From positions 7,006,001 through 7,070,000 of the forward strand of contig CATNEN010000025.1 of NCBI GenBank assembly GCA_950097015.1: DNA of 64,000 nucleotides, written 5' to 3'. Below are positions 1 to 64,000 of this stretch, piece after piece. The first letter of the stretch is position 1, and each line of letters opens with the position of its first letter. The notes beneath the pieces were generated by a model. It made no database searches and was not told the origin of the DNA. It saw only the letters and a list, made by a program, of their open reading frames with translations. Origin of the DNA: Macrostomum hystrix (taxonomy: Eukaryota; Animalia; Platyhelminthes). The position numbers and the translations under genes were made by a program.

Positions 1-206
1 TAATCCGCCATAAATTCACTAATCCGCAAAAATCACCACTAATCCGCCTTAAAATCACTAATCGGCCAATATACTCACAAATTATGCTACTGTTTACTAA
101 CACCACAGATTTACTAGTCCTTTATTAGTTTAATAATCCCCTGATAATTCACAAATTCTCCATCGATTCACTAACTCATCGATTAACTCTCAGCTATCGC
201 TCTCAC

Positions 207-707
207 CAATTAGAGTGCGCAGCAGTTTAGTCTGGCATGCGAACCGCACCAGACCGGAAGCTGGTTGACGACCAAGAGACTCTTCAACAGCTTCCAGGGC
301 GCCGATGTAAACCGCATTCGAGTGTGACTTATCTGTCGAGGGGGCAGCGGTAATGTCCATTATTTATATAGAATGATAGCTTTGAACTTCAAACAGAGCG
401 GTCGGGAGTTCGAATCGCAGCCCAATGGAATCGATGTGTTCTTGAGCAAGATTTGCTTGAGCTCACCCAGTTGTAAAATGGGCTACCAGCATGAGCTGGG
501 GTAGATATATAGGTGGGTGTAGCGGCCATTCCAGTCCGTGGACTGAACATACAGCTTACCGTGGCTCTAATCACCCACCTTGAGATTAAAAAATAACTCA
601 CCACTGTTAATTGAGTGTTTCAAAATGGCTTCAGACAGCTCCTCAACAGAGGCTACATCAGCAAATTGATCAGGCACAGATGGCTTGCTAGACGAGGCGC
701 GAGACAT
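207..707 (-). CDS. 5' part of an unidentified multi-exon gene (continues off the left edge); exons 707-602 and 332-207
   Basis: ATG at 707. Exon 1 MSRASSSKPSVPDQFADVASVEELSEAILKHSINS ends at G|GTGAGT (phase 1). Acceptor CCCCCTCGACAG|AT at 332 continues in frame (DKSHSNAVYIGALEAVEESLGRQPASGLVRFACQTKLLRTLI) to G|GTGAGA at 207. Splice phases match and there are no stops. No family recognised. Confidence 0.65.
372..592 (+). mobile_element. tRNA-derived SINE copy in intron 1 of the left-edge gene
   Basis: B-box-like GGGAGTTCGAATC, CORE/Meta-like GTGTTCTTGAGCAAG...CACCCAGTTGTAAAATGGG, CAGTCCGTGGACTG at 532-545 and an A-rich end. Similar to the copy at 61.4-61.7 kb. Confidence 0.65.
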
Positions 708-1045
708 TTGGTCAAGACTAATTAGCAGTTTACTTAGTACACTACTGAAAAGTAGAGTGAGGAGATAACGGTTCCAGAAAATAAATTTAAAAAAAATCTA
801 AAGCTCCAACTCCTTGATTCTAGAGGTAAAACGTTATTTCAAGAATTAAATTGAAACAAATACTAATAAGGAACCATTATTTTGATAATAAAATTCTAGT
901 GCAATTTTTATTTTTGCGCTGCGAAAAATTAAAATTTTTGTTCATAAAAATATGTACAGTGACTAGGCTATGTAAAAACATAATACCATAATGTACTTTT
1001 AACTGAATAAGCTTGTCATAGATGTAAGAATCGCAAAACAACAAT

Positions 1046-4000
1046 CTACAAGTCGCGCATATTGCTATTACTACTACTAAAAGTAGCATAGTCGGCATCG
1101 GCGGCAGGATTTCGCCGTCTAGCCGATTCAGCAGACGGGCCATTGTTATTGTTGCGATGATTTCTAGCCGAAGCGGAGAACCCATAGACACGATCTCGGC
1201 CGAGTCGCTCTAGTGGCAGCAAAGTCTCGCGCCAGTTCTGACGCCAGCCGCGACTGAAGCCGCCACCGACGCTGCCCGCATCGAAGCCGATATTGCCGCC
1301 TAGACGAAAAAGGCGTTGTCGTTCAGCCTGCAGGTGAGCCAGTTTTCGACGCTCATATCCAGTCTGATTGATAGTTGCCAGGTAGAGATGATAGCCAGTG
1401 TAGGTGATTAGCGGCAGGACTACCACGGCAGGGCCAAGGGCAAGCAGAACAAGCCGAGGATAGGACACGAACAGATGCTGTCGGAGGCGGGGGAATGAAA
1501 ACAGTGCGAATGTGCATTATTTTGTCACGCCGATCGAGAGATAATCAGGAAGACAATTTACACTGATTGGCCAGGCTGTTTGAGGGATAGACAGCGAGCC
1601 AATGTTCACTGATTGTCTATTCAAGCTGAGAGATCAGACATGAAGGCATTGGTTATTTAGGCTGATGCAGGGAGACGCTGTAGATTGGCTAGTCAGGATG
1701 AGGGATAGGCAGGGAGACGATGTACGCTGGCTAGTCAGGCTGAGGGATAGGCAGGGAGACGATGTACGCTGGCTAGTCAGGCTGAGGGATAGGCAGGGAG
1801 ACGATGTACGCTCGCTAGTCAGGCTGAGAGATAGGCAGGGAGACGATGTACGCTCGCTAGTCAGGCTGAGGGATAGGCAGGGAGACGATGTACGCTGGCT
1901 AGTCAGGAGGAGGGATAGGCAGGGAGACGATGTACATTGGCTAGTCAGGCTGAGGGATAGGCAAGGAGACGATGTACGCTGGCTAGTCAGGCTGAGGGAT
2001 AGGCAGGGAGACGATGTACATTGGCTAGTCAGGCTGAGGGATAGGCAGGGAGACGATGTACGCTGGCTAGTCAGGATGAGGGATAGGCAGGGAGACGATG
2101 TACATTGGCTAGTCAGGCTGAGGGATAGGCAGGGAGACGATGTACGCTGGCTAGTCAGGCTGAGGGATAGGCAGGGAGACGATGTACATTGGCTAGTCAG
2201 GCTGAGGGATAGGCAGGGAGACGATGTACGCTCGCTAGTCAGGCTGAGGGATAGGCAGGGAGACGATGTACGCTCGCTAGTCAGGCTGAGGGATAGGCAG
2301 GGAGACGATGTACGCTGGCTAGTCAGGCTGAGGGATAGGCAGGGAGACGCTGTAGATTGGCTAGTCAGGCAGAGGGATATGCAGGGAGACGATGTACGCT
2401 GGCTAGTCAGGCTGAGGGATATGCAGGGAGACGATGTACGCTAGCTAGTCAGGCTGAGGGATATGCAGGGAGACGATGTACATTGGCTAGTCAGGCTGAG
2501 GGATAGGCAGGGAGACGATGTACGCTGGCTAGTCAGGCTGAGGGATAGGCAGGGAGACGCTGTAGATTGGCTAGTCAGGCAGAGGGATATGCAGGGAGAC
2601 GATGTACATTGACTGCTTAAATTTCAAGTGCTGAGTTGGGCTAGAGAGTAATTTTAGAAATTTACCTGCACAAGCACACGCAAGTTCATTGGCTGCTGCT
2701 GATTTTCAGAATCAAGCCACACGGCATCCCACATTCGGTGGGCCGATATCACATAGTTCAATGCTTCAACAGCCAGCCAGGAGGCGTCGATACAAACGCA
2801 GCAGATTGAGACAAGGAAGCCAAGGAAATAGCGCAGATTTAGGCCACCAATGCAACTGTTGGTCCAAACGCAGTGATGGTCGTAGCGATGCACGCAGACG
2901 TCGCAAATTTCTTAACAATTTATCACGGAAAGTATGCAATCTTATAATAGGATAATGATAATATATGAACGACTCGTGGAAAGTATAAACTCCAGATAGT
3001 CCTGAATACACTGAAGGACAGGGTTGTATAATTCTGAAGACAAATCTAGAGCAGGAAATGATGCTACGCATAACCTAAACGAAGTAAAAAATAAAATAAA
3101 AAAGTAAAGCATTTCTCGCTACTATGAGTAGACCTATGAACAAGACCTAAAGGTCAAATATTTAAGTAAGAAATGTCTTCTAAGAAATAAAAAAAACTAA
3201 CAAAATTCACATCGCCCTACCGCAGTGCCTGGAGCGGGCGGGCCGTACAAAGCCGCAGGTGCGACATCTGCTGTCGTCGCGAAACAGTACGCCGTCATGT
3301 CCATAGACCGAATTGTATTTGTATAGAGTGCGCTCAGTAATCTCGCCTGTAATTGATGTGTACACTAATAACTTACTGTCAGCTGAGTGTGACATTCCTG
3401 TCCACAGGTGAATCACGATTCAGGTCTATGTGTAAACTAGTGGAACTGGCTACCGAACGCTTCGTATTTGAAGACAATTGAGCCTATATCGATTCGCTAT
3501 CAATTTACCTGGATCGGATAAGCACGCGCAAGCGTAGAAGCACAAACAGGCGAACAATAGCAGCAGCGGTAGGAACACGTGATTAGAATCGTAATCCCAG
3601 TGATACAGAATCGGTATAGCGTCATGCAGCATGATGAAATGACCCAAGCCCAGTAGGCCAATTAGTAAACACTGGAAAGCTGTGTTCCTGCGATAGAGAA
3701 GCACCTCGACAGTTTCAGCTGCGGCTCGACGAATGGCGATCGGGCACAGGCGGACTGTGGACTGGCGGGTTGAGAAACATGTGCACAGTGGCTGAGTGAG
3801 TTGATGGACAAGTGGCTGAGTGAGTTGATGGACAAGTGGCTGAGTGAGTTGATGGACAAGTGGCTGAGTGAGTTGATGGACAAGTGGCTGAGTGAGTTGA
3901 AGGACAAGTGGCTGAGTGAGTTGATGGACAAGTGGCTGAGTGAGTTGAAGGACAAGTGGCTGAGTGAGTTGATGGACAAGTGGCTGAGTGAGTTGAAGGA

Positions 4001-5453
4001 CAAGTGGCTGAGTGAGTTGATGGACAAGTGGCTGAGTGAGTTGATGGAAAAGTGGCTGAGTGAGTTGAAGGACAAGTGGCTGAGTGAGTTGATGGACAAG
4101 TGGCTGAGTGAGTTGAAGGACAAGTGGCTGAGTGAGTTGAAGGACAAGTGGCTGAGTGAGTTGATGGACAAGTGGCTGAGTGAGTTGATGGACAAGTGGC
4201 TGAGTGAGTTGAAGGACAAGTGGCTGAGTGAGTTGATGGACAAGTGGCTGAGTGAGTTGAAGGACAAGTGGCTGAGTGAGTTGATGGACAAGTGGCTGAG
4301 TGAGCTGATGGACAAGTGGCTGAGTGAGTTTATGGACAAGTGGCTGAGTGAGTTGATGGACAAGTGGCTGAGTGAGTTGATGGACAAGTGGCTGAGTGAG
4401 TTGAAGGACAAGTGGCTGAGTGAGTTGATGGACAAGTGGCTGAGTGAGCTGATGGACAAGTGGCTGAGTGAGTTGAAGGACAAGTGGCTGAGTGAGCTGA
4501 TGGACAAGTGGCTGAGTGAGTTGATGGACAAGTGGCTGAGTGAGTTGATGGACAAGTGGCTGAGTGAGTTGATGGACAAGTGGCTGAGTGAGTTGATGGA
4601 CAAGTGGCTGAGTGAGTTTATGGACAAGTGGCTGAGTAAGTTGATGGACAAGTGGCTGAGTGAGTTGATGGACAAGTGGCTGAGTGAGTTGATGGACAAG
4701 TGGCTGAGTGAGTTGAAGGACAAGTGGCTGAGTGAGTTGATGGACAAGTGGCTGAGTGAGTTGATGGACAAGTGGCTGAGTGAGTTGATGGACAAGAGGC
4801 TGAGTGAGTTGATGGACAAGTGGCTGAGTGAGTTGATGGACAAGTGGCTGAGTGAGTTGATGGACAAGTGGCTGAGTGAGTTGATGGACAAGTGGCTGAG
4901 TGAGTTGATGGACAAGTGGCTGAGTGAGTTGAAGGACAAGAGGCTGAGTGAGTTGATGGACAAGTGGCTGAGTGAGTTGATGGACAAGAGGCTGAGTGAG
5001 TTGATGGACAAGTGGCTGAGTGAGTTGATGGACAAGAGGCTGAGTGAGTTGATGGACAAGTGGCTGAGTGAGTTGATGGACAAGTGGCTGAGTGAGTTGA
5101 TGGACAAGTGGCTGAGTGAGTTGATGGACAAGTGGCTGAGTGAGTTGATGGACAAGTGGCTGAGTGAGTTGAAGGACAAGAGGCTGAGTGAGTTGATGGA
5201 CAAGTGGCTGAGTGAGTTGATGGACAAGAGGCTGAGTGAGTTGATGGACAAGTGGCTGAGTGAGTTGATGGACAAGTGGCTGATGAGTTGATAAGCAGAA
5301 TGCACAAGCGTGAAGCCATACCTTGTAGCAGCGAATTAGGTAGTGTTTCAGAGGCGAATTTCTCAACAGTTTAGTGTCGGACAGAAAATAGAGAGTCAGG
5401 ACAGCGGCGCAGATCACTAAGTAGGCAATCGTTAGTGGCAATAAGTCCAGCAT
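1046..5453 (-). CDS. ZDHHC4: DHHC palmitoyltransferase, ZDHHC4/SWF1-like, ~395 aa; exons 5453-5322, 3761-3509, 3346-3221, 2910-2666, 1477-1046
   Basis: All four introns are GT-AG with matching phases. The spliced product has [48 protein letters not shown] (DHHC-CRD), TM helices and an NQTGYER (TTxE-like) motif. The subfamily label is from recall. Confidence 0.88.
1665..2610. repeat. 42-bp minisatellite (~22 copies) in ZDHHC4 intron 4
   Basis: Unit AGGGATAGGCAGGGAGACGATGTACGCTGGCTAGTCAGGCTG. Confidence 0.95.
3788..5283. repeat. 24-bp minisatellite (~62 copies) filling ZDHHC4 intron 1
   Basis: Unit GACAAGTGGCTGAGTGAGTTGATG. Confidence 0.97.
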
Positions 5454-5713
5454 GATTGGCTAATTGAAGTCTATGTTTTAGTTCGTTGTGACAAAAGTAC
5501 TGAAATTTAAATAACAGATTTGTAATAGGCCTCTTGAACGACCAAATAAGATTTTCTAACAAAACATGAAAATATGAAATCAAATACGACAATAAAAAAC
5601 GGTGTTTATTAAAATTCAGTAGGTCACTAAAGATTGAATGCTATTCTATTTGTTGCACCACACGCTTGTACAAGAACAATAACCAATTACATTTTTGCAG
5701 TAGACTAGGCCCA

Positions 5714-6193
5714 CTACAAATCCCTAGTACCAGTTCGCATTGCCTCTGGTTCTAGGCCATCTTGTTTAGTGTCTGACAATTCGTTGCCGTCCCTAGCGAC
5801 AGCATCAGCGGTCACCAGCCGAGAGGCTTTAGTAGGCGGCAGGCCCAATTCCGGTTTCAGAGGCTCAATAGCCAGCTTGCGCTTGGATGCGGGATTCTGA
5901 TAGGCGCCAAGACCGCCAGCAGCTTCAGCCTCAGACTGTGTGTAGGCTGCCTCCCCCAGTTCTTTTAGTCGCCGTTTGTGCGGCTTGCCTCTCCGGTGCT
6001 CTAGCAGGGCCTGGCGATCTGTCATGTGCCTGGCGCAGGCCACACAATAATACTGACCGGCGCCTGGCAGATCGTCGTCTGGCTGACGATATAATAGGTC
6101 GCGAGTTCGCATTGGCGAAGCTAAATCAGCGGAGACCTGGTCTAGATCGGCGGCCGGTCGGTTCTTTGTCTTTAGGTGCGACTTTCTCGGCAT
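5714..6193 (-). CDS. ZNF593: Zinc finger protein 593 / Bud20 (60S biogenesis factor), intronless, ~159 aa
   Basis: DLDQV...DDDLPGAGQYYCVACARHMTDRQALLEHRRGKPHKRRLKEL...YTQSEAEAAGG. The first ATG is at 6193; the ORF track began at a TTG. Confidence 0.93.
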   Translation of the reverse strand: MPRKSHLKTKNRPAADLDQVSADLASPMRTRDLLYRQPDDDLPGAGQYYCVACARHMTDRQALLEHRRGKPHKRRLKELGEAAYTQSEAEAAGGLGAYQNPASKRKLAIEPLKPELGLPPTKASRLVTADAVARDGNELSDTKQDGLEPEAMRTGTRDL

Positions 6194-6279
6194 TTTGTAA
6201 CTAATCGCTGGTCTCAATTACTGAAATTATGAAAAAGCCGATTTATAATATATAATTTATGCAAAAAACCAAGCACGCG

Positions 6280-6372
6280 GCCAGTGGCAATGCCATTTTC
6301 AGTCCATGAACTGGGTGGTTACCACAACCACCTAAATTTCTACAATGCAGCTAATGCTGGTGCCCATATTAC
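6280..6372 (-). mobile_element. SINE fragment (same family as 372-592 and 61420-61730)
   Basis: Minus strand ATGGGCACCAGCATTAGCTG...GGTGGTTGTGGTAACCACCCAGTTCATGGACTGAA aligns by eye to the SINE body. Confidence 0.55.
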
Positions 6373-7344
6373 AAAAAGGCAAGCATGAAAATAAATTACC
6401 TTCGTCAAGAAGGCTATTGGGTGGAGATTTGAAGTTTATACCTGAGGTTTCTGTATGCTGAGACTATAAGGCCTTTCTTCTTGTCAGGCGCGTATGCCAG
6501 TTTAGCCTTTGTTATCTGTTTTGATTTGATTTGATTCCGATGCGCGTTGATTGTCCGTGCCGCCCTGTCTGGCCCTCGCCTCGGGCTGCCCTTCCCCCCA
6601 GCTGCGCCGTGATTGGCCATTGGGTGGCTGGCTTGGTTGGGGTGGTGGGACGGGGAGGTCATGGGGTGGGTTTAGGTGCCCACCACGGCCTCAGTTGAGC
6701 CGTGGCATTCTAAATTCGCGGTTCTGGGGGTGGCTGGCACGCCGCCTTTTTTGATTGACAACAACGAGGGCCCCTAAAAACGGCGCAAATACATTATCAC
6801 TGCGAAGACCCGTGCAACCTATCCACACTTGACCAGCAAGATTGCCAGCAAGACACGCTAGGCGAAACCGAGACTCAGTCTCAAATTAAGTAAGCCGCCG
6901 TATTGACTCATTTATTTCGGGTGCGGTAGCGGGGACCGTAAAAGGAAACGGAGAGCGCCGAAGTGAATTTGATGAGGGCGAGCGCGGAAGCGATGCAGAA
7001 GCGGGTGTCCACAATGATGCGAAGACACTTTCTATTCCTGCTAGTATTCCTCCCAAACATAAAGATGACGTCGAAGCAGCTGTTTCTGCCTTTCTCGCGG
7101 ACGAGGATGTTAGTCTGAATTCTACTTAGCCTTCGAATGAAGATTTCTGTCCAATTTTGTGATTGGGGCTTATTTAATACGATTTTTTATAAGTGGTATG
7201 CATGTTCACGCCTAAATCAACACTATTGACATTTTTCTTTAGAAATGTTTCTGCTCCAAGCGTTTTGTACTTTGAGTACCTCAAAGTAGGAGGGGCGTCC
7301 TACTGTCCTACTTTAAGTGGGTCAAGGGCCTCGGTAAGCTTCCA

Positions 7345-7585
7345 GTGCAATTCTAACTCTACCAGCAACTGACAGTGCAAGGCCAACTCTACCAGCAACT
7401 GACAGTGCAATCCCAACTCTACCAGCAACTGACAGTGCAAGTCCAACTCTACAGCAACTTACAGTACAAGCAACTGACAGCAAACAGCAACTGACAGTGC
7501 AAGTACAACTCTACCAGCAACTGACAGTGCAAGTACAACTCTACCAGCAACTGACAGTGCAAGTTCATCAATACCATCAATGGAC
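7345..7585. repeat. 30-bp minisatellite (~8 copies)
   Basis: Unit CAACTCTACCAGCAACTGACAGTGCAAGT(C/A). Confidence 0.9.
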
Positions 7586-9459
7586 AGTGCAACTGATTGA
7601 TAAAATAAACCCAAAACCCTGTGGCCGACATGGGCAACAGAGGTCATGGATGGTAAACATTCTACCTTATTGCATTGTAATTGTGGTTTTTTTCCTCATT
7701 TATTGGGCTTGCAACTTTTGAAAATTCCTTTAAGAGTAATTTCTGTAAGGAGCTGAGGGAGCTACTAGATGTATTCATGAATGAGAGCATGGCCAAGTTC
7801 CTACACTGTCCTTTTAAGTCCACTAGACAACTGCCAAGTTGTGCTATTGTATACAATAAGAACACCCCTAGCCTTGACAATTGGCATGTTAGTGTGCATT
7901 GTTGTGGCATTGCCATGTCTGAGTCAATTCAACAACTTAACTTTGTTTACATTTTTTAATATTTGTGCAAAAAGGAAGCCATTAAAATATTGTAGCAAAA
8001 TAATTTTCTTAATCATTGCTTCTTACATGTACTTCTAATTTGTATTGTTTGTTAAAACATATGATTATTAGATTCTTTATTTTCCGAATGTGTTCAAGAT
8101 TAGAATGTTACATTCTGCCATTATTCTGGTACTACTAAAATCCTACAATAAATGTCCTTAATATCTTAGTAATATCTTAATACCTATCTAAATCTTAGTA
8201 ACACCAGCTACTTCATCAAGAATCATAATAAAGATGTTGATGATCTTGATATTAATAAATTTAGTAGTGAAATTGGTGAGAATGAGTCTGATTCACATAA
8301 AATGGGACTCAGAAATTTAAGTTGGTGCCTGTCTATCTATGGATGGACTTTTCTGGGTTTTAACTTTCCACAGTTGTAGTGCCTTGATATGCATACATTT
8401 GTTGCTGGAATACATTCTGAGATTTGTTTGAGACATTCAGGTGTGCACTTAGCATGATCTGCACTGTGGGGGCATGCAACTTAAACAGGTATAAAAACAT
8501 TTCCCACATGCCATAGTCTAGAAGGTGGCCTATAAGCCAAATCCCTCATAAAAGAACTAACTTAACAACCACTACAATGCCTATTAATATTAAGTTTAAA
8601 TGACCAGATAGCACTAACACAATAGCCACATAAAGAATAGGCTATATTTATATATACGTATAATTACTATGTCTTTATGATAATGATGAACAATTGCTCC
8701 TAGTTCAAACAAAAAACCCACTGAACAATTTGTGAAATATATTAAAGTAAATATGCCACTAATAGGCTATACCCTATTAAAATAAACTGGCTTTCAGAAC
8801 ATTTTTGCAGAGAATTGTATGGCTTTAAAGTGTAAATAAGCATAAATTTTTGGGCAATTCTAAAAATCATTTGTTAAACAGCTTTTCTGAAAAGTTTCAT
8901 TTCAAATTGATGCAATGACTTAGCATTTCGATTGTTAAGGTTGCTTTTTTGCACTTAACAAACTGGGGCTGCTTCTGGCAATCTGGGGTTCTGAGGAACT
9001 TGTCTGTGGCAAATTTTTAGTGCAGTTGGGTGATAAAAGCAAAATGGTTGACATGCTTAGGAATGTCTATGGCCAAAAGGGATGAGCTAGTTAGTGAGGA
9101 GAGAAGTATTAGCATATCTGCATTCTACTAACATGCTCTGATAATCTTCTACCATTAACTAAGACACACTTAATGTCGAATAACACTAGGCCTATGCCAG
9201 GAGGCAGCACTGTCATTTATTGTGGATCCAACTCTTATTATAACCCCTACTGAATTTTAACACTAGATCTTGCAGAATTTGGATAAGACATTTGACACTC
9301 ATCATATCATTGTTTCCAATTGTTTTATTGATTCCCATTGTTTCAAAATGAATTCCAAATGTTTTTGCTTTGAAATGAATTTGTTCAGAAAAACTGTTTA
9401 ACAAATGATTCGAAAAGAAAGCCAATTTTTGCTTATTGGGTGTATATATATAAATATAT

Positions 9460-10074
9460 GTTAGCAACATTTTACCGCGCGGTAAAAACCGCTAACTTTA
9501 CTGCATAGTAATGGCGGTCCCAGGTCATTTCGGTGACAAGACATTTCGGTGACAGTCATTTCGGTGACACAATTGGTCATTTTGGTGACAACTATTTTTT
9601 CACCTAAATTTTTGCTGAGAAAACAGCCTTCCACGATCTAGCAGCTGCTTAAAGCCTCACTCGCCTTGTCAATCCAAAACTTGAAAAATGATTATTATAC
9701 ACATTTAATTAGGAACGAATAGGGGCCTAACTATTGAAACTATTGACTACTCATTAAATAATTTAATAATTTAACTCATTTAAAGTAAAACCCAGACTTA
9801 AAAAGAGCAATGCAGCTTCTTATTAATACTTTTAGCATTATTTAATTTATATTTTATATGTGTGCATATGCCTAGTTAAAATGGAAGGCTGTTTTTTTAG
9901 CATAGGCCTATTTAGGTGCAAAAATAGTTGTCACCAATCTGACCAATTGTGTCACAGAAATGACTGTCACCGAAATGTCTTGTCACCGAAATGACCTGGG
10001 ACCGTAATGGCAACACAACACATTACCCTGCAGTGAGGTTAGCAGTTTTTACAGTGTAGTAAAATGTCGCTAAC
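9460..10074. mobile_element. Older ~120-bp palindromic MITE-like element, split by the 9516-10003 insertion
   Basis: 9460-9513 GTTAGCAACATTTTACCGCGCGGTAAAAACCGCTAACTTTACTGCATAGTAATG is an imperfect inverted repeat of 10021-10074. Flanks are TA-rich. Confidence 0.7.
9516..10003. mobile_element. MITE, 488 bp, ~120-bp terminal inverted repeats, 8-bp TSD GTAATGGC
   Basis: Ends GGTCCCAGGTCATTTCGGTGACAAGAC... and ...GTCTTGTCACCGAAATGACCTGGGACC, with subterminal CATTTCGGTGAC repeats. Direct repeat GTAATGGC at 9508-9515 and 10004-10011. An alternative reading is CGGTCC ends with a 6-bp TSD. Confidence 0.9.
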
Positions 10075-11570
10075 GTATAAATATTGTAATTATTAAATAT
10101 TATAGCCTGACACTTTTCTCCTTAGGCCCATTCCTAATTATTGGCCTAATAATGGATATTTAGAGACAGTTATTATTATTATTTGTAATTGCAGCCTTAA
10201 CATGTGTGGCTGTTGTGAATTGTGTTTTTTGTCAAGTGGCTGCTTTGGCATGTGGCTCCTGAATCCTAATTCTTTAAATGGTCATGGATTTAATTCTTTA
10301 ACAGTCAATTATTGGCAAAAAGTAATTAAAAACTGAAATAAGCCTATATAAATACATAGATAAAAAATATTATACAAAACAACAATCCCGAACCACGAGG
10401 CATAGTTAATATTAGTATGGATGAATATAATTTGCCAGTATCAAAAGCAAGCCATACTTTTTCTAAAGCATAGAGTAATCATAGCAAAAGGGCTTTTATT
10501 ATCAAGACAATAACATGCCTGCATTTAGCATGTAGCAGCAGCAGGAGGCGACTGGTCTTGATAAAATAAATGACGACAATTTGGCTGTCATTCATGAAAT
10601 CTAATCAAAATCTAATGAAATTCATGCCAACGACGGTGCCTTTCAAGCAAACTCTAGCAGGCTACGGAGTGGAACGGAACGAGGCTATCTCTATGGACTA
10701 TGGCCACCTAGAACGTCTGACTCCGAGAGTGGATTCATCAGACCATTGAATTAATATGCTGTTTCACGATCGGGACATTTGAATTCACGCTAAAATACCC
10801 TCGTTAGACGGAAAACGTCAAAATTACAAACAATTGAAAAAATAATTCAAACATTACCCTTACTGGTGGTCAATAAGGAAGGTGAGTGGCCACCCACGCA
10901 CTGGTGCTTTTTACTCTTTCTACACAGTGGTCCTTAGAAAAAAGGTCAGTGCATGAGTACAAAATTTAAGTGGACAAAATACTAGATTAAAACATTTTTT
11001 AATGATAGGTTTGAAGAATTTCCTTTCGACAAAAGACAAAATGACGAAAGAAGAGCATTTTTAGTAGCCACTTTCATGTTCCTTGCATCGTTTCATCTTC
11101 TGACCAAAAGTAAGCAGACCAGATCAAATAATGGCACATCCGTCATGAAGTCTCAGTTCTATGTACGCTCGTAAGTGAGTGTCCGCTAATCAGTTATTTA
11201 CGCTATTTACATTTTTGTGCAAGAGAACGTGGGAGACAGAACAGCCAAATACAAGGCGCAACAAAAAATAAAGTCTGATCAGTCCGCACTCAATCGCGCT
11301 TTTCTGCTTAGCTGTATGGCGTTCAACGGCCACTTCTGTGAGCCCCGTTTAAGCGGTTTAGAGGAGACTTAAATTAATGATCTTTGAATTATAAGTCCCT
11401 GGCATACCCCGCACAACCGCCTTGCTCGTAGCGAAACTCACTGGGGGATACACACAAGCTGGTGCCCCTATCGAACGGATAGCGAGCTGCTTCTTCTTTA
11501 CTCGTAGTAATTGTTATCTGACGGACAAAATCAGCAAATAAGTTCATTCTTCAGTTAGCTGCGCTTGAGC

Positions 11571-11863
11571 AGTAACAATCCGACATCAGCCGGCTTTCCC
11601 AGCGAAGTTTAACGACGTCCAGCGACGTAGATATTGGGCAAATTCGGAATTTATACCATTAGGCCGACGAAGTCTGACAAAACGAAAAAAAGCTACGCGA
11701 AAACATTCAATACTCAGAAAAAACTATAAAAAACGTATATAAAGACTCAGAATCAGCCTAAAACGTCAAACTTCAGCCGAGAACGTCTTCTGGACGCATA
11801 ATTTTCTACTTTCCATCGACGTCGCTTAACGCGGTAAGTCTGCCGACGTCGGATTGTTGAACT
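11571..11863. mobile_element. Possible decayed MITE
   Basis: CAGTAACAATCCGACATCAGCCGGC at the left is an imperfect inverse of GTCTGCCGACGTCGGATTGTTGAACTG at the right. No clear TSD. Confidence 0.35.
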
Positions 11864-12811
11864 GTAAAAAGACCGTCGAAAAAGCCATTTTAAGAAAAGC
11901 GAGCATCAATAGCTACTAGCAGTAAAGCTCTAGAATTTGAATAGTCCTTAAACGGAAGTGACGAGAATTTACGCTTGAGGCGACGCTGAAAAAGAGAATG
12001 ACGAGTAATATATATACAACGAGGCAATAATTATATTACAATCTGAAATACTTGTCAGATTTCCTAGAATTTACACCGTTACACTCCAAGAAAGACAACA
12101 CACTATTCCAACTGAATCGAATTAAATAGACAATTAACATTTTGAAATGCATAAACTTTCTGACGATGAATCATCGCTCATTCCAGTGTATATAATAGCG
12201 ATCATGCCAGGTTTTGCATAAAGAGACATGTCAAACCCAGCTGCAGAGTCACCGAAAGTGAGATCAAACCACGGAGATATATTTTTATAAACTAAAGCAC
12301 AAAGCTATTTTGCATCGAGGTTGAATAGATCGAGGAGAGCTTCTCACGATAGACAGCCGCATATGAAGCTATATCATTCGCAAATCAAGTTATGGATCTT
12401 GGCCCCGATATCTGACTGATTGATTTTCAGGCGCCGCATACGCGCATAACTCCTGGGTGCATGTGATATGCGGGCTTCGTTGCAGTTGGTTCATAATACA
12501 AAGCTCCTGTGCATGGATGTGGGACCTCGATAGCAAGTCTAGCCAGCATTTTAAGCCATGGCAAGATATGCAGACAGTGCGCGAGCAGTTTAAACAAAGC
12601 AGCTTATCTCTAATATTGCATCGCTATTGCGTAGCTGAATTTCTGGATTATTAAACATCCAAGACTCCGTGAACAACAGTCAGTGTCGAATGTGGGTGCG
12701 GTCGGCACGATCCACACATCAATGCACACAACTTCAAAACATGGTGCAGCCGATAACGTCACAGTTGGCTGAACTGGAACTTACAGCTTCGTGTGCTCCT
12801 TAGCTGTTAGC

Positions 12812-14395
12812 TGAGGTGCCTGGTGAATGATGGGTGAGGTGCCTGGTGAATGATGGGTGAGGTGCCTGGATGAATGATGGGTGAGGTGCCTGGATGAATG
12901 ATGGGTGATGTGCCTTGATGAATGATGGGTGATGTGCCTGGATGAATGATATGTGAGGTGCCTGGATGAATGATGGGTGATGTGCCTGGATGAATGATAT
13001 GTGAGGTGCCTGGATGAATGATGGGTGAGGTGCCTGGATGAATGATGGGTGAGGTGCCTGGTGAATGATGGGTGAGGTGCCTGGATGAATGATGGGTGAG
13101 GTGCCTGGATGAATGATGGGTGATGTGCCTGGATGAATGATATGTGAGGTGCCTGGATGAATGATGGGTGATGTGCCTGGAAGAATGATATGTGAGGTGC
13201 CTGGATGAATGATGGGTGATGTGCCTGGATGAATGATGGGTGATGTGCCTGGATGAATGATGGGTGATGTGCCTGGATGAATGATGGGTGAGGTGCCTGG
13301 ATGAATGATGGGTGATGTGCCTGGATGAATGATATGTGAGGTGCCTGGATGAATGATGGGTGATGTGCCTGGATGAATAATGGATGATGTGCCTTGATGA
13401 ATGATGGGTGAGGTGCCTGGATGAATGATGGGTGATGTGCCTGGATGAATGATGGGTGAGGTGCCTGGATGAATGATGGGTGATGTGCCTGGATGAATGA
13501 TGGGTGATGTGCCTGGATGAATGATGGGTGATGTGCCTGGATGAATGATGGGTGATGTGCCTGGATGAATGATGGGTGATGTGCCTGGATGAATGATATG
13601 TGAGGTGCCTGGATGAATGATGGGTGATGTGCCTGGATGAATGATGGGTGAGGTGCCTGGATGAATGATGGGTGATGTGCCTGGATGAATGATGGGTGAT
13701 GTGCCTGGATGAATGATGGGTGATGTGCCTGGATGAATGATGGGTGATGTGCCTGGATGAATGATGGGTGATGTGCCTGGATGAATGATGGGTGATGTGC
13801 CTGGATGAATCATGGGTGATGTGCCTGGATGAATGATGGGTGATGTGCCTGGATGAATGATGGGTGATGTGCCTGGATGAATGATATGTGAGGTGCCTGG
13901 ATGAATGATGGGTGATGTGCCTGGATGAATGATGGGTGATGTGCCTGGATGAATGATGGGTGATGTGCCTGGATGAATGATATGTGGGGTGCCTGGATGA
14001 ATGATGGGTGATGTGCCTGGATGAATGATGGGTGATGTGCCTGGATGAATGATATGTGGGGTGCCTGGATGAATGATGGGTGATGTGCCTGGATGAATGA
14101 TGGGTGATGTGCATGGATGAATGATGGTGAAGGGTGATGTGCCTGGATGAATGATGGTGAAGGGTGATGTGCCTGGATGAATGATATGTGAGGTGCCTGG
14201 ATGAATGATGGGTGATGTGCCTGGATGAATGATATGTGAGGTGCCTGGATGAATGATGGGTGATGTGCCTGGATGAATGATGGGTGATGTGCCTGGATGA
14301 ATGATGGGTGATGTGCCTGGATGAATGATGGGTGAGGTGCCTGGATAAATGATGGGTGATGTGCCTGGATGAATGATGGAGGATGGGTGATGTGG
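12812..14395. repeat. 24-bp minisatellite (~66 copies)
   Basis: Unit GTGCCTGGATGAATGATGGGTGA(T/G). Confidence 0.97.
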
Positions 14396-15187
14396 TGAGC
14401 TAGCATGCACAAAAATGTTTATAATTTAATGAAATTTAATTTTATTTTAAGTTTTCACCTCATTCGCCCACTTAGCTATAGTCATTCTCATTTGGTTGAC
14501 ATATGACCGTTCTGTAGGCAAATTGTAACCCTACTAGTTCTTATTGGTGATACACTTGAGTTACTGTATACCAAGATTTCGAAATGTGCTTCACATTCAG
14601 CTGATATATCATTTCCTAGTCAAATTGAGCTAATACTCGTATTGGACCAAACAGCACATTCACTTTAAGCGTCTGCTCTATAGTTGATAGTTTATAAAAT
14701 AATACGCAATATATTTCAGAATATACATTTATAAAAAGAAGACACAACAAATACTTGGGAATAACAACAGACTTGATGTATCATATTAACAATAATTCTG
14801 TACACTTCGTAAGTGCATTAATTAGACAAAGTACCCAAAAACATGTGATCTTTAACTTACAGTTAAAGACTTACAGTGGCTTAATAATACCCATTTTGTA
14901 AGTAGCCCTGTAATATTTGACATGAAAATAACATTTTGCTAAATTGTTTAGACAGAATACAAGTGTACAAGTGGAAATTTACTTTAATGACAAGACGCAA
15001 GGAGAGGAGTTTAAAAAAATTCGATGTCTTTAAGCTCGATGCGGATGTTAGGAAAATAATAACAAATAATTACATATTTTGGTTTGATTAAATTAGTACA
15101 ACAAATTAGTTAAGCCTAATTTCACGAAAAAGAAAGCTCAAGCCCTTGCAAACTTGAAGGCTGCGCATTTTGGTTTATTCGGGAAAA

Positions 15188-15488
15188 TTATGTGAAACCG
15201 CATCTGTAGCTCCATTTTGCTAAGGTCACGTGACGCACTGGCAAGTGTTATGTGAAACCGCATCTGTAGCTCCATTTTGCTAAGGTCACGTGATGCACTG
15301 GCAAGTGTTATGTGAAACCGCATCTGTAGCTCCATTTTGCTAAGGTCACGTGATGCACTGGCAAGTGTTATGTGAAACCGCATCTGTAGCTCCATTTTGC
15401 GAAGGTCACGTGATGCACTGGCAAGTGTTATGCGAAACCGCATCTGTAGCTCCATTTTGCTAAGGTCACGTGACGCACTGGCAAGTGT
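15188..15488. repeat. 60-bp tandem repeat x5
   Basis: Unit TTATGTGAAACCGCATCTGTAGCTCCATTTTGCTAAGGTCACGTGATGCACTGGCAAGTG. Confidence 0.95.
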
Positions 15489-15675
15489 CGAGAAGCCTCG
15501 TGGGGCAGACATTTGGGGTGGATTGAAAATGACCGAGCTATCGGCAACAAATCAGAACGGAGAGTGTGGTAAGGGGTTAATGCTTTGTGTTTTAGTGTTA
15601 TGTTAGTTTTCAGTGTACGCACTGGCGCTAGCCAATCAGCGGTCGATATAGCAAAATGTCGAGGTCAGCGAAGTT

Positions 15676-18043
15676 TCACACGTCGCTCACGTGATCGTAG
15701 GGCAGTCGCGCCCTCTTGCCTATAGTCGCCCCTGTTGTTATCGGGTTCGCGTAATCAACAATGGCATGGCCTGCTCCACCAATCGGAAGTTGAGTAAGAC
15801 TGTTGAGCTGCGTGTAGTTCATTGGCCCCTGCTGCTGCTGCTGTTGCTGTTGCGAGCGCAACTGATCGCGGGAACCCGCAGTTGGAACCAGCACTGAGCT
15901 TGTTAAAAGCGGTGGCATTGGAATGCTGTACGTGTCAGCTGGGTATTGCCTATTGTCTCCCTGCTGCTGCTGCTGCTGCTGCTGCCTTTGCCGCCGCTGC
16001 TGCTGCTGCTGTTGCTGCAGGGACTTTAGTCGGCGCTGTGTGGTAGCCGACCCGCTAGAGGCTAATCCTATATCCCTGAACAGGTTTTCATCTGAGTGAC
16101 TAGCCGACGCGTAGAAGCTGCGATGATCAAGAAATCCTAACGGATTGAACGGACAGAGTAAGGCTAGATACATTTGATTAGGTTGAAATAAGGTAGTCCA
16201 TACAATGTCCAATCAAACCCTGTGCCTCACCAGGATCTGTGCCTCTTCGCATGGTGTCTACTGATGCCCCCTGTGCAACGTCGGGCCGACTGGCAGTTGC
16301 TGAAGTCAGCATCTTCTCGCTGGATTCAAGCTCCAATTGCTCCAGCTCCAGGGGTCGTTTTCGACGATTCTTGCTTAGCGACATGTGCTGCAAAGACGAT
16401 GTGGCGACGCTGGGTGTCAGGGTATTGCTGTCAGAACCCTATCATAATCACTTATCGCTAGAAGGGTATGTAGAGGATGCGGCATTTAGGGTTTGGGCTC
16501 TGGGTGAGGTGCCTGGATGAATGATGGGTGAGGTGCCTGGATGAATGATGGGTGATTTGCCTGGATGAATGATGGGTGAGGTGCCTGGATGAATGATATG
16601 TGAGGTGCCTGGATGAATGATGGGTGATGTGCCTGGATGAATGATGGGTGATGTGCCTTGATGAATGATGGGTGATGTGTGGGTGGGTGGGTGCCTGGAT
16701 GGGTTGGTGCCTGGAGGGGTGGGTGCCTGGATGGGTGGGTGCCTGGTTGGATGGGTGCCTGGTTGGATGGGTGCCTGGATGGGTGGGTGCCTGGATGGGT
16801 GCTGGGAAGGGTGCTTTGATTCGTGCTTTTAGGTAAGTACACAGACTCCACTAACCATGGACTGTGCAGGATATCCGTGCAAGCTTGTCAGCTGATTATG
16901 TCCCGACAGCTTTCCGATGGGGTCATAGCTGAACAGGTCGCTGTTCTTGGCCGCCAGTCCTGGGAGATCTGTGATTTTGTGACAGATGATTGGCAAGGAA
17001 ATAACATGTTAGGAAAAAATATTTATTAATCAGAACACGGTTTAGCATGTGTTAAAAATTATCGAACATATTGAAAACTGATTAGATTTTTCTAGTCGAG
17101 TTCCAGTTTTCCAGTTTCCAACTTCTCAGGCGAATAATTATTTTACAAGTTCTACTCATAAAATACCATTTTGTAACGAACATGGCAAGTTGATTAGATT
17201 TTCAGAAAAATTTGAGATTCTTTCAGACAAATCTCCTAATCCGTTCAATGAATAAGCATATAAAGCATTATAACAAGCAAGCGATGGTTCTGACAAGAGG
17301 CAATGAGATTTTTCTATGAAAGCTCTGCTGCCCTGATCTAGTTACGAGCTCCGCACCAATGAGACTCAGACAAAGACTCACTGGGACACATTATTTGCTT
17401 CATTTTTTTCCTCCAAATTGTCGGCTCCATCGAGCGCACTATCTCAGCAGTGCCATCTTGCGCAACAGGCAGCTGAGACGAGGAGCGAAACACCATGCTT
17501 CAAGACCCCCACTTTCTCTGTGTAGTCAGATCGGAATAACAGATTAGCCAATTATTTTCCATTGTTCCTCTGGTTAATTCACAGAAAAATATTTCTCGAT
17601 CTAAAATGGCTCTACATATTTTTTGTTGAACAGCAACACGCAGTAAGCGAACAATCAGGCAATGATGGGCAAGATAAGCCAGGTAGGCAAAGACTGACTT
17701 ATTTACAGTCATCAGTAAAATTGTGATATTTGAGGCTAGATTAGCTATCCACCGCTCGTTCCTTCTGAACGCCACTAAAGAGTAGAAAAATCAGTATTTT
17801 CCACTGCAACCAGATCCCCTAAGGGAAAATTGTCTCATTTAGCATACAGTTAGCAACCCGTGCACTCAGTTAAGCCTAAAGCCGGCATGTGAAAGATCAC
17901 TTGAGAAATGTGCCCAGTTGAGTTCCTCAACTCTTGAAATTCTCGCTTGAGAATAGTCACCGCTTCGTTATCTATATTATCCCCGCCTTCAATTGCAAGG
18001 TGTCGGCGCGACTCAAACCCCGCCACTTCGATCTCGACTTGAG
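15676..18043 (-). CDS. Protocadherin cytoplasmic exons (probable): 18043-~17900, 16968-16856, 16438-16231, 16163-15676
   Basis: The phase-1 acceptor at 18043 matches the donor at 19265 ([14 protein letters not shown]...). 16968-16856 reads [20 protein letters not shown] 67-bp GT-AG intron (16230-16164) joins ...GTDP to ALLCPFNP...polyQ...DHVSDV*. The 17.9-17.0 kb junctions are unresolved. Confidence 0.55.
16500..16800. repeat. Second locus of the 24-bp GTGCCTGGATGAATGATGGGTGA minisatellite, decaying to GGGTGCCTGGAT; inside a protocadherin intron
   Basis: Same unit and orientation as 12812-14395. Confidence 0.92.
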
Positions 18044-18185
18044 CTGAACTCAAATACACTGGACTGTCCTAGTCTCATGAGGCACTAGACTAAGACTGCA
18101 CAATTTTCAAGCCTAATTCACATCACTCGCCCTGCTTGCCAAGAAGACCTACAAAGCCTCTAAGGACTTGTTCTTCTTATTCCTT

Positions 18186-19264
18186 CAGTGAGCCTCAGCC
18201 TCACTCACTCGACATCAACCCGAGCCTCAGCCTCACTCACTCGACATCAACCCGAGCCTCAGCCTCACTCACTCGACATCAACCCGAGCCTCAGCCTCAC
18301 TCACTCGACATCAACCCGAGCCTCAGCCTCACTCACTCGACATCAACCCGAGCCTCAGCCTCACTCACTCGACATCAACCCGAGCCTCAGCCTCACTCAC
18401 TCGACATCAACCCGAGCCTCAGCCTCACTCACTCGACATCAACCCGAGCCTCAGCCTCACTCACTCGACATCAACCCGAGCCTCAGCCTCACTCACCCGA
18501 CATCAACCCGAGCCTCAGACTCACTCACCCGACATCAACCCGAGCCTCAGCCTCACTCACTCGACATCAACCCGAGCCTCAGCCTCACTCACTCGACATC
18601 AACCCGAGCCTCAGCCTCACTCACTCGACATCAACCCGAGCCTCAGCCTCACTCACTCGACATCAACCCGAGCCTCAGCCTCACTCACTCGACATCAACC
18701 CGAGCCTCAGCCTCACTCACTCGACATCAACCCGAGCCTCAGCCTCACTCACCCGACATCAACCCGAGCCTCAGCCTCACTCACCCGACATCAACCCGAG
18801 CCTCAGCCTCACTCACTCGACATCAACCCGAGCCTCAGCCTCACACACCCAACATCAACCCAAGCCTCAGCCTCACTCACTCGACATCAACCCGAGCCTC
18901 AGCCTCACTCACCCGACATCAACCCGAGCCTCAGCCTCACTCACTCGACATCAACCCGAGCCTCAGCCTCACACACCCAACATCAACCCAAGCCTCAGCC
19001 TCACTCACTCGACATCAACCCGAGCCTCAGCCTCACTCACCCGACATCAACCCGAGCCTCAGCCTCACTCACTCGACATCAACCCGAGCCTCAGCCTCAC
19101 TCACCCGACATCAACCCGAGCCTCAGCCTCACTCACTCGACATTAACCCGAGCCTCAGCCTCACTCACCCGACATCAACCCGAGCCTCAGCCTCACTCAC
19201 TCGAAATCAACACGAGCCTCAGCCTCACTCACCCGACATCAACCCGAGCCTCAGCCTCACTCAC
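18186..19264. repeat. 32-bp minisatellite (~33 copies) starting at the protocadherin splice donor
   Basis: Unit CGAGCCTCAGCCTCACTCACTCGACATCAACC. Confidence 0.97.
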
Positions 19265-22163
19265 CCCTTCCAAGGCCAGCCCTCGCAGAAGCGGCCGAGG
19301 CGGCCTCCGCTCGTCGCCGAACGATGAGGAAGACTACCGACAGGATGAGCGCCAGGAGGACCAGAATCGCCAGCCCGGCAGTCAGTAGCACGATGGCGCT
19401 GGACAAGTCGCCGCTACCGAAGACGCCCCCGCCACCGCCGTCGCCGACGCCGTTGTTGTTGCGCCCGGTGGCGCTTCCGCCAGACCAGGTTCGTCCGTCC
19501 TGCCCGGATAAAGACGGCCCGCCGTTGCCGCTGACGCTGCGGTCACCAACGTCACTGACGGCGCAGATTCGCAGCTGGGTCACACGCTGCAGCTTCTTCG
19601 GCTGGCCCTGATCTGAGGCCTCCAGCCGCAGCAGGCGACCTCCGCCGCCGCCGAGGCAGCCGTCGGCTGAGATGCCGTTAGTAGGAAGTCGGCGACGCAG
19701 AAGAAGCTTGCCGGTAAGCGGCTCTAAGTTAAAGTAATCGGCAAAGTCAGCAGGCTCACCGCCGGATGCTAACTTCGCTGATGACGATGCGGAAGCTGGT
19801 TCAGCTGATGATGGCAGCAGTCTATATGTGACGTTTCCATTCTGGCCGATGTCATCATCGTGGGCGATGATCGTTGCCACTGGATTGCCAGGCACCTGAG
19901 CAACGGATATGTTCACCTGATGCGGCGGCCTTCCCGGAGTCTCCGCCGGCGGAAATACGAACCTTGGTGGCGAGTCGTTCACGTCGCCGACAAGCACAGT
20001 CAGCTGAAACTCAGTCCGCCTGCTTGGTAGGCCGGAGTCGGTTACGCTGATGAGAAGTCGGTGCTCAGCCTCCAGCTCTCGATCAAGTGACGAGGCTAGA
20101 TCGATTTCTCCGTTGTCGCGAGCGACGAATTTCTCAGCTCCTCCGCCGCCACCGCGACCGCTGCCGGCTTCGCTTTTTACACTGAAATGGAAACGGTGCG
20201 GACCTTCGTCAGCGTCTGTGGCATTGATGCGGATGACGATCCAGCCGATTGGGGCGTCCTCCGACACTGTCACCGAACTCGGTGTGCCCTCCGCTACAAC
20301 CGGACCATTGTCGTTCTCGTCCAGCACCCGAAGGCTGGCCTCTGTGGTGGCAGTCAAACCCGGAGGTGCTGGGTTCACTGCCACTATGTGGAACTTCAGG
20401 ATGGCCTGCGTCTCCCGGTCGAACGAGCGAATCGTGGTGAGCTGGCCAGTTGCTGGGTCGATGGCCAGGTCGGCCTGAACCTCGGGCGGCTCCAGCCGAT
20501 ATTCGATGACGGCGTTCGGCCCGGCGTCGGCGTCGTGGGCGCGGGCAAAGCCGAGGGGCGTCCCGGGCGGCCGGTTCTCGAGCACCGTGAGCGTCAGGGC
20601 CGACGCGGACGGCCAGACCGGAGGAGAGTCGTTCACATCGTCTACCTCGATGCGGATCGTGAGCTCACGACGCTGCGGCGGCTGCCCGTGGTCGCTGCAT
20701 TCCACTGTGACGGTTTGTCGGGGCGCGACCTCTCGATCGAAGGTTTGCAGAGCCAGCAGATGATAAAGACAGTCGCCAGTTTTCAGCTGGCTGATGAGCT
20801 GCAGGCCAAAGCGACGATCTCCACCTGACTTCAGGTCGCATCGGACGCGTCCATTTTCAGCGTCGTCCTGATCCTGCGCGTGCAGCGATGCGATCGGCCT
20901 CTGATCGCCGTAATGCTTATTTTCCAACACGTGGACCACAGGCTGCTCCATGGAAGCTGCGCTACCTACCGAGCTGGACTGGAGACTCTGCACGTTGATG
21001 CTGGGCGCGTGGTTATTCACGTCAATGACGCGAATGCGCACGTTAATTTCGGCTGACCGGCTTGGCAAGCCATGGTCGTAAGCGACTATCGTGAGGTCGT
21101 GCCAGTTGCTGACTGGCCGCTGTGGCCAGAAGGTAAGGCGCCGATACAACCAGATTCGGCCAGTGTACGGGTCAACTCCGAACTGCGGCGCCGCGGACTG
21201 TCCGGACTGCGGCTGACGCAGTCGATAGCTCACCCTGCCGTTCTGGCCCTCGTCCCTGTCTTTGGCTGAAACGCTCGCCACGATGGAGCGCTCGCGGGTG
21301 TCCTCCAACAGGTCAATCGTCACCTCGCTGCCGTTGACGAACTCCGGGCTGCAGTCGTTTACGTCTTCAATGGTGACGTTGATAAAGGTGGTGCCAGTCT
21401 GCCTGCCGCCGTCCTCGGCTATCAGGTTCAGGCCATGCCAGGTCTTGGACTCGCGGTCGAGCGGCTGCCGGTTGACCAGCTGCAGCTCGATGATCTTGTC
21501 ACCCTTGGGCACCTTATGCAGTTTAAAGAAGTCGCTGTGCTCGCTCAGACGATAGTTAACGATGCCGTTGCGGCCCCAGTCGGCGTCAGACGCCAGCTTA
21601 AGCGGCACCGACTGCTCAGTCTGATCGGTCTCTCGGAAGAGCACAATGTACTTGTCGCTGGAGAAGGCCGGGGCATGATCGTTGAGATCTTGCAGCTGCA
21701 GAGTCAGCTCCAGTGTTATTGCCGAGCCGCCGCTGTGCGTGGCGATCACCAGCTGCTTGAACTCGCACACCGCCAAGTCACCTACCTGTCGCATGTTCGG
21801 CTCACAGCACAGGCCGTCTGAATCGCACAGCCGATCACGGTCTAGAAGCCGGCCAGTGTAGATTCTGCCGTCCTGACGGATGGGGAATATGCGCGCTACT
21901 GGCTGGTTCGAGGACAGCTGAGTCAGGGTGACGTTAGCCAGTTCTGTGTCAGTTAGGTAGCGGCTCAGCGGCTCGCTCAGGTTGCCAATTAAGGTTCCGG
22001 CTGGCTTTTTTTCTTCAAAGCTCAACGTCTTGTGCAGCATCACGCCTGTTGATGAAGAAAGCTCAGGAGATAGGGCTAGAACCATCAGCAGCAGCAATAA
22101 CAGCAGCATCTTGGTTGCTTGCGCTGCTATGATATTTTCCGGCTTTCTTTTCTGCAATGGCAT
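19265..22163 (-). CDS. Protocadherin (delta1-like, 7 cadherin repeats): large exon with signal peptide, EC1-7 and TM helix
   Basis: Leu-rich signal peptide (alternative Met at 22109). Repeated E..PxG, DRE, DxD.GxNG and DxNDxxP motifs; Cys-rich EC1 (DRLCDSDGLCCEP); TM AIVLLTAGLAILVLLALILSVVFLIV followed by RRR. Exon ends at G|GTGAGT. Confidence 0.93.
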
Positions 22164-23811
22164 TGAATATTATAATTTTTTTCATCTTGGTAGAATGATT
22201 TTGTAGAAAGTTTTCATCTCGTGACAATTGCAGACGTGACAGTGGTGCGATAGAATGCTCGTAACGTTACGACGGGGAGTCTGAATTTAGAAGTGAGGTG
22301 GGTGTTCAGGGTAGAAAGAAAGGATGACGTGACGCCTTGATTGGAATGTACATTGAGTGGGACGCAAACTTTAGGACTGAGTGGTCGGCTGGGAGTGAGG
22401 TGGGTGTTCCAGGGGTAGAAAGGACAGTGTGAATGCTTGACTGGGATGTACATTGAATGTGAAGAGAGCTAGCTTCTTCACAGAAGAAGGGCCCACGCAT
22501 GAGCTGCATTGTGGACTTTAAAAAAAGTGTCAACGCAGGACAGGAGAAACCTGGCTTATTGGTAAGTATTTTTTAAGATCCGGATTGCAGATTGGAGTAC
22601 GGTAAACGCAGTCCTTTGGATTTGAACTGTCTGGTAAAGCAAAACATTCAAGAATAATTTAAGCCAAAGTGGAAATTCATGGCGCTGTCTTCTTAAGCTA
22701 CTGCCGGCCGCTTTTTCCCTTCTTTAAGTTGAGCAAACAGAGGAGGCACTCTGAATACCCCACCCCGCTGCGGAATGACCCTCTACCGACCTCCTCTGAG
22801 TTCGCTCCAGCTCTCTGCTCGAGAGGAGCAGATTTGAATATTTCCCGCCCGAAATTAAAGACAAACACGTCATTGAGAGCGGACCGACAAGACAGCTTTA
22901 GGGGTACCCAGGCCGGTGGGTCGGGGAAACGGCAGTTGTCGCTTTGGGATTTGGGAAAGGACTGGGAGGAAAAATCAGCGGGAGGAGGAAGAGCTAGCTG
23001 CTCATGAGTTTACACGAGTTTACTCATGAATCCCCCACCCCGCAATAAAACTTGCTCTCTTGTCCCTGCAAACCCAGTCCCTGCAGCCACTAATGTCACC
23101 GCCTGCATGCTGCCAAGACTTCACCCAGTCGTGCGAGCCCGGCAGCTGCTGTTGCTGCTTCAGTCTTTCTTCACCATGGAAGTTAAAAATGTGAGATCGA
23201 AAAAAACTACAGGGGGATCACGCCCTCAAACTGCGTGAATGCCGCCCCGCCAATACAGAAGGACATATATTTTCTTGAACAAAAAAACATGGCCTTGAAA
23301 ACAACGCGTCCGCCCCTCAGCGATTCGTGTGAAACAGTTGCGAATTGGGCAGGGCTAGGCAGGGCTGGGTTTTGACGCTTCGATCCGAAATTCGCTTCTT
23401 TCGACTTTGCCTGAGCTACCGCTGGGACCATAAGAATCGTTGAAGACTTGAAGATTCTAACATTCTTATTCGTGTCTGACACGACTGGGAGAGCGGTGAG
23501 GGGGGACGACTTCAACCTCAAGTAGAGTAAGTGTTGTTGGGCTGAGTGTCTGGCTTGCTTGTTGAGAGAGGGGTGCAGTTGGGCTGTTTGCTCGTCCGCT
23601 AGCAATGGTCTTCTGCTCCTCTTCAGAAAAATGCCGACTCTCAACGCCGGCCTGAATTTCTCCGCGGGATTAAAAATGCGTCTTTTAAAATGCTTCGGCC
23701 TTCTTTATCGACGATTGGGATTTCGATCGTTGGGATTTTGGTCAATCGAGTCGTCAACCGAAAATTGCTATACACTGCACTGTTCTGGGACACATGAACA
23801 AAACTTGGGAT

Positions 23812-24046
23812 TTGGATCTGGGATTTCTAGAATCTGACATTTGTAGAATCTGGGATTTTTAGAATCTGGGATTTGTAGAATCTGGGATTTGTAGAATCTG
23901 GGATTTGTAGAATCTGGGATTTATAGAATCTGGGATTTGTAGAATCTGATATTTGTAGAATCTGGGATTTTTAGAATCTGATATTTGTAGAATCTGGGAT
24001 TTTTAGAATCTGGGATTTGTAGAATCTGGGATTTGTAGAATCTGGG
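23812..24046. repeat. 16-bp minisatellite (~14 copies)
   Basis: Unit AGAATCTGGGATTTGT. Confidence 0.92.
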
Positions 24047-24549
24047 AACTGGGACTTTCTGAGATCTTCGGATTTAAGGAATCTGGTATTTTTACGGGCT
24101 AGAATTATCTGAGCAAAAATAGCTCTGGGCTGTGACTGGGCAGTTTTATGCTGCTAACAAGCGACCTATTTTTGAAGATAGATCCTACAGAAGATCCCTG
24201 TTCATTTTAGTTTCTGGCAGTTTCAGACAGTCTCTGTAAGGCTCATTTGGGTTGCACTGTAAGAAAAAAGCGTTATAAAATATCAACCAAAAGACTTGGA
24301 TAGAGAAGTTAGGGGAAGTTACACGGATAAGAAAAACATTTCTAAGAGGAATACCAGAATTCAATTTCGTACCATTTTAAGACGTTGCAAAACAAATCGG
24401 GTTGTGAGAGGATCTTTCTTTCATTCCTTTCCCCTTCTCCGTCGTCAGCAAACTAATTTCCTATTTAATTTATCTCAGCAGAAGACAAAATATTATTTCC
24501 TGCATCAAGTATGGAGATCACGACATTAGGATTCGGGAAAACCTGAAGT

Positions 24550-25055
24550 GAAAACTTCTACAAAACAACACGGAAACTTCCACACATCAACACGGAAACT
24601 TCCACACATCAACACGGAAACTTCTAATAAACAACACGGAAACTTCCACACATCAACACGGATACTTACACAAAACAACACGGAAACTTCCACAAAACAA
24701 CACGGATACTTACACAAAACAACACGGAAACTTCCACAAAACAACACGGATACTTACACAAAACAACACGGAAACTTCCACAAAACAACACGGATACTTA
24801 CACAAAACAACACGGAAACTTCCACATTGCAACACGGATACTTACACAAAAACACGGAAACTTCCACATAGCAACACGGAAACTTCCACATAGCAACACG
24901 GAAACTTCCACATAGCAACACGGAAACTTCCACATAGCAACACGGAAACTTCCACATAGCAACACGGAAACTTCCACAAAACAACACGGAAACTTCCACA
25001 TAGCAACACGGAAACTTCCACACAACAACACGGAAACTTCCACATAGCAACACGG
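24550..25055. repeat. 22-bp minisatellite (~23 copies)
   Basis: Unit ACACGGAAACTTCCACA(TAGCA/AAACA). Confidence 0.92.
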
Positions 25056-26169
25056 AATCCTCCCAAACTTCTAGGGAAGTTTCGGCACAATGAATGGAAA
25101 GCTTTCGCCATAAATTTCTGAAATTTCCACGCTATAAATTCCATAGATATGATTGGGAACATAAAATATTTAGCCACAGATTAGGATTATAGCCTGTAAT
25201 AAATATTCGTTACGTATATATTTTTAATTTAGCTCCCACTCTTTGATCCTTAACTCATTGACCCGAGATGAGCTCACAGTTGCATTGGCTCTCAAGCTAG
25301 AAATTAAATCTCTACCCTTTTTGTAGGAGACGAAGACTCAACGAAGTGAGAGAATAAAACTCAAGCTTTACTATTAGCCTCTTAGATGGTCAGCCTCCTT
25401 TCTCTAACGAAGCCTAAGATAGGAATCAAATAATGCTTAGCGAAAATTGGTCCCCATAAATTTCGACATTATGACGCCCCAAATCCCCCCTGAAAAATAT
25501 CGGCCTCCTTCCCAAAGCTAAGTTGTTCGTTTCTTTGTCTCTTCTGCGATTGGATTTTTTTCTTCATATTCTTCCTCCGATGCTCCAACTGGCTGGGGGC
25601 GGAGGGTCGCCTGAGAGGTTGAGTCGGGAAAAATGAGATACTTCAAGATTTCCCCATTTTTTTATGAGCGCGTCGGGACTCGGCATCTCCCGGGCCCTTG
25701 TGGGATTGTTTCTGTAAGAAACTAATCTTGAATCCCGAAGGCTCCCGACTGCCGGATTGCAGCTGCGTCACTGGATTATCTGTCCTCGAAATATCCCCTC
25801 CCGTTTCGCAAATCCCGCATCTCCACGGCTGTTTTGTGTGTGGCTTGGGAAATATTCTTGTCGCTAGGTGGGGAGGCGACTTATCGTTCGCTGTTGAGAG
25901 TTTCACTTTTTATGGGAGATAATCCTCTTTATCAAAATAGGAATACTTTTCTTACCGCGCTCAGATTCGCAAATTCCCACTAAATCTGTTCTGTCTTCAA
26001 AGATTCTATTTAAAAAAGTCGGCTTTCATTTGAAGTAACAAATTAATTGGCGGATCCTGATCCAGGGTGGCTGCTCATCACAAATACTCCTGCACAAAAG
26101 AAACTAGACAAAAAACCCTTTGCTACCCTTAACAATTGGTAAACTTTTCCGACATTATGAGACAACATA

Positions 26170-26890
26170 TCTGTCTCATCTCTCCTCTGTCTCATCTCTC
26201 CTGCCTAATCTCTTCTGTCTCATCTCTCTCCCCTGTCTCATCTCTCCCGTATCCCATTTCTTCCGTGTCTCATCTCTCCTCTGTCTCATCTCTCCCGAAT
26301 CTCATCTCTCCCGTGCTTCATATCTCCCATGTCTCATCTCTCTCCCCTGTCTCAACTCTCGCCTGTCTCAACTCTCGCCTGTCTCATCTCTCGCCTGTCT
26401 CATCTCTCCCCTGTCTCAACTCTCGCCTGTCTCATCTCTCGCCTGTCTCATCTCTCGCCTGTCTCATCTCTCGCATGTCTCATCTCTCGCCTGTCTCATC
26501 TCTCCCCTGTCTCATCTCTCGCCTGCCTCATCTCTCGCCTGTCTCATCTCTCGCATGTCTCATCTCTCGCCTGTCTCATCTCTCCCCTGTCTCATCTCTC
26601 GCATGTCTCATCTCTCGCCTGTCTCATCTCTCCCCTGTCTCATCTCTCGCCTGTCTCATCTCTCGCCTGTCTCATCTCTCGCCTGTCTCATCTCTCGCAT
26701 GTCTCATCTCTCGCCTGTCTCATCTTTCCCCTGTCTCATCTCTCCCCTGTCTCATCTCTCGCCTGTCTCATCTCTCGCCTGTCTCATCTCTCGCATGTCT
26801 CATCTCTCGCCTGTCTCATCTTTCCCCTGTCTCATCTCTCGCATGTCTCATCTCTCGCCTGTCTCATCTTTCCCCTGTCTCATCTCTCTC
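26170..26890. repeat. 16-bp CT-rich minisatellite, older block
   Basis: Unit GTCTCATCTCTCGCCT and variants. Confidence 0.93.
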
Positions 26891-27337
26891 CCTCCCTCGT
26901 AGTCTCAGTCGCCCTTCTTCATCGCATAGATTTGTCTTCCCTGCAATATATTTAACATTCTAGAATATTCTGCAACACGCCAGTTGCGTGACAAGCAGAT
27001 TCTGTCCAACTTTACAGACAGCCAAGTGTCAAATTTTAGTCCTCTGTCCACTCACTGACTCGAAGCGGAAAAAACTGCATAAAAATTGTTCAACATTTTT
27101 TTCAGACCGGCCCAGCGAGCGGGGAGGTAAATGCGATTTAGCAGAATCTTCTCATCTTAATCCCCGTTGGGGATTCTGGCCTAGCGCAAGTCCCATCCCG
27201 CCTGCCGGCTCGCATCAATGGTGTGGGGCACTTTTCGATTGTTAATTCGACTTTCGTGACCACGGCGCGTTGTCCTCCACCACCCCAGTCGTCCTGGGGT
27301 CCGCTGTTGCTGAGCTCACTGGAACATTGTGCTATAG

Positions 27338-27400
27338 CAGGGGTTGGCAAACTCCGGCCCACGGGCCAGAGGCGGCCCTCGAAGCTCTGAAATTCGGCCC
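27338..27400 (+). mobile_element. hAT-Charlie-like terminal fragment
   Basis: CAGGGGTTGGCAAACTCCGGCCCACGGGCC...GGCCC resembles, from recall, the MER58/Charlie-type 5' end. No partner end found. Confidence 0.5.
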
Positions 27401-27439
27401 ATTGCTCCTACAGTACAGTATCACCTACAGTAACAGTAA

Positions 27440-30400
27440 CACATACAGTTTCCTGTGTCATCTCTCCCGAATCTCATCTCTCCCGTGTTTCATATCTCCC
27501 ATGTCTCATCTCATCCGTGTCTCATCTCTCCCGTGTCTCATCTCATCCGTGTCTCATCTCATCCGTGTCTCATCTCTCCCGTGTCTCATCTCTCCCGTGT
27601 CTCATCTCTAACGTGTGTCATCTTTCCCGTGTCTCATCTCTCCCATGTCTAGCCTCTCGCATGTCTCATCTCTCCCGTGTCTCATCTCACTCGTGTCTCA
27701 TCTCTCCCGTGTTTTATCTCACTCGTGTCTCATCTCTCCCGTGTCTCATCTCTCCCGTGTCTCATCTCTCCCGTGTCTCATCTCTCTCGTGTCTCATCTC
27801 TCCCGTGTTTTATCTCACTCGTGTCTCATCTCATCCGTGTCTCATCTCTCCCGTGTCTCATCTCTCCCGTGTCTCATCTCATCCGTGTCTCATCTCATCC
27901 GTGTCTCATCTCTCCCGTGTCTCATCTCTCCCGTGTCTCATCTCATCCGTGTCTCATCTCATCCGTGTCTCATCTCTCCCGTGTCTCATCTCATCCGTGT
28001 CTCATCTCTCCCGTGTCTCATCTCATCCGTGTCTCATCTCATCCGTGTCTCATCTCATCCGTGTCTCATCTCACTCGTGTCTCATCTCTCCCGTGTCTCA
28101 TCTCTCCCGTGTCTCATCTCTCTCGTGTCTCATCTCTCCCATGTCTCATCTCATCCGTGTCTCATCTCTCCCGTGTCTCATTTCATCCGTGTCTCATCTC
28201 ATCCGTGTCTCATCTCTCCCGTGTCTCATCTCTCCCGTGTCTCATCTCATCCGTGTCTCATCTCTCCCGTGTCTCATCTCATCCGTGTCTCATCTCATCC
28301 GTGTCTCATCTCTCCCGTGTCTCATCTCATCCGTGTCTCATCTCTCCCGTGTCTCATCTCTCCCGTGTCTCATCTCATCCGTGTCTCATCTCATCCGTGT
28401 CTCATCTCTCCCGTGTCTCATCTCTCCCGTGTCTCATCTCATCCGTGTCTCATCTCATCCGTGTCTCATCTCATCCGTGTCTCATCTCTCCCGTGTCTCA
28501 TCTCATCCGTGTCTCATCTCTCCCGTGTCTCATCTCATCCGTGTCTCATCTCATCCGTGTCTCATCTCATCCGTGTCTCATCTCATCCGTGTCTCATCTC
28601 TCCCGTGTCTCATCTCATCCGTGTCTCATCTCTCCCGTGTCTCATCTCATCCGTGTCTCATCTCATCCGTGTCTCATCTCATCCGTGTCTCATCTCATCC
28701 GTGTCTCATCTCATCCGTGTCTCATCTCTCCCGTGTCTCATCTCTCCCGTGTCTCATCTCATCCGTGTCTCATCTCATCCGTGTCTCATCTCTCCCGTGT
28801 CTCATCTCATCCGTGTCTCATCTCTCCCGTGTCTCATCTCATCCGTGTCTCATCTCATCCGTGTCTCATCTCTCCCGTGTCTCATCTCATCCGTGTCTCA
28901 TCTCTCCCGTGTCTCATCTCTCCCGTGTCTCATCTCTCTCGTGTCTCATCTCTCCCGTGTCTCATCTCTCCCGTGTCTCATCTCATCCGTGTCTCATCTC
29001 ATCCGTGTCTCATCTCTCCCGTGTCTCATCTCATCCGTGTCTCATCTCTCCCGTGTCTCATCTCATCCGTGTCTCATCTCATCCGTGTCTCATCTCATCC
29101 GTGTCTCATCTCATCCGTGTCTCATCTCTCCCGTGTCTCATCTCTCCCGTGTCTCATCTCATCCGTGTCTCATCTCATCCGTGTCTCATCTCTCCCGTGT
29201 CTCATCTCATCCGTGTCTCATCTCTCCCGTGTCTCATCTCATCCGTGTCTCATCTCATCCGTGTCTCATCTCATCCGTGTCTCATCTCTCCCGTGTCTCA
29301 TCTCATCCGTGTCTCATCTCTCCCGTGTCTCATCTCATCCGTGTCTCATCTCATCCGTGTCTCATCTCATCCGTGTCTCATCTCATCCGTGTCTCATCTC
29401 TCCCGTGTCTCATCTCATCCGTGTCTCATCTCTCCCGTGTCTCATCTCATCCGTGTCTCATCTCTCCCGTGTCTCATCTCATCCGTGTCTCATCTCATCC
29501 GTGTCTCATCTCATCCGTGTCTCATCTCTCCCGTGTCTCATCTCATCCGTGTCTCATCTCTCCCGTGTCTCATCTCATCCGTGTCTCATCTCATCCGTGT
29601 CTCATCTCATCCGTGTCTCATCTCATCCGTGTCTCATCTCTCCCGTGTCTCATCTCATCCGTGTCTTATCTCTCCCGTGTCTCATCTCATCCGTGTCTCA
29701 TCTCTCCCGTGTCTCATCTCATCCGTGTCTCATCTCTCCCGTGTCTCATCTCATCCGTGTCTCATCTCATCCGTGTCTCATCTCTCCCGTGTCTCATCTC
29801 TCCCGTGTCTCATCTCATCCGTGTCTCATCTCATCCGTGTCTCATCTCTCCCGTGTCTCATCTCATCCGTGTCTCATCTCTCCCGTGTCTCATCTCATCC
29901 GTGTCTCATCTCATCCGTGTCTCATCTCTCCCGTGTCTCATCTCTCCCGTGTCTCATCTCATCCGTGTCTCATCTCTCCCGTGTCTCATCTCTCCCGTGT
30001 CTCATCTCATCCGTGTCTCATCTCTCCCGTGTCTCATCTCATCCGTGTCTCATCTCATCCGTGTCTCATCTCATCCGTGTCTCATCTCACTCGTGTCTCA
30101 TCTCTCCCGTGTCTCATCTCATCCGTGTCTCATCTCATCCGTGTCTCATCTCTCCCGTGTCTCATCTCATCCGTGTCTCATCTCTCCCGTGTCTCATCTC
30201 ATCCGTGTCTCATCTCATCCGTGTCTCATCTCTCCCGTGTCTCATCTCATCCGTGTCTCATCTCTCCCGTGTCTCATCTCATCCGTGTCTCATCTCATCC
30301 GTGTCTCATCTCATCCGTGTCTCATCTCTCCCGTGTCTCATCTCACTCGTGTCTCATCTCTCCCGTGTCTCATCTCATCCGTGTCTCATCTCATCCGTGT

Positions 30401-30836
30401 CTCATCTCTCCCGTGTCTCATCTCATCCGTGTCTCATCTCTCCCGTGTCTCATCTCATCCGTGTCTCATCTCATCCGTGTCTCATCTCATCCGTGTCTCA
30501 TCTCACTCGTGTCTCATCTCATCCGTGTCTCATCTCTCCCGTGTCTCATCTCATCCGTGTCTCATCTCTCCCGTGTCTCATCTCATCCGTGTCTCATCTC
30601 ATCCGTGTCTCATCTCATCCGTGTCTCATCTCACTCGTGTCTCATCTCTCCCGTGTCTCATCTCATCCGTGTCTCATCTCATCCGTGTCTCATCTCTCCC
30701 GTGTCTCATCTCATCCGTGTCTCATCTCTCCCGTGTCTCATCTCATCCGTGTCTCATCTCATCCGTGTCTCATCTCATCCGTGTCTCATCTCACTCGTGT
30801 CTCATCTCTCCCGTGTCTCATCTCTCCCCTGTCTCA
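27440..30836. repeat. 16-bp minisatellite (~210 copies), two alternating variants
   Basis: CTCATCTCTCCCGTGT and CTCATCTCATCCGTGT. Confidence 0.97.
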
Positions 30837-31534
30837 TATTTCTGCAGTAAATGCTGCTGGTTCTCTCTTTGGCCCGCTAGCTAATAAATTTGAAAACAAA
30901 AGAACCGCACGGTTGAAAACAATTCTGTGGGAATATTTCGCCAGCTTGGCTATTTGAAACAAATTTAGACGTTTCGTCTGTTTTGTTGGGGCAGCGGCTG
31001 CGGAACACAAAAAATCTTTTGTTGCTTCTTTTAACTGCGGTTTTTTCTTCTTCAAAGTGGCAGAGACACGCGGGGGGTCAGATAGTGGTCGGCAAGCTGT
31101 AATGCCTGCGCTTCTTATCAGCAAATCTCTTCAGGGAAGATGGGAGAAGTGGGATGACAGGCCGGCTGGGTGTTTTAGGGGCGGAGGCAACAGCCCGTCA
31201 CACACGCAGGTCGTCTTTTAAGCTGCCATGGCGCTGCTTTGTTGCAAAGCTAAACAGAAAATAAGTGGCTGGACATGTGCTCGCACTCAGTCCCAGCTGA
31301 AGGGGCTGAACAGCTGAGCATTTAAGCCCATTTTGCCGCCTGGTAATCCTGTGCGCCAATTGCTAATCTTCACCTTGTTGGCCGGCGTTTAGAAGGCGCA
31401 GGAGATAAAATTAGTAAATACTTCTGGCTGCGAACTTCTAGCTGAAAAGCCTTCATCTGAACTTTATGCTTCTAAATCGCTTCTTAAATGCCTTTTGCCT
31501 GAAGATGGAAATTGTAATTAGCTCTCCTCGCTGT

Positions 31535-32400
31535 TCTGAAGAATCCCAACCTGAAGTCTTTCCCTGCCTGAAGAATCCCAACCTGAAGTCTTTATGCACC
31601 TGAAGAATCCCAACCTGAAGTCTTTACCCACCTGACGAATCCCAACCTGAAGTCTTTATGCACCTGAAGAATTCTAACCTGAAGTCCTTGCCAACCTGAA
31701 GAATTCTAACCTGAAGTCCTTGCCAACCTGAAGAATCCCATCTGAAGATTTTCCTTCCTTGAAGAATCCCATCTGAGGATTTTCCTAACCTGAAGAATCC
31801 CATCTGAGGATTCTCTAAACCTGAAGAATCCCATCTGAAGATTCTCCAAACCTTGAAGAATCCCATCCGAAGATTCTCCAAACCTGAAGAATCCCATCTG
31901 AGGATTCTCCAAACCTGAAGAATCCCATCTGAGGATTCTCCAAACCTGAAGAATCACATCTGGAGATTCTCCTAACCTGAAGAATCCCATCTGAGGATTC
32001 TCTAAACCTGAAGAATCCCACCTGAAGATTCCCCAAACCTTGAAGAATCCCATCTGAAGATTTTCCTAACCTGAAGAATCCCATCTGAGGATTCTCCTAG
32101 CCTGAAGAATCCCATCTGAAGATTCTCCAAACCTGAAGAATCCCAACTGAAGATTCTCCAAACCTGAAGAATCCCATCTGAGGATTCTCCAAACCTGAAG
32201 AATCCCATCTGAAGATTCTCCAAACCTGAAGAATCCCATCTGAGGATTCTCCAAACCTGAAGAATCCCATCTGAAGATTCTCCAAACCTGAAGAATCCCA
32301 TCTGAAGATTCTCCTAACCTGAAGAATCACATCTGAAGATTCTCCTAACCTGAAGAATCCCATCTGAAGATTCTCCTAACCTGAAGAATCCCAACTGAAG
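31535..32400. repeat. 30-31-bp minisatellite (~28 copies)
   Basis: Unit GAAGAATCCCATCTGAAGATTCTCCAAACCT. Confidence 0.93.
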
Positions 32401-33239
32401 AGCATTTTGCTAACTTTATGACACCTCTTATAAATCCCACCTGAGTTCTCAAGCGTTAGAAATGACAGGTGTTATCTTCAGAGGGGTCTTCTAAGTCAAA
32501 GTCAAGCTTGAAAAGCATTGCCAGCGGCCAGACAAGGAGCTCCATAACTCATTCATAGACGATTTCCAGTTGTAGGAAAATTGAAACACAATCGATAAAC
32601 TAATGTGTGAAATTGACAGCTGGCCATAAATTATGCGTTGTTATAGCTGCAATGACTCAGATCAAGCATATATACTTTATAATATTTATATCATCGATTA
32701 GGTCAAATATAATGAGCAGACTGAGACAGGCTGTCAAAAAGTTGACATCTTAGTGACAATGATTTCGATGCTGATTTCATTTTGTCTCACTAAAAATACT
32801 AATATTGACGTGTAAACACGAATTAGACCGTACTAAAATTCCTATTTACCATTTATTAACGCAACGAGCAGCGCTTATAAGCGTAATAGTCGAGCTAATA
32901 CTCAAATCTAGCTGCCTCACCCCAATGGCTGCCCTGTCAGTCAGTGTGATGCTGGAGTGCCACTTCCCGTTTCTGTCTCTCTCCCAAGCTTGAAGTGGAC
33001 CAGCCCCCCCCACCATGCGGGACCCACCTGGACGGGATACTGGGTAGTGAGAGAGACAAGTGCTGATGAGTGTGGGAGTGACAGACAATGGTAGAACCAG
33101 GGTGCACAGTCACTTGATATGTTCGTGAAGCTGTTTTCATAGCCTCTGTTGGCTTAGTAAAAATATGTATTTAAGCGATGGAAAACCAGTCAATGAGATT
33201 GGAATGACTAAACTGCTCCGAGTGGCCACATTTAGAAGC

Positions 33240-33640
33240 TAAAAGGGGAGATCGAGGAAGAGATGTGAAATGGGAGATCGAGGAAGAGATGTGAAAGGGG
33301 AGATTGAGGAGAGATGTGAAAGGGGAGATTGAGGAAGAGATGTGAAAGGGGAGATTGAGGAAGAGATGTGAAATGGGAGATCGAGGAAGAGATGTGAAAG
33401 GGCAGATTGACGAGAGATGTGAAAGGGGAGATTGAGGAGAGATGTGAAAGGGGAGATTGACGAGAGATGTGAAAGGGGAGATTGAGGAAGAGATGTGAAA
33501 GGGGGATTGAGGAAGAGATGTGAAAGGGGAGATTGAAGAAGAGATGTGAAAGGGGAGATTGAGGAGAGATGTGAAAGGGGAGATTGAGGAAGAGATGTGA
33601 AAGGGGGATTGAGGAAGAGATGTGAAAGGGAAAATTAAAG
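33240..33640. repeat. 25-26-bp purine-rich minisatellite (~15 copies)
   Basis: Unit GGGGAGATTGAGGAAGAGATGTGAAA. Confidence 0.92.
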
Positions 33641-35139
33641 GAATTGAAATGGGAGATTAAAAGATGTAACAGGGAGATCGGAAGGTCTGATAGGTTATGA
33701 GACGCATGTCAAATTATTTTTTAGTCTCCTAATAACAAACGATCGACAGGCTCATCTCTATGCTCAGGAGTTGAAAGTGGATCTTCATTCACTGGTTTGT
33801 AAAGCTTTGATGTTTGGGGAGCTGCTCAGAACCGATGTCGAATCTGTTTATAGACGAATGAAGCTGTCTTTGAAGTCATTGCGCTCGCATTATTCAGGCA
33901 ATCAACATTTGACACGAAAGCTGAAAGCTGAGAATTCTGCTCCCGCCGCCGGGACTTCCGTTGCTTGATTCCCTTTAATTCTTTCAAACTTTTCCCCTTT
34001 TTAATCTCTGAGAGGTGTTCCCGGAAGAATTCTCGCGAATTTTCGATTCGATTTCTGAAAGTTCGAGAAAAATCTGGAAAAGTTTCAGAGAGAGAGAGAA
34101 GGAAACGACTACAATGGAAACTAATAATCCCTTTTTGGGATAAATTATCAACGGGAATTCCGCTCGAATTGGCTAAAATCAGCACCTAATCTATAAGCAA
34201 CTGGGGATGGAACGAAAGCCGGCCATTCACCGTTGCGTGATAGTTGGAGCCGTTGGTGGCGCGGGAGGGGATCGGGGAGTTTTGAGTGCCGATCCCTGCT
34301 GTGTGCTACCCGCATCCCCATTTTGAGCACGCTGAAACTGGAGTAAGGGAATTCCTGTGTGTCGGCCCGGTGGGCAGAGAGACAACTTCCTGCTGGGGCG
34401 GCCCGCTGACGGTGCCTGATGAGAATGAGAAGGGGATAACTTCCCCGTTCCCCTAATTCCTGTTATTGAGAGGGAGGGAGGTTGAGCAGCTCTGTTGTCT
34501 GCTCTACCAAAAAAGTTTTTTTCGACGGGTTTTCAAATCGTCCGCTGGCAGAGCAGTGCATTAGCGTGCAGGACAGTGGTAACAAGCCGCGGAGTTGCAT
34601 TGTGCTCTAAAAGGGGTTCCCCATTGTTAGCCGATTATATAGTGCGCTGCTGCGGCACAATCACTGCCATGCTAGTCAAAGCAGACTCTGACCTTGCAGC
34701 ATGGGGTCTCTTGTTATGTGCTTCTTTGACTTCAACAGAACTCCGTGTAAAAAAGCAGCTTCAAGATGAAAGAAAGTATTCTGCGAAAAAAAACTAGTGA
34801 AAGAGTTTAATGGAGAGAAAAGCATATGGATTAATAATACCCGTACCATTGTGGACTATTAAGGATTTATATATTGGTTTAATGATTACTAAATGGCCTC
34901 GTAATTTAGACCAAAATTATAACAGAATTGAGAAAATCAATGGGTAGTATATATTAGAGAAGAAAACTAATTTCTTGGGTAATTCTTTATAAGAAGTTTA
35001 AGTGTGCTCTACACAGTGAATCTAGTGATCAAAGGACTGCTCTAGAGGCAGATCTAAGAGATTGACCTACAAAACGATATAGATACAGACATTAGCACTG
35101 ACTTTAGGACCGATCCAGAGGCTAAAGACTGATCTAGAT

Positions 35140-35697
35140 ATTGATCTAGAGACTAATCTAGAGAGTGATCTAGATGCTGACCTAGAGACTGATCTAGACT
35201 AGAGAACGATCTAGAGACAGATCAAGATATTGATCTAGAGACAGATCGAGATATTGATCTAGAGACAGATCGAGATATTGATCTAGAGACAGATCGAAAT
35301 ATTGATCTAGAGACAGATCGAGATATTGATCTAGAGACAGATCGAAATATTGATCTAGAGACAGATCGAGATATTGATCTAGAGACAGATCGAGATATTG
35401 ATCTAGAGACAGATCGAAATATTGATCTAGAGACAGATCGAGATATTGATCTAGAGACAGATCGAGATATTGATCTAGAGACAGATCGAGATATTGATCT
35501 AGAGACAGATCGAGATATTGATCTAGAGACAGATCGAGATATTGATCTAGAGACAGATCGAGATATTGATCTAGAGACAGATCGAGATATTGATCTAGAG
35601 ACAGATCGAGATATTGATCTAGAGACAGATCAAGATATTGATCTAGAGACAGATCGAGATATTGATCTAGAGACAGATCAAGATATTGATCTAGAGA
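35140..35697. repeat. 24-bp minisatellite (~22 copies)
   Basis: Unit TGATCTAGAGACAGATCGAGATAT. Confidence 0.94.
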
Positions 35698-37039
35698 ATA
35701 ATGTAAAGCACCGCTCCTAATGATCGAACTTATAAGAGCTCTACAAAGTTGTTAATATCTAGAGAAGCAATCTGTGTTTATCCATCTCACACTGGGACCG
35801 TATGTCAACCGAAGACTGATTTCGGAAAAGAAGACAAAACAGTTACAATGGCAGGGTCATACTGCAAACCCTTAGAGTGAGGATGGAGCTCAGGTGATGA
35901 GAAAGTTCCAGCTGAATGGCCAGATGGCCTCCCATCGTATATGCCGTTGCACGAATATAGAAATAAAATACATGATACACCTCCAACACACTGCACGGTT
36001 GAGCTGTGCTCAAAAGCCTCTCTCTCTGTCTCGATGAAATTATAATGAGCTGACAACTCAGTTGTTGCTATCACAACCAGAGGAATTCTGTATTAAAATG
36101 TGAACAAAGCAGGTCTGGCGGCTCAGAACCGATGGGCCGTTGCAGTTTTATACATTATTAAACAGACTATAGGACAATGGGGAAATCTGTTCAAGCTGCT
36201 AAATAAACTCATTCTTGTCTTAGTTTAAACCAGTTAATCGTGCTAATCTATAAAATGTAGCGAAATAATGCAGCCATGAATTTTATAATAAGATATTTTG
36301 AGGTACAATTTTGTTATTTAGTGAGCTGTGCTGAAATTGTATTTAGGGAAAATGCATTTTGTATCATTATTTTATATTTTATTTTAGACAAAAACGGCTA
36401 GAGTAAGGGAATTACTTTATGTAACTGAAATGGCCCCTTTAAGGGTCATTCTAATAGTAAGCAGACTTTAATCCACACTTGACATTAAAATAACTATCTA
36501 CCATTATTATATAAAAAATGGATATTTATGCACTTAGTCTGGACAGCAGATTAGACATCTATAGAATGATAGTGACTGAATGAAGTCTTAAATTATTATA
36601 TTGTTGACGTCAGACAGTATTTTTTAATAACCGCAACTGCATGAATCCTATTCAGCTAACTGGAGAACCCGAAATCATAACCTTGAGGCAGGATTAACAC
36701 CAGGACGGGATGGGATAAAATTTGCGCATCAATTTTATGTGATGAGAGTGAAGGAATAGTGTAGAATATTATCAACCTCGAGCACACACAGGTGAAACTA
36801 TCCGGTGAAAACGAGGTTAATACTTTAAAAGTGGCTAAAGCTTAACAACAAGCTTCTCGGCTTTCTGCCTAATCTATTGAGAAAGGATTAAGCCAGATTA
36901 TAGATTCCAGTTACTTGAGAGATTATATTTGCTCTTATGGCTTTTCCTTGCATGTGTGTGTGCGTGCGTGTGTCACAGTGGGCACCTCGCTTCGTCCGTA
37001 AGTATACTTCAACGAACTACGGTAAATTAACATTCAGTA

Positions 37040-37170
37040 GACACCCTACAAAACAGTTCAGTCCATGGACTGGGGAGGTTGCAACGCCAACCCAGATTTC
37101 TATTGTTCAGCACCTGGTAATTAAGTATTATTGATAAAGCCGCTAAAATTCGAACTCCTGACCTATTTAA
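37040..37170 (-). mobile_element. Decayed SINE copy
   Basis: Minus strand AGGTCAGGAGTTCGAAT (B-box) ... GTTGCAACCTCCCCAGTCCATGGACTGAAC. Confidence 0.55.
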
Positions 37171-37559
37171 GAAAACTTACCAATTAAAAAGTTGTCTACC
37201 GCAAACTTCAGCGACGATGGGTAAAAAATATTCTGTAGAATCCCGTATTGAATGGATTATTAAAGCTGGTCGATTAGCGGCTAGTCGAGTTTTCATTTAA
37301 AAGGAGGAACCCCCCTGTATGACTTTTCGGCGCTCTCATTGGCTGAAGGTTGGCGAGCCAGCCAGCCAATGAGAGACTGGCAGGCAAAATGGACACACGC
37401 ATACACTGCGAGGTCTGACAATACAATATGTATACAGTAATACAGTATCCTCATGTCATAAAAAACTTTACAATGGCTGTGCTTAGAGTTAATGATAGAA
37501 ATAATTAATCGACACAAGAGAGACAGAAAAATAGTAAACGAGACAGAGAGATAGTCAGA

Positions 37560-39990
37560 GAGAATGACAGATACTAAGAGACACTAAGAGACAGATTCTT
37601 AGAAACACAGAGAGACACTAAGAGAGAGATTCTAAGAAACACAGAGAGACACTAAGAGACAGATTCTTAGAAACACAGAGAGACACTAAAAGAGAGATTC
37701 TTAGAAACACAGAGAGACACTAAAAGAGAGATTCTAAGAAACACAGAGAGACACTAAAAGAGAGATTCTTAGAAACACAGAGAGACACTAAAAGAGAGAT
37801 TCTAAGAAACACAGAGAGACACTAAAAGAGAGATTCTTAGAAACACAGAGAGACCCTAAAAGAGAGATTCTAAGAAACACAGAGAGACACTAAAAGAGAG
37901 ATTCTAAGAAACACAGAGAGACACTAAAAGAGAGATTCTAAGAAACACAGAGAGACACTAAGAGACAGATTCTAAGAAACACAGAGAGACACTAAAAGAG
38001 AGATTCTAAGAAACACAGAGACACTAAAAGAGAGATTCTTAGAAACACAGAGAGACACTAAAAGAGAGATTCTAAGAAACACAGAGAGACACTAAAAGAG
38101 AGATTCTTAGAAACACAGAGAGACACTAAAAGAGAGATTCTAAGAAACACAGAGAGACACTAAAAGAGAGATTCTAAGAAACACAGAGAGACACTAAAAG
38201 AGAGATTCTAAGAAACACAGAGAGACACTAAGAGACAGATTCTACGAAAGACAGAGAGACACTAAGAGAGAGATTCTAAGAAACACAGAGAGGCACTAAG
38301 AGAGAGATTCTTAGAAACACAGAGAGACACTAAGAGACAGATTCTAAGAAACACAGAGAGACACTAAGAGACAAATTCTTAGAAACACAGAGAGACACTT
38401 AGAGACAGATTCTTAGAAACACAGAGAGACACTAAGAGAGAGATTCTTAGAAACACAGAGAGACACTAAGAGACAGATTCTAAGAAACACAGAGAGACAC
38501 TAAGAGACAGATTCTTAGAAACACAGAGAGACACTTAGAGACAGATTCTTAGAAACACAGAGAGACACTAAGAGACAGATTCTAAGAAAGACAGAGATAC
38601 TAAGAGACAGAGTTTCTAAGAAAGTCAGAGAGACACTAAAAGACACTTACAGATTCTAAGAAACACAGAGAGACACTAAGAGACAGATTCTTAGAAACAC
38701 AGAGAGACACTAAGAGACAGATTCTTAGAAACACAGAGAGACACTAAGAGACAGATTCTTAGAAACACAGAGAGACACTTAGAGACAGATTCTTAGAAAC
38801 ACAGAGAGACACTAAGAGACAGATTCTTAGAAACACAGAGAGACACTAAGAGACAGATTCTTAGAAACACAGAGAGACACTAAGAGAGAGATTCTTAGAA
38901 ACACAGAGAGACACTTAGAGACAGATTCTTAGAAACACAGAGAGACACTAAGAGACAGATTCTTAGAAACACAGAGAGACACTTAGAGACAGATTCTTAG
39001 AAACACAGAGAGACACTAAGAGAGAGATTCTTAGAAACACAGAGAGACACTAAGAGACAGATTCTAAGAAACACAGAGAGACACTAAGAGAGAGATTCTT
39101 AGAAACACAGAGAGACACTAAAAGAGAGATTCTAAGAAACACAGAGAGACACTAAGAGACAGATTCTTAGAAACACAGAGAGACACTAAGAGACAGATTC
39201 TTAGAAACACAGAGAGACACTTAGAGACAGATTCTTAGAAACACAGAGAGACACTAAGAGACAGATTCTTAGAAACACAGAGAGACACTAAGAGACAGAT
39301 TCTTAGAAACACAGAGAGACACTAAGAGACAGATTCTAAGAAGCACAGAGAGACACTAAGAGAGAGATTCTTAGAAACACAGAGAGACACTAAGAGACAG
39401 ATTCTAAGAAACACAGAGAGACACTAAGAGAGAGATTCTTAGAAACACAGAGAGACACTTAGAGACAGATTCTTAGAAACACAGAGAGACACTTAGAGAC
39501 AGATTCTTAGAAACACAGAGAGACACTAAGAGACAGATTCTTAGAAACACAGAGAGACACTAAGAGACAGATTCTAAGAAACACAGAGAGACACTAAGAG
39601 AGAGATTCTTAGAAACACAGAGAGACACTAAAAGAGAGATTCTAAGAAACACAGAGAGACACTAAGAGACAGATTCTTAGAAACACAGAGAGACACTTAG
39701 AGACAGATTCTTAGAAACACAGAGAGACACTTAGAGACAGATTCTTAGAAACACAGAGAGACACTTAGAGACAGATTCTTAGAAACACATAGAGACACTA
39801 AGAGACAGATTCTAGGAAAGACAGAGAGACACTAAGAGACAGATTCTAGGAAAGACAGAGAGACACTAAGAGACAGATTCTAGGAAAGACAGAGAGACAC
39901 TAAGAGACAGATTCTAGGAAAGACAGAGAGACACTAAGAGACATATTATAAGAAAGACAGAGACACTTAACGACAGATTCTACGAAAGAT
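37560..39990. repeat. 34-bp minisatellite (~70 copies)
   Basis: Unit AGAGAGACACTAAGAGACAGATTCTTAGAAACAC. Confidence 0.97.
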
Positions 39991-41084
39991 AGAGATACTA
40001 AGAGATAAAGAAATAATAAAAGAGAGATTTAAAGAGTCAGAGAAAAAAAGCAAAAAGACAGAAATGTGCTAAGCGAGGCAGACGGATACTAAGAGAGACC
40101 GTGATGTTAAGATACACAGAGCGAGACAAGCAAGTAGAAAGGATTAAATTGCTTCAAGAAATAGTGTTAATTCTGTTATTTTTCTATAAAAGTTAGATAT
40201 AATTATCCGTTCTCGAGAGCAAACCCAATCAAGAGTGTTTAGTATATATTTTAATTAACTGGTTTCAATAGGCATTTACAAAAGCGAATTCAAGTTATAC
40301 AAACGATATACAAAGATTTCGTCCAATTAAAAATAATATCAACAGAGACTGATACATTCGCTGGCACAAAACAATATGTCGAACCGAAGTTTGTTAAATC
40401 ATGGATGAAAATACGATGACACGTGTGAGAATTATGGTTTTCGTTCCTTAATAAATTGTCTGCATAGTGAGTTTGTAAACTATAGACTACAAATCCGAAT
40501 ATTAAATTAGTAGTATATAGAGTAAATATCTTAGATAAAAAACCGAAATTAATCAATAAATGTCCGCATCTCGCTACTGCAGTGCTAGGTCAAAAAGTAG
40601 TAGTTTCGTGTAAAAACGCAATTATTTTTAAGGTCGAGTTGCTAGAAAGTATATAAATAATATACACTTATAGATTTATACTCTTAAGCTATACCGGATG
40701 ATTAACACAGACTCTAGAATCAATACATTAAAAAGGTCAAAGTAAAAACAGGATTTTTGTTGTTGTTAAAATATAAAAAGTACAGCCAAAATATCAAATA
40801 ACAATCAAAGAATAATTAATTAATTAACAAGCAACTCACTGGATTGTTCTGGAAAGCGCATCAACTCGGACGTCAGATTCGCTAGATACTACTAGAAAAC
40901 AGTACGTACGATTAGTAAGTCTTCTGTGGTCTAAAGAAAATTGTATAATTGAATAGTTTAACTATAAAAATAATTAATTTCGTATGTAGCTGTTAAAAAA
41001 TCACATTTTAACAGAAATGGAGATTTTAGAAAACGGGGGAGAACCTAACAGGGAAAGTGACTTTAACTTTCATCGGGTGGTAAG

Positions 41085-41470
41085 AACCTAGTAGAGAGAG
41101 TGACGTCATAGATCATCGGGTGGTGAGAGCCCAGAAAAGAGAGTGACGTCATAGATCATCGGGTGGTGAGAGCCCCAGAAAAGAGAGTGACGTCATAGAT
41201 CATCGGGTGGTGAGAGCCCAGAAAAGAGAGTGACGTCATAGATCATCGGGTGGTGAGAGCCCAGAAAAGAGAGTGACGTCATAGATCATCGGGTGGTGAG
41301 AGCCCAGAAAAGAGAGTGACGTCATAGATCATCGGGTGGTGAGAGCCCAGAAAAGAGAGTGACGTCATAGATCATCGGGTGGTGAGAGCCCAGAAAAGAG
41401 AGTGACGTCATAGGTCATCGGGTGGTGAGAGCCCCAGAAAAGAGAGTGACGTCATAGATCATCAGGTGGT
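41085..41470. repeat. 43-bp tandem repeat x9 overlapping the SNX3 stop codon
   Basis: Unit TGACGTCATAGATCATCGGGTGGTGAGAGCCCAGAAAAGAGAG. Confidence 0.95.
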
Positions 41471-41971
41471 GCGAACTTTGCCGGGCACGTAGCCTCTATC
41501 AACATTCTGCTCCTGCAGGAACATGTGCAGGCACTTCTCGTTCTGAGCCAGCGGATGACCGGCCACCTTGTTGATGAAGTCCTCCAGGCCGCGACGACGC
41601 TCCTCGATGAAGTCGTCGTCGAAGCGACCGTCGCCGCCGCCGCGGAAAGGCAACTGCAGCCGCAGCGCCTTGCCTGGCAGTTTGGGGACGACAATCTTTG
41701 AGTCGCGCTCGAGTTCCCCGCGCAGCCATTCGAATTCCGAATAGCGCCGACGCACGGAGGACTCCTTGAGGCGGAACACTGGGAGGTTGGTGCGCATGCG
41801 AACCTCGTAGTCAGTGTAGCGGTCCTTGTTAACCCCGTGTGTCTCCGGATTGCAGACGTCGATTTCTAAGAAATTTGCCGGCGGGGAATACGCGTCCTCC
41901 AGAGTCTGACGCTTGTGCTGCAGACGTTGAATTGCAGCCGACGCTGTGGCACCCTGCGCTGATGCGCTCAT
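41462..41971 (-). CDS. SNX3: Sorting nexin 3/12 (PX-only), intronless, 169 aa
   Basis: QTLEDAYSPPANFLEIDVCNPETHG...RYTDYEVRMRTNLPVFRLKESSVRRRYSEFEWLRGELERDSKIVVPKLPGKA...FIEERRRGLEDFINKVAGHPLAQNEKCLHMFLQ. Confidence 0.95.
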   Translation of the reverse strand: MSASAQGATASAAIQRLQHKRQTLEDAYSPPANFLEIDVCNPETHGVNKDRYTDYEVRMRTNLPVFRLKESSVRRRYSEFEWLRGELERDSKIVVPKLPGKALRLQLPFRGGGDGRFDDDFIEERRRGLEDFINKVAGHPLAQNEKCLHMFLQEQNVDRGYVPGKVRTT

Positions 41972-42101
41972 GATACTACTGCTCTGGGATGTTAGAGTAG
42001 TGTGTGCAGCTTTTAGATGCCTTAATTTGTATTGGCAATACTCTTTCCGTCAACTACTTGGCAATAGGCTGGAATTGAAAAGATTTTTTTCTGGTAATTA
42101 T

Positions 42102-42137
42102 CTGACTGACTGACTGACTGACTGACTGACTGACTGA
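42102..42137. repeat. (CTGA)9 microsatellite in the DDI1-SNX3 spacer
   Basis: Direct read. Confidence 0.95.
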
Positions 42138-42591
42138 TTAAAAAAAGAAAGAAAAATATACGGGTTCTGATCAACCGAAAAAAAGAGAAAAAGAAAGCAG
42201 ACAAAAAACTAGTTTAGTTAGGCATAAATGTACATAAAAAACGAGACAAACACACAGAAACAATGGCTACAGTAAACAGTGATTTATTTTGCAGTTTAAT
42301 TACCGGATAAATAGAAGAGAACTTACACACAGCGCATGTGATGTTTTGTTGTAGATAGCAAAGCACATAACCATATATTCCTTGTAACTTTTTTTGTGCC
42401 GGAAACAGGCAGGGAAATGAAAGCAGGATCTAATTATTACAAGCAGTGTGATGGGGAAAAAAGACAACGCAGCAAAAATTCTAGAATTCCTTTGAGCAGA
42501 AATCGATGGGCGATAAAATTTGAAACAAAAAACTAAACAGGAAAGTTGCGAGTTCTAGTCTTTCCGAAAGTTTCCTGAACTTCAAGAAAGC

Positions 42592-45500
42592 TCACTGCCC
42601 GGCTGCTTCGCTTTGCCTAGCAACCAGGAATGCGATGGCGGCGTCCACCTCGCCCTGGCCGTGCATCAGGGCCTCGCGGGCGTCGTCAGCAGTTGTACCG
42701 TCCGGGCCGCCGGCGACAACGGCGTCGATCGACTCCTGGGTTATCGGCCTGCCGACGGCGTCACTGGCGCCGCCCCCGCTGTGCCTGGCGTCCTCGGGTA
42801 GGTCGGCCTCAGACAAGAAGGGCGCGGCAGTGCCCGTGGTCCCAATGACCAGCTTGTTCGACTGAGATGGGAATATGGGGATGGGAATGGGATAAATCAC
42901 GATTTTTAGCTATGGGGATCGGAATGGGATAAACCATGAGTTTTAGTTGTGCGGATCGGAATGGGATAAATCATGGATTTAATTATGGGGATGGGAATTG
43001 GATAAATCATGGTTTTTAGCTATGGGGATCGGAATGGGATAAATCATGGCTTCTAGTTATGGGAATGGGAATGGGATAAATCATGGCTTCTAGTTATGGT
43101 GAAGAGAATGGGATAAATCATGGCTTCTAGTAATGGGAATGGGAATGGGATAAATCATGGCTTCTAGTAATGGTGAAGAGAATGGGATAAATCATGGCTT
43201 CTAGTAATGGGAATGGGAATGGGATAAATCATGGCTTCTAGTTATGGGAATGGGAATGGGATAAATCATGGCTTCTAGTAATGGTGAAGAGAATGGGATA
43301 AATCATGGCTTCTAGTTATGGGAATGGGAATGGGATAAATCATGGCTTCTAGTTATGGTGAAGAGAATGGGATAAATCATGGCTTCTAGTTATGGGAATG
43401 GGAATGGGATAAATCATGGCTTCTAGTTATGGGAATGGGAATGGGATAAATCATGGCTTCTAGTTATGGGAATGGGAATGGGATAAATCATGGCTTCTAG
43501 TTATGGTGAAGAGAATGGGATAAATCATGGCTTCTAGTTATGGGAATGGGAATGGGATAAACCATGGCTTCTATAATAGTTATGGGGATTGGAATGGGAT
43601 AAATCAGGGTTTTTATTTGCATGGATCGGAATGGGATAAATCAGGGTTTTTATTTGCAGGGATCGGAATGGGATAAATCAGGGTTTTTATTTGCGGGGAT
43701 CGGAATGGGATAAATCAGGGTTTTTATTTGCGGGGATCGGAATGGGGTAAGTCATGGATACGAGGACTGGAGAGGGATTATTGGGATCAGTTTGGGATTT
43801 AACGCTGGCAACCAACATGATAAGTTATGAGCGGGACCAGAGTAACTAGGGTGCCAAACCTTCAAGTCGAGCAGGCACTGGTGTCGCTTGAGCATGTCCA
43901 GACCCAGCAGCAGATCCATGCTCTGGTCGCGCAGCACGCTAAAATTGCAGGCTAGAAAGTCGCCGCCAATCTGCAGCTGGCCGAGGTGAATGCGGCCAAC
44001 GATGGTCTGGGTGCCGACGCCGCGAGCGATGCCCGCCCAGCGCTTGTCGATCAGGCGCTCGACGCTGCAACGCTGGGCGCAGGCCAGGGACATTATGGTC
44101 ATCTGGGCGCCGCTGTCAACGAATGCTTTGACCGGATGGCCATTAACCTGGTGGCGAGGATTAGGCGCACGGTGCGTAGTTAAATTGCAATCATAGGCAG
44201 ACATTGTTTCTGTTTTTATGTAAAACTGCGTCTAAATAACTAGCTCACGAATATAGCTATATTACAACTGTTGTACATCGCTCAATGTACATTGCTAGCT
44301 ATGCAGCAACAAATATCCACACAGCCTCCAATGTACAATAAATCAATACATGTCAATACTTAATGTACACAGCAAAACAGAACCCAATGTACACAGCAAT
44401 ACAGAACCCAATGTACACAGCAATACAGAACCAAATATAAACAGCAATACAGCACTTAAAGTACAAAGACATACAGCACTTAATGTACACAGACATACAT
44501 TGGCAGTGTTGTACACAGCAACACTGTACTTTGCCCTGAACTCTCACAAGAGTCAGAGACTCACTTTGACATCAATGTAGAGCATAGTAACCGGGGCGAA
44601 GGCCTCCGGCATGTGCTCCAGCGCCGTCTCCATGCTGGCGTCGATGTTCTGCTGCTGAATGAGGCTCTGAATCTCCTGTTGGATGCGCGGATCGTAAGGA
44701 TTGGCGGCTAGAAGCCGAGCTCGCTCCTGAGCAGCCCGGGTTCGCTCCGATTGAGCCGCGCGGAGCAGCTCGGCAAACCTGGCCGGATTCTGTACAGCCT
44801 CGGCTAGCTGCGGGTTCTGCTGCCTCAGCGCCGCCAGCTGATCCGGCATGGCCAGAAGGGCCTGGCGAAGCATCTCGGGATTGGACATGACCGCCTCGGT
44901 GGCCGCCTCCTCCGACTGGCAAGGAAAGTCGCAGAATTTTTAGACATTTCCCTTTCTAAGAAAACGTGGAGCGCCATTGTAGAGAACGGAATTAAACCAT
45001 TCTTAGAAAACTGGATAAACCATTCTTAGAAAACTGTATAAACCATTCTTAGAAAACTGTATAAACCATTCTTAGAAAACTGGATAAACCATTTTTAGAA
45101 AACTGGATAAACCATTCTTAGAAGACTGGATAAACCATTCTTAGAAAACTGGATAAATAATTCTTAGAAAACTGGATAAAAAATTCTAAGAAAACTGGCT
45201 AAACCATTTTTAGAAAACTGAATTAACAATTCTTAGAAAACTGTATAAACAGTTCCTAGAAATAGGAGCTGTCATTCTTAGAAACAGGAAAGGTTAATCG
45301 GTAAAAACGAAAAATATCCCATTTCCTAGAAACAGGAAATTCTTTTTTCTTAGAAAACGGAAGATACCACATTTTAAGAAATGGAATACACGATTTCTAA
45401 TAAAACTGACAACTCCATTTTTTTGAAAACTGAAGATCCCATTATTTTTCAGTGTAGCTGCAACGCTAACTAATGACCAGTCACCTGAAAGCGACGCTGC

Positions 45501-45841
45501 TGATTCTGCCTGCCGCCGCTACCACCGCTTCCCAGCCTGACACTGGAGAAGTCAATCATCGGCGTTCCGCCTCCTCCGCCGACTCCAGCTCCACGAGCCT
45601 GCTGCTGCTGAGTAGGCATGGGCTGAGCTATGATCATGTCACCTTCGGTAATGCCGGCCTGACTCAGTTTAGCCTGCATGGAGCTGAGCGGCTGTCCATT
45701 GTGCAGCAGCACCACATTGTTGCCGGTTGGCAGACGCAGCTCGGCCCGAGAGACAGCCAGCAGCTCGGACACCGTCATATCAGGTGAGGCGTCCACCTGG
45801 GCTACGGCTCCCTCGCCTGTCAGGGTGGTCACAGTGAGCTT
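42592..45841 (-). CDS. DDI1: DNA-damage-inducible 1 aspartic protease (UBL-HDD-RVP-UBA), ~420 aa; exons 45841-45485, 44915-44565, 44147-43860, 42861-42592; start codon unresolved
   Basis: All junctions are phase 0 GT-AG. UBL KLTVTTL...; helical domain with [46 protein letters not shown]; [23 protein letters not shown]; C-terminal UBA-like [11 protein letters not shown]...AREAL...VDAAIAFL. Confidence 0.93.
42870..43750. repeat. ~34-37-bp minisatellite filling the last DDI1 intron
   Basis: Unit GGGATAAATCATGGCTTCTAGTTATGGGAATGGGAAT. Confidence 0.93.
44350..44520. repeat. 24-bp degenerate tandem repeat in a DDI1 intron
   Basis: AATGTACACAGCAATACAGAACCC. Confidence 0.75.
44990..45260. repeat. 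23-bp minisatellite in a DDI1 intron
   Basis: TAAACCATTCTTAGAAAACTGGA. Confidence 0.9.
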
Positions 45842-46079
45842 CTGCAGTGGGACGGCGACGTTTAATTTAATTGGAGAATGCTGGGGCGAAGTATGAAAGG
45901 AATATATCTCCAAGAAATAGTAAAACTGTCCCGATTAAGAGTTGGGATTGGGACTGGGATTTGAGGACGATGAAATATAAGGATTTGAGAGTATTGAAAT
46001 ATGGGATACGCTAGGATTCGAATTTCAGATTTTAGAGAATTAGAAGTCAAGATTCGCAAGTTCAGATCAGAAGGAGCAG

Positions 46080-46320
46080 AAGTTGGGATCTGTGAGGATC
46101 AGAAGATGGGATCTGTGAGGATCAGAAGTTGGGACTGTGAGCATCGGAAGTTGGGACATGGGAGGATCAGAAGCTGGGATCTGTGAGGATCAGAAGCTGG
46201 GATCTGTGAGGATCAGAAGCTGGGATCTGTGAGGATCAGAAGCTGGGATCTGTGAGGATCAGAAGCTGGGATCTGTGAGGATCAGAAGCTGGGATCTGTG
46301 AGGATCAGAAGTTGGGATTG
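46080..46320. repeat. 23-bp minisatellite upstream of the DDI1 UBL exon
   Basis: GATCAGAAGCTGGGATCTGTGAG; degenerate copies extend to ~46600. Confidence 0.9.
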
Positions 46321-47334
46321 TAGCATTAGAATGTGGGATCAGAATTTTAGATTTCGAGAGATTAGAAGTGGGGATTTGTAAGGATTCAAATCGTTGGGAT
46401 TTTGGGATTCAAGTTGGGATTTTGGAGGATAACAAGTTGAGTTGGGAAGTTGAGGTTTAGGAAGATCAGAAGTTGGGATTTAAGAGAATCAGAAGTCAGG
46501 CTAAGAAAGAATCAGAAGCTGGGATTTGGGAGAATCACATTCTGGGATTTGGAAGCATATCATTGGGATTGGGATAAGGATATAAGTTGGGATAAGGGAG
46601 GATAATACGTCGCTTTATTATTAAATCAGAAATAAGTTCAGTTCGGAAAGAAGCCCCAATACTAGCTCAAACTCGAAGTATCGCTCAATGTACATTGTAC
46701 ATTACACCAAGCCCTAAATCACATAAAATTGAAAAGTAAAGGAAAAACGGGATGAAAAACTGTAATATATTTTGTATTTATCGCTTTTTTTGCTGTATCA
46801 GCAAACAAAAACAACAACAGGCACAATATTTTATGGTAACTTGTCAAACAATAGATAAGCGAATTTACTTTAAAGTTCCACAAAATTATTTAAGAAGCAA
46901 GACTTTTTTGTTTCACTTGTGTCAAGGACAAGAAAACGCATTGCATGTCTACTAACAAACTTATCAGTAGTATAATGGGCAATACGAATATAAACAAAAA
47001 TTGAATTTTTAGTTTTCACCATACTAGAAAACCGGATGATAATTTAGAGACACGAACAGAGGGAGATAAGAATTAGAGCAAAACGAACGCTTATAATGGA
47101 TGTGTTTGCAGTGAGCACAGAAATGCAGAGATCCAGGTTAATTTCTTGCACTTTAGTTTTATGCTGAGTTCTAAGTATGTTAAGTTAAATTGTTGCAGCC
47201 TCAGTAAATAAACTTATGCATCACCATAATAGGCCTGAATCGTATAGACAAATGTTAGTCAAAAAAGGAAAATGAAATTCTGTCTGCAAAAAGCCTATAT
47301 TTTTACTTTTTTTCCCAATACCTGCCTGAGCAGG

Positions 47335-47760
47335 GGGGGAGGCAGTACATGCATGAGTAGGGGGGCAGTACATGTCTGAGTAGGGGGGGGCTGTACATGT
47401 CTGAGTATGGGGGCAGTAGATGTCTGAGTAGGGAGGCAGTAGATGTCTGAGTAGGGGGGGTCAGTACATGTCTGAGTAGGGGGGCAGTACATGTCTGAGT
47501 AGGGGGGCAGTAGATGTCTGAGTGGGGGGCAGTACATGTCTGAGTAGGGGGGCAGTGCATGTCTGAGTAGGGGGGCAGTACATGTCTGAGTAGGGGGGGC
47601 AGTACATGTCTGAGTAGGAGGGGCAGTACATGTCTGAGTAGGGGGTCAGTGCATGTCTGAGTAGGAGGGGCTGTGCATGACTGAGTAGGGGGTCAGTGCA
47701 TGACTGAGTAGGAGGGTCAGTGCATGTCTGAGTAGGGGGGGCAGTACATGTCTGATAAGG
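47335..47760. repeat. 23-bp G-tract minisatellite downstream of the U2B''-like gene
   Basis: GTACATGTCTGAGTAGGGGGGCA. Confidence 0.92.
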
Positions 47761-47826
47761 GGGTCAGAGGACTGCCTGTCTGAGCAGGGGAATGAAACCG
47801 CTAGCAATGTCCAGTCAGGCGTGGCT

Positions 47827-48579
47827 TTACTTTTTAGCAAACTTGATTTTCATGGCGTGCTCGGGATCAATGCGGAAGCCCTGATAGACATCCATGGCCG
47901 ACTTGGCCTGATCCTCGGTCTCGTATTCAATGAAAGCTACATCGGCCCGACCGTCTATGCACCTGGCCTCCTTAAAGCCGTCAACCTGGGAGAATAGCAT
48001 CTGAAGCATCTCGGCGGTGGTCTCGTCTGGCAGATTGTTCAACAATAGGACATTGTTGGACTCTTCTTCTTCCGGCCCGCCCTCTTCTTCCATCATTTGC
48101 GTGTCGTTGTCTCCAGCGGCCGCAGTCGATGCGGCGGCGGCGGCCGCGGCTGATTCGGCCTCCGTCATCATCCGGATGGTGATCTTCTTCTTGCGCTTCT
48201 CGGTGTCGGCATCTTGGGCGGATGAGGCGGCTGCGGCAGCGGCGGCGGATTTGGCAGCCTTCTTGTCGGCAGTCTTATCCGAATGACCTTTGAGGCGCTT
48301 GACAACGGTGGAATCTCGCTTAGCGAACTGCAGCCGCATCGGCTTATCAAAGAGCAGGAAGCCCTGCAGAGAGCGCATAGCAACAGTGGCGTGGCTGATG
48401 TCTTTGAAGCCGACAAAGGCCTGGCCGCGCATGCTGGGTGTCTTCATGGCCACCAGATCTACGACTTTGCCAAACTGATTGAACAGATAGTACAGACCGG
48501 CTTTTAAATCGGCCTTTTTAACGCGATCGTTCAAATTATTGACGTACAGCGTGTGACAGGGTCGATTGTCTAGCACCAT
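47827..48579 (-). CDS. SNRPB2: U1A/U2B''/SNF-family two-RRM protein, U2B''-like, intronless, 250 aa
   Basis: RRM1 HTLYVNNLNDRVKK...LYYLFNQFGKVVDLVAMKTPSMRGQAFVGFKD; RRM2 NNVLLLNNLPDETTAEMLQMLFSQVDGFKEAR...VAFIEYE...MKIKFAKK. Orthology is inferred from the beta2 residues. Confidence 0.85.
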   Translation of the reverse strand: MVLDNRPCHTLYVNNLNDRVKKADLKAGLYYLFNQFGKVVDLVAMKTPSMRGQAFVGFKDISHATVAMRSLQGFLLFDKPMRLQFAKRDSTVVKRLKGHSDKTADKKAAKSAAAAAAASSAQDADTEKRKKKITIRMMTEAESAAAAAAASTAAAGDNDTQMMEEEGGPEEEESNNVLLLNNLPDETTAEMLQMLFSQVDGFKEARCIDGRADVAFIEYETEDQAKSAMDVYQGFRIDPEHAMKIKFAKK

Positions 48580-48929
48580 TGTAATGGCGTCCGGTTAATT
48601 CTTTGAAGCGATGAATAAGGGTGGGTTAAAACGAATGGTAACGAAAGCAAATTGTTTGATTGCATTGAATTAATTGCGGCATCACTTGAACACTTACCTT
48701 CATAATGGTGGGTAATACCTGTATACACACCTAAGTTACTTTCAAATATAGTCTGCTTTCATTTTTCTCCAATAAATTTTGTTAAATCCCAATAAAAAGT
48801 TTGCTTATTTTCTTTGTACGCTGGCGCATAATGGCATCAGTCGGGTGAGGTTTCTGTTCTTTCATTCTCACAGACTAATACACAATTTAATGCGAACAGC
48901 GTATATATATGGAAATCATTTCAAGTTTT

Positions 48930-49770
48930 CCTGAGGGATTCCTGAAGGATCAGTAAGGATAGCTGAGGGATTCCTGAAGGACCAGTAAGGGTAGCTGAGG
49001 GATTCCTGAAGGATCAGTAAGGGTAGCTGAGGGATTCCTGAAGGATCAGTAAGAGTAGCTGAGGGATTCCTGAAGGATCAGTAAGGGTAGCTGAGGGATT
49101 CCTGAAGGATCAGTAAGAGTAGCTGAGGGATTCCTGAAGGATCAGTAAGGGTAGCTGAGGGATTCCTGAAGGACCAGTAAGGGTAGCTGAGGGATTCCAG
49201 AAGGATCAGTAAGGGTAGCTGAGGGATTCCTGAAGGACCAGTAAGGGTAGCTGAGGGATTCCTGAAGGATCAGTAAGGGTAGCTGAGGGATTCCTGAAGG
49301 ATCAGTAAGAGTAGCTGAGGGATTCCTGAAAGATCAGTAAGGGTAGCTGAGGGATTCCTGAAGGATCAGTAAGAGTAGCTGAGGGATTCCTGAAGGATCA
49401 GTAAGAGTAGCTGAGGGATTCCTGAAGGATCAGTAAGGGTAGCTGAGGGATTCCTGAAGGATCAGTAAGGGTAGCTGAGGGATTCCTGAAGGATCAGTAA
49501 GGGTAGCTGAGGGATTCCTGAAGGATCAGTAAGAGTAGCTGAGGGATTCCTGAAGGATCAGTAAGGGTAGCTGAGGGATTCCTGAAGGATCAGTAAGGGT
49601 AGCTGAGGGATTCCTGAAGGATCAGTAAGAGTAGCTGAGGGATTCCTGAAGGATCAGTAAGAGTAGCTGAGGGATTCCTGAAGGATCAGTAAGGGTAGCT
49701 GAGGGATTCCTGAAGGATCAGTAAGAGTAGCTGAGGGATTCCTGAAGGATCAGTAAGGGTAGCTGAGGGA
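48930..49770. repeat. 32-bp minisatellite (~26 copies) between the U1A-like and U2B''-like genes
   Basis: GAGGGATTCCTGAAGGATCAGTAAGGGTAGCT. Confidence 0.95.
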
Positions 49771-50494
49771 TTGCTGGGGGATCGAAAAAGTAGGTGAATG
49801 ATTTCTGAGGACCAATAATGGTAGCTAAAGGATTCCTGAGGGATTAATAAAGGGTGGCTGGATGATTCCTGAGGGATCAATTAAGGTAGCTGAGAGATTC
49901 CTGAGGGATCAATTTGGGTTTAAGTATCAAATTTGAGGAGACAGAGGTTCAGACCTTTAACTGAAGGGTTACAAAAAACTATATTTTGGCAATGATAAAA
50001 ATATGGTTAAAATCTATAGCATACTATATAGCATATGCTCAGGACCAAATGAGATTAACAACAAGAGAGCTCAAGTACCAAGCAGAAAAAACAATGAAGG
50101 AAATGTATTTTCCTGTCATTAGAGACACAACAATAAAATGATTACAAAATTGAAGGGAAATATTTAACATGAATAACATTAAACAAAAGCATATTATTAA
50201 GGGTGAAAATTCAGTGACAGTTAAGCGCATAGGTTCCTGTTACAAATCAAACTATAAGTTTTAATTTTACAAAACGTGTCCTCGTTTGATCTAGAAAATT
50301 ATTGAGCTTAAAACCAATTTACGAAACTTGAGATGAGATAAAACTTTAATTGATAACTATCAGAACAGCGTGGCTAAATATTGTAGGTTATTTCGTAGAA
50401 AATGCTAGCTCTGCACGACTCTTAAATGTATATTTATGCTTTTCAGTTTAGATAGTAATAAAATTATAAGAATTATGCCAATAAATACCCTACC

Positions 50495-50960
50495 CAGACA
50501 GGTAGTCAACTGACACCCCAATTAGACAGGTAGTCAACTGACCCCCTAATAAGACAGGTAGTCAACTGACACTCCATACTCAGACAGGTAGTCAACTGAC
50601 ACTCCATACTCAGACAGGTAGTCAACTGACACTCCATACTCAGACAGGTAGTCAACTGACACTCCATACTCAGACAGGTAGTCAACTGACACTCCATACT
50701 CAGACAGGTAGTCAACTGACACTCCATACTCAGACAGGTAGTCAACTGACACTCCATACTCAGACAGGTAGTCAACTTACCCCCCAATTAGACAGGTAGT
50801 CAACTGACCCCCCTAATTAGACAGGTAGTCAACTGACCCCCCAATTAGACAGGTAGTCAACTGACCCCCCAATTAGACAGGTAGTCAACTGACCCCCCCA
50901 ATTAGACAGGTAGTCAACTGACCCCCCAATTAGACAGGTAGTCAACTGACACAACTACTC
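50495..50960. repeat. 28-30-bp composite minisatellite in the U1A-like 3' region
   Basis: CAGACAGGTAGTCAACTGACACTCCATACT and TAGACAGGTAGTCAACTGACCCCCCAAT. Confidence 0.93.
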
Positions 50961-51003
50961 AGACAGTAGTATACAGATTCCCCTTACAATCCAATTAGCC
51001 GAA

Positions 51004-51735
51004 CTATTTCTTAGCAAAGGTGATACGCATTGGGCACTCTGGCTCAATGCAGAATCCATTCAAAGAGTTCTTGGCATGCGAGCTCTCGACCTCGGTGTTG
51101 AATTCGACAAATGCGATATCCGTACGGCCGGGCACCATGCGAACCTCCTTGAAGCCGGCAAACTGGGTGAATAGCACCGTCAGCATTGTCTGATTGGAGC
51201 TAGGCGGCAGGTTAGTGAGGAACAAAATCTGATTGGGCGGCTGTTCGGGTATATTGGCTGGGTTGATTGGCTGTTGAATGCCGCCAGGTTCAGATTTGAT
51301 GGCAGCAGCAGCGGCGGCCAGTCCGCCCTTGGCTGCGGCCAATTTCTTCTTCTTTTTATTGGACAAGCCGGCGTCTTTGCCGGAGCCAGCGCCGGCAGCC
51401 AGACGCTTTGGCCGTTCAACAAAAGTGCCCTTCCGCTTGGCTATGATGTCGGAGTCGGTGCGAGAAAACGCCAGCATCATGGACTTCTCAAAGAATGGAA
51501 AGCCTTGCATAGAGCGGACGGCATTGGCTGCAGATGCCTGATCATTGAACACAACAAATGCTTGGCCCTTCATTTTCATGGTGCGCGATGTGATAATGTC
51601 CAGAATCTGGCCGAACTGGGAGAAGATTGCATAGAGCGATTTCTTTAGCTCGTCTCGTTTCACCTTCTCGTTCAGGTTGCGAATGTAGACTGTATTGTTA
51701 ACTGCTGGGGCCTCCATTTTAGCTGAAGGTGTCAT
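51004..51735 (-). CDS. SNRPA: U1A/U2B''/SNF-family two-RRM protein, U1A-like, intronless, 243 aa
   Basis: NNTVYIRNLNEKVKRDELKKSLYAIFSQFGQILDIITSRTMKMKGQAFVVF...TDSDIIAKRKGTFVERP; RRM2 PPNQILFLTNLP...FKEVRMVPGRTDIAFVEF...MRITFAKK. Confidence 0.9.
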   Translation of the reverse strand: MTPSAKMEAPAVNNTVYIRNLNEKVKRDELKKSLYAIFSQFGQILDIITSRTMKMKGQAFVVFNDQASAANAVRSMQGFPFFEKSMMLAFSRTDSDIIAKRKGTFVERPKRLAAGAGSGKDAGLSNKKKKKLAAAKGGLAAAAAAIKSEPGGIQQPINPANIPEQPPNQILFLTNLPPSSNQTMLTVLFTQFAGFKEVRMVPGRTDIAFVEFNTEVESSHAKNSLNGFCIEPECPMRITFAKK

Positions 51736-53699
51736 AGCAATGTCATGTCATGTTAAAACTTAAAAGTCTAAACTTTTTCAAGGTGACCATGCCATTGTTT
51801 TTTTAGAGCTCAGATTCACTTCAATTCTGGCTGACTTTATATTTTAGGTAGCTTTTATGGAAATTATTTTTTAGGGAATACAATTTTGTTACAAAATTAC
51901 TTTGAAAGTTAGGGGGTTTCAATATGAACATTTTTGTGACTAATTTATCCAGCCACAAATAGACAAATACGAGCCGTAAGATTCATCAGCCACAAAGCGT
52001 TTAAAGTAATATAAACTCACATATAATTACCAACTTTCAATATGAATATGAACTTAAATAAATGCACAATTCTGCAAATTGAAATGCCAGCTATCCACCA
52101 TTCATATGAGTACTTCTCATACTTCTATAGAATATATTATAAAAGTTTCCTATTTTTCATATTGAATCCATGCTTTCTGTCACAAAGGTGGCCTTTGCCA
52201 TGAAAACTTCAAGCACACACAAGGGGTGCCTAGTGTACTTGGTGCGTAATTACTGTACACAAGGGGTCCTTGGCACACTTGTCATACAATAATGTTGCAT
52301 ACAAAGAACTGAGATGCACAATCATAGCATACACTGAGGTGCACACTAGTGGAAACCAGCACAAGCATATGAAGCTATACTTGGAAAAAATTGCTGATAT
52401 TTTAGTAACCTTGGCCTAAATCACTAAGTCAGGCCAAATAAACTGGAATTAAAACCCTCACCAAAATAAAAAATAAAATTCTGATTTCATTGTATTTTAA
52501 TTAAATTGGATTATTCATATTGTAAAATCACTTTGTCACTTCTTAGCATTTAACAAGTGACCTTTTGCTCAAGAATTAAAATAAATATAGTTGTAAATGT
52601 GCATATTGACATTGACATTTAAGATTTAAACTAGCACTTAGGTACCATAGTTAAATATGATATAAGCATTTAAATTTACTTTTGAAAGTTGGACATACAA
52701 AAGCTTCCAACTATGAAGTAAGTAATGTGATTTTTTGCTGCAAAGCTGGTACCCTAGAATCTTGGCTCGGTGCATTGCACAACAGCAGCAAATGCAGTTT
52801 TGCAAAAATGTGCTTATTGTCCCATGGTACAAAAGTGGTTTAGTGTTGCAGATATTGCACAAAAAGCATATTAGAAAACAGTTTTTTATAGTCACATGGC
52901 ACTCCAAGTGGTTCTTTGTGTTGTTGCATGCCAACACATTTCTGGTGGTTTTTTTCAATGCACACTGTCACCTTTGTTACAATAGGGCAAAAATAAAATA
53001 AAACAAAAAATTAAAATCAAACAACCTCCTAAATTTAGTTAACATTAAACTAATTTTATGATTGAGCCAAATCAGCTTATTACTGAATTGGTTTTAGGCT
53101 GAAAAAAACAATTTACCCTTCAACTAGATCATGTTCAATACTTCTATTTCAACTTTGGCACAAACTGCTCAGACATGTCTTAACAAGCTTTTAGCTTAAA
53201 AGTACATGAAGCCAAAAATATAGCCCTAAAAGAGTGCTATGCCATATGATACAAATATGCCTTTACCCTCCAGAAACTCTAATCTTAGGCCAAGAATTGT
53301 ATCAAAGATGTGAATTATTTTCGGCTCTGGTAACAATTGTATTGATAAATATAAAGTAGTCCTTTTGTTCACTGATAAATATTTAAATTTCAAGAGCAGC
53401 AAAACCACCAAAGATACAATATCAGTGGCAGTGGACATCATAAAAGTGTAACAACTTGTGAAAGTGCAAAGCAGTGCCACAAAGCACAAAAAATTGATTC
53501 TTTTGCCACAACTGTCACAATTTTACACAGAAAGGACTCATCAAGCCTAGTGATGCAATTGGTTGAGCCTAATGTCTAGCCTGAAGTAATACTGTGGTTG
53601 GATGCCAAAACAATTAATGCCAAAAGCAATATGCTCTTCTACTGCGCACTAGTCCTAAAGATCTGAAAGATTCTGAAAGGCCTGGAGGATATTAGCAAC

Positions 53700-54060
53700 A
53701 ACTTTGCAACAGCAAGAGGCAAGATAATATTTCAAAGATAGGACAATGTTAGATATAAGAAATTCAACTTCCTACAGATTTGTCAAAAAGGTGAGAGAAT
53801 TGACACCTTCCACAACAGGCTATGTGAAGCAGCAAAATAGGCCTATGTGATCTTGCAGTATTAAATGCAGACCACAAGACAAAGCTATCTAATGAAGAAA
53901 GGATTCTGGGAGATCTCATAGCGTTTAACTGCCTGTCAGCCAACCTTCAATGGAAGTTGATCTAGGAGGGATCTGTGCTGAATTTATAAAGAGCTTTAGA
54001 GCTTGGAAGATGCTTTGAGTAGGTCTAGGCTATACAAACAAGCAGAGTGAAAGCATCAAA
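53700..54060 (+). pseudogene. Decayed Ty3/Gypsy gag-like fragment
   Basis: VRYKKFNFLQICQKGERIDTFHNRLCEAAK* ... EERILGDLIAFNCLSANLQWKLI*EGSVLNL*RALELGRCFE*. Resembles the retrotransposon gag motif (Q..GE.ID.F..RL / IRD.I...C....L..KL...LTL.KAL). Multiple stops. Confidence 0.55.
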
Positions 54061-55769
54061 AAGAAACTTTAGTAGGCCTATGGAACAATCAGAGGTGAAT
54101 TGCCATTAGGCCACATTTTTTAGAGCAGCCAAACAACTAAAGATACAAAACCTAGCCTGACCTAGTACCATATCACCTGAAATATAAAATGTGAGACACT
54201 AACTTTTTATTTTAGCTAGAGATGCTAGCTAAATAGGAAATAGGCCTACTGTCTGATTAAATATTGAGAAGAGTCAAGACCCAGTGATTTGGCAATGTAG
54301 GTGGAGTTGTATAGGCCTAGTGTAGTTGCTAGGCCCCTATGGTTAGGCCCTAGCTATAAAATTCAAAATAATATTTAAAAAGAATATTAAGTGCATTAGA
54401 GGTCTACAATAACCAGCTCCTTTTTAACTGAAAAATAGTAATAATATAATACAAGCACTAATGGTAGTGCTGTGTTACAAAACTTAAATGATTCAACAAA
54501 GAAAATATTAATGAATCCATTATGTACCAATTTTAATGCAAGTAGGCCTATTGCTTAAAACTTTAAAGAGCAACACTCCAAAATTGCTTTGGTGATAATA
54601 CAATGGCCATGGCTCTTTTGAAATTAGATTTTAAGTAATGGCAATAAAATGTCGGCTTCACAAATAATGAATTAATGATCGATTCCAGGTGTCTTTTCGT
54701 CAACTGTGCTGAATTTTTTAAGTAGGCCCTACTTTAAAGTTTTGAACGTTACAATTATAGAAATAAAATCGGTTATCCTAATTATTTTATTCGAGCTGTC
54801 AGTTTGCGCCGTAATGGTGACAAGGCAGGAAAGGCCTACTGCGTTGTGCACCACATGAAGCTGACGAGCTGTAACGGTTCAGTAGGCCCTAGTGCAGTCA
54901 CCTGGAGACACGTTCTGTCGGCTTTACAAGAAGTGAAGTCGACAACTATTATTTTGCATTGTGCATTTTATTACTAGAAAATACTAAAAACATACATTTA
55001 TACATAGCGAAACCTCAAACAGCGACTATCCGAGACTTGAAAGCGTCAGACTTGAACGCATTGATTCACAAATAATCTGATAAATAAATCACGCAAAATC
55101 ACACCGAGCGTTAAAAATAACTCGCCAAAATGACACGAAAATGAGCTGCGCAAGCAAAAGTAACGGCAGCCTGCTCACATAGCAAAATGTGGCAGTTTCT
55201 TTGCAACATTTTTTTCGATTTTGAATAGTGATTAGACGATTTAAATTTTGAAAATATTCTATATGTTTAACTACTACTACAAAATGAAAATATGCTTATC
55301 TGATAATAAATCATGCTTAACGTATGCTAAACAAGAAATTCTGATTTATACTTTGGAACTTAAACGTATATATTTTATAAAAATCGTAAATATTCTTAGT
55401 CACATAGTCACATCTTAAAGTAACATATTTATCTTCTTACGTAGTGTATTGTATAAGATTCCATCTTATAATTTACATCCTGTACGTTGCCAAGGTGCAA
55501 CGCTGCGGTTATCACATGATATCCATAAAAATAGTGAACGATAGGAAGAGGATGCGTCTTATGCGCAAAACACATGCATTGCAGTATACAGCACAGGTAA
55601 TGTCGACTCCTAGCAAAGTTTTATCGCATATTCATTTTGCATGCAATGATCGATACTTTTTGTTATTATAGATCAGCAAGTGTTGCGAAGATTACACAAA
55701 ATTAGAAAGCTCTTTTATTAGTAGAAAGTACATTTCACATATTTAATTTGTGAGCGCATATTTAATAGG

Positions 55770-56235
55770 TCACCGACTTCGAGAAGTATCATTGGCCGGC
55801 GATAGTCTCGCCTTTAGCATTAGCTGATTAGATTCTCGTGTCGCTTTCGCCCAAGCCTGCCGACGCTGCGCCTCCAGGATGGCCAGCTGGCGCTGCAGCT
55901 GAGCCTCTTCAAAACGGTTGCGCATCCAGCAGCGCACGGACAGTTCAGACCTAATAGGCAGGCGTCCATTAGTACTGAAACTTGCACCACTACCTAGACT
56001 GCTGCTGCTGCTGCCGATGCTGCTAGAGCTGTAGCCGTTTCGACAGTCTCTGGACAATGAAGACTTTGCTGATCCGGTAGATGAGGAGGTGAATTCGCCT
56101 GAGAGAAGGCGTTATTATAACTGCGGTTTTTTAATAGGCTCTTTCCAGTGTTACTGTCGGGCCGATGATTCTGCTAAAAATGGGCAATTTCTTAAACTTA
56201 CCTGCAGCGCTTGTGAAGCACAGTTTAGTGTCCAT
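55770..56235 (-). CDS. Small uncharacterised Ser-rich/coiled-coil protein, ~120 aa; exons 56235-56202 and 56098-55770
   Basis: ATG-GAC-ACT...GCA-G|GTAAGT, a 103-bp intron, then CTTCTCTCAG|GC in matching phase 1. Product MDTKLCFTSAAGEFTSSSTGSAKSSLSRDCRNG...RNRFEEAQLQRQLAILEAQRRQAWAKATRESNQLMLK. Confidence 0.65.
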
Positions 56236-56959
56236 AAATATTATCTGAATTAGATTTAGAAAAGGTATGTAGTATCGTTAGCAGAACAGCTGAAATTCGG
56301 CCGTATTTTCATGCAGACATTTGATCTGTCTGGAGAATGCAACTTATATACGTACAGACGATTCAAGCGCAGATGTGGCAGTCATGCCAGTCTGATAAGA
56401 TAAAAATTTTGTGCAGCAGAAACGGCTACAGAAGAAAGCAAAAGTCATTTAATCTGCTGCAGTCTGTTTTTTGGCATCCGTCATGTAAAAAAGTTTTTTT
56501 GTCCTTAAAAAACGTCAGCCAAATAAGCTTTATTCTTTGAACCCGAAGAACTATCGGTCTTGTACGATAAGTCCAACATATGTGATATGAAGAAAGTAAG
56601 CAGTAAAAAACACAACTATTTTCCTTGATGTGATGTCAAAAAATCTGTTAGCAATTTCTAAGGGTATTTGCTATTCAGCTCTTTGTTATTAAGCTTTGTG
56701 TTTTGAAACAGCAGTATACTACTAAAAAATAAACTTTTCAAAAAGTCATAACATTGAAATTTAGAATTATCATGAAACAAAAAGATAATAAAACTGATTG
56801 ACTTATGGAATTCTGCGAATTTTCATTGCGTATGAAAAACACTAACAGTGAATGCAAGAGCTTAGCTTTCCTTTTAGCTGGTCAACAAGCACGTCTCGTA
56901 AACATCTTTCTAAAGCAAGTCTTTCTAAAAAAGCAGCCCGATGGGTGCAGTAAGGCTGG

Positions 56960-58140
56960 TTACCAGTCTGTGTACATTGAGGTGGGGTGGGATTGGTTAC
57001 CAGTCTGTGTACATTGAGGTGGGGTGGGATTGGTTGCCAGTCTGTGTACATTGAGGTGGGGTGGGATTGGTTGCCAGTCTGTGTACATTGAGGTGGGGTG
57101 GGATTGGTTGCCAGTCTGTGTACATTGAGGTGGGGTGGGATTGGTTGCCAGTCTGTGTACATTGAGGTGGGGTGGGATTGGTTGCCAGTCTGTGTACAAT
57201 GAGGTGGGGTGGGATTGGTTGCCAGTCTGTGTACATTGAGGTGGGGTGGGATTGGTTACCAGTCTGTGTACATTGAGGTGGGGTGGGATTGGTTGCCAGT
57301 CTGTGTACATTGAGGTGGGGTGGGATTGGTTGCCAGTCTGTGTACATTGAGGTGGGGTGGGATTGGTTGCCAGTCTGTGTACATTGAGGTGGGGTGGGAT
57401 TGGTTGCCAGTCTGTGTACATTGAGGTGGGGTGGGATTGGTTGCCAGTCTGTGTACAATGAGGTGGGGTGGGATTGGTTGCCAGTCTGTGTACATTGAGG
57501 TGGGGTGGGATTGGTTACCAGTCTGTGTACATTGAGGTGGGGTGGGATTGGTTGCCAGTCTGTGTACATTGAGGTGGGGTGGGATTGGTTGCCAGTCTGT
57601 GTACATTGAGGTGGGGTGGGATTGGTTGCCAGTCTGTGTACATTGAGGTGGGGTGGGATTGGTTACCAGTCTGTGTATATTGAGGTGGGGTGGGATTGGT
57701 TACCAGTCTGTGTACATATAGGTGTGGTGGGGTTGCTTATGAGTATGTGTACATTGGGGTGGAGTGGGGTTTGTTTTCAGTCCGTTTACATCGGGTGGAG
57801 TGGGGTTGGTTACCAGTCTGTGTACATTGAGGTGGGGTGGGATTGGTTGCCAGTCTGTGTACATTGAGGTGGGGTGGGATTGGTTGCCAGTCTGTGTACA
57901 TTGAGGTGGGGTGGGATTGGTTGCCAGTCTGTGTACATTGAGGTGGGGTGGGATTGGTTACCAGTCTGTGTACATTGAGGTGGGGTGGGATTGGTTACCA
58001 GTCTGTGTACATATAGGTGTGGTGGGGTTGCTTATGAGTATGTGTACATTGGGGTGGAGTGGGGTTTGTTTTCAGTCCGTGTACATCGGGTGGAGTGGGG
58101 TTGGTTACCAGTCTGTGTACATTGGGTGGAGTGGTGTTAG
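56960..58140. repeat. 37-bp G-rich minisatellite (~30 copies) with a 295-bp higher-order duplication
   Basis: TGAGGTGGGGTGGGATTGGTTGCCAGTCTGTGTACAT. Confidence 0.95.
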
Positions 58141-59058
58141 TTACTAGTCCATGTACGTTTGGGTGGGGTGGGGTTGGTCACGACTCTGTACGTTTGGGGT
58201 TTAGTGAAGGATACTTAAATATTTTCATCAGACTGCTTAATTATTAGTGCCTCGGAGACATAAATTAATAAAAAGGCGAGGAAATTGATGCATCGAATGT
58301 GTAAGCACATTCTGCTGTTAAAAGCTAATCCAACAGAATACAAACAAAATATTGACAGTAAAGAGAGCGAGAGAGGGAAGGAGTATTGCGGTATAATGTA
58401 AGACTGAGAATACACTCAAGCTGAAAGTTTACACTCAAGCTGAAATTCAAAATCCCAAATCGATTCTGCAATCAGCTTTTCAAAAAAGGGCCTTAAAATG
58501 AGCAATTAAAAAAACTTTTAGCTGACTGAGAATAATTCACAATGAAAACGAGAGGGTAGAAGAGAGATTCAGCATTACCAAGAACTGATATAGTTTTAAA
58601 ATAGTTTTGAGCCATTACGAGACGCATTACAATATTATTAAACAACTGCAAAAAGGCAGTAAGCTTCTTGTTAACTAGACATGGCAAGCTGCAAATTTCT
58701 GTATTAAGACTCTTTTTACATTGAAAATTGCATCAACATCGAACCGTGAGTGACAAGTGACAACTTTGTAAGTAGGTAACGTCCTACGTTCAATTTATGC
58801 AATAAATATTTCACAAATCTCTTGGATTATGTCGATTGTCTTTATACACAAAGACAATCAAGAGGGCTGTCAGACGCAATTTGAATAGGATGCCAGATAG
58901 AATTTAACTAATTACCACAAAAATCTATCTAAACCTTCCCCGACTGTCAAAGACCAATTGTCGCTCAAGCAATACAGCTGACATGCAGAGTTGACAGCGA
59001 ATTCTGGATTAAAAATTCTGGATCAATAAGAGATTATCGATGAGCCTTCATAGCCCAG

Positions 59059-62000
59059 TCAGGCTCTCAGGCAGGGGCAGCACAGGTGTCGCCTAATCAG
59101 GGAGCCCAGCCGGCGCTGCAGGGCCCGCATCTCGTCGGCGGCCGCAGTGGGCAGGCCAGCCAAGGCCCTGTCGCGAGCCGAAGCCAGCGAAGCGGCCCAG
59201 CTGCCCGGCTCCAGACGGTCCAGCGGCCAAGCCATCAGCAGCGCCAGCGCCAGCATGCCCGGGTCTCCTGTGGCCGGCTCCGCCTCAGCCTCCTCCTCGT
59301 CGACTTCCTCTTCTAACTCTTCAGTCGCAGCGGTGCTGACTTCGCCAAGCGACGGAAATCGCCAGCCGGCGAAAGCGTCAAGCACGACGGCAGCGGCGGG
59401 CGAAGCTGCCAGAGCAGCCAACGTGGCTAATGCCAGCGCCGATTCGTCGACTTCGGCGACGGTCGAGTCGACGGTATCGGAGCTCGGCGCGGTGTAGAAT
59501 GCAGCGGCTGCGTCTGCGACAGCGGCGGCTGCATTGGCTGCATCCTGTGAGTCAAATTGGGGACCAAGGGGGAGCTCTCGCAGCCGAAGCTTCTCGCACA
59601 GCTCGCGAAGGTGACTGGCGGCTGCGGCAAAAGTCTCCAGCCAATCAGCGTCGTCCGGATGTTCGGCGCCCGTTTCCGATTCGCTGACTCGTGCCGAAAT
59701 AGAAAGATTTCTCGCCTCACGATTGGTTGGCTGGGCTAGCCAATCGTTGAGCGCAGCTACGAGGCGCAGTAGTGACGCCCGGCCGAAACACTCGACGTGC
59801 CTGGTACCTGGCGCCGCAGAGCAGCGAATTTCTGGATCGCCTGGACGCCTGGTTGCCATGACGGCGGCCAGGAATCGCCTGGAGATGCGGAACAGGCGAG
59901 GCGCAGCGCTGTCGGCGCCGATGGCGCGAGTCAGGATGCAGTAGCCGCGCGGCTGGCCCGTCACCTGCGGTAGCGCGATAATATGTGTAAAATAGGAAGC
60001 GATAGAATAGGATTGAAACCGAGTCCAGTCACAGATCCACAGGGAGCAAATGGCACAAAAAATTGCAGACAAGAAAAGCAAGAGAAGTTAAACACAACTG
60101 ACCAAAATATACAACTGCAACAATGATACAACGGGCATAAATACACGACTGGCACAAAGACACAACTACAACAAAGACTGGCACAAAGACACAACTACAA
60201 CAAAGACTGGCACAAAGACAGGACTGACCAAATGACAACTGCAGCAGTGATAAAACGGGCACATATACATGCCTGGCACACAAGACAAAACTGGCACAAA
60301 CACACAACTGAAACAAAGACACGACTGGCACAAAGACACAATTAAAACATCGACACAACTACAACAAAGACACAACTGGCACAAAGACAAATACACAACA
60401 ACTACAACAAAGACACAACTACAACAAAGACGCAACTACAACAAAGACACAACTACAACAAAGACACAACTACAACAAAGACACAACTACAACAAAGACA
60501 CACCTGGCACAAAGACACAACCGGCACAAAGACACAACTGGCACAAAGACGCAACTGGCACAAAGACGCAACTACCACAAAGACACAACTACCACAAATA
60601 CACAACTACCACAAAGACACAACTACAACAAAGACTGGCACGAAGACACGAATGACAAAATGACAACTGCAACAATGATAAAACGGGCACAAATACATAC
60701 CTGACACAAGACAAAACTGGCACAAACACACAACTACAACAAAGACACAAATACAACAAAGACACAACTCGAAAAAGACAGGACTGGCACAAAGACACAA
60801 CAGGCACAGAGCCAAATTGCGCAGTGCTCCCACCGAGTCCGGATAGTGCAGCGCGGTCCACATTCGCTCCAGCGGCACCCAGTGTGCGGGATATTTGAAC
60901 CTGGCCGTGTCCATCACCAGCAGAAGGCGCCGTTCAGGATGATAGCCGCCAATCGGGGCGAAATGTCCGTCGCCAGTCTGGTCTAGGCCTTGCCGGCCGT
61001 AGCTGACGACAAGAATCTTCTCCTCTGATTGGCTGCAGGACTGGGCGGCCCGTTCGAACTCTTCAATGCTGGCCGCCTCAGTGGCCATCACCAGCTGCTC
61101 AACCTGAATGACAGCAGAGAGGAAACAGGCCTGAAACAATGCTGTGGCGGTGATCACACGATTTTGTCGTGATTTAACAGTAGAAAGAGCACGGGGGAAA
61201 TTTCAAATATCCGCATTTTTCATTTTTCTAAAGAGTGTGGAGAATGAAAGCATTTTAGAAATACTCCAGTTGGGTGGGGGTGACTGGTAAAGTGGTCTAA
61301 CGCGCAGCCGCGGGGAGAAGGCTTGGGGGCTTGTCGCGCAATTTGCACCCTTGAGGGCCAACCTCCAAGGCACAGTGAAAGTGTACACTGCCTGACGATG
61401 AGTGAGCGTGTGCCTGCGTACAGTATCTGTGTGCGTATGTGCTCATGAGTCAGCGAAATGGGCGGGATTGCCTTCTTATAACACAGTTGGGTCAGATGTG
61501 CAGCAACTGAAAGTGGCGTACGGCTGTCCAGTCCATGGACTGGGTTGACGCAACACCCACCCTCGATAACGCCAGCTGGTGCTGGTACCCATGTAACAGC
61601 TGGGTGAACTGAAGCGATGCAGAGTTTGTGAATTGTGTGTCTTGCTAAAAAACACAAATAGTTCCGGTGGAGTCGGGATTCGGGAATCGAACCCCCGACC
61701 TTCAGGCTCTAATCACTAGGCCACAAGCCCAGTCTTAAGTTGAGGTAGCAAGGGGTAAAAGCTTACCTGCAATGAGTTGCACTCAGCCAGGCAGATGAAC
61801 TCGGCCATGGTGATGCCCGACGTGCGCACCCGACTCAGCGGAATGCAGCAGTCGAGCATCTCTTCGTGAAACCAACGCCAGGGGCCTTTCCAGACCCGGC
61901 CGGGGTCAATCTCCAGGCTGTTGAGGCACATGACTAGCGTTGCCAGCCCGCAATAGGCCGGATGGTCCTGAGTTAGGAACTGAGATGCCAGCCGGAAGTA

Positions 62001-62177
62001 GCCTTCCATATTGCCAGTCTTCAGCGCCTCCTGAAAAATGGCCTTACCCTCGGCGCTACTGAACGCAATACAGTTGCTAGGCAACGGACGCCGATAAAAT
62101 TGACTTGGCGAAGACGAAGATGGAGGCGGCCGGTCCCGCTGCAGCAGGTGCAGCATGGAGTTGGACTTGCGGTCCAT
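59059..62177 (-). CDS. PCS: Phytochelatin synthase (glutathione gamma-glutamylcysteinyltransferase), ~528 aa; exons 62177-61767, 61103-60834, 59964-59059
   Basis: FYRRPLP...[14 protein letters not shown]...[46 protein letters not shown]; [12 protein letters not shown]...[14 protein letters not shown]; DS|[13 protein letters not shown]. The Cys-His-Asp triad is intact and both introns are phase 0. Confidence 0.95.
60130..60800. repeat. Imperfect AC-rich 14-bp-based repeat with a ~430-bp internal duplication, PCS intron 2
   Basis: ACAAAGACACAACT; 60215-60330 resembles 60645-60760. Confidence 0.85.
61420..61730 (-). mobile_element. tRNA-derived SINE, best-preserved copy, in PCS intron 1
   Basis: A-box TGGCCTAGTGATTAG (61723-61709), B-box GGTTCGATTCCC (61693-61682), GTGTTTTTTAGCAAGACAC, CACCCAGCTGTTACATGGGTACCAGC and CAGTCCATGGACTG (61529-61542). 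The 3' end is approximate. Confidence 0.75.
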
Positions 62178-62520
62178 TCAATTGCGCAGGCTGGAAAATA
62201 ATGACGATATTACCCTTATCAGACTACCGACAACTAAACAGTAGTAACAAAGACGGCAACAAAAAACGCAAAAAAAGAAAAAAATACATGTTTTTATCTT
62301 TCAGCATTGAGTTTTTTATGTATTGTATTTTTTAATCAAGCAAAATTAAACATTGATATAAATGTGATTTTGCGTGTGCTCTGTATAGAAAGAAAATTTC
62401 TAACCAAATCGGAAACATTGAAGCCCTCCAGTCGGTACTCTATAGTAAATCACAATGTCATTTTACAAAATTAAATGCACATTGCACTACTAATAGTAGA
62501 TTGGTTAGATTGCACAGTCA

Positions 62521-63695
62521 TCAATCCGCTGATGGCATGCAGCGCAGACGCTTAAAAGCGGCCTCCTCAAGCTTCTGCCGATGATCCGGGTGGGCCACGT
62601 TGATGAGGTGATAGGCCCGCTGGCGTAGGTTCCTGCCCCACAGGTGGGCAACGCCGTGCTCAGTTACTACGTAGTGAACGTGGGCTCGGGTTGTAACTAC
62701 GCCAGCGCCTAGAGGATGCGAAACGAGGCAAAAGAGAGGCTTAATGTAATATAATATCTAGGATAATATCCTTAACAACTTAGGCATCCAGAAGAATTTT
62801 GGGATCTTTTCTGTGGTTTTGGAACACGGAAATCCCAACCTAAAGATCTGGGAAGATAGGAATTCCAACGTGAGGATCAGGGAAGATGGAAATTCCAACG
62901 TGAGGATCTGGGAAGATGGGAATCCCAACCTGGGGATTTGGGAGAATGAAAATCCCAACCTAAGGATCTCGGATGATGGGAATTACAACGTGAGGATGTG
63001 GGCGAAAGGGAATCCCGAAACTGAGGATCTTGGAGAATGGAAATCCCAACCTGAGGATCTTGGAGAAGGGAAATCCCAACCTGAGGATATTGTAGAATGG
63101 AAATCCCAACCTCTGAGGATCCTTGAGAAGGGAAATCCCAACCTGAGGATCTTGGAGAACGGAAATCCCAACCTGAGGATATTGTAGAATGGAAATCCCA
63201 ACCTCTGAGGATCCTTGAGAAGGGAAATCCCAACCTGAGGATATTGGAGAATGGAAATCCCAACCTCTGAGGATCCTTGAGAAGGGAAATCCCAACCTTA
63301 GGATATTGTAGAATGGAAATCCCAACCTCTGAGGATCCTTGAGAAGGGAAATCTAAACCTAAGGATTTGGAGAATGGAAATCCCAAAATGAGGGTTTGAT
63401 GTCTCTCACTAATGAGACAAGTAAAAGCGGTTTAAAGAAACAGGCAGCCAGACTCACCCTCCCGCAGGTATGGCACAATCTTGCTGCTACCCTTTTTAGT
63501 CGCCGACTGCAGAGCGATAATTGGCACGCCGAGGCCGTCGCTGGACAGGGCGGCTCCGCGCATGAAGTCGATTTGGCCGCCAACACCGGAGTAGATGCGC
63601 GGCCCGATGGAATCACTGACTACCTGGCCTGTCAGGTCAATCTCTATGCAGGAATTGATGGCTGTCACTCGCGGATTCTGGCTGATGATTGACAC
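62521..63695 (-). CDS. Acetyl-CoA hydrolase/transferase family (ASCT / 4-hydroxybutyrate CoA-transferase-like), last two exons 63695-63458 and 62708-62521; 5' part is outside the window
   Basis: VSIISQNPRVTAINSCIEIDLTGQVVSDSIGPRIYSGVGGQIDFMRGAALSSDGLGVPIIALQSATKKGSSKIVPYLRE|GAGVVTTRAHVHYVVTEHGVAHLWGRNLRQRAYHLINVAHPDHRQKLEEAAFKRL*; phase-1 intron. Confidence 0.93.
62830..63390. repeat. ~30-bp minisatellite in the CoA-transferase last intron
   Basis: TGGAGAATGGAAATCCCAACCTGAGGATCT. Confidence 0.9.
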
Positions 63696-63779
63696 CTGTG
63701 CAAGTTAGGATGGGTGAGGGAGTGAGGCGGCACTGCATCGTTGAAAATTTTTGTGAAGATCCTAGTTCTTTATTTAAAA

Positions 63780-64000
63780 AAATCCCAAAATCCCACTTTT
63801 ATTCTCGTAGATAATCCCGAAATCTACTTTTATTTCATAGAGATAATCCTGAAATCCACTTCTATTTTGATGGAGATAATCCTGAAATCTACTTTTATTT
63901 TAGTAGATAATCCCGAAATCCCACTTCCATTTTCGTGGAGATAATCCTGAAATCCACTTCTATTTTCGTGGAGATAATCCCGAAATCTACTTTTATTTTA
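63780..64000. repeat. ~33-bp minisatellite in a CoA-transferase intron (runs off the edge)
   Basis: GAGATAATCCTGAAATCCACTTCTATTTTCGTG. Confidence 0.85.

What the first reader, a model, noticed from the sequence alone, without database searches (positions are those of the whole stretch)
45842..47023. DDI1 lacks an ATG at its UBL exon: spliced-leader AUG or a 4-nt micro-exon
Seen: the UBL starts KLTVTTL directly after a phase-0 acceptor (CCCACTGCAG|AAG at 45842/45841), so only a Met is missing. The in-frame read-through upstream (MEIYSFHTSP...) looks intronic. Known: flatworm spliced leaders end in AUG, which can serve as the initiator. Hypothesis A: trans-splicing here creates M-K-L-T-V, making the gene dependent on SL addition. 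Hypothesis B: TTTTCTAG|TATG|GTGAAA at 47023-47020 is a tiny ATG exon. An AATAAA at 46619-46614 lies between the two sites.
Basis: partly seen in the sequence, partly recalled or inferred. Interest (0 to 1): 0.75.

Follow-up and report, generated by a model that had tools for sequence, protein, structure and literature searches.

The report
Spliced leader supplies DDI1 start codon
In this Macrostomum flatworm the DDI1 protease-shuttle gene has no start codon in its own DNA, and transcript assemblies show the trans-spliced leader, which ends in AUG, joined in frame to its first exon; this mechanism is already known in flatworms.

Summary

- **Gene:** A four-exon DDI1/DDI2-type gene lies on the minus strand. 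Its exons are 45841-45485, 44915-44565, 44147-43860 and 42861-42592.
- **Missing start codon:** Exon 1 begins with AAG CTC ACT GTG (KLTV) directly after the acceptor CTGCAG. There is no in-frame ATG between that acceptor and the nearest upstream stop.
- **RNA evidence:** Spliced transcript contigs from three public runs in two studies leave the genome exactly at 45842/45841. They continue with a 23-26 nt sequence that is an exact suffix of the published 35-nt Macrostomum lignano spliced leader (...TTATTGCATG). The mRNA therefore reads ...GCATG|AAGCTC, which is M-K-L-T-V.
- **Orthologues:** DDI1 proteins from other animals begin M-[KRNQ]-L-T-[IVL]-T-T, so exactly one Met was missing.
- **Leader origin:** The leader is not encoded anywhere in the 64-kb window.
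- **Hypothesis B has no support:** No contig joins the TATG at 47023-47020 to 45841. Three contigs run unspliced through the TATG. ATG|GT occurs in the spacer at about the chance rate.

Use of the flatworm leader's AUG as initiator has been known since Cheng et al. 2006. This scan has already followed up several other such genes in the same genome, on other DNA. This is a new, well-documented example, not a new principle. Actual initiation at the leader AUG is inferred, not shown.

The parts
45842..45851 (-). Trans-splice acceptor cccactgcag. CTGCAG fits the published M. lignano SL-acceptor motif [T/C]TNCAG.
   Evidence: Sequence; motif from PMC8629364. Contigs of all 4 runs stop matching the genome at 45842.
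45485..45841 (-). DDI1 exon 1, 357 nt or 119 codons, phase 0. It encodes the UBL domain starting at residue 2 (KLTVTTL...) and has no ATG of its own before codon 22. The donor is CAG|gtgact.
   Evidence: The contig loose ends plus the base at 45842 form an exact SL suffix.
44565..44915 (-). DDI1 exon 2, 351 nt. It encodes the HDD domain. The donor is AAA|gtgagt.
   Evidence: Joint 44915/45485 seen in 4 runs and joint 44145/44563 (cut +2) in X4 and X5. Pfam Ddi2_HDD at 3.7e-16. Boundaries checked.
43860..44147 (-). DDI1 exon 3, 288 nt. It encodes the retropepsin-type aspartyl protease domain with the catalytic DSGA.
   Evidence: Pfam PF09668 at 4.5e-41. Contig pieces; translation.
42592..42861 (-). 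DDI1 exon 4 coding part, 89 codons plus the TGA at 42594-42592. The C-terminal tail looks UBA-like by eye only.
   Evidence: The loose end before 43860, reverse-complemented, is TCGAACAAGCTGG..., which matches 42861 onward. Pfam finds nothing.
42260..42591 (-). DDI1 3' UTR. AATAAA lies at 42288-42283, and the 3' end at about 42260 is inferred.
   Evidence: The 1621-nt contig leaves 602 nt after exon 3, which runs from 42861 to 42260 if contiguous. AATAAA position.
45842..47826 (-). A 1,985-nt spacer between the stop of the upstream snRNP-protein gene and the DDI1 acceptor. It is the outron, the upstream 3' UTR, or both. It is largely degenerate 23-nt tandem repeats (46072-46340, 46446-46564, 47337-47767).
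   Evidence: No Rfam family matches.
47020..47023 (-). The TATG flanked by AG and GT. This candidate micro-exon is not used in any contig.
   Evidence: Contigs X1 46786-47186, X5 46995-47380 and X4 47016-47372 run through it unspliced, and no joint is listed. It occurs at about the chance rate.
46614..46619 (-). The only AATAAA in the spacer. It may be the poly(A) signal of the upstream gene, but this was not tested.
   Evidence: No contig covers 45843-46785.
47827..48579 (-). Upstream same-strand intronless gene for a U1A/U2B''-type protein with two RRMs.
   Evidence: Contigs lie from 47636 or 47672 up to 48600 and beyond.

Best explanation
DDI1 pre-mRNA is SL trans-spliced at the acceptor CTGCAG|AAG (45842/45841).

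- **Start codon:** The 35-nt Macrostomum spliced leader ends in AUG. Joining it puts that AUG directly in front of AAG CTC ACT GTG. The leader therefore supplies both the 32-nt 5' UTR and the start codon.
- **Protein:** The result is a 422-residue protein of UBL, HDD and retropepsin domains plus a C-terminal tail, beginning MKLTVTTL.
- **Without the leader:** The first in-frame AUG would be exon-1 codon 22. Starting there would remove the first strands of the UBL fold.

Shown here: the SL-exon junction in transcripts, the reading frame, the absence of a genomic ATG, and the orthologue N-termini. Inferred: that ribosomes start at the SL AUG, and that the gene depends on the SL.
For: - **SL junction in transcripts:** Transcript contigs of X2, X4 and X5 (two studies) are spliced across GT..AG introns, so they are RNA-derived. 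They carry loose ends behind 45842. Together with the base at 45842, these loose ends are exact 26- and 23-nt suffixes of the published SL CGGTCTCTTACTGCGAAGACTCAATTTATTGCATG.
- **Match to this locus:** The X4 and X5 contigs match it with 0 differences over 997 nt.
- **Leader not in cis:** The SL is not in the window, even allowing up to 3 mismatches.
- **Acceptor:** It fits the published trans-splice motif [T/C]TNCAG.
- **No genomic start codon:** There is no in-frame ATG upstream before a stop, and the SL holds a single ATG, its last three bases.
- **Orthologue N-termini:** Orthologues begin MKLTITTL, MRLTVTTL and similar, with Met directly before the residue aligned to K1.
- **Literature:** The flatworm SL AUG can serve as initiator in vivo (Cheng et al. 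2006, as cited in PMC5832876 and PMC3510090). The Macrostomum SL is described as likely containing the start codon (PMC10468722).
- **Public gene model:** A M. lignano gene model for a diverged second copy (UniProt A0A1I8F9U5) also starts KLTVTTL without Met.
Against: - The evidence comes from assembled contigs, not raw reads. Rare alternative 5' ends could have been dropped, and the share of SL-bearing molecules is unknown.
- Only 22-25 nt of the leader is visible on the contigs.
- There are no protein-level data showing that the SL AUG is the start actually used. With a 32-nt leader, some leaky scanning to the next in-frame AUG cannot be excluded.
Confidence: 0.9

Rival explanations
1. A conventional cis-spliced 5' exon ending in ATG supplies the start codon. 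This could be the TATG at 47023-47020, or a longer first exon ending at 47020 or at the other ATG|GT at 47227-47225. The SL form would then be minor.
For: The AG|TATG|GTGAAA string exists at 47023-47020. Low-depth transcribed sequence covers 46786-47380. An earlier follow-up in this genome (s1-316733) found one gene with its ATG in a tiny upstream exon.
Against: - No joint to 45841 is seen in any of 4 runs. Three contigs cross 47023-47020 unspliced.
- The dominant contigs, at depth 87-107, carry the SL.
- The donor GTGAA departs from the GT[G/A]AG motif.
- ATG|GT occurs at the chance rate (2 against 0.8 expected, P = 0.19).
Confidence: 0.03
2. The mRNA is SL trans-spliced, but translation mostly starts at the internal in-frame AUG (exon-1 codon 22, 45778-45776). 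This would give a DDI1 with a truncated, non-functional UBL.
For: The 5' UTR before the SL AUG is only 32 nt, which can favour leaky scanning; this is general knowledge and was not tested here. PMC3510090 notes that not all SL AUGs need be used in vivo.
Against: - The SL AUG is the first AUG and is in frame.
- It recreates the conserved N-terminus MKLT[IV]TTL.
- The 21 codons before the internal Met are conserved UBL sequence and are kept in the second M. lignano copy.
Confidence: 0.05
3. The leader on the contigs is an assembly chimera, and the true 5' end is unknown.
For: De Bruijn contigs can join sequences that share k-mers.
Against: The same junction appears in three runs of two studies. 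It sits exactly at a canonical acceptor, in frame, and the letters are an exact SL suffix. The SL shares no sequence with the locus beyond a single G.
Confidence: 0.01

Closest known systems
[quoted passage not shown]
   Same: The SL ends in AUG and is joined in frame to an exon that lacks its own ATG. The SL Met restores the N-terminus conserved in orthologues. PMC3510090 describes this situation for 4 of 8 listed E. granulosus cDNAs, and it cites Cheng 2006 for 35 S. japonicum genes.
   Different: The host here is a free-living macrostomorph flatworm and the gene is DDI1. No in-vivo translation test was done here. I could not read the 2006 paper itself because it is not held, so I rely on how other papers cite it.
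SL trans-splicing and operons of Macrostomum lignano (Wudarski 2017, PMC5730564; Ustyantsev & Berezikov 2021, PMC8629364)
   Same: The 35-nt SL sequence is the same and the acceptor motif [T/C]TNCAG matches. The gene is conserved and lies on the same strand as its neighbours, and the spacer is swollen by repeats, as those authors describe for operons.
   Different: The parts of those papers I read quantify trans-splicing and operons but do not discuss SL-AUG-dependent genes or DDI1. Operon membership of DDI1 is not shown here.
DDI1/DDI2 ubiquitin-shuttle aspartyl proteases (yeast Ddi1, human DDI2)
   Same: The domains UBL, HDD and retropepsin with DSGA occur in the same order. The protease domain is 60-76% identical to animal DDI1/2.
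   Different: The start codon is not in the gene. The C-terminal UBA is not detectable by Pfam or BLASTP.
Nematode SL1/SL2 trans-splicing
   Same: An outron is removed at an unpaired 3' splice site and a leader is added. Polycistrons can be resolved this way.
   Different: From general knowledge, not tested here: nematode leaders do not end in AUG, so they give no start codon.

Membership tests
SL-AUG-initiated trans-spliced mRNA (flatworm type) | The organism's spliced leader ends in AUG | tested here: met
   The published M. lignano SL ends ...TTGCATG (PMC8629364). The contig loose ends reproduce its last 23-26 nt.
SL-AUG-initiated trans-spliced mRNA (flatworm type) | The SL is joined to the gene's first coding exon in transcripts, and the leader is not encoded in cis | tested here: met
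   Loose ends at 45842 in X2, X4 and X5. There are 0 matches to the SL in the 64-kb window at up to 3 mismatches.
SL-AUG-initiated trans-spliced mRNA (flatworm type) | The SL AUG is in frame with the main ORF, with no intervening stop | tested here: met
   ATG|AAG CTC ACT... The exon is phase 0 and 119 codons are open.
SL-AUG-initiated trans-spliced mRNA (flatworm type) | No genomic ATG can give the complete conserved N-terminus | tested here: met
   There is no in-frame ATG between the upstream stop and 45841. The first internal in-frame ATG is codon 22. Orthologues start with Met directly before the K1 position.
SL-AUG-initiated trans-spliced mRNA (flatworm type) | The protein is actually initiated at the SL AUG | not testable with these tools
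   This needs N-terminal proteomics or a reporter assay.
DDI1/DDI2 family | N-terminal ubiquitin-like domain | tested here: met
   Pfam Rad60-SLD at 8.1e-6, above its cut-off. Alignment A1 with DDI1 orthologues.
DDI1/DDI2 family | HDD helical domain followed by a retropepsin-like domain with catalytic D[ST]GA | tested here: met
   PF24669 at 3.7e-16 and PF09668 at 4.5e-41. FVDSGAQ in the exon 3 translation.
DDI1/DDI2 family | C-terminal UBA domain (present in many members but not all) | tested here: inconclusive
   No Pfam hit even at E up to 10. BLASTP against the UBA-bearing tail of P0154 finds only the pre-UBA segment, at E = 0.18.
Downstream cistron of a Macrostomum operon | A same-strand upstream gene, an SL-trans-spliced downstream gene, and a repeat-adjusted spacer under 1 kb (criterion of PMC8629364) | tested here: inconclusive
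   Same strand and SL trans-splicing are both met. The stop-to-acceptor distance is 1,985 nt, of which at least about 790 nt is called tandem repeat. The upstream poly(A) site is unknown, so the adjusted distance cannot be fixed.
Downstream cistron of a Macrostomum operon | Precursor RNA bridging both genes | tested here: inconclusive
   Contigs cover 46786-47380, 47542-47594 and 47636 onward, but nothing covers 45843-46785, which is repeat-rich and where contigs break.
Cis-spliced ATG micro-exon | Transcripts joining 47020 to 45841 | tested here: not met
   No such joint is listed, and contigs read through the site. Contigs can miss rare forms.

The most novel reading that the evidence does not exclude
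DDI1 may be a downstream cistron of a repeat-swollen polycistron: U1A-like, then U2B''-like, then DDI1, and perhaps the SNX3-like gene that starts about 290 nt after the inferred DDI1 poly(A) site. In that case a single trans-splicing event both cuts DDI1 out of the precursor and supplies its start codon. The unprocessed precursor could then never yield full-length DDI1. The arrangement would be kept in both diverged M. lignano copies.
Probability: 0.3. Interest if true: 0.35.

Novelty: new member of a known kind. Interest (0 to 1): 0.22.

Why it matters
- **Gene model:** The result fixes the DDI1 gene model. The protein has 422 residues and Met1 comes from the leader.
- **Annotation:** It explains why an automatic model of the second copy (UniProt A0A1I8F9U5) starts at Lys. 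Annotation pipelines for Macrostomum and other flatworms must add the SL AUG, or they will truncate such genes or label them partial.
- **Biology:** It adds a conserved proteostasis gene to the set whose translation is coupled to trans-splicing. It does not change the known principle.

Tried and rejected
- **Word-indexed protein search with exon 1:** No hit. The tool's length window excludes the roughly 422-aa full-length protein, so the blank says nothing.
- I searched exon by exon only, so the full-length Macrostomum protein and its transcript contigs could not be fetched by exact look-up.
- **The look-up of encoding contigs for P0121:** Not on record.
- **Conservation of the ATG-less exon in parasitic flatworms:** The S. 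bovis and E. caproni DDI1 loci (L003, L004) were fetched and searched by tblastn. Neither contains a UBL exon, because the contigs are too short or the introns too long. The question stays open.
- **P0128 and P0133 loci:** Both have a genomic ATG with 217-512 nt upstream. Their organisms are unknown, so they are not informative.
- **Rfam scan of 45000-48700:** Nothing found.
- **UBA domain test:** Not supported.
- **Cheng et al. 2006:** Not held in the library. It is cited only through papers that describe it.

Full report
**Observation**

On the minus strand the sequence reads ...aaacgtcgccgtcccactgcag|AAGCTCACTGTGACCACCCTG. The AG of the acceptor is at 45843-45842 and the first exon base is at 45841. 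The frame gives [22 protein letters not shown]... and stays open for 119 codons up to a donor CAG|gtgact at 45485/45484.

Reading the same frame upstream gives ...NS*SGQFYYFLEIYSFHTSPQHSPIKLNVAVPLQ. This stretch contains no ATG. The 'MEIYSF' open reading frame in the ORF list starts at a TTG, which the bacterial translation table counts as a start. The first in-frame ATG inside the exon is codon 22, at 45778-45776.

The string tttctag|TATG|gtgaaa is at 47023-47020. The only AATAAA in the spacer is at 46619-46614.

**The gene**

Pfam assigns the four coding blocks as follows:
- a ubiquitin-like domain (Rad60-SLD, 8.1e-6);
- the Ddi2 HDD domain (3.7e-16);
- the DDI-type aspartyl protease PF09668 (4.5e-41);
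- no family for the last block.

The protease block is 60-76% identical to animal DDI1/DDI2 proteins.

The upstream neighbour on the same strand, at 48579-47827, is an intronless two-RRM protein of the U1A/U2B'' type. The downstream same-strand neighbour is a PX-domain protein that I call SNX3-like, starting at 41971.

**RNA evidence**

One look-up found seven public runs that hold exon 1. I laid the contigs of four of them on window:43700-48600.

The contigs are clearly cDNA-derived. A 1621-nt contig in X4 and in X5 lies on 45842-45485, 44915-44563 and 43860-44145 with 0 differences. Its joints are GT..AG on the minus strand. The same exon 1/exon 2 joint is present in X1 and X2.

For the second intron the tool notes that the cut fits equally well two bases on. 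That placement gives canonical AAA|gtgagt...ccag|GTT, so the exons are 44915-44565 and 44147-43860. The letters that run on before 43860 match 42861 onward, after the acceptor ccatctcag|.

All three introns are phase 0. The coding length is 1 + 119 + 117 + 96 + 89 = 422 codons. I checked the frame exon by exon.

**The 5' end**

In all four runs the contigs stop matching the genome at 45842. In X2, X4 and X5 the loose letters are legible: on the + strand they read ATGCAATAAATTGAGTCTTCGC(AGT).

Reverse-complemented, and followed by the base at 45842, they are an exact 26-nt (X2) or 23-nt (X4, X5) suffix of the published 35-nt M. lignano spliced leader, CGGTCTCTTACTGCGAAGACTCAATTTATTGCATG (PMC8629364; check). 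The G at 45842 is shared by the leader's last base and the acceptor AG, which is why the aligner extends one base into the intron. By the GT-AG rule the product is ...TTGCATG|AAGCTCACT.

Four further points bear on this junction:
- The leader does not occur in the 64-kb window, even with three mismatches, so it is added in trans.
- The acceptor CTGCAG fits the motif [T/C]TNCAG reported for M. lignano trans-splice sites.
- The leader has a single ATG, its last three bases. On the mature mRNA the first AUG is therefore in frame and directly precedes the Lys codon, giving MKLTVTTL.
- Only 22-25 nt of the leader is visible. I attribute this to how contigs are built, since thousands of mRNAs share the leader; that reading is an inference.

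**Is a single Met what is missing?**

A search of 1.84 billion representative proteins with exon 1 found DDI1 UBL domains. In most of them, query residue 1 aligns to residue 2 of the hit. The sequences begin MKLTITTL, MRLTVTTL, MNLTITTL and MQLMITT. In alignment A1, 8 of 9 orthologues have Met directly before the position of K1. The leader's AUG therefore restores the family's normal N-terminus.

The best hit, P0121, is UniProt A0A1I8F9U5 from Macrostomum lignano. It is a poorly modelled, diverged second copy: 37 of the first 41 residues are identical, and the C-terminal tail is 85% identical. Its public model also begins KLTVTTL without Met. This shows that annotation fails on such genes. It also suggests, though it does not prove, that the other copy has the same arrangement.

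**Hypothesis B**

- **No joint:** No contig joins 47020 to 45841.
- **Read-through:** Contigs X1 46786-47186, X5 46995-47380 and X4 47016-47372 cross the TATG without splicing.
- **Depth:** Their depths are 3, 16 and 8. That is close to the upstream gene's contigs (about 15-18 in X4 and X5) and far below the DDI1 mRNA contigs (87-107). This hints that the stretch belongs to the upstream gene's long 3' UTR or to a precursor. The tool warns that contig depth is a poor measure, so I treat this only as a hint.
- **Donor:** GTGAA departs from the reported GT[G/A]AG donor motif.
- **Chance:** ATG|GT occurs twice in the 1,985-nt spacer against 0.8 expected in shuffles (P = 0.19).

The motif is therefore no more than chance would give, and nothing shows that it is used. 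Contigs can drop rare forms, so a minor isoform is not excluded.

**Mechanism**

- **Shown:** the SL-exon junction, its frame, the lack of any genomic ATG that could give the full N-terminus, and the orthologue N-termini.
- **Established knowledge:** flatworm leaders end in AUG, and this AUG can act as initiator in vivo. The source is Cheng et al. 2006, J Biol Chem 281:733, as described in PMC5832876, PMC3510090 and PMC3512318. The original paper is not held. [quoted passage not shown]
- **Inferred:** ribosomes start at the leader AUG on DDI1 mRNA, and a message without the leader could give at best a protein that starts at codon 22 and lacks the first part of the UBL fold.

**Operon question**

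DDI1 lies between same-strand genes. Much of the spacer is 23-nt tandem repeat (46072-46340, 46446-46564, 47337-47767). PMC8629364 reports that repeats swell operon spacers in this species and uses a repeat-adjusted limit of 1 kb.

Contigs of the upstream gene break inside the 47337-47767 array and resume on its far side. No contig covers 45843-46785. The poly(A) site of the upstream gene and any bridging precursor therefore remain unknown.

The DDI1 3' end is inferred at about 42260, 23 nt after the AATAAA at 42288-42283. That is roughly 290 nt before the ATG of the SNX3-like gene. I put co-transcription at about 0.3.

**Comparison and novelty**

This works like, and meets every testable criterion of, the flatworm class in which the leader AUG acts as initiator. 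The one untestable criterion is protein-level proof.

M. lignano's leader, its acceptor motif and the extent of trans-splicing are all published. This scan has already noted many such genes in the same genome on other DNA (31 notes). Follow-ups have supported TAF10, XPA, TOP3A and others, and one claimed case was overturned by a tiny upstream ATG exon. Those are unchecked AI notes, and I did not use them as evidence.

DDI1 is thus a new member of a known kind, documented here with transcript evidence. Interest is low. The value lies in the corrected gene model and in annotation practice.

**Limits**

- The runs are Logan contigs, not raw reads.
- Run type was guessed by the tool and confirmed here only through the splicing seen in the contigs.
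- Proportions of isoforms, RNA strand and exact RNA ends cannot be read from contigs.

Noticed in passing
window 47337-47767 and 50488-50855: The 23-nt tandem array (unit GGGGGGCAGTACATGTCTGAGTA on the + strand) starts about 60 nt after the stop of the U2B''-like gene. The old tandem duplication may therefore have carried the 3' flank and its repeat with it.
   Followed up: partly
window 45861-45871 (minus strand): ATTAAATTAAA, two overlapping ATTAAA poly(A)-signal variants, lies only 20-30 nt upstream of the DDI1 trans-splice acceptor. It could mark a very tight poly(A)/trans-splice spacing as in nematode operons, or it could be chance.
   Followed up: no
window 41972-42260 (minus strand): The SNX3-like PX-domain gene starts at ATG 41971, about 290 nt after the inferred DDI1 poly(A) site. 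A possible acceptor, catcccag|AGC, lies 14 nt before that ATG. The spacer holds a (GTCA)n microsatellite at about 42100-42140. This gene may be a further trans-spliced cistron.
   Followed up: no
window 44339-44358 and 45337-45357: In X4 and X5 a 378-nt contig of depth about 30 touches only 20-nt pieces inside DDI1 introns 2 and 1. The pieces are linked by 11 foreign letters, and long loose ends extend on both sides (tables 5c, 7 and 8). It is probably an expressed repeat copy from elsewhere in the genome, but this is unexplained.
   Followed up: no
window 42862-43000, 43497-43818 and 45850-46650 (minus strand): The DDI1 introns and the outron are filled with related TCCCA-rich short repeats ('atcccattcc', 'atcccaacttctgatcct'). 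These show up in ORF lists as spurious YPIPIPI-type peptides.
   Followed up: no
P0121 (UniProt A0A1I8F9U5, M. lignano): This public gene model of a second, diverged DDI1 copy is fragmentary, appears frame-shifted in its middle part, and begins with Lys instead of Met. It is an annotation casualty of the SL-donated start codon.
   Followed up: partly
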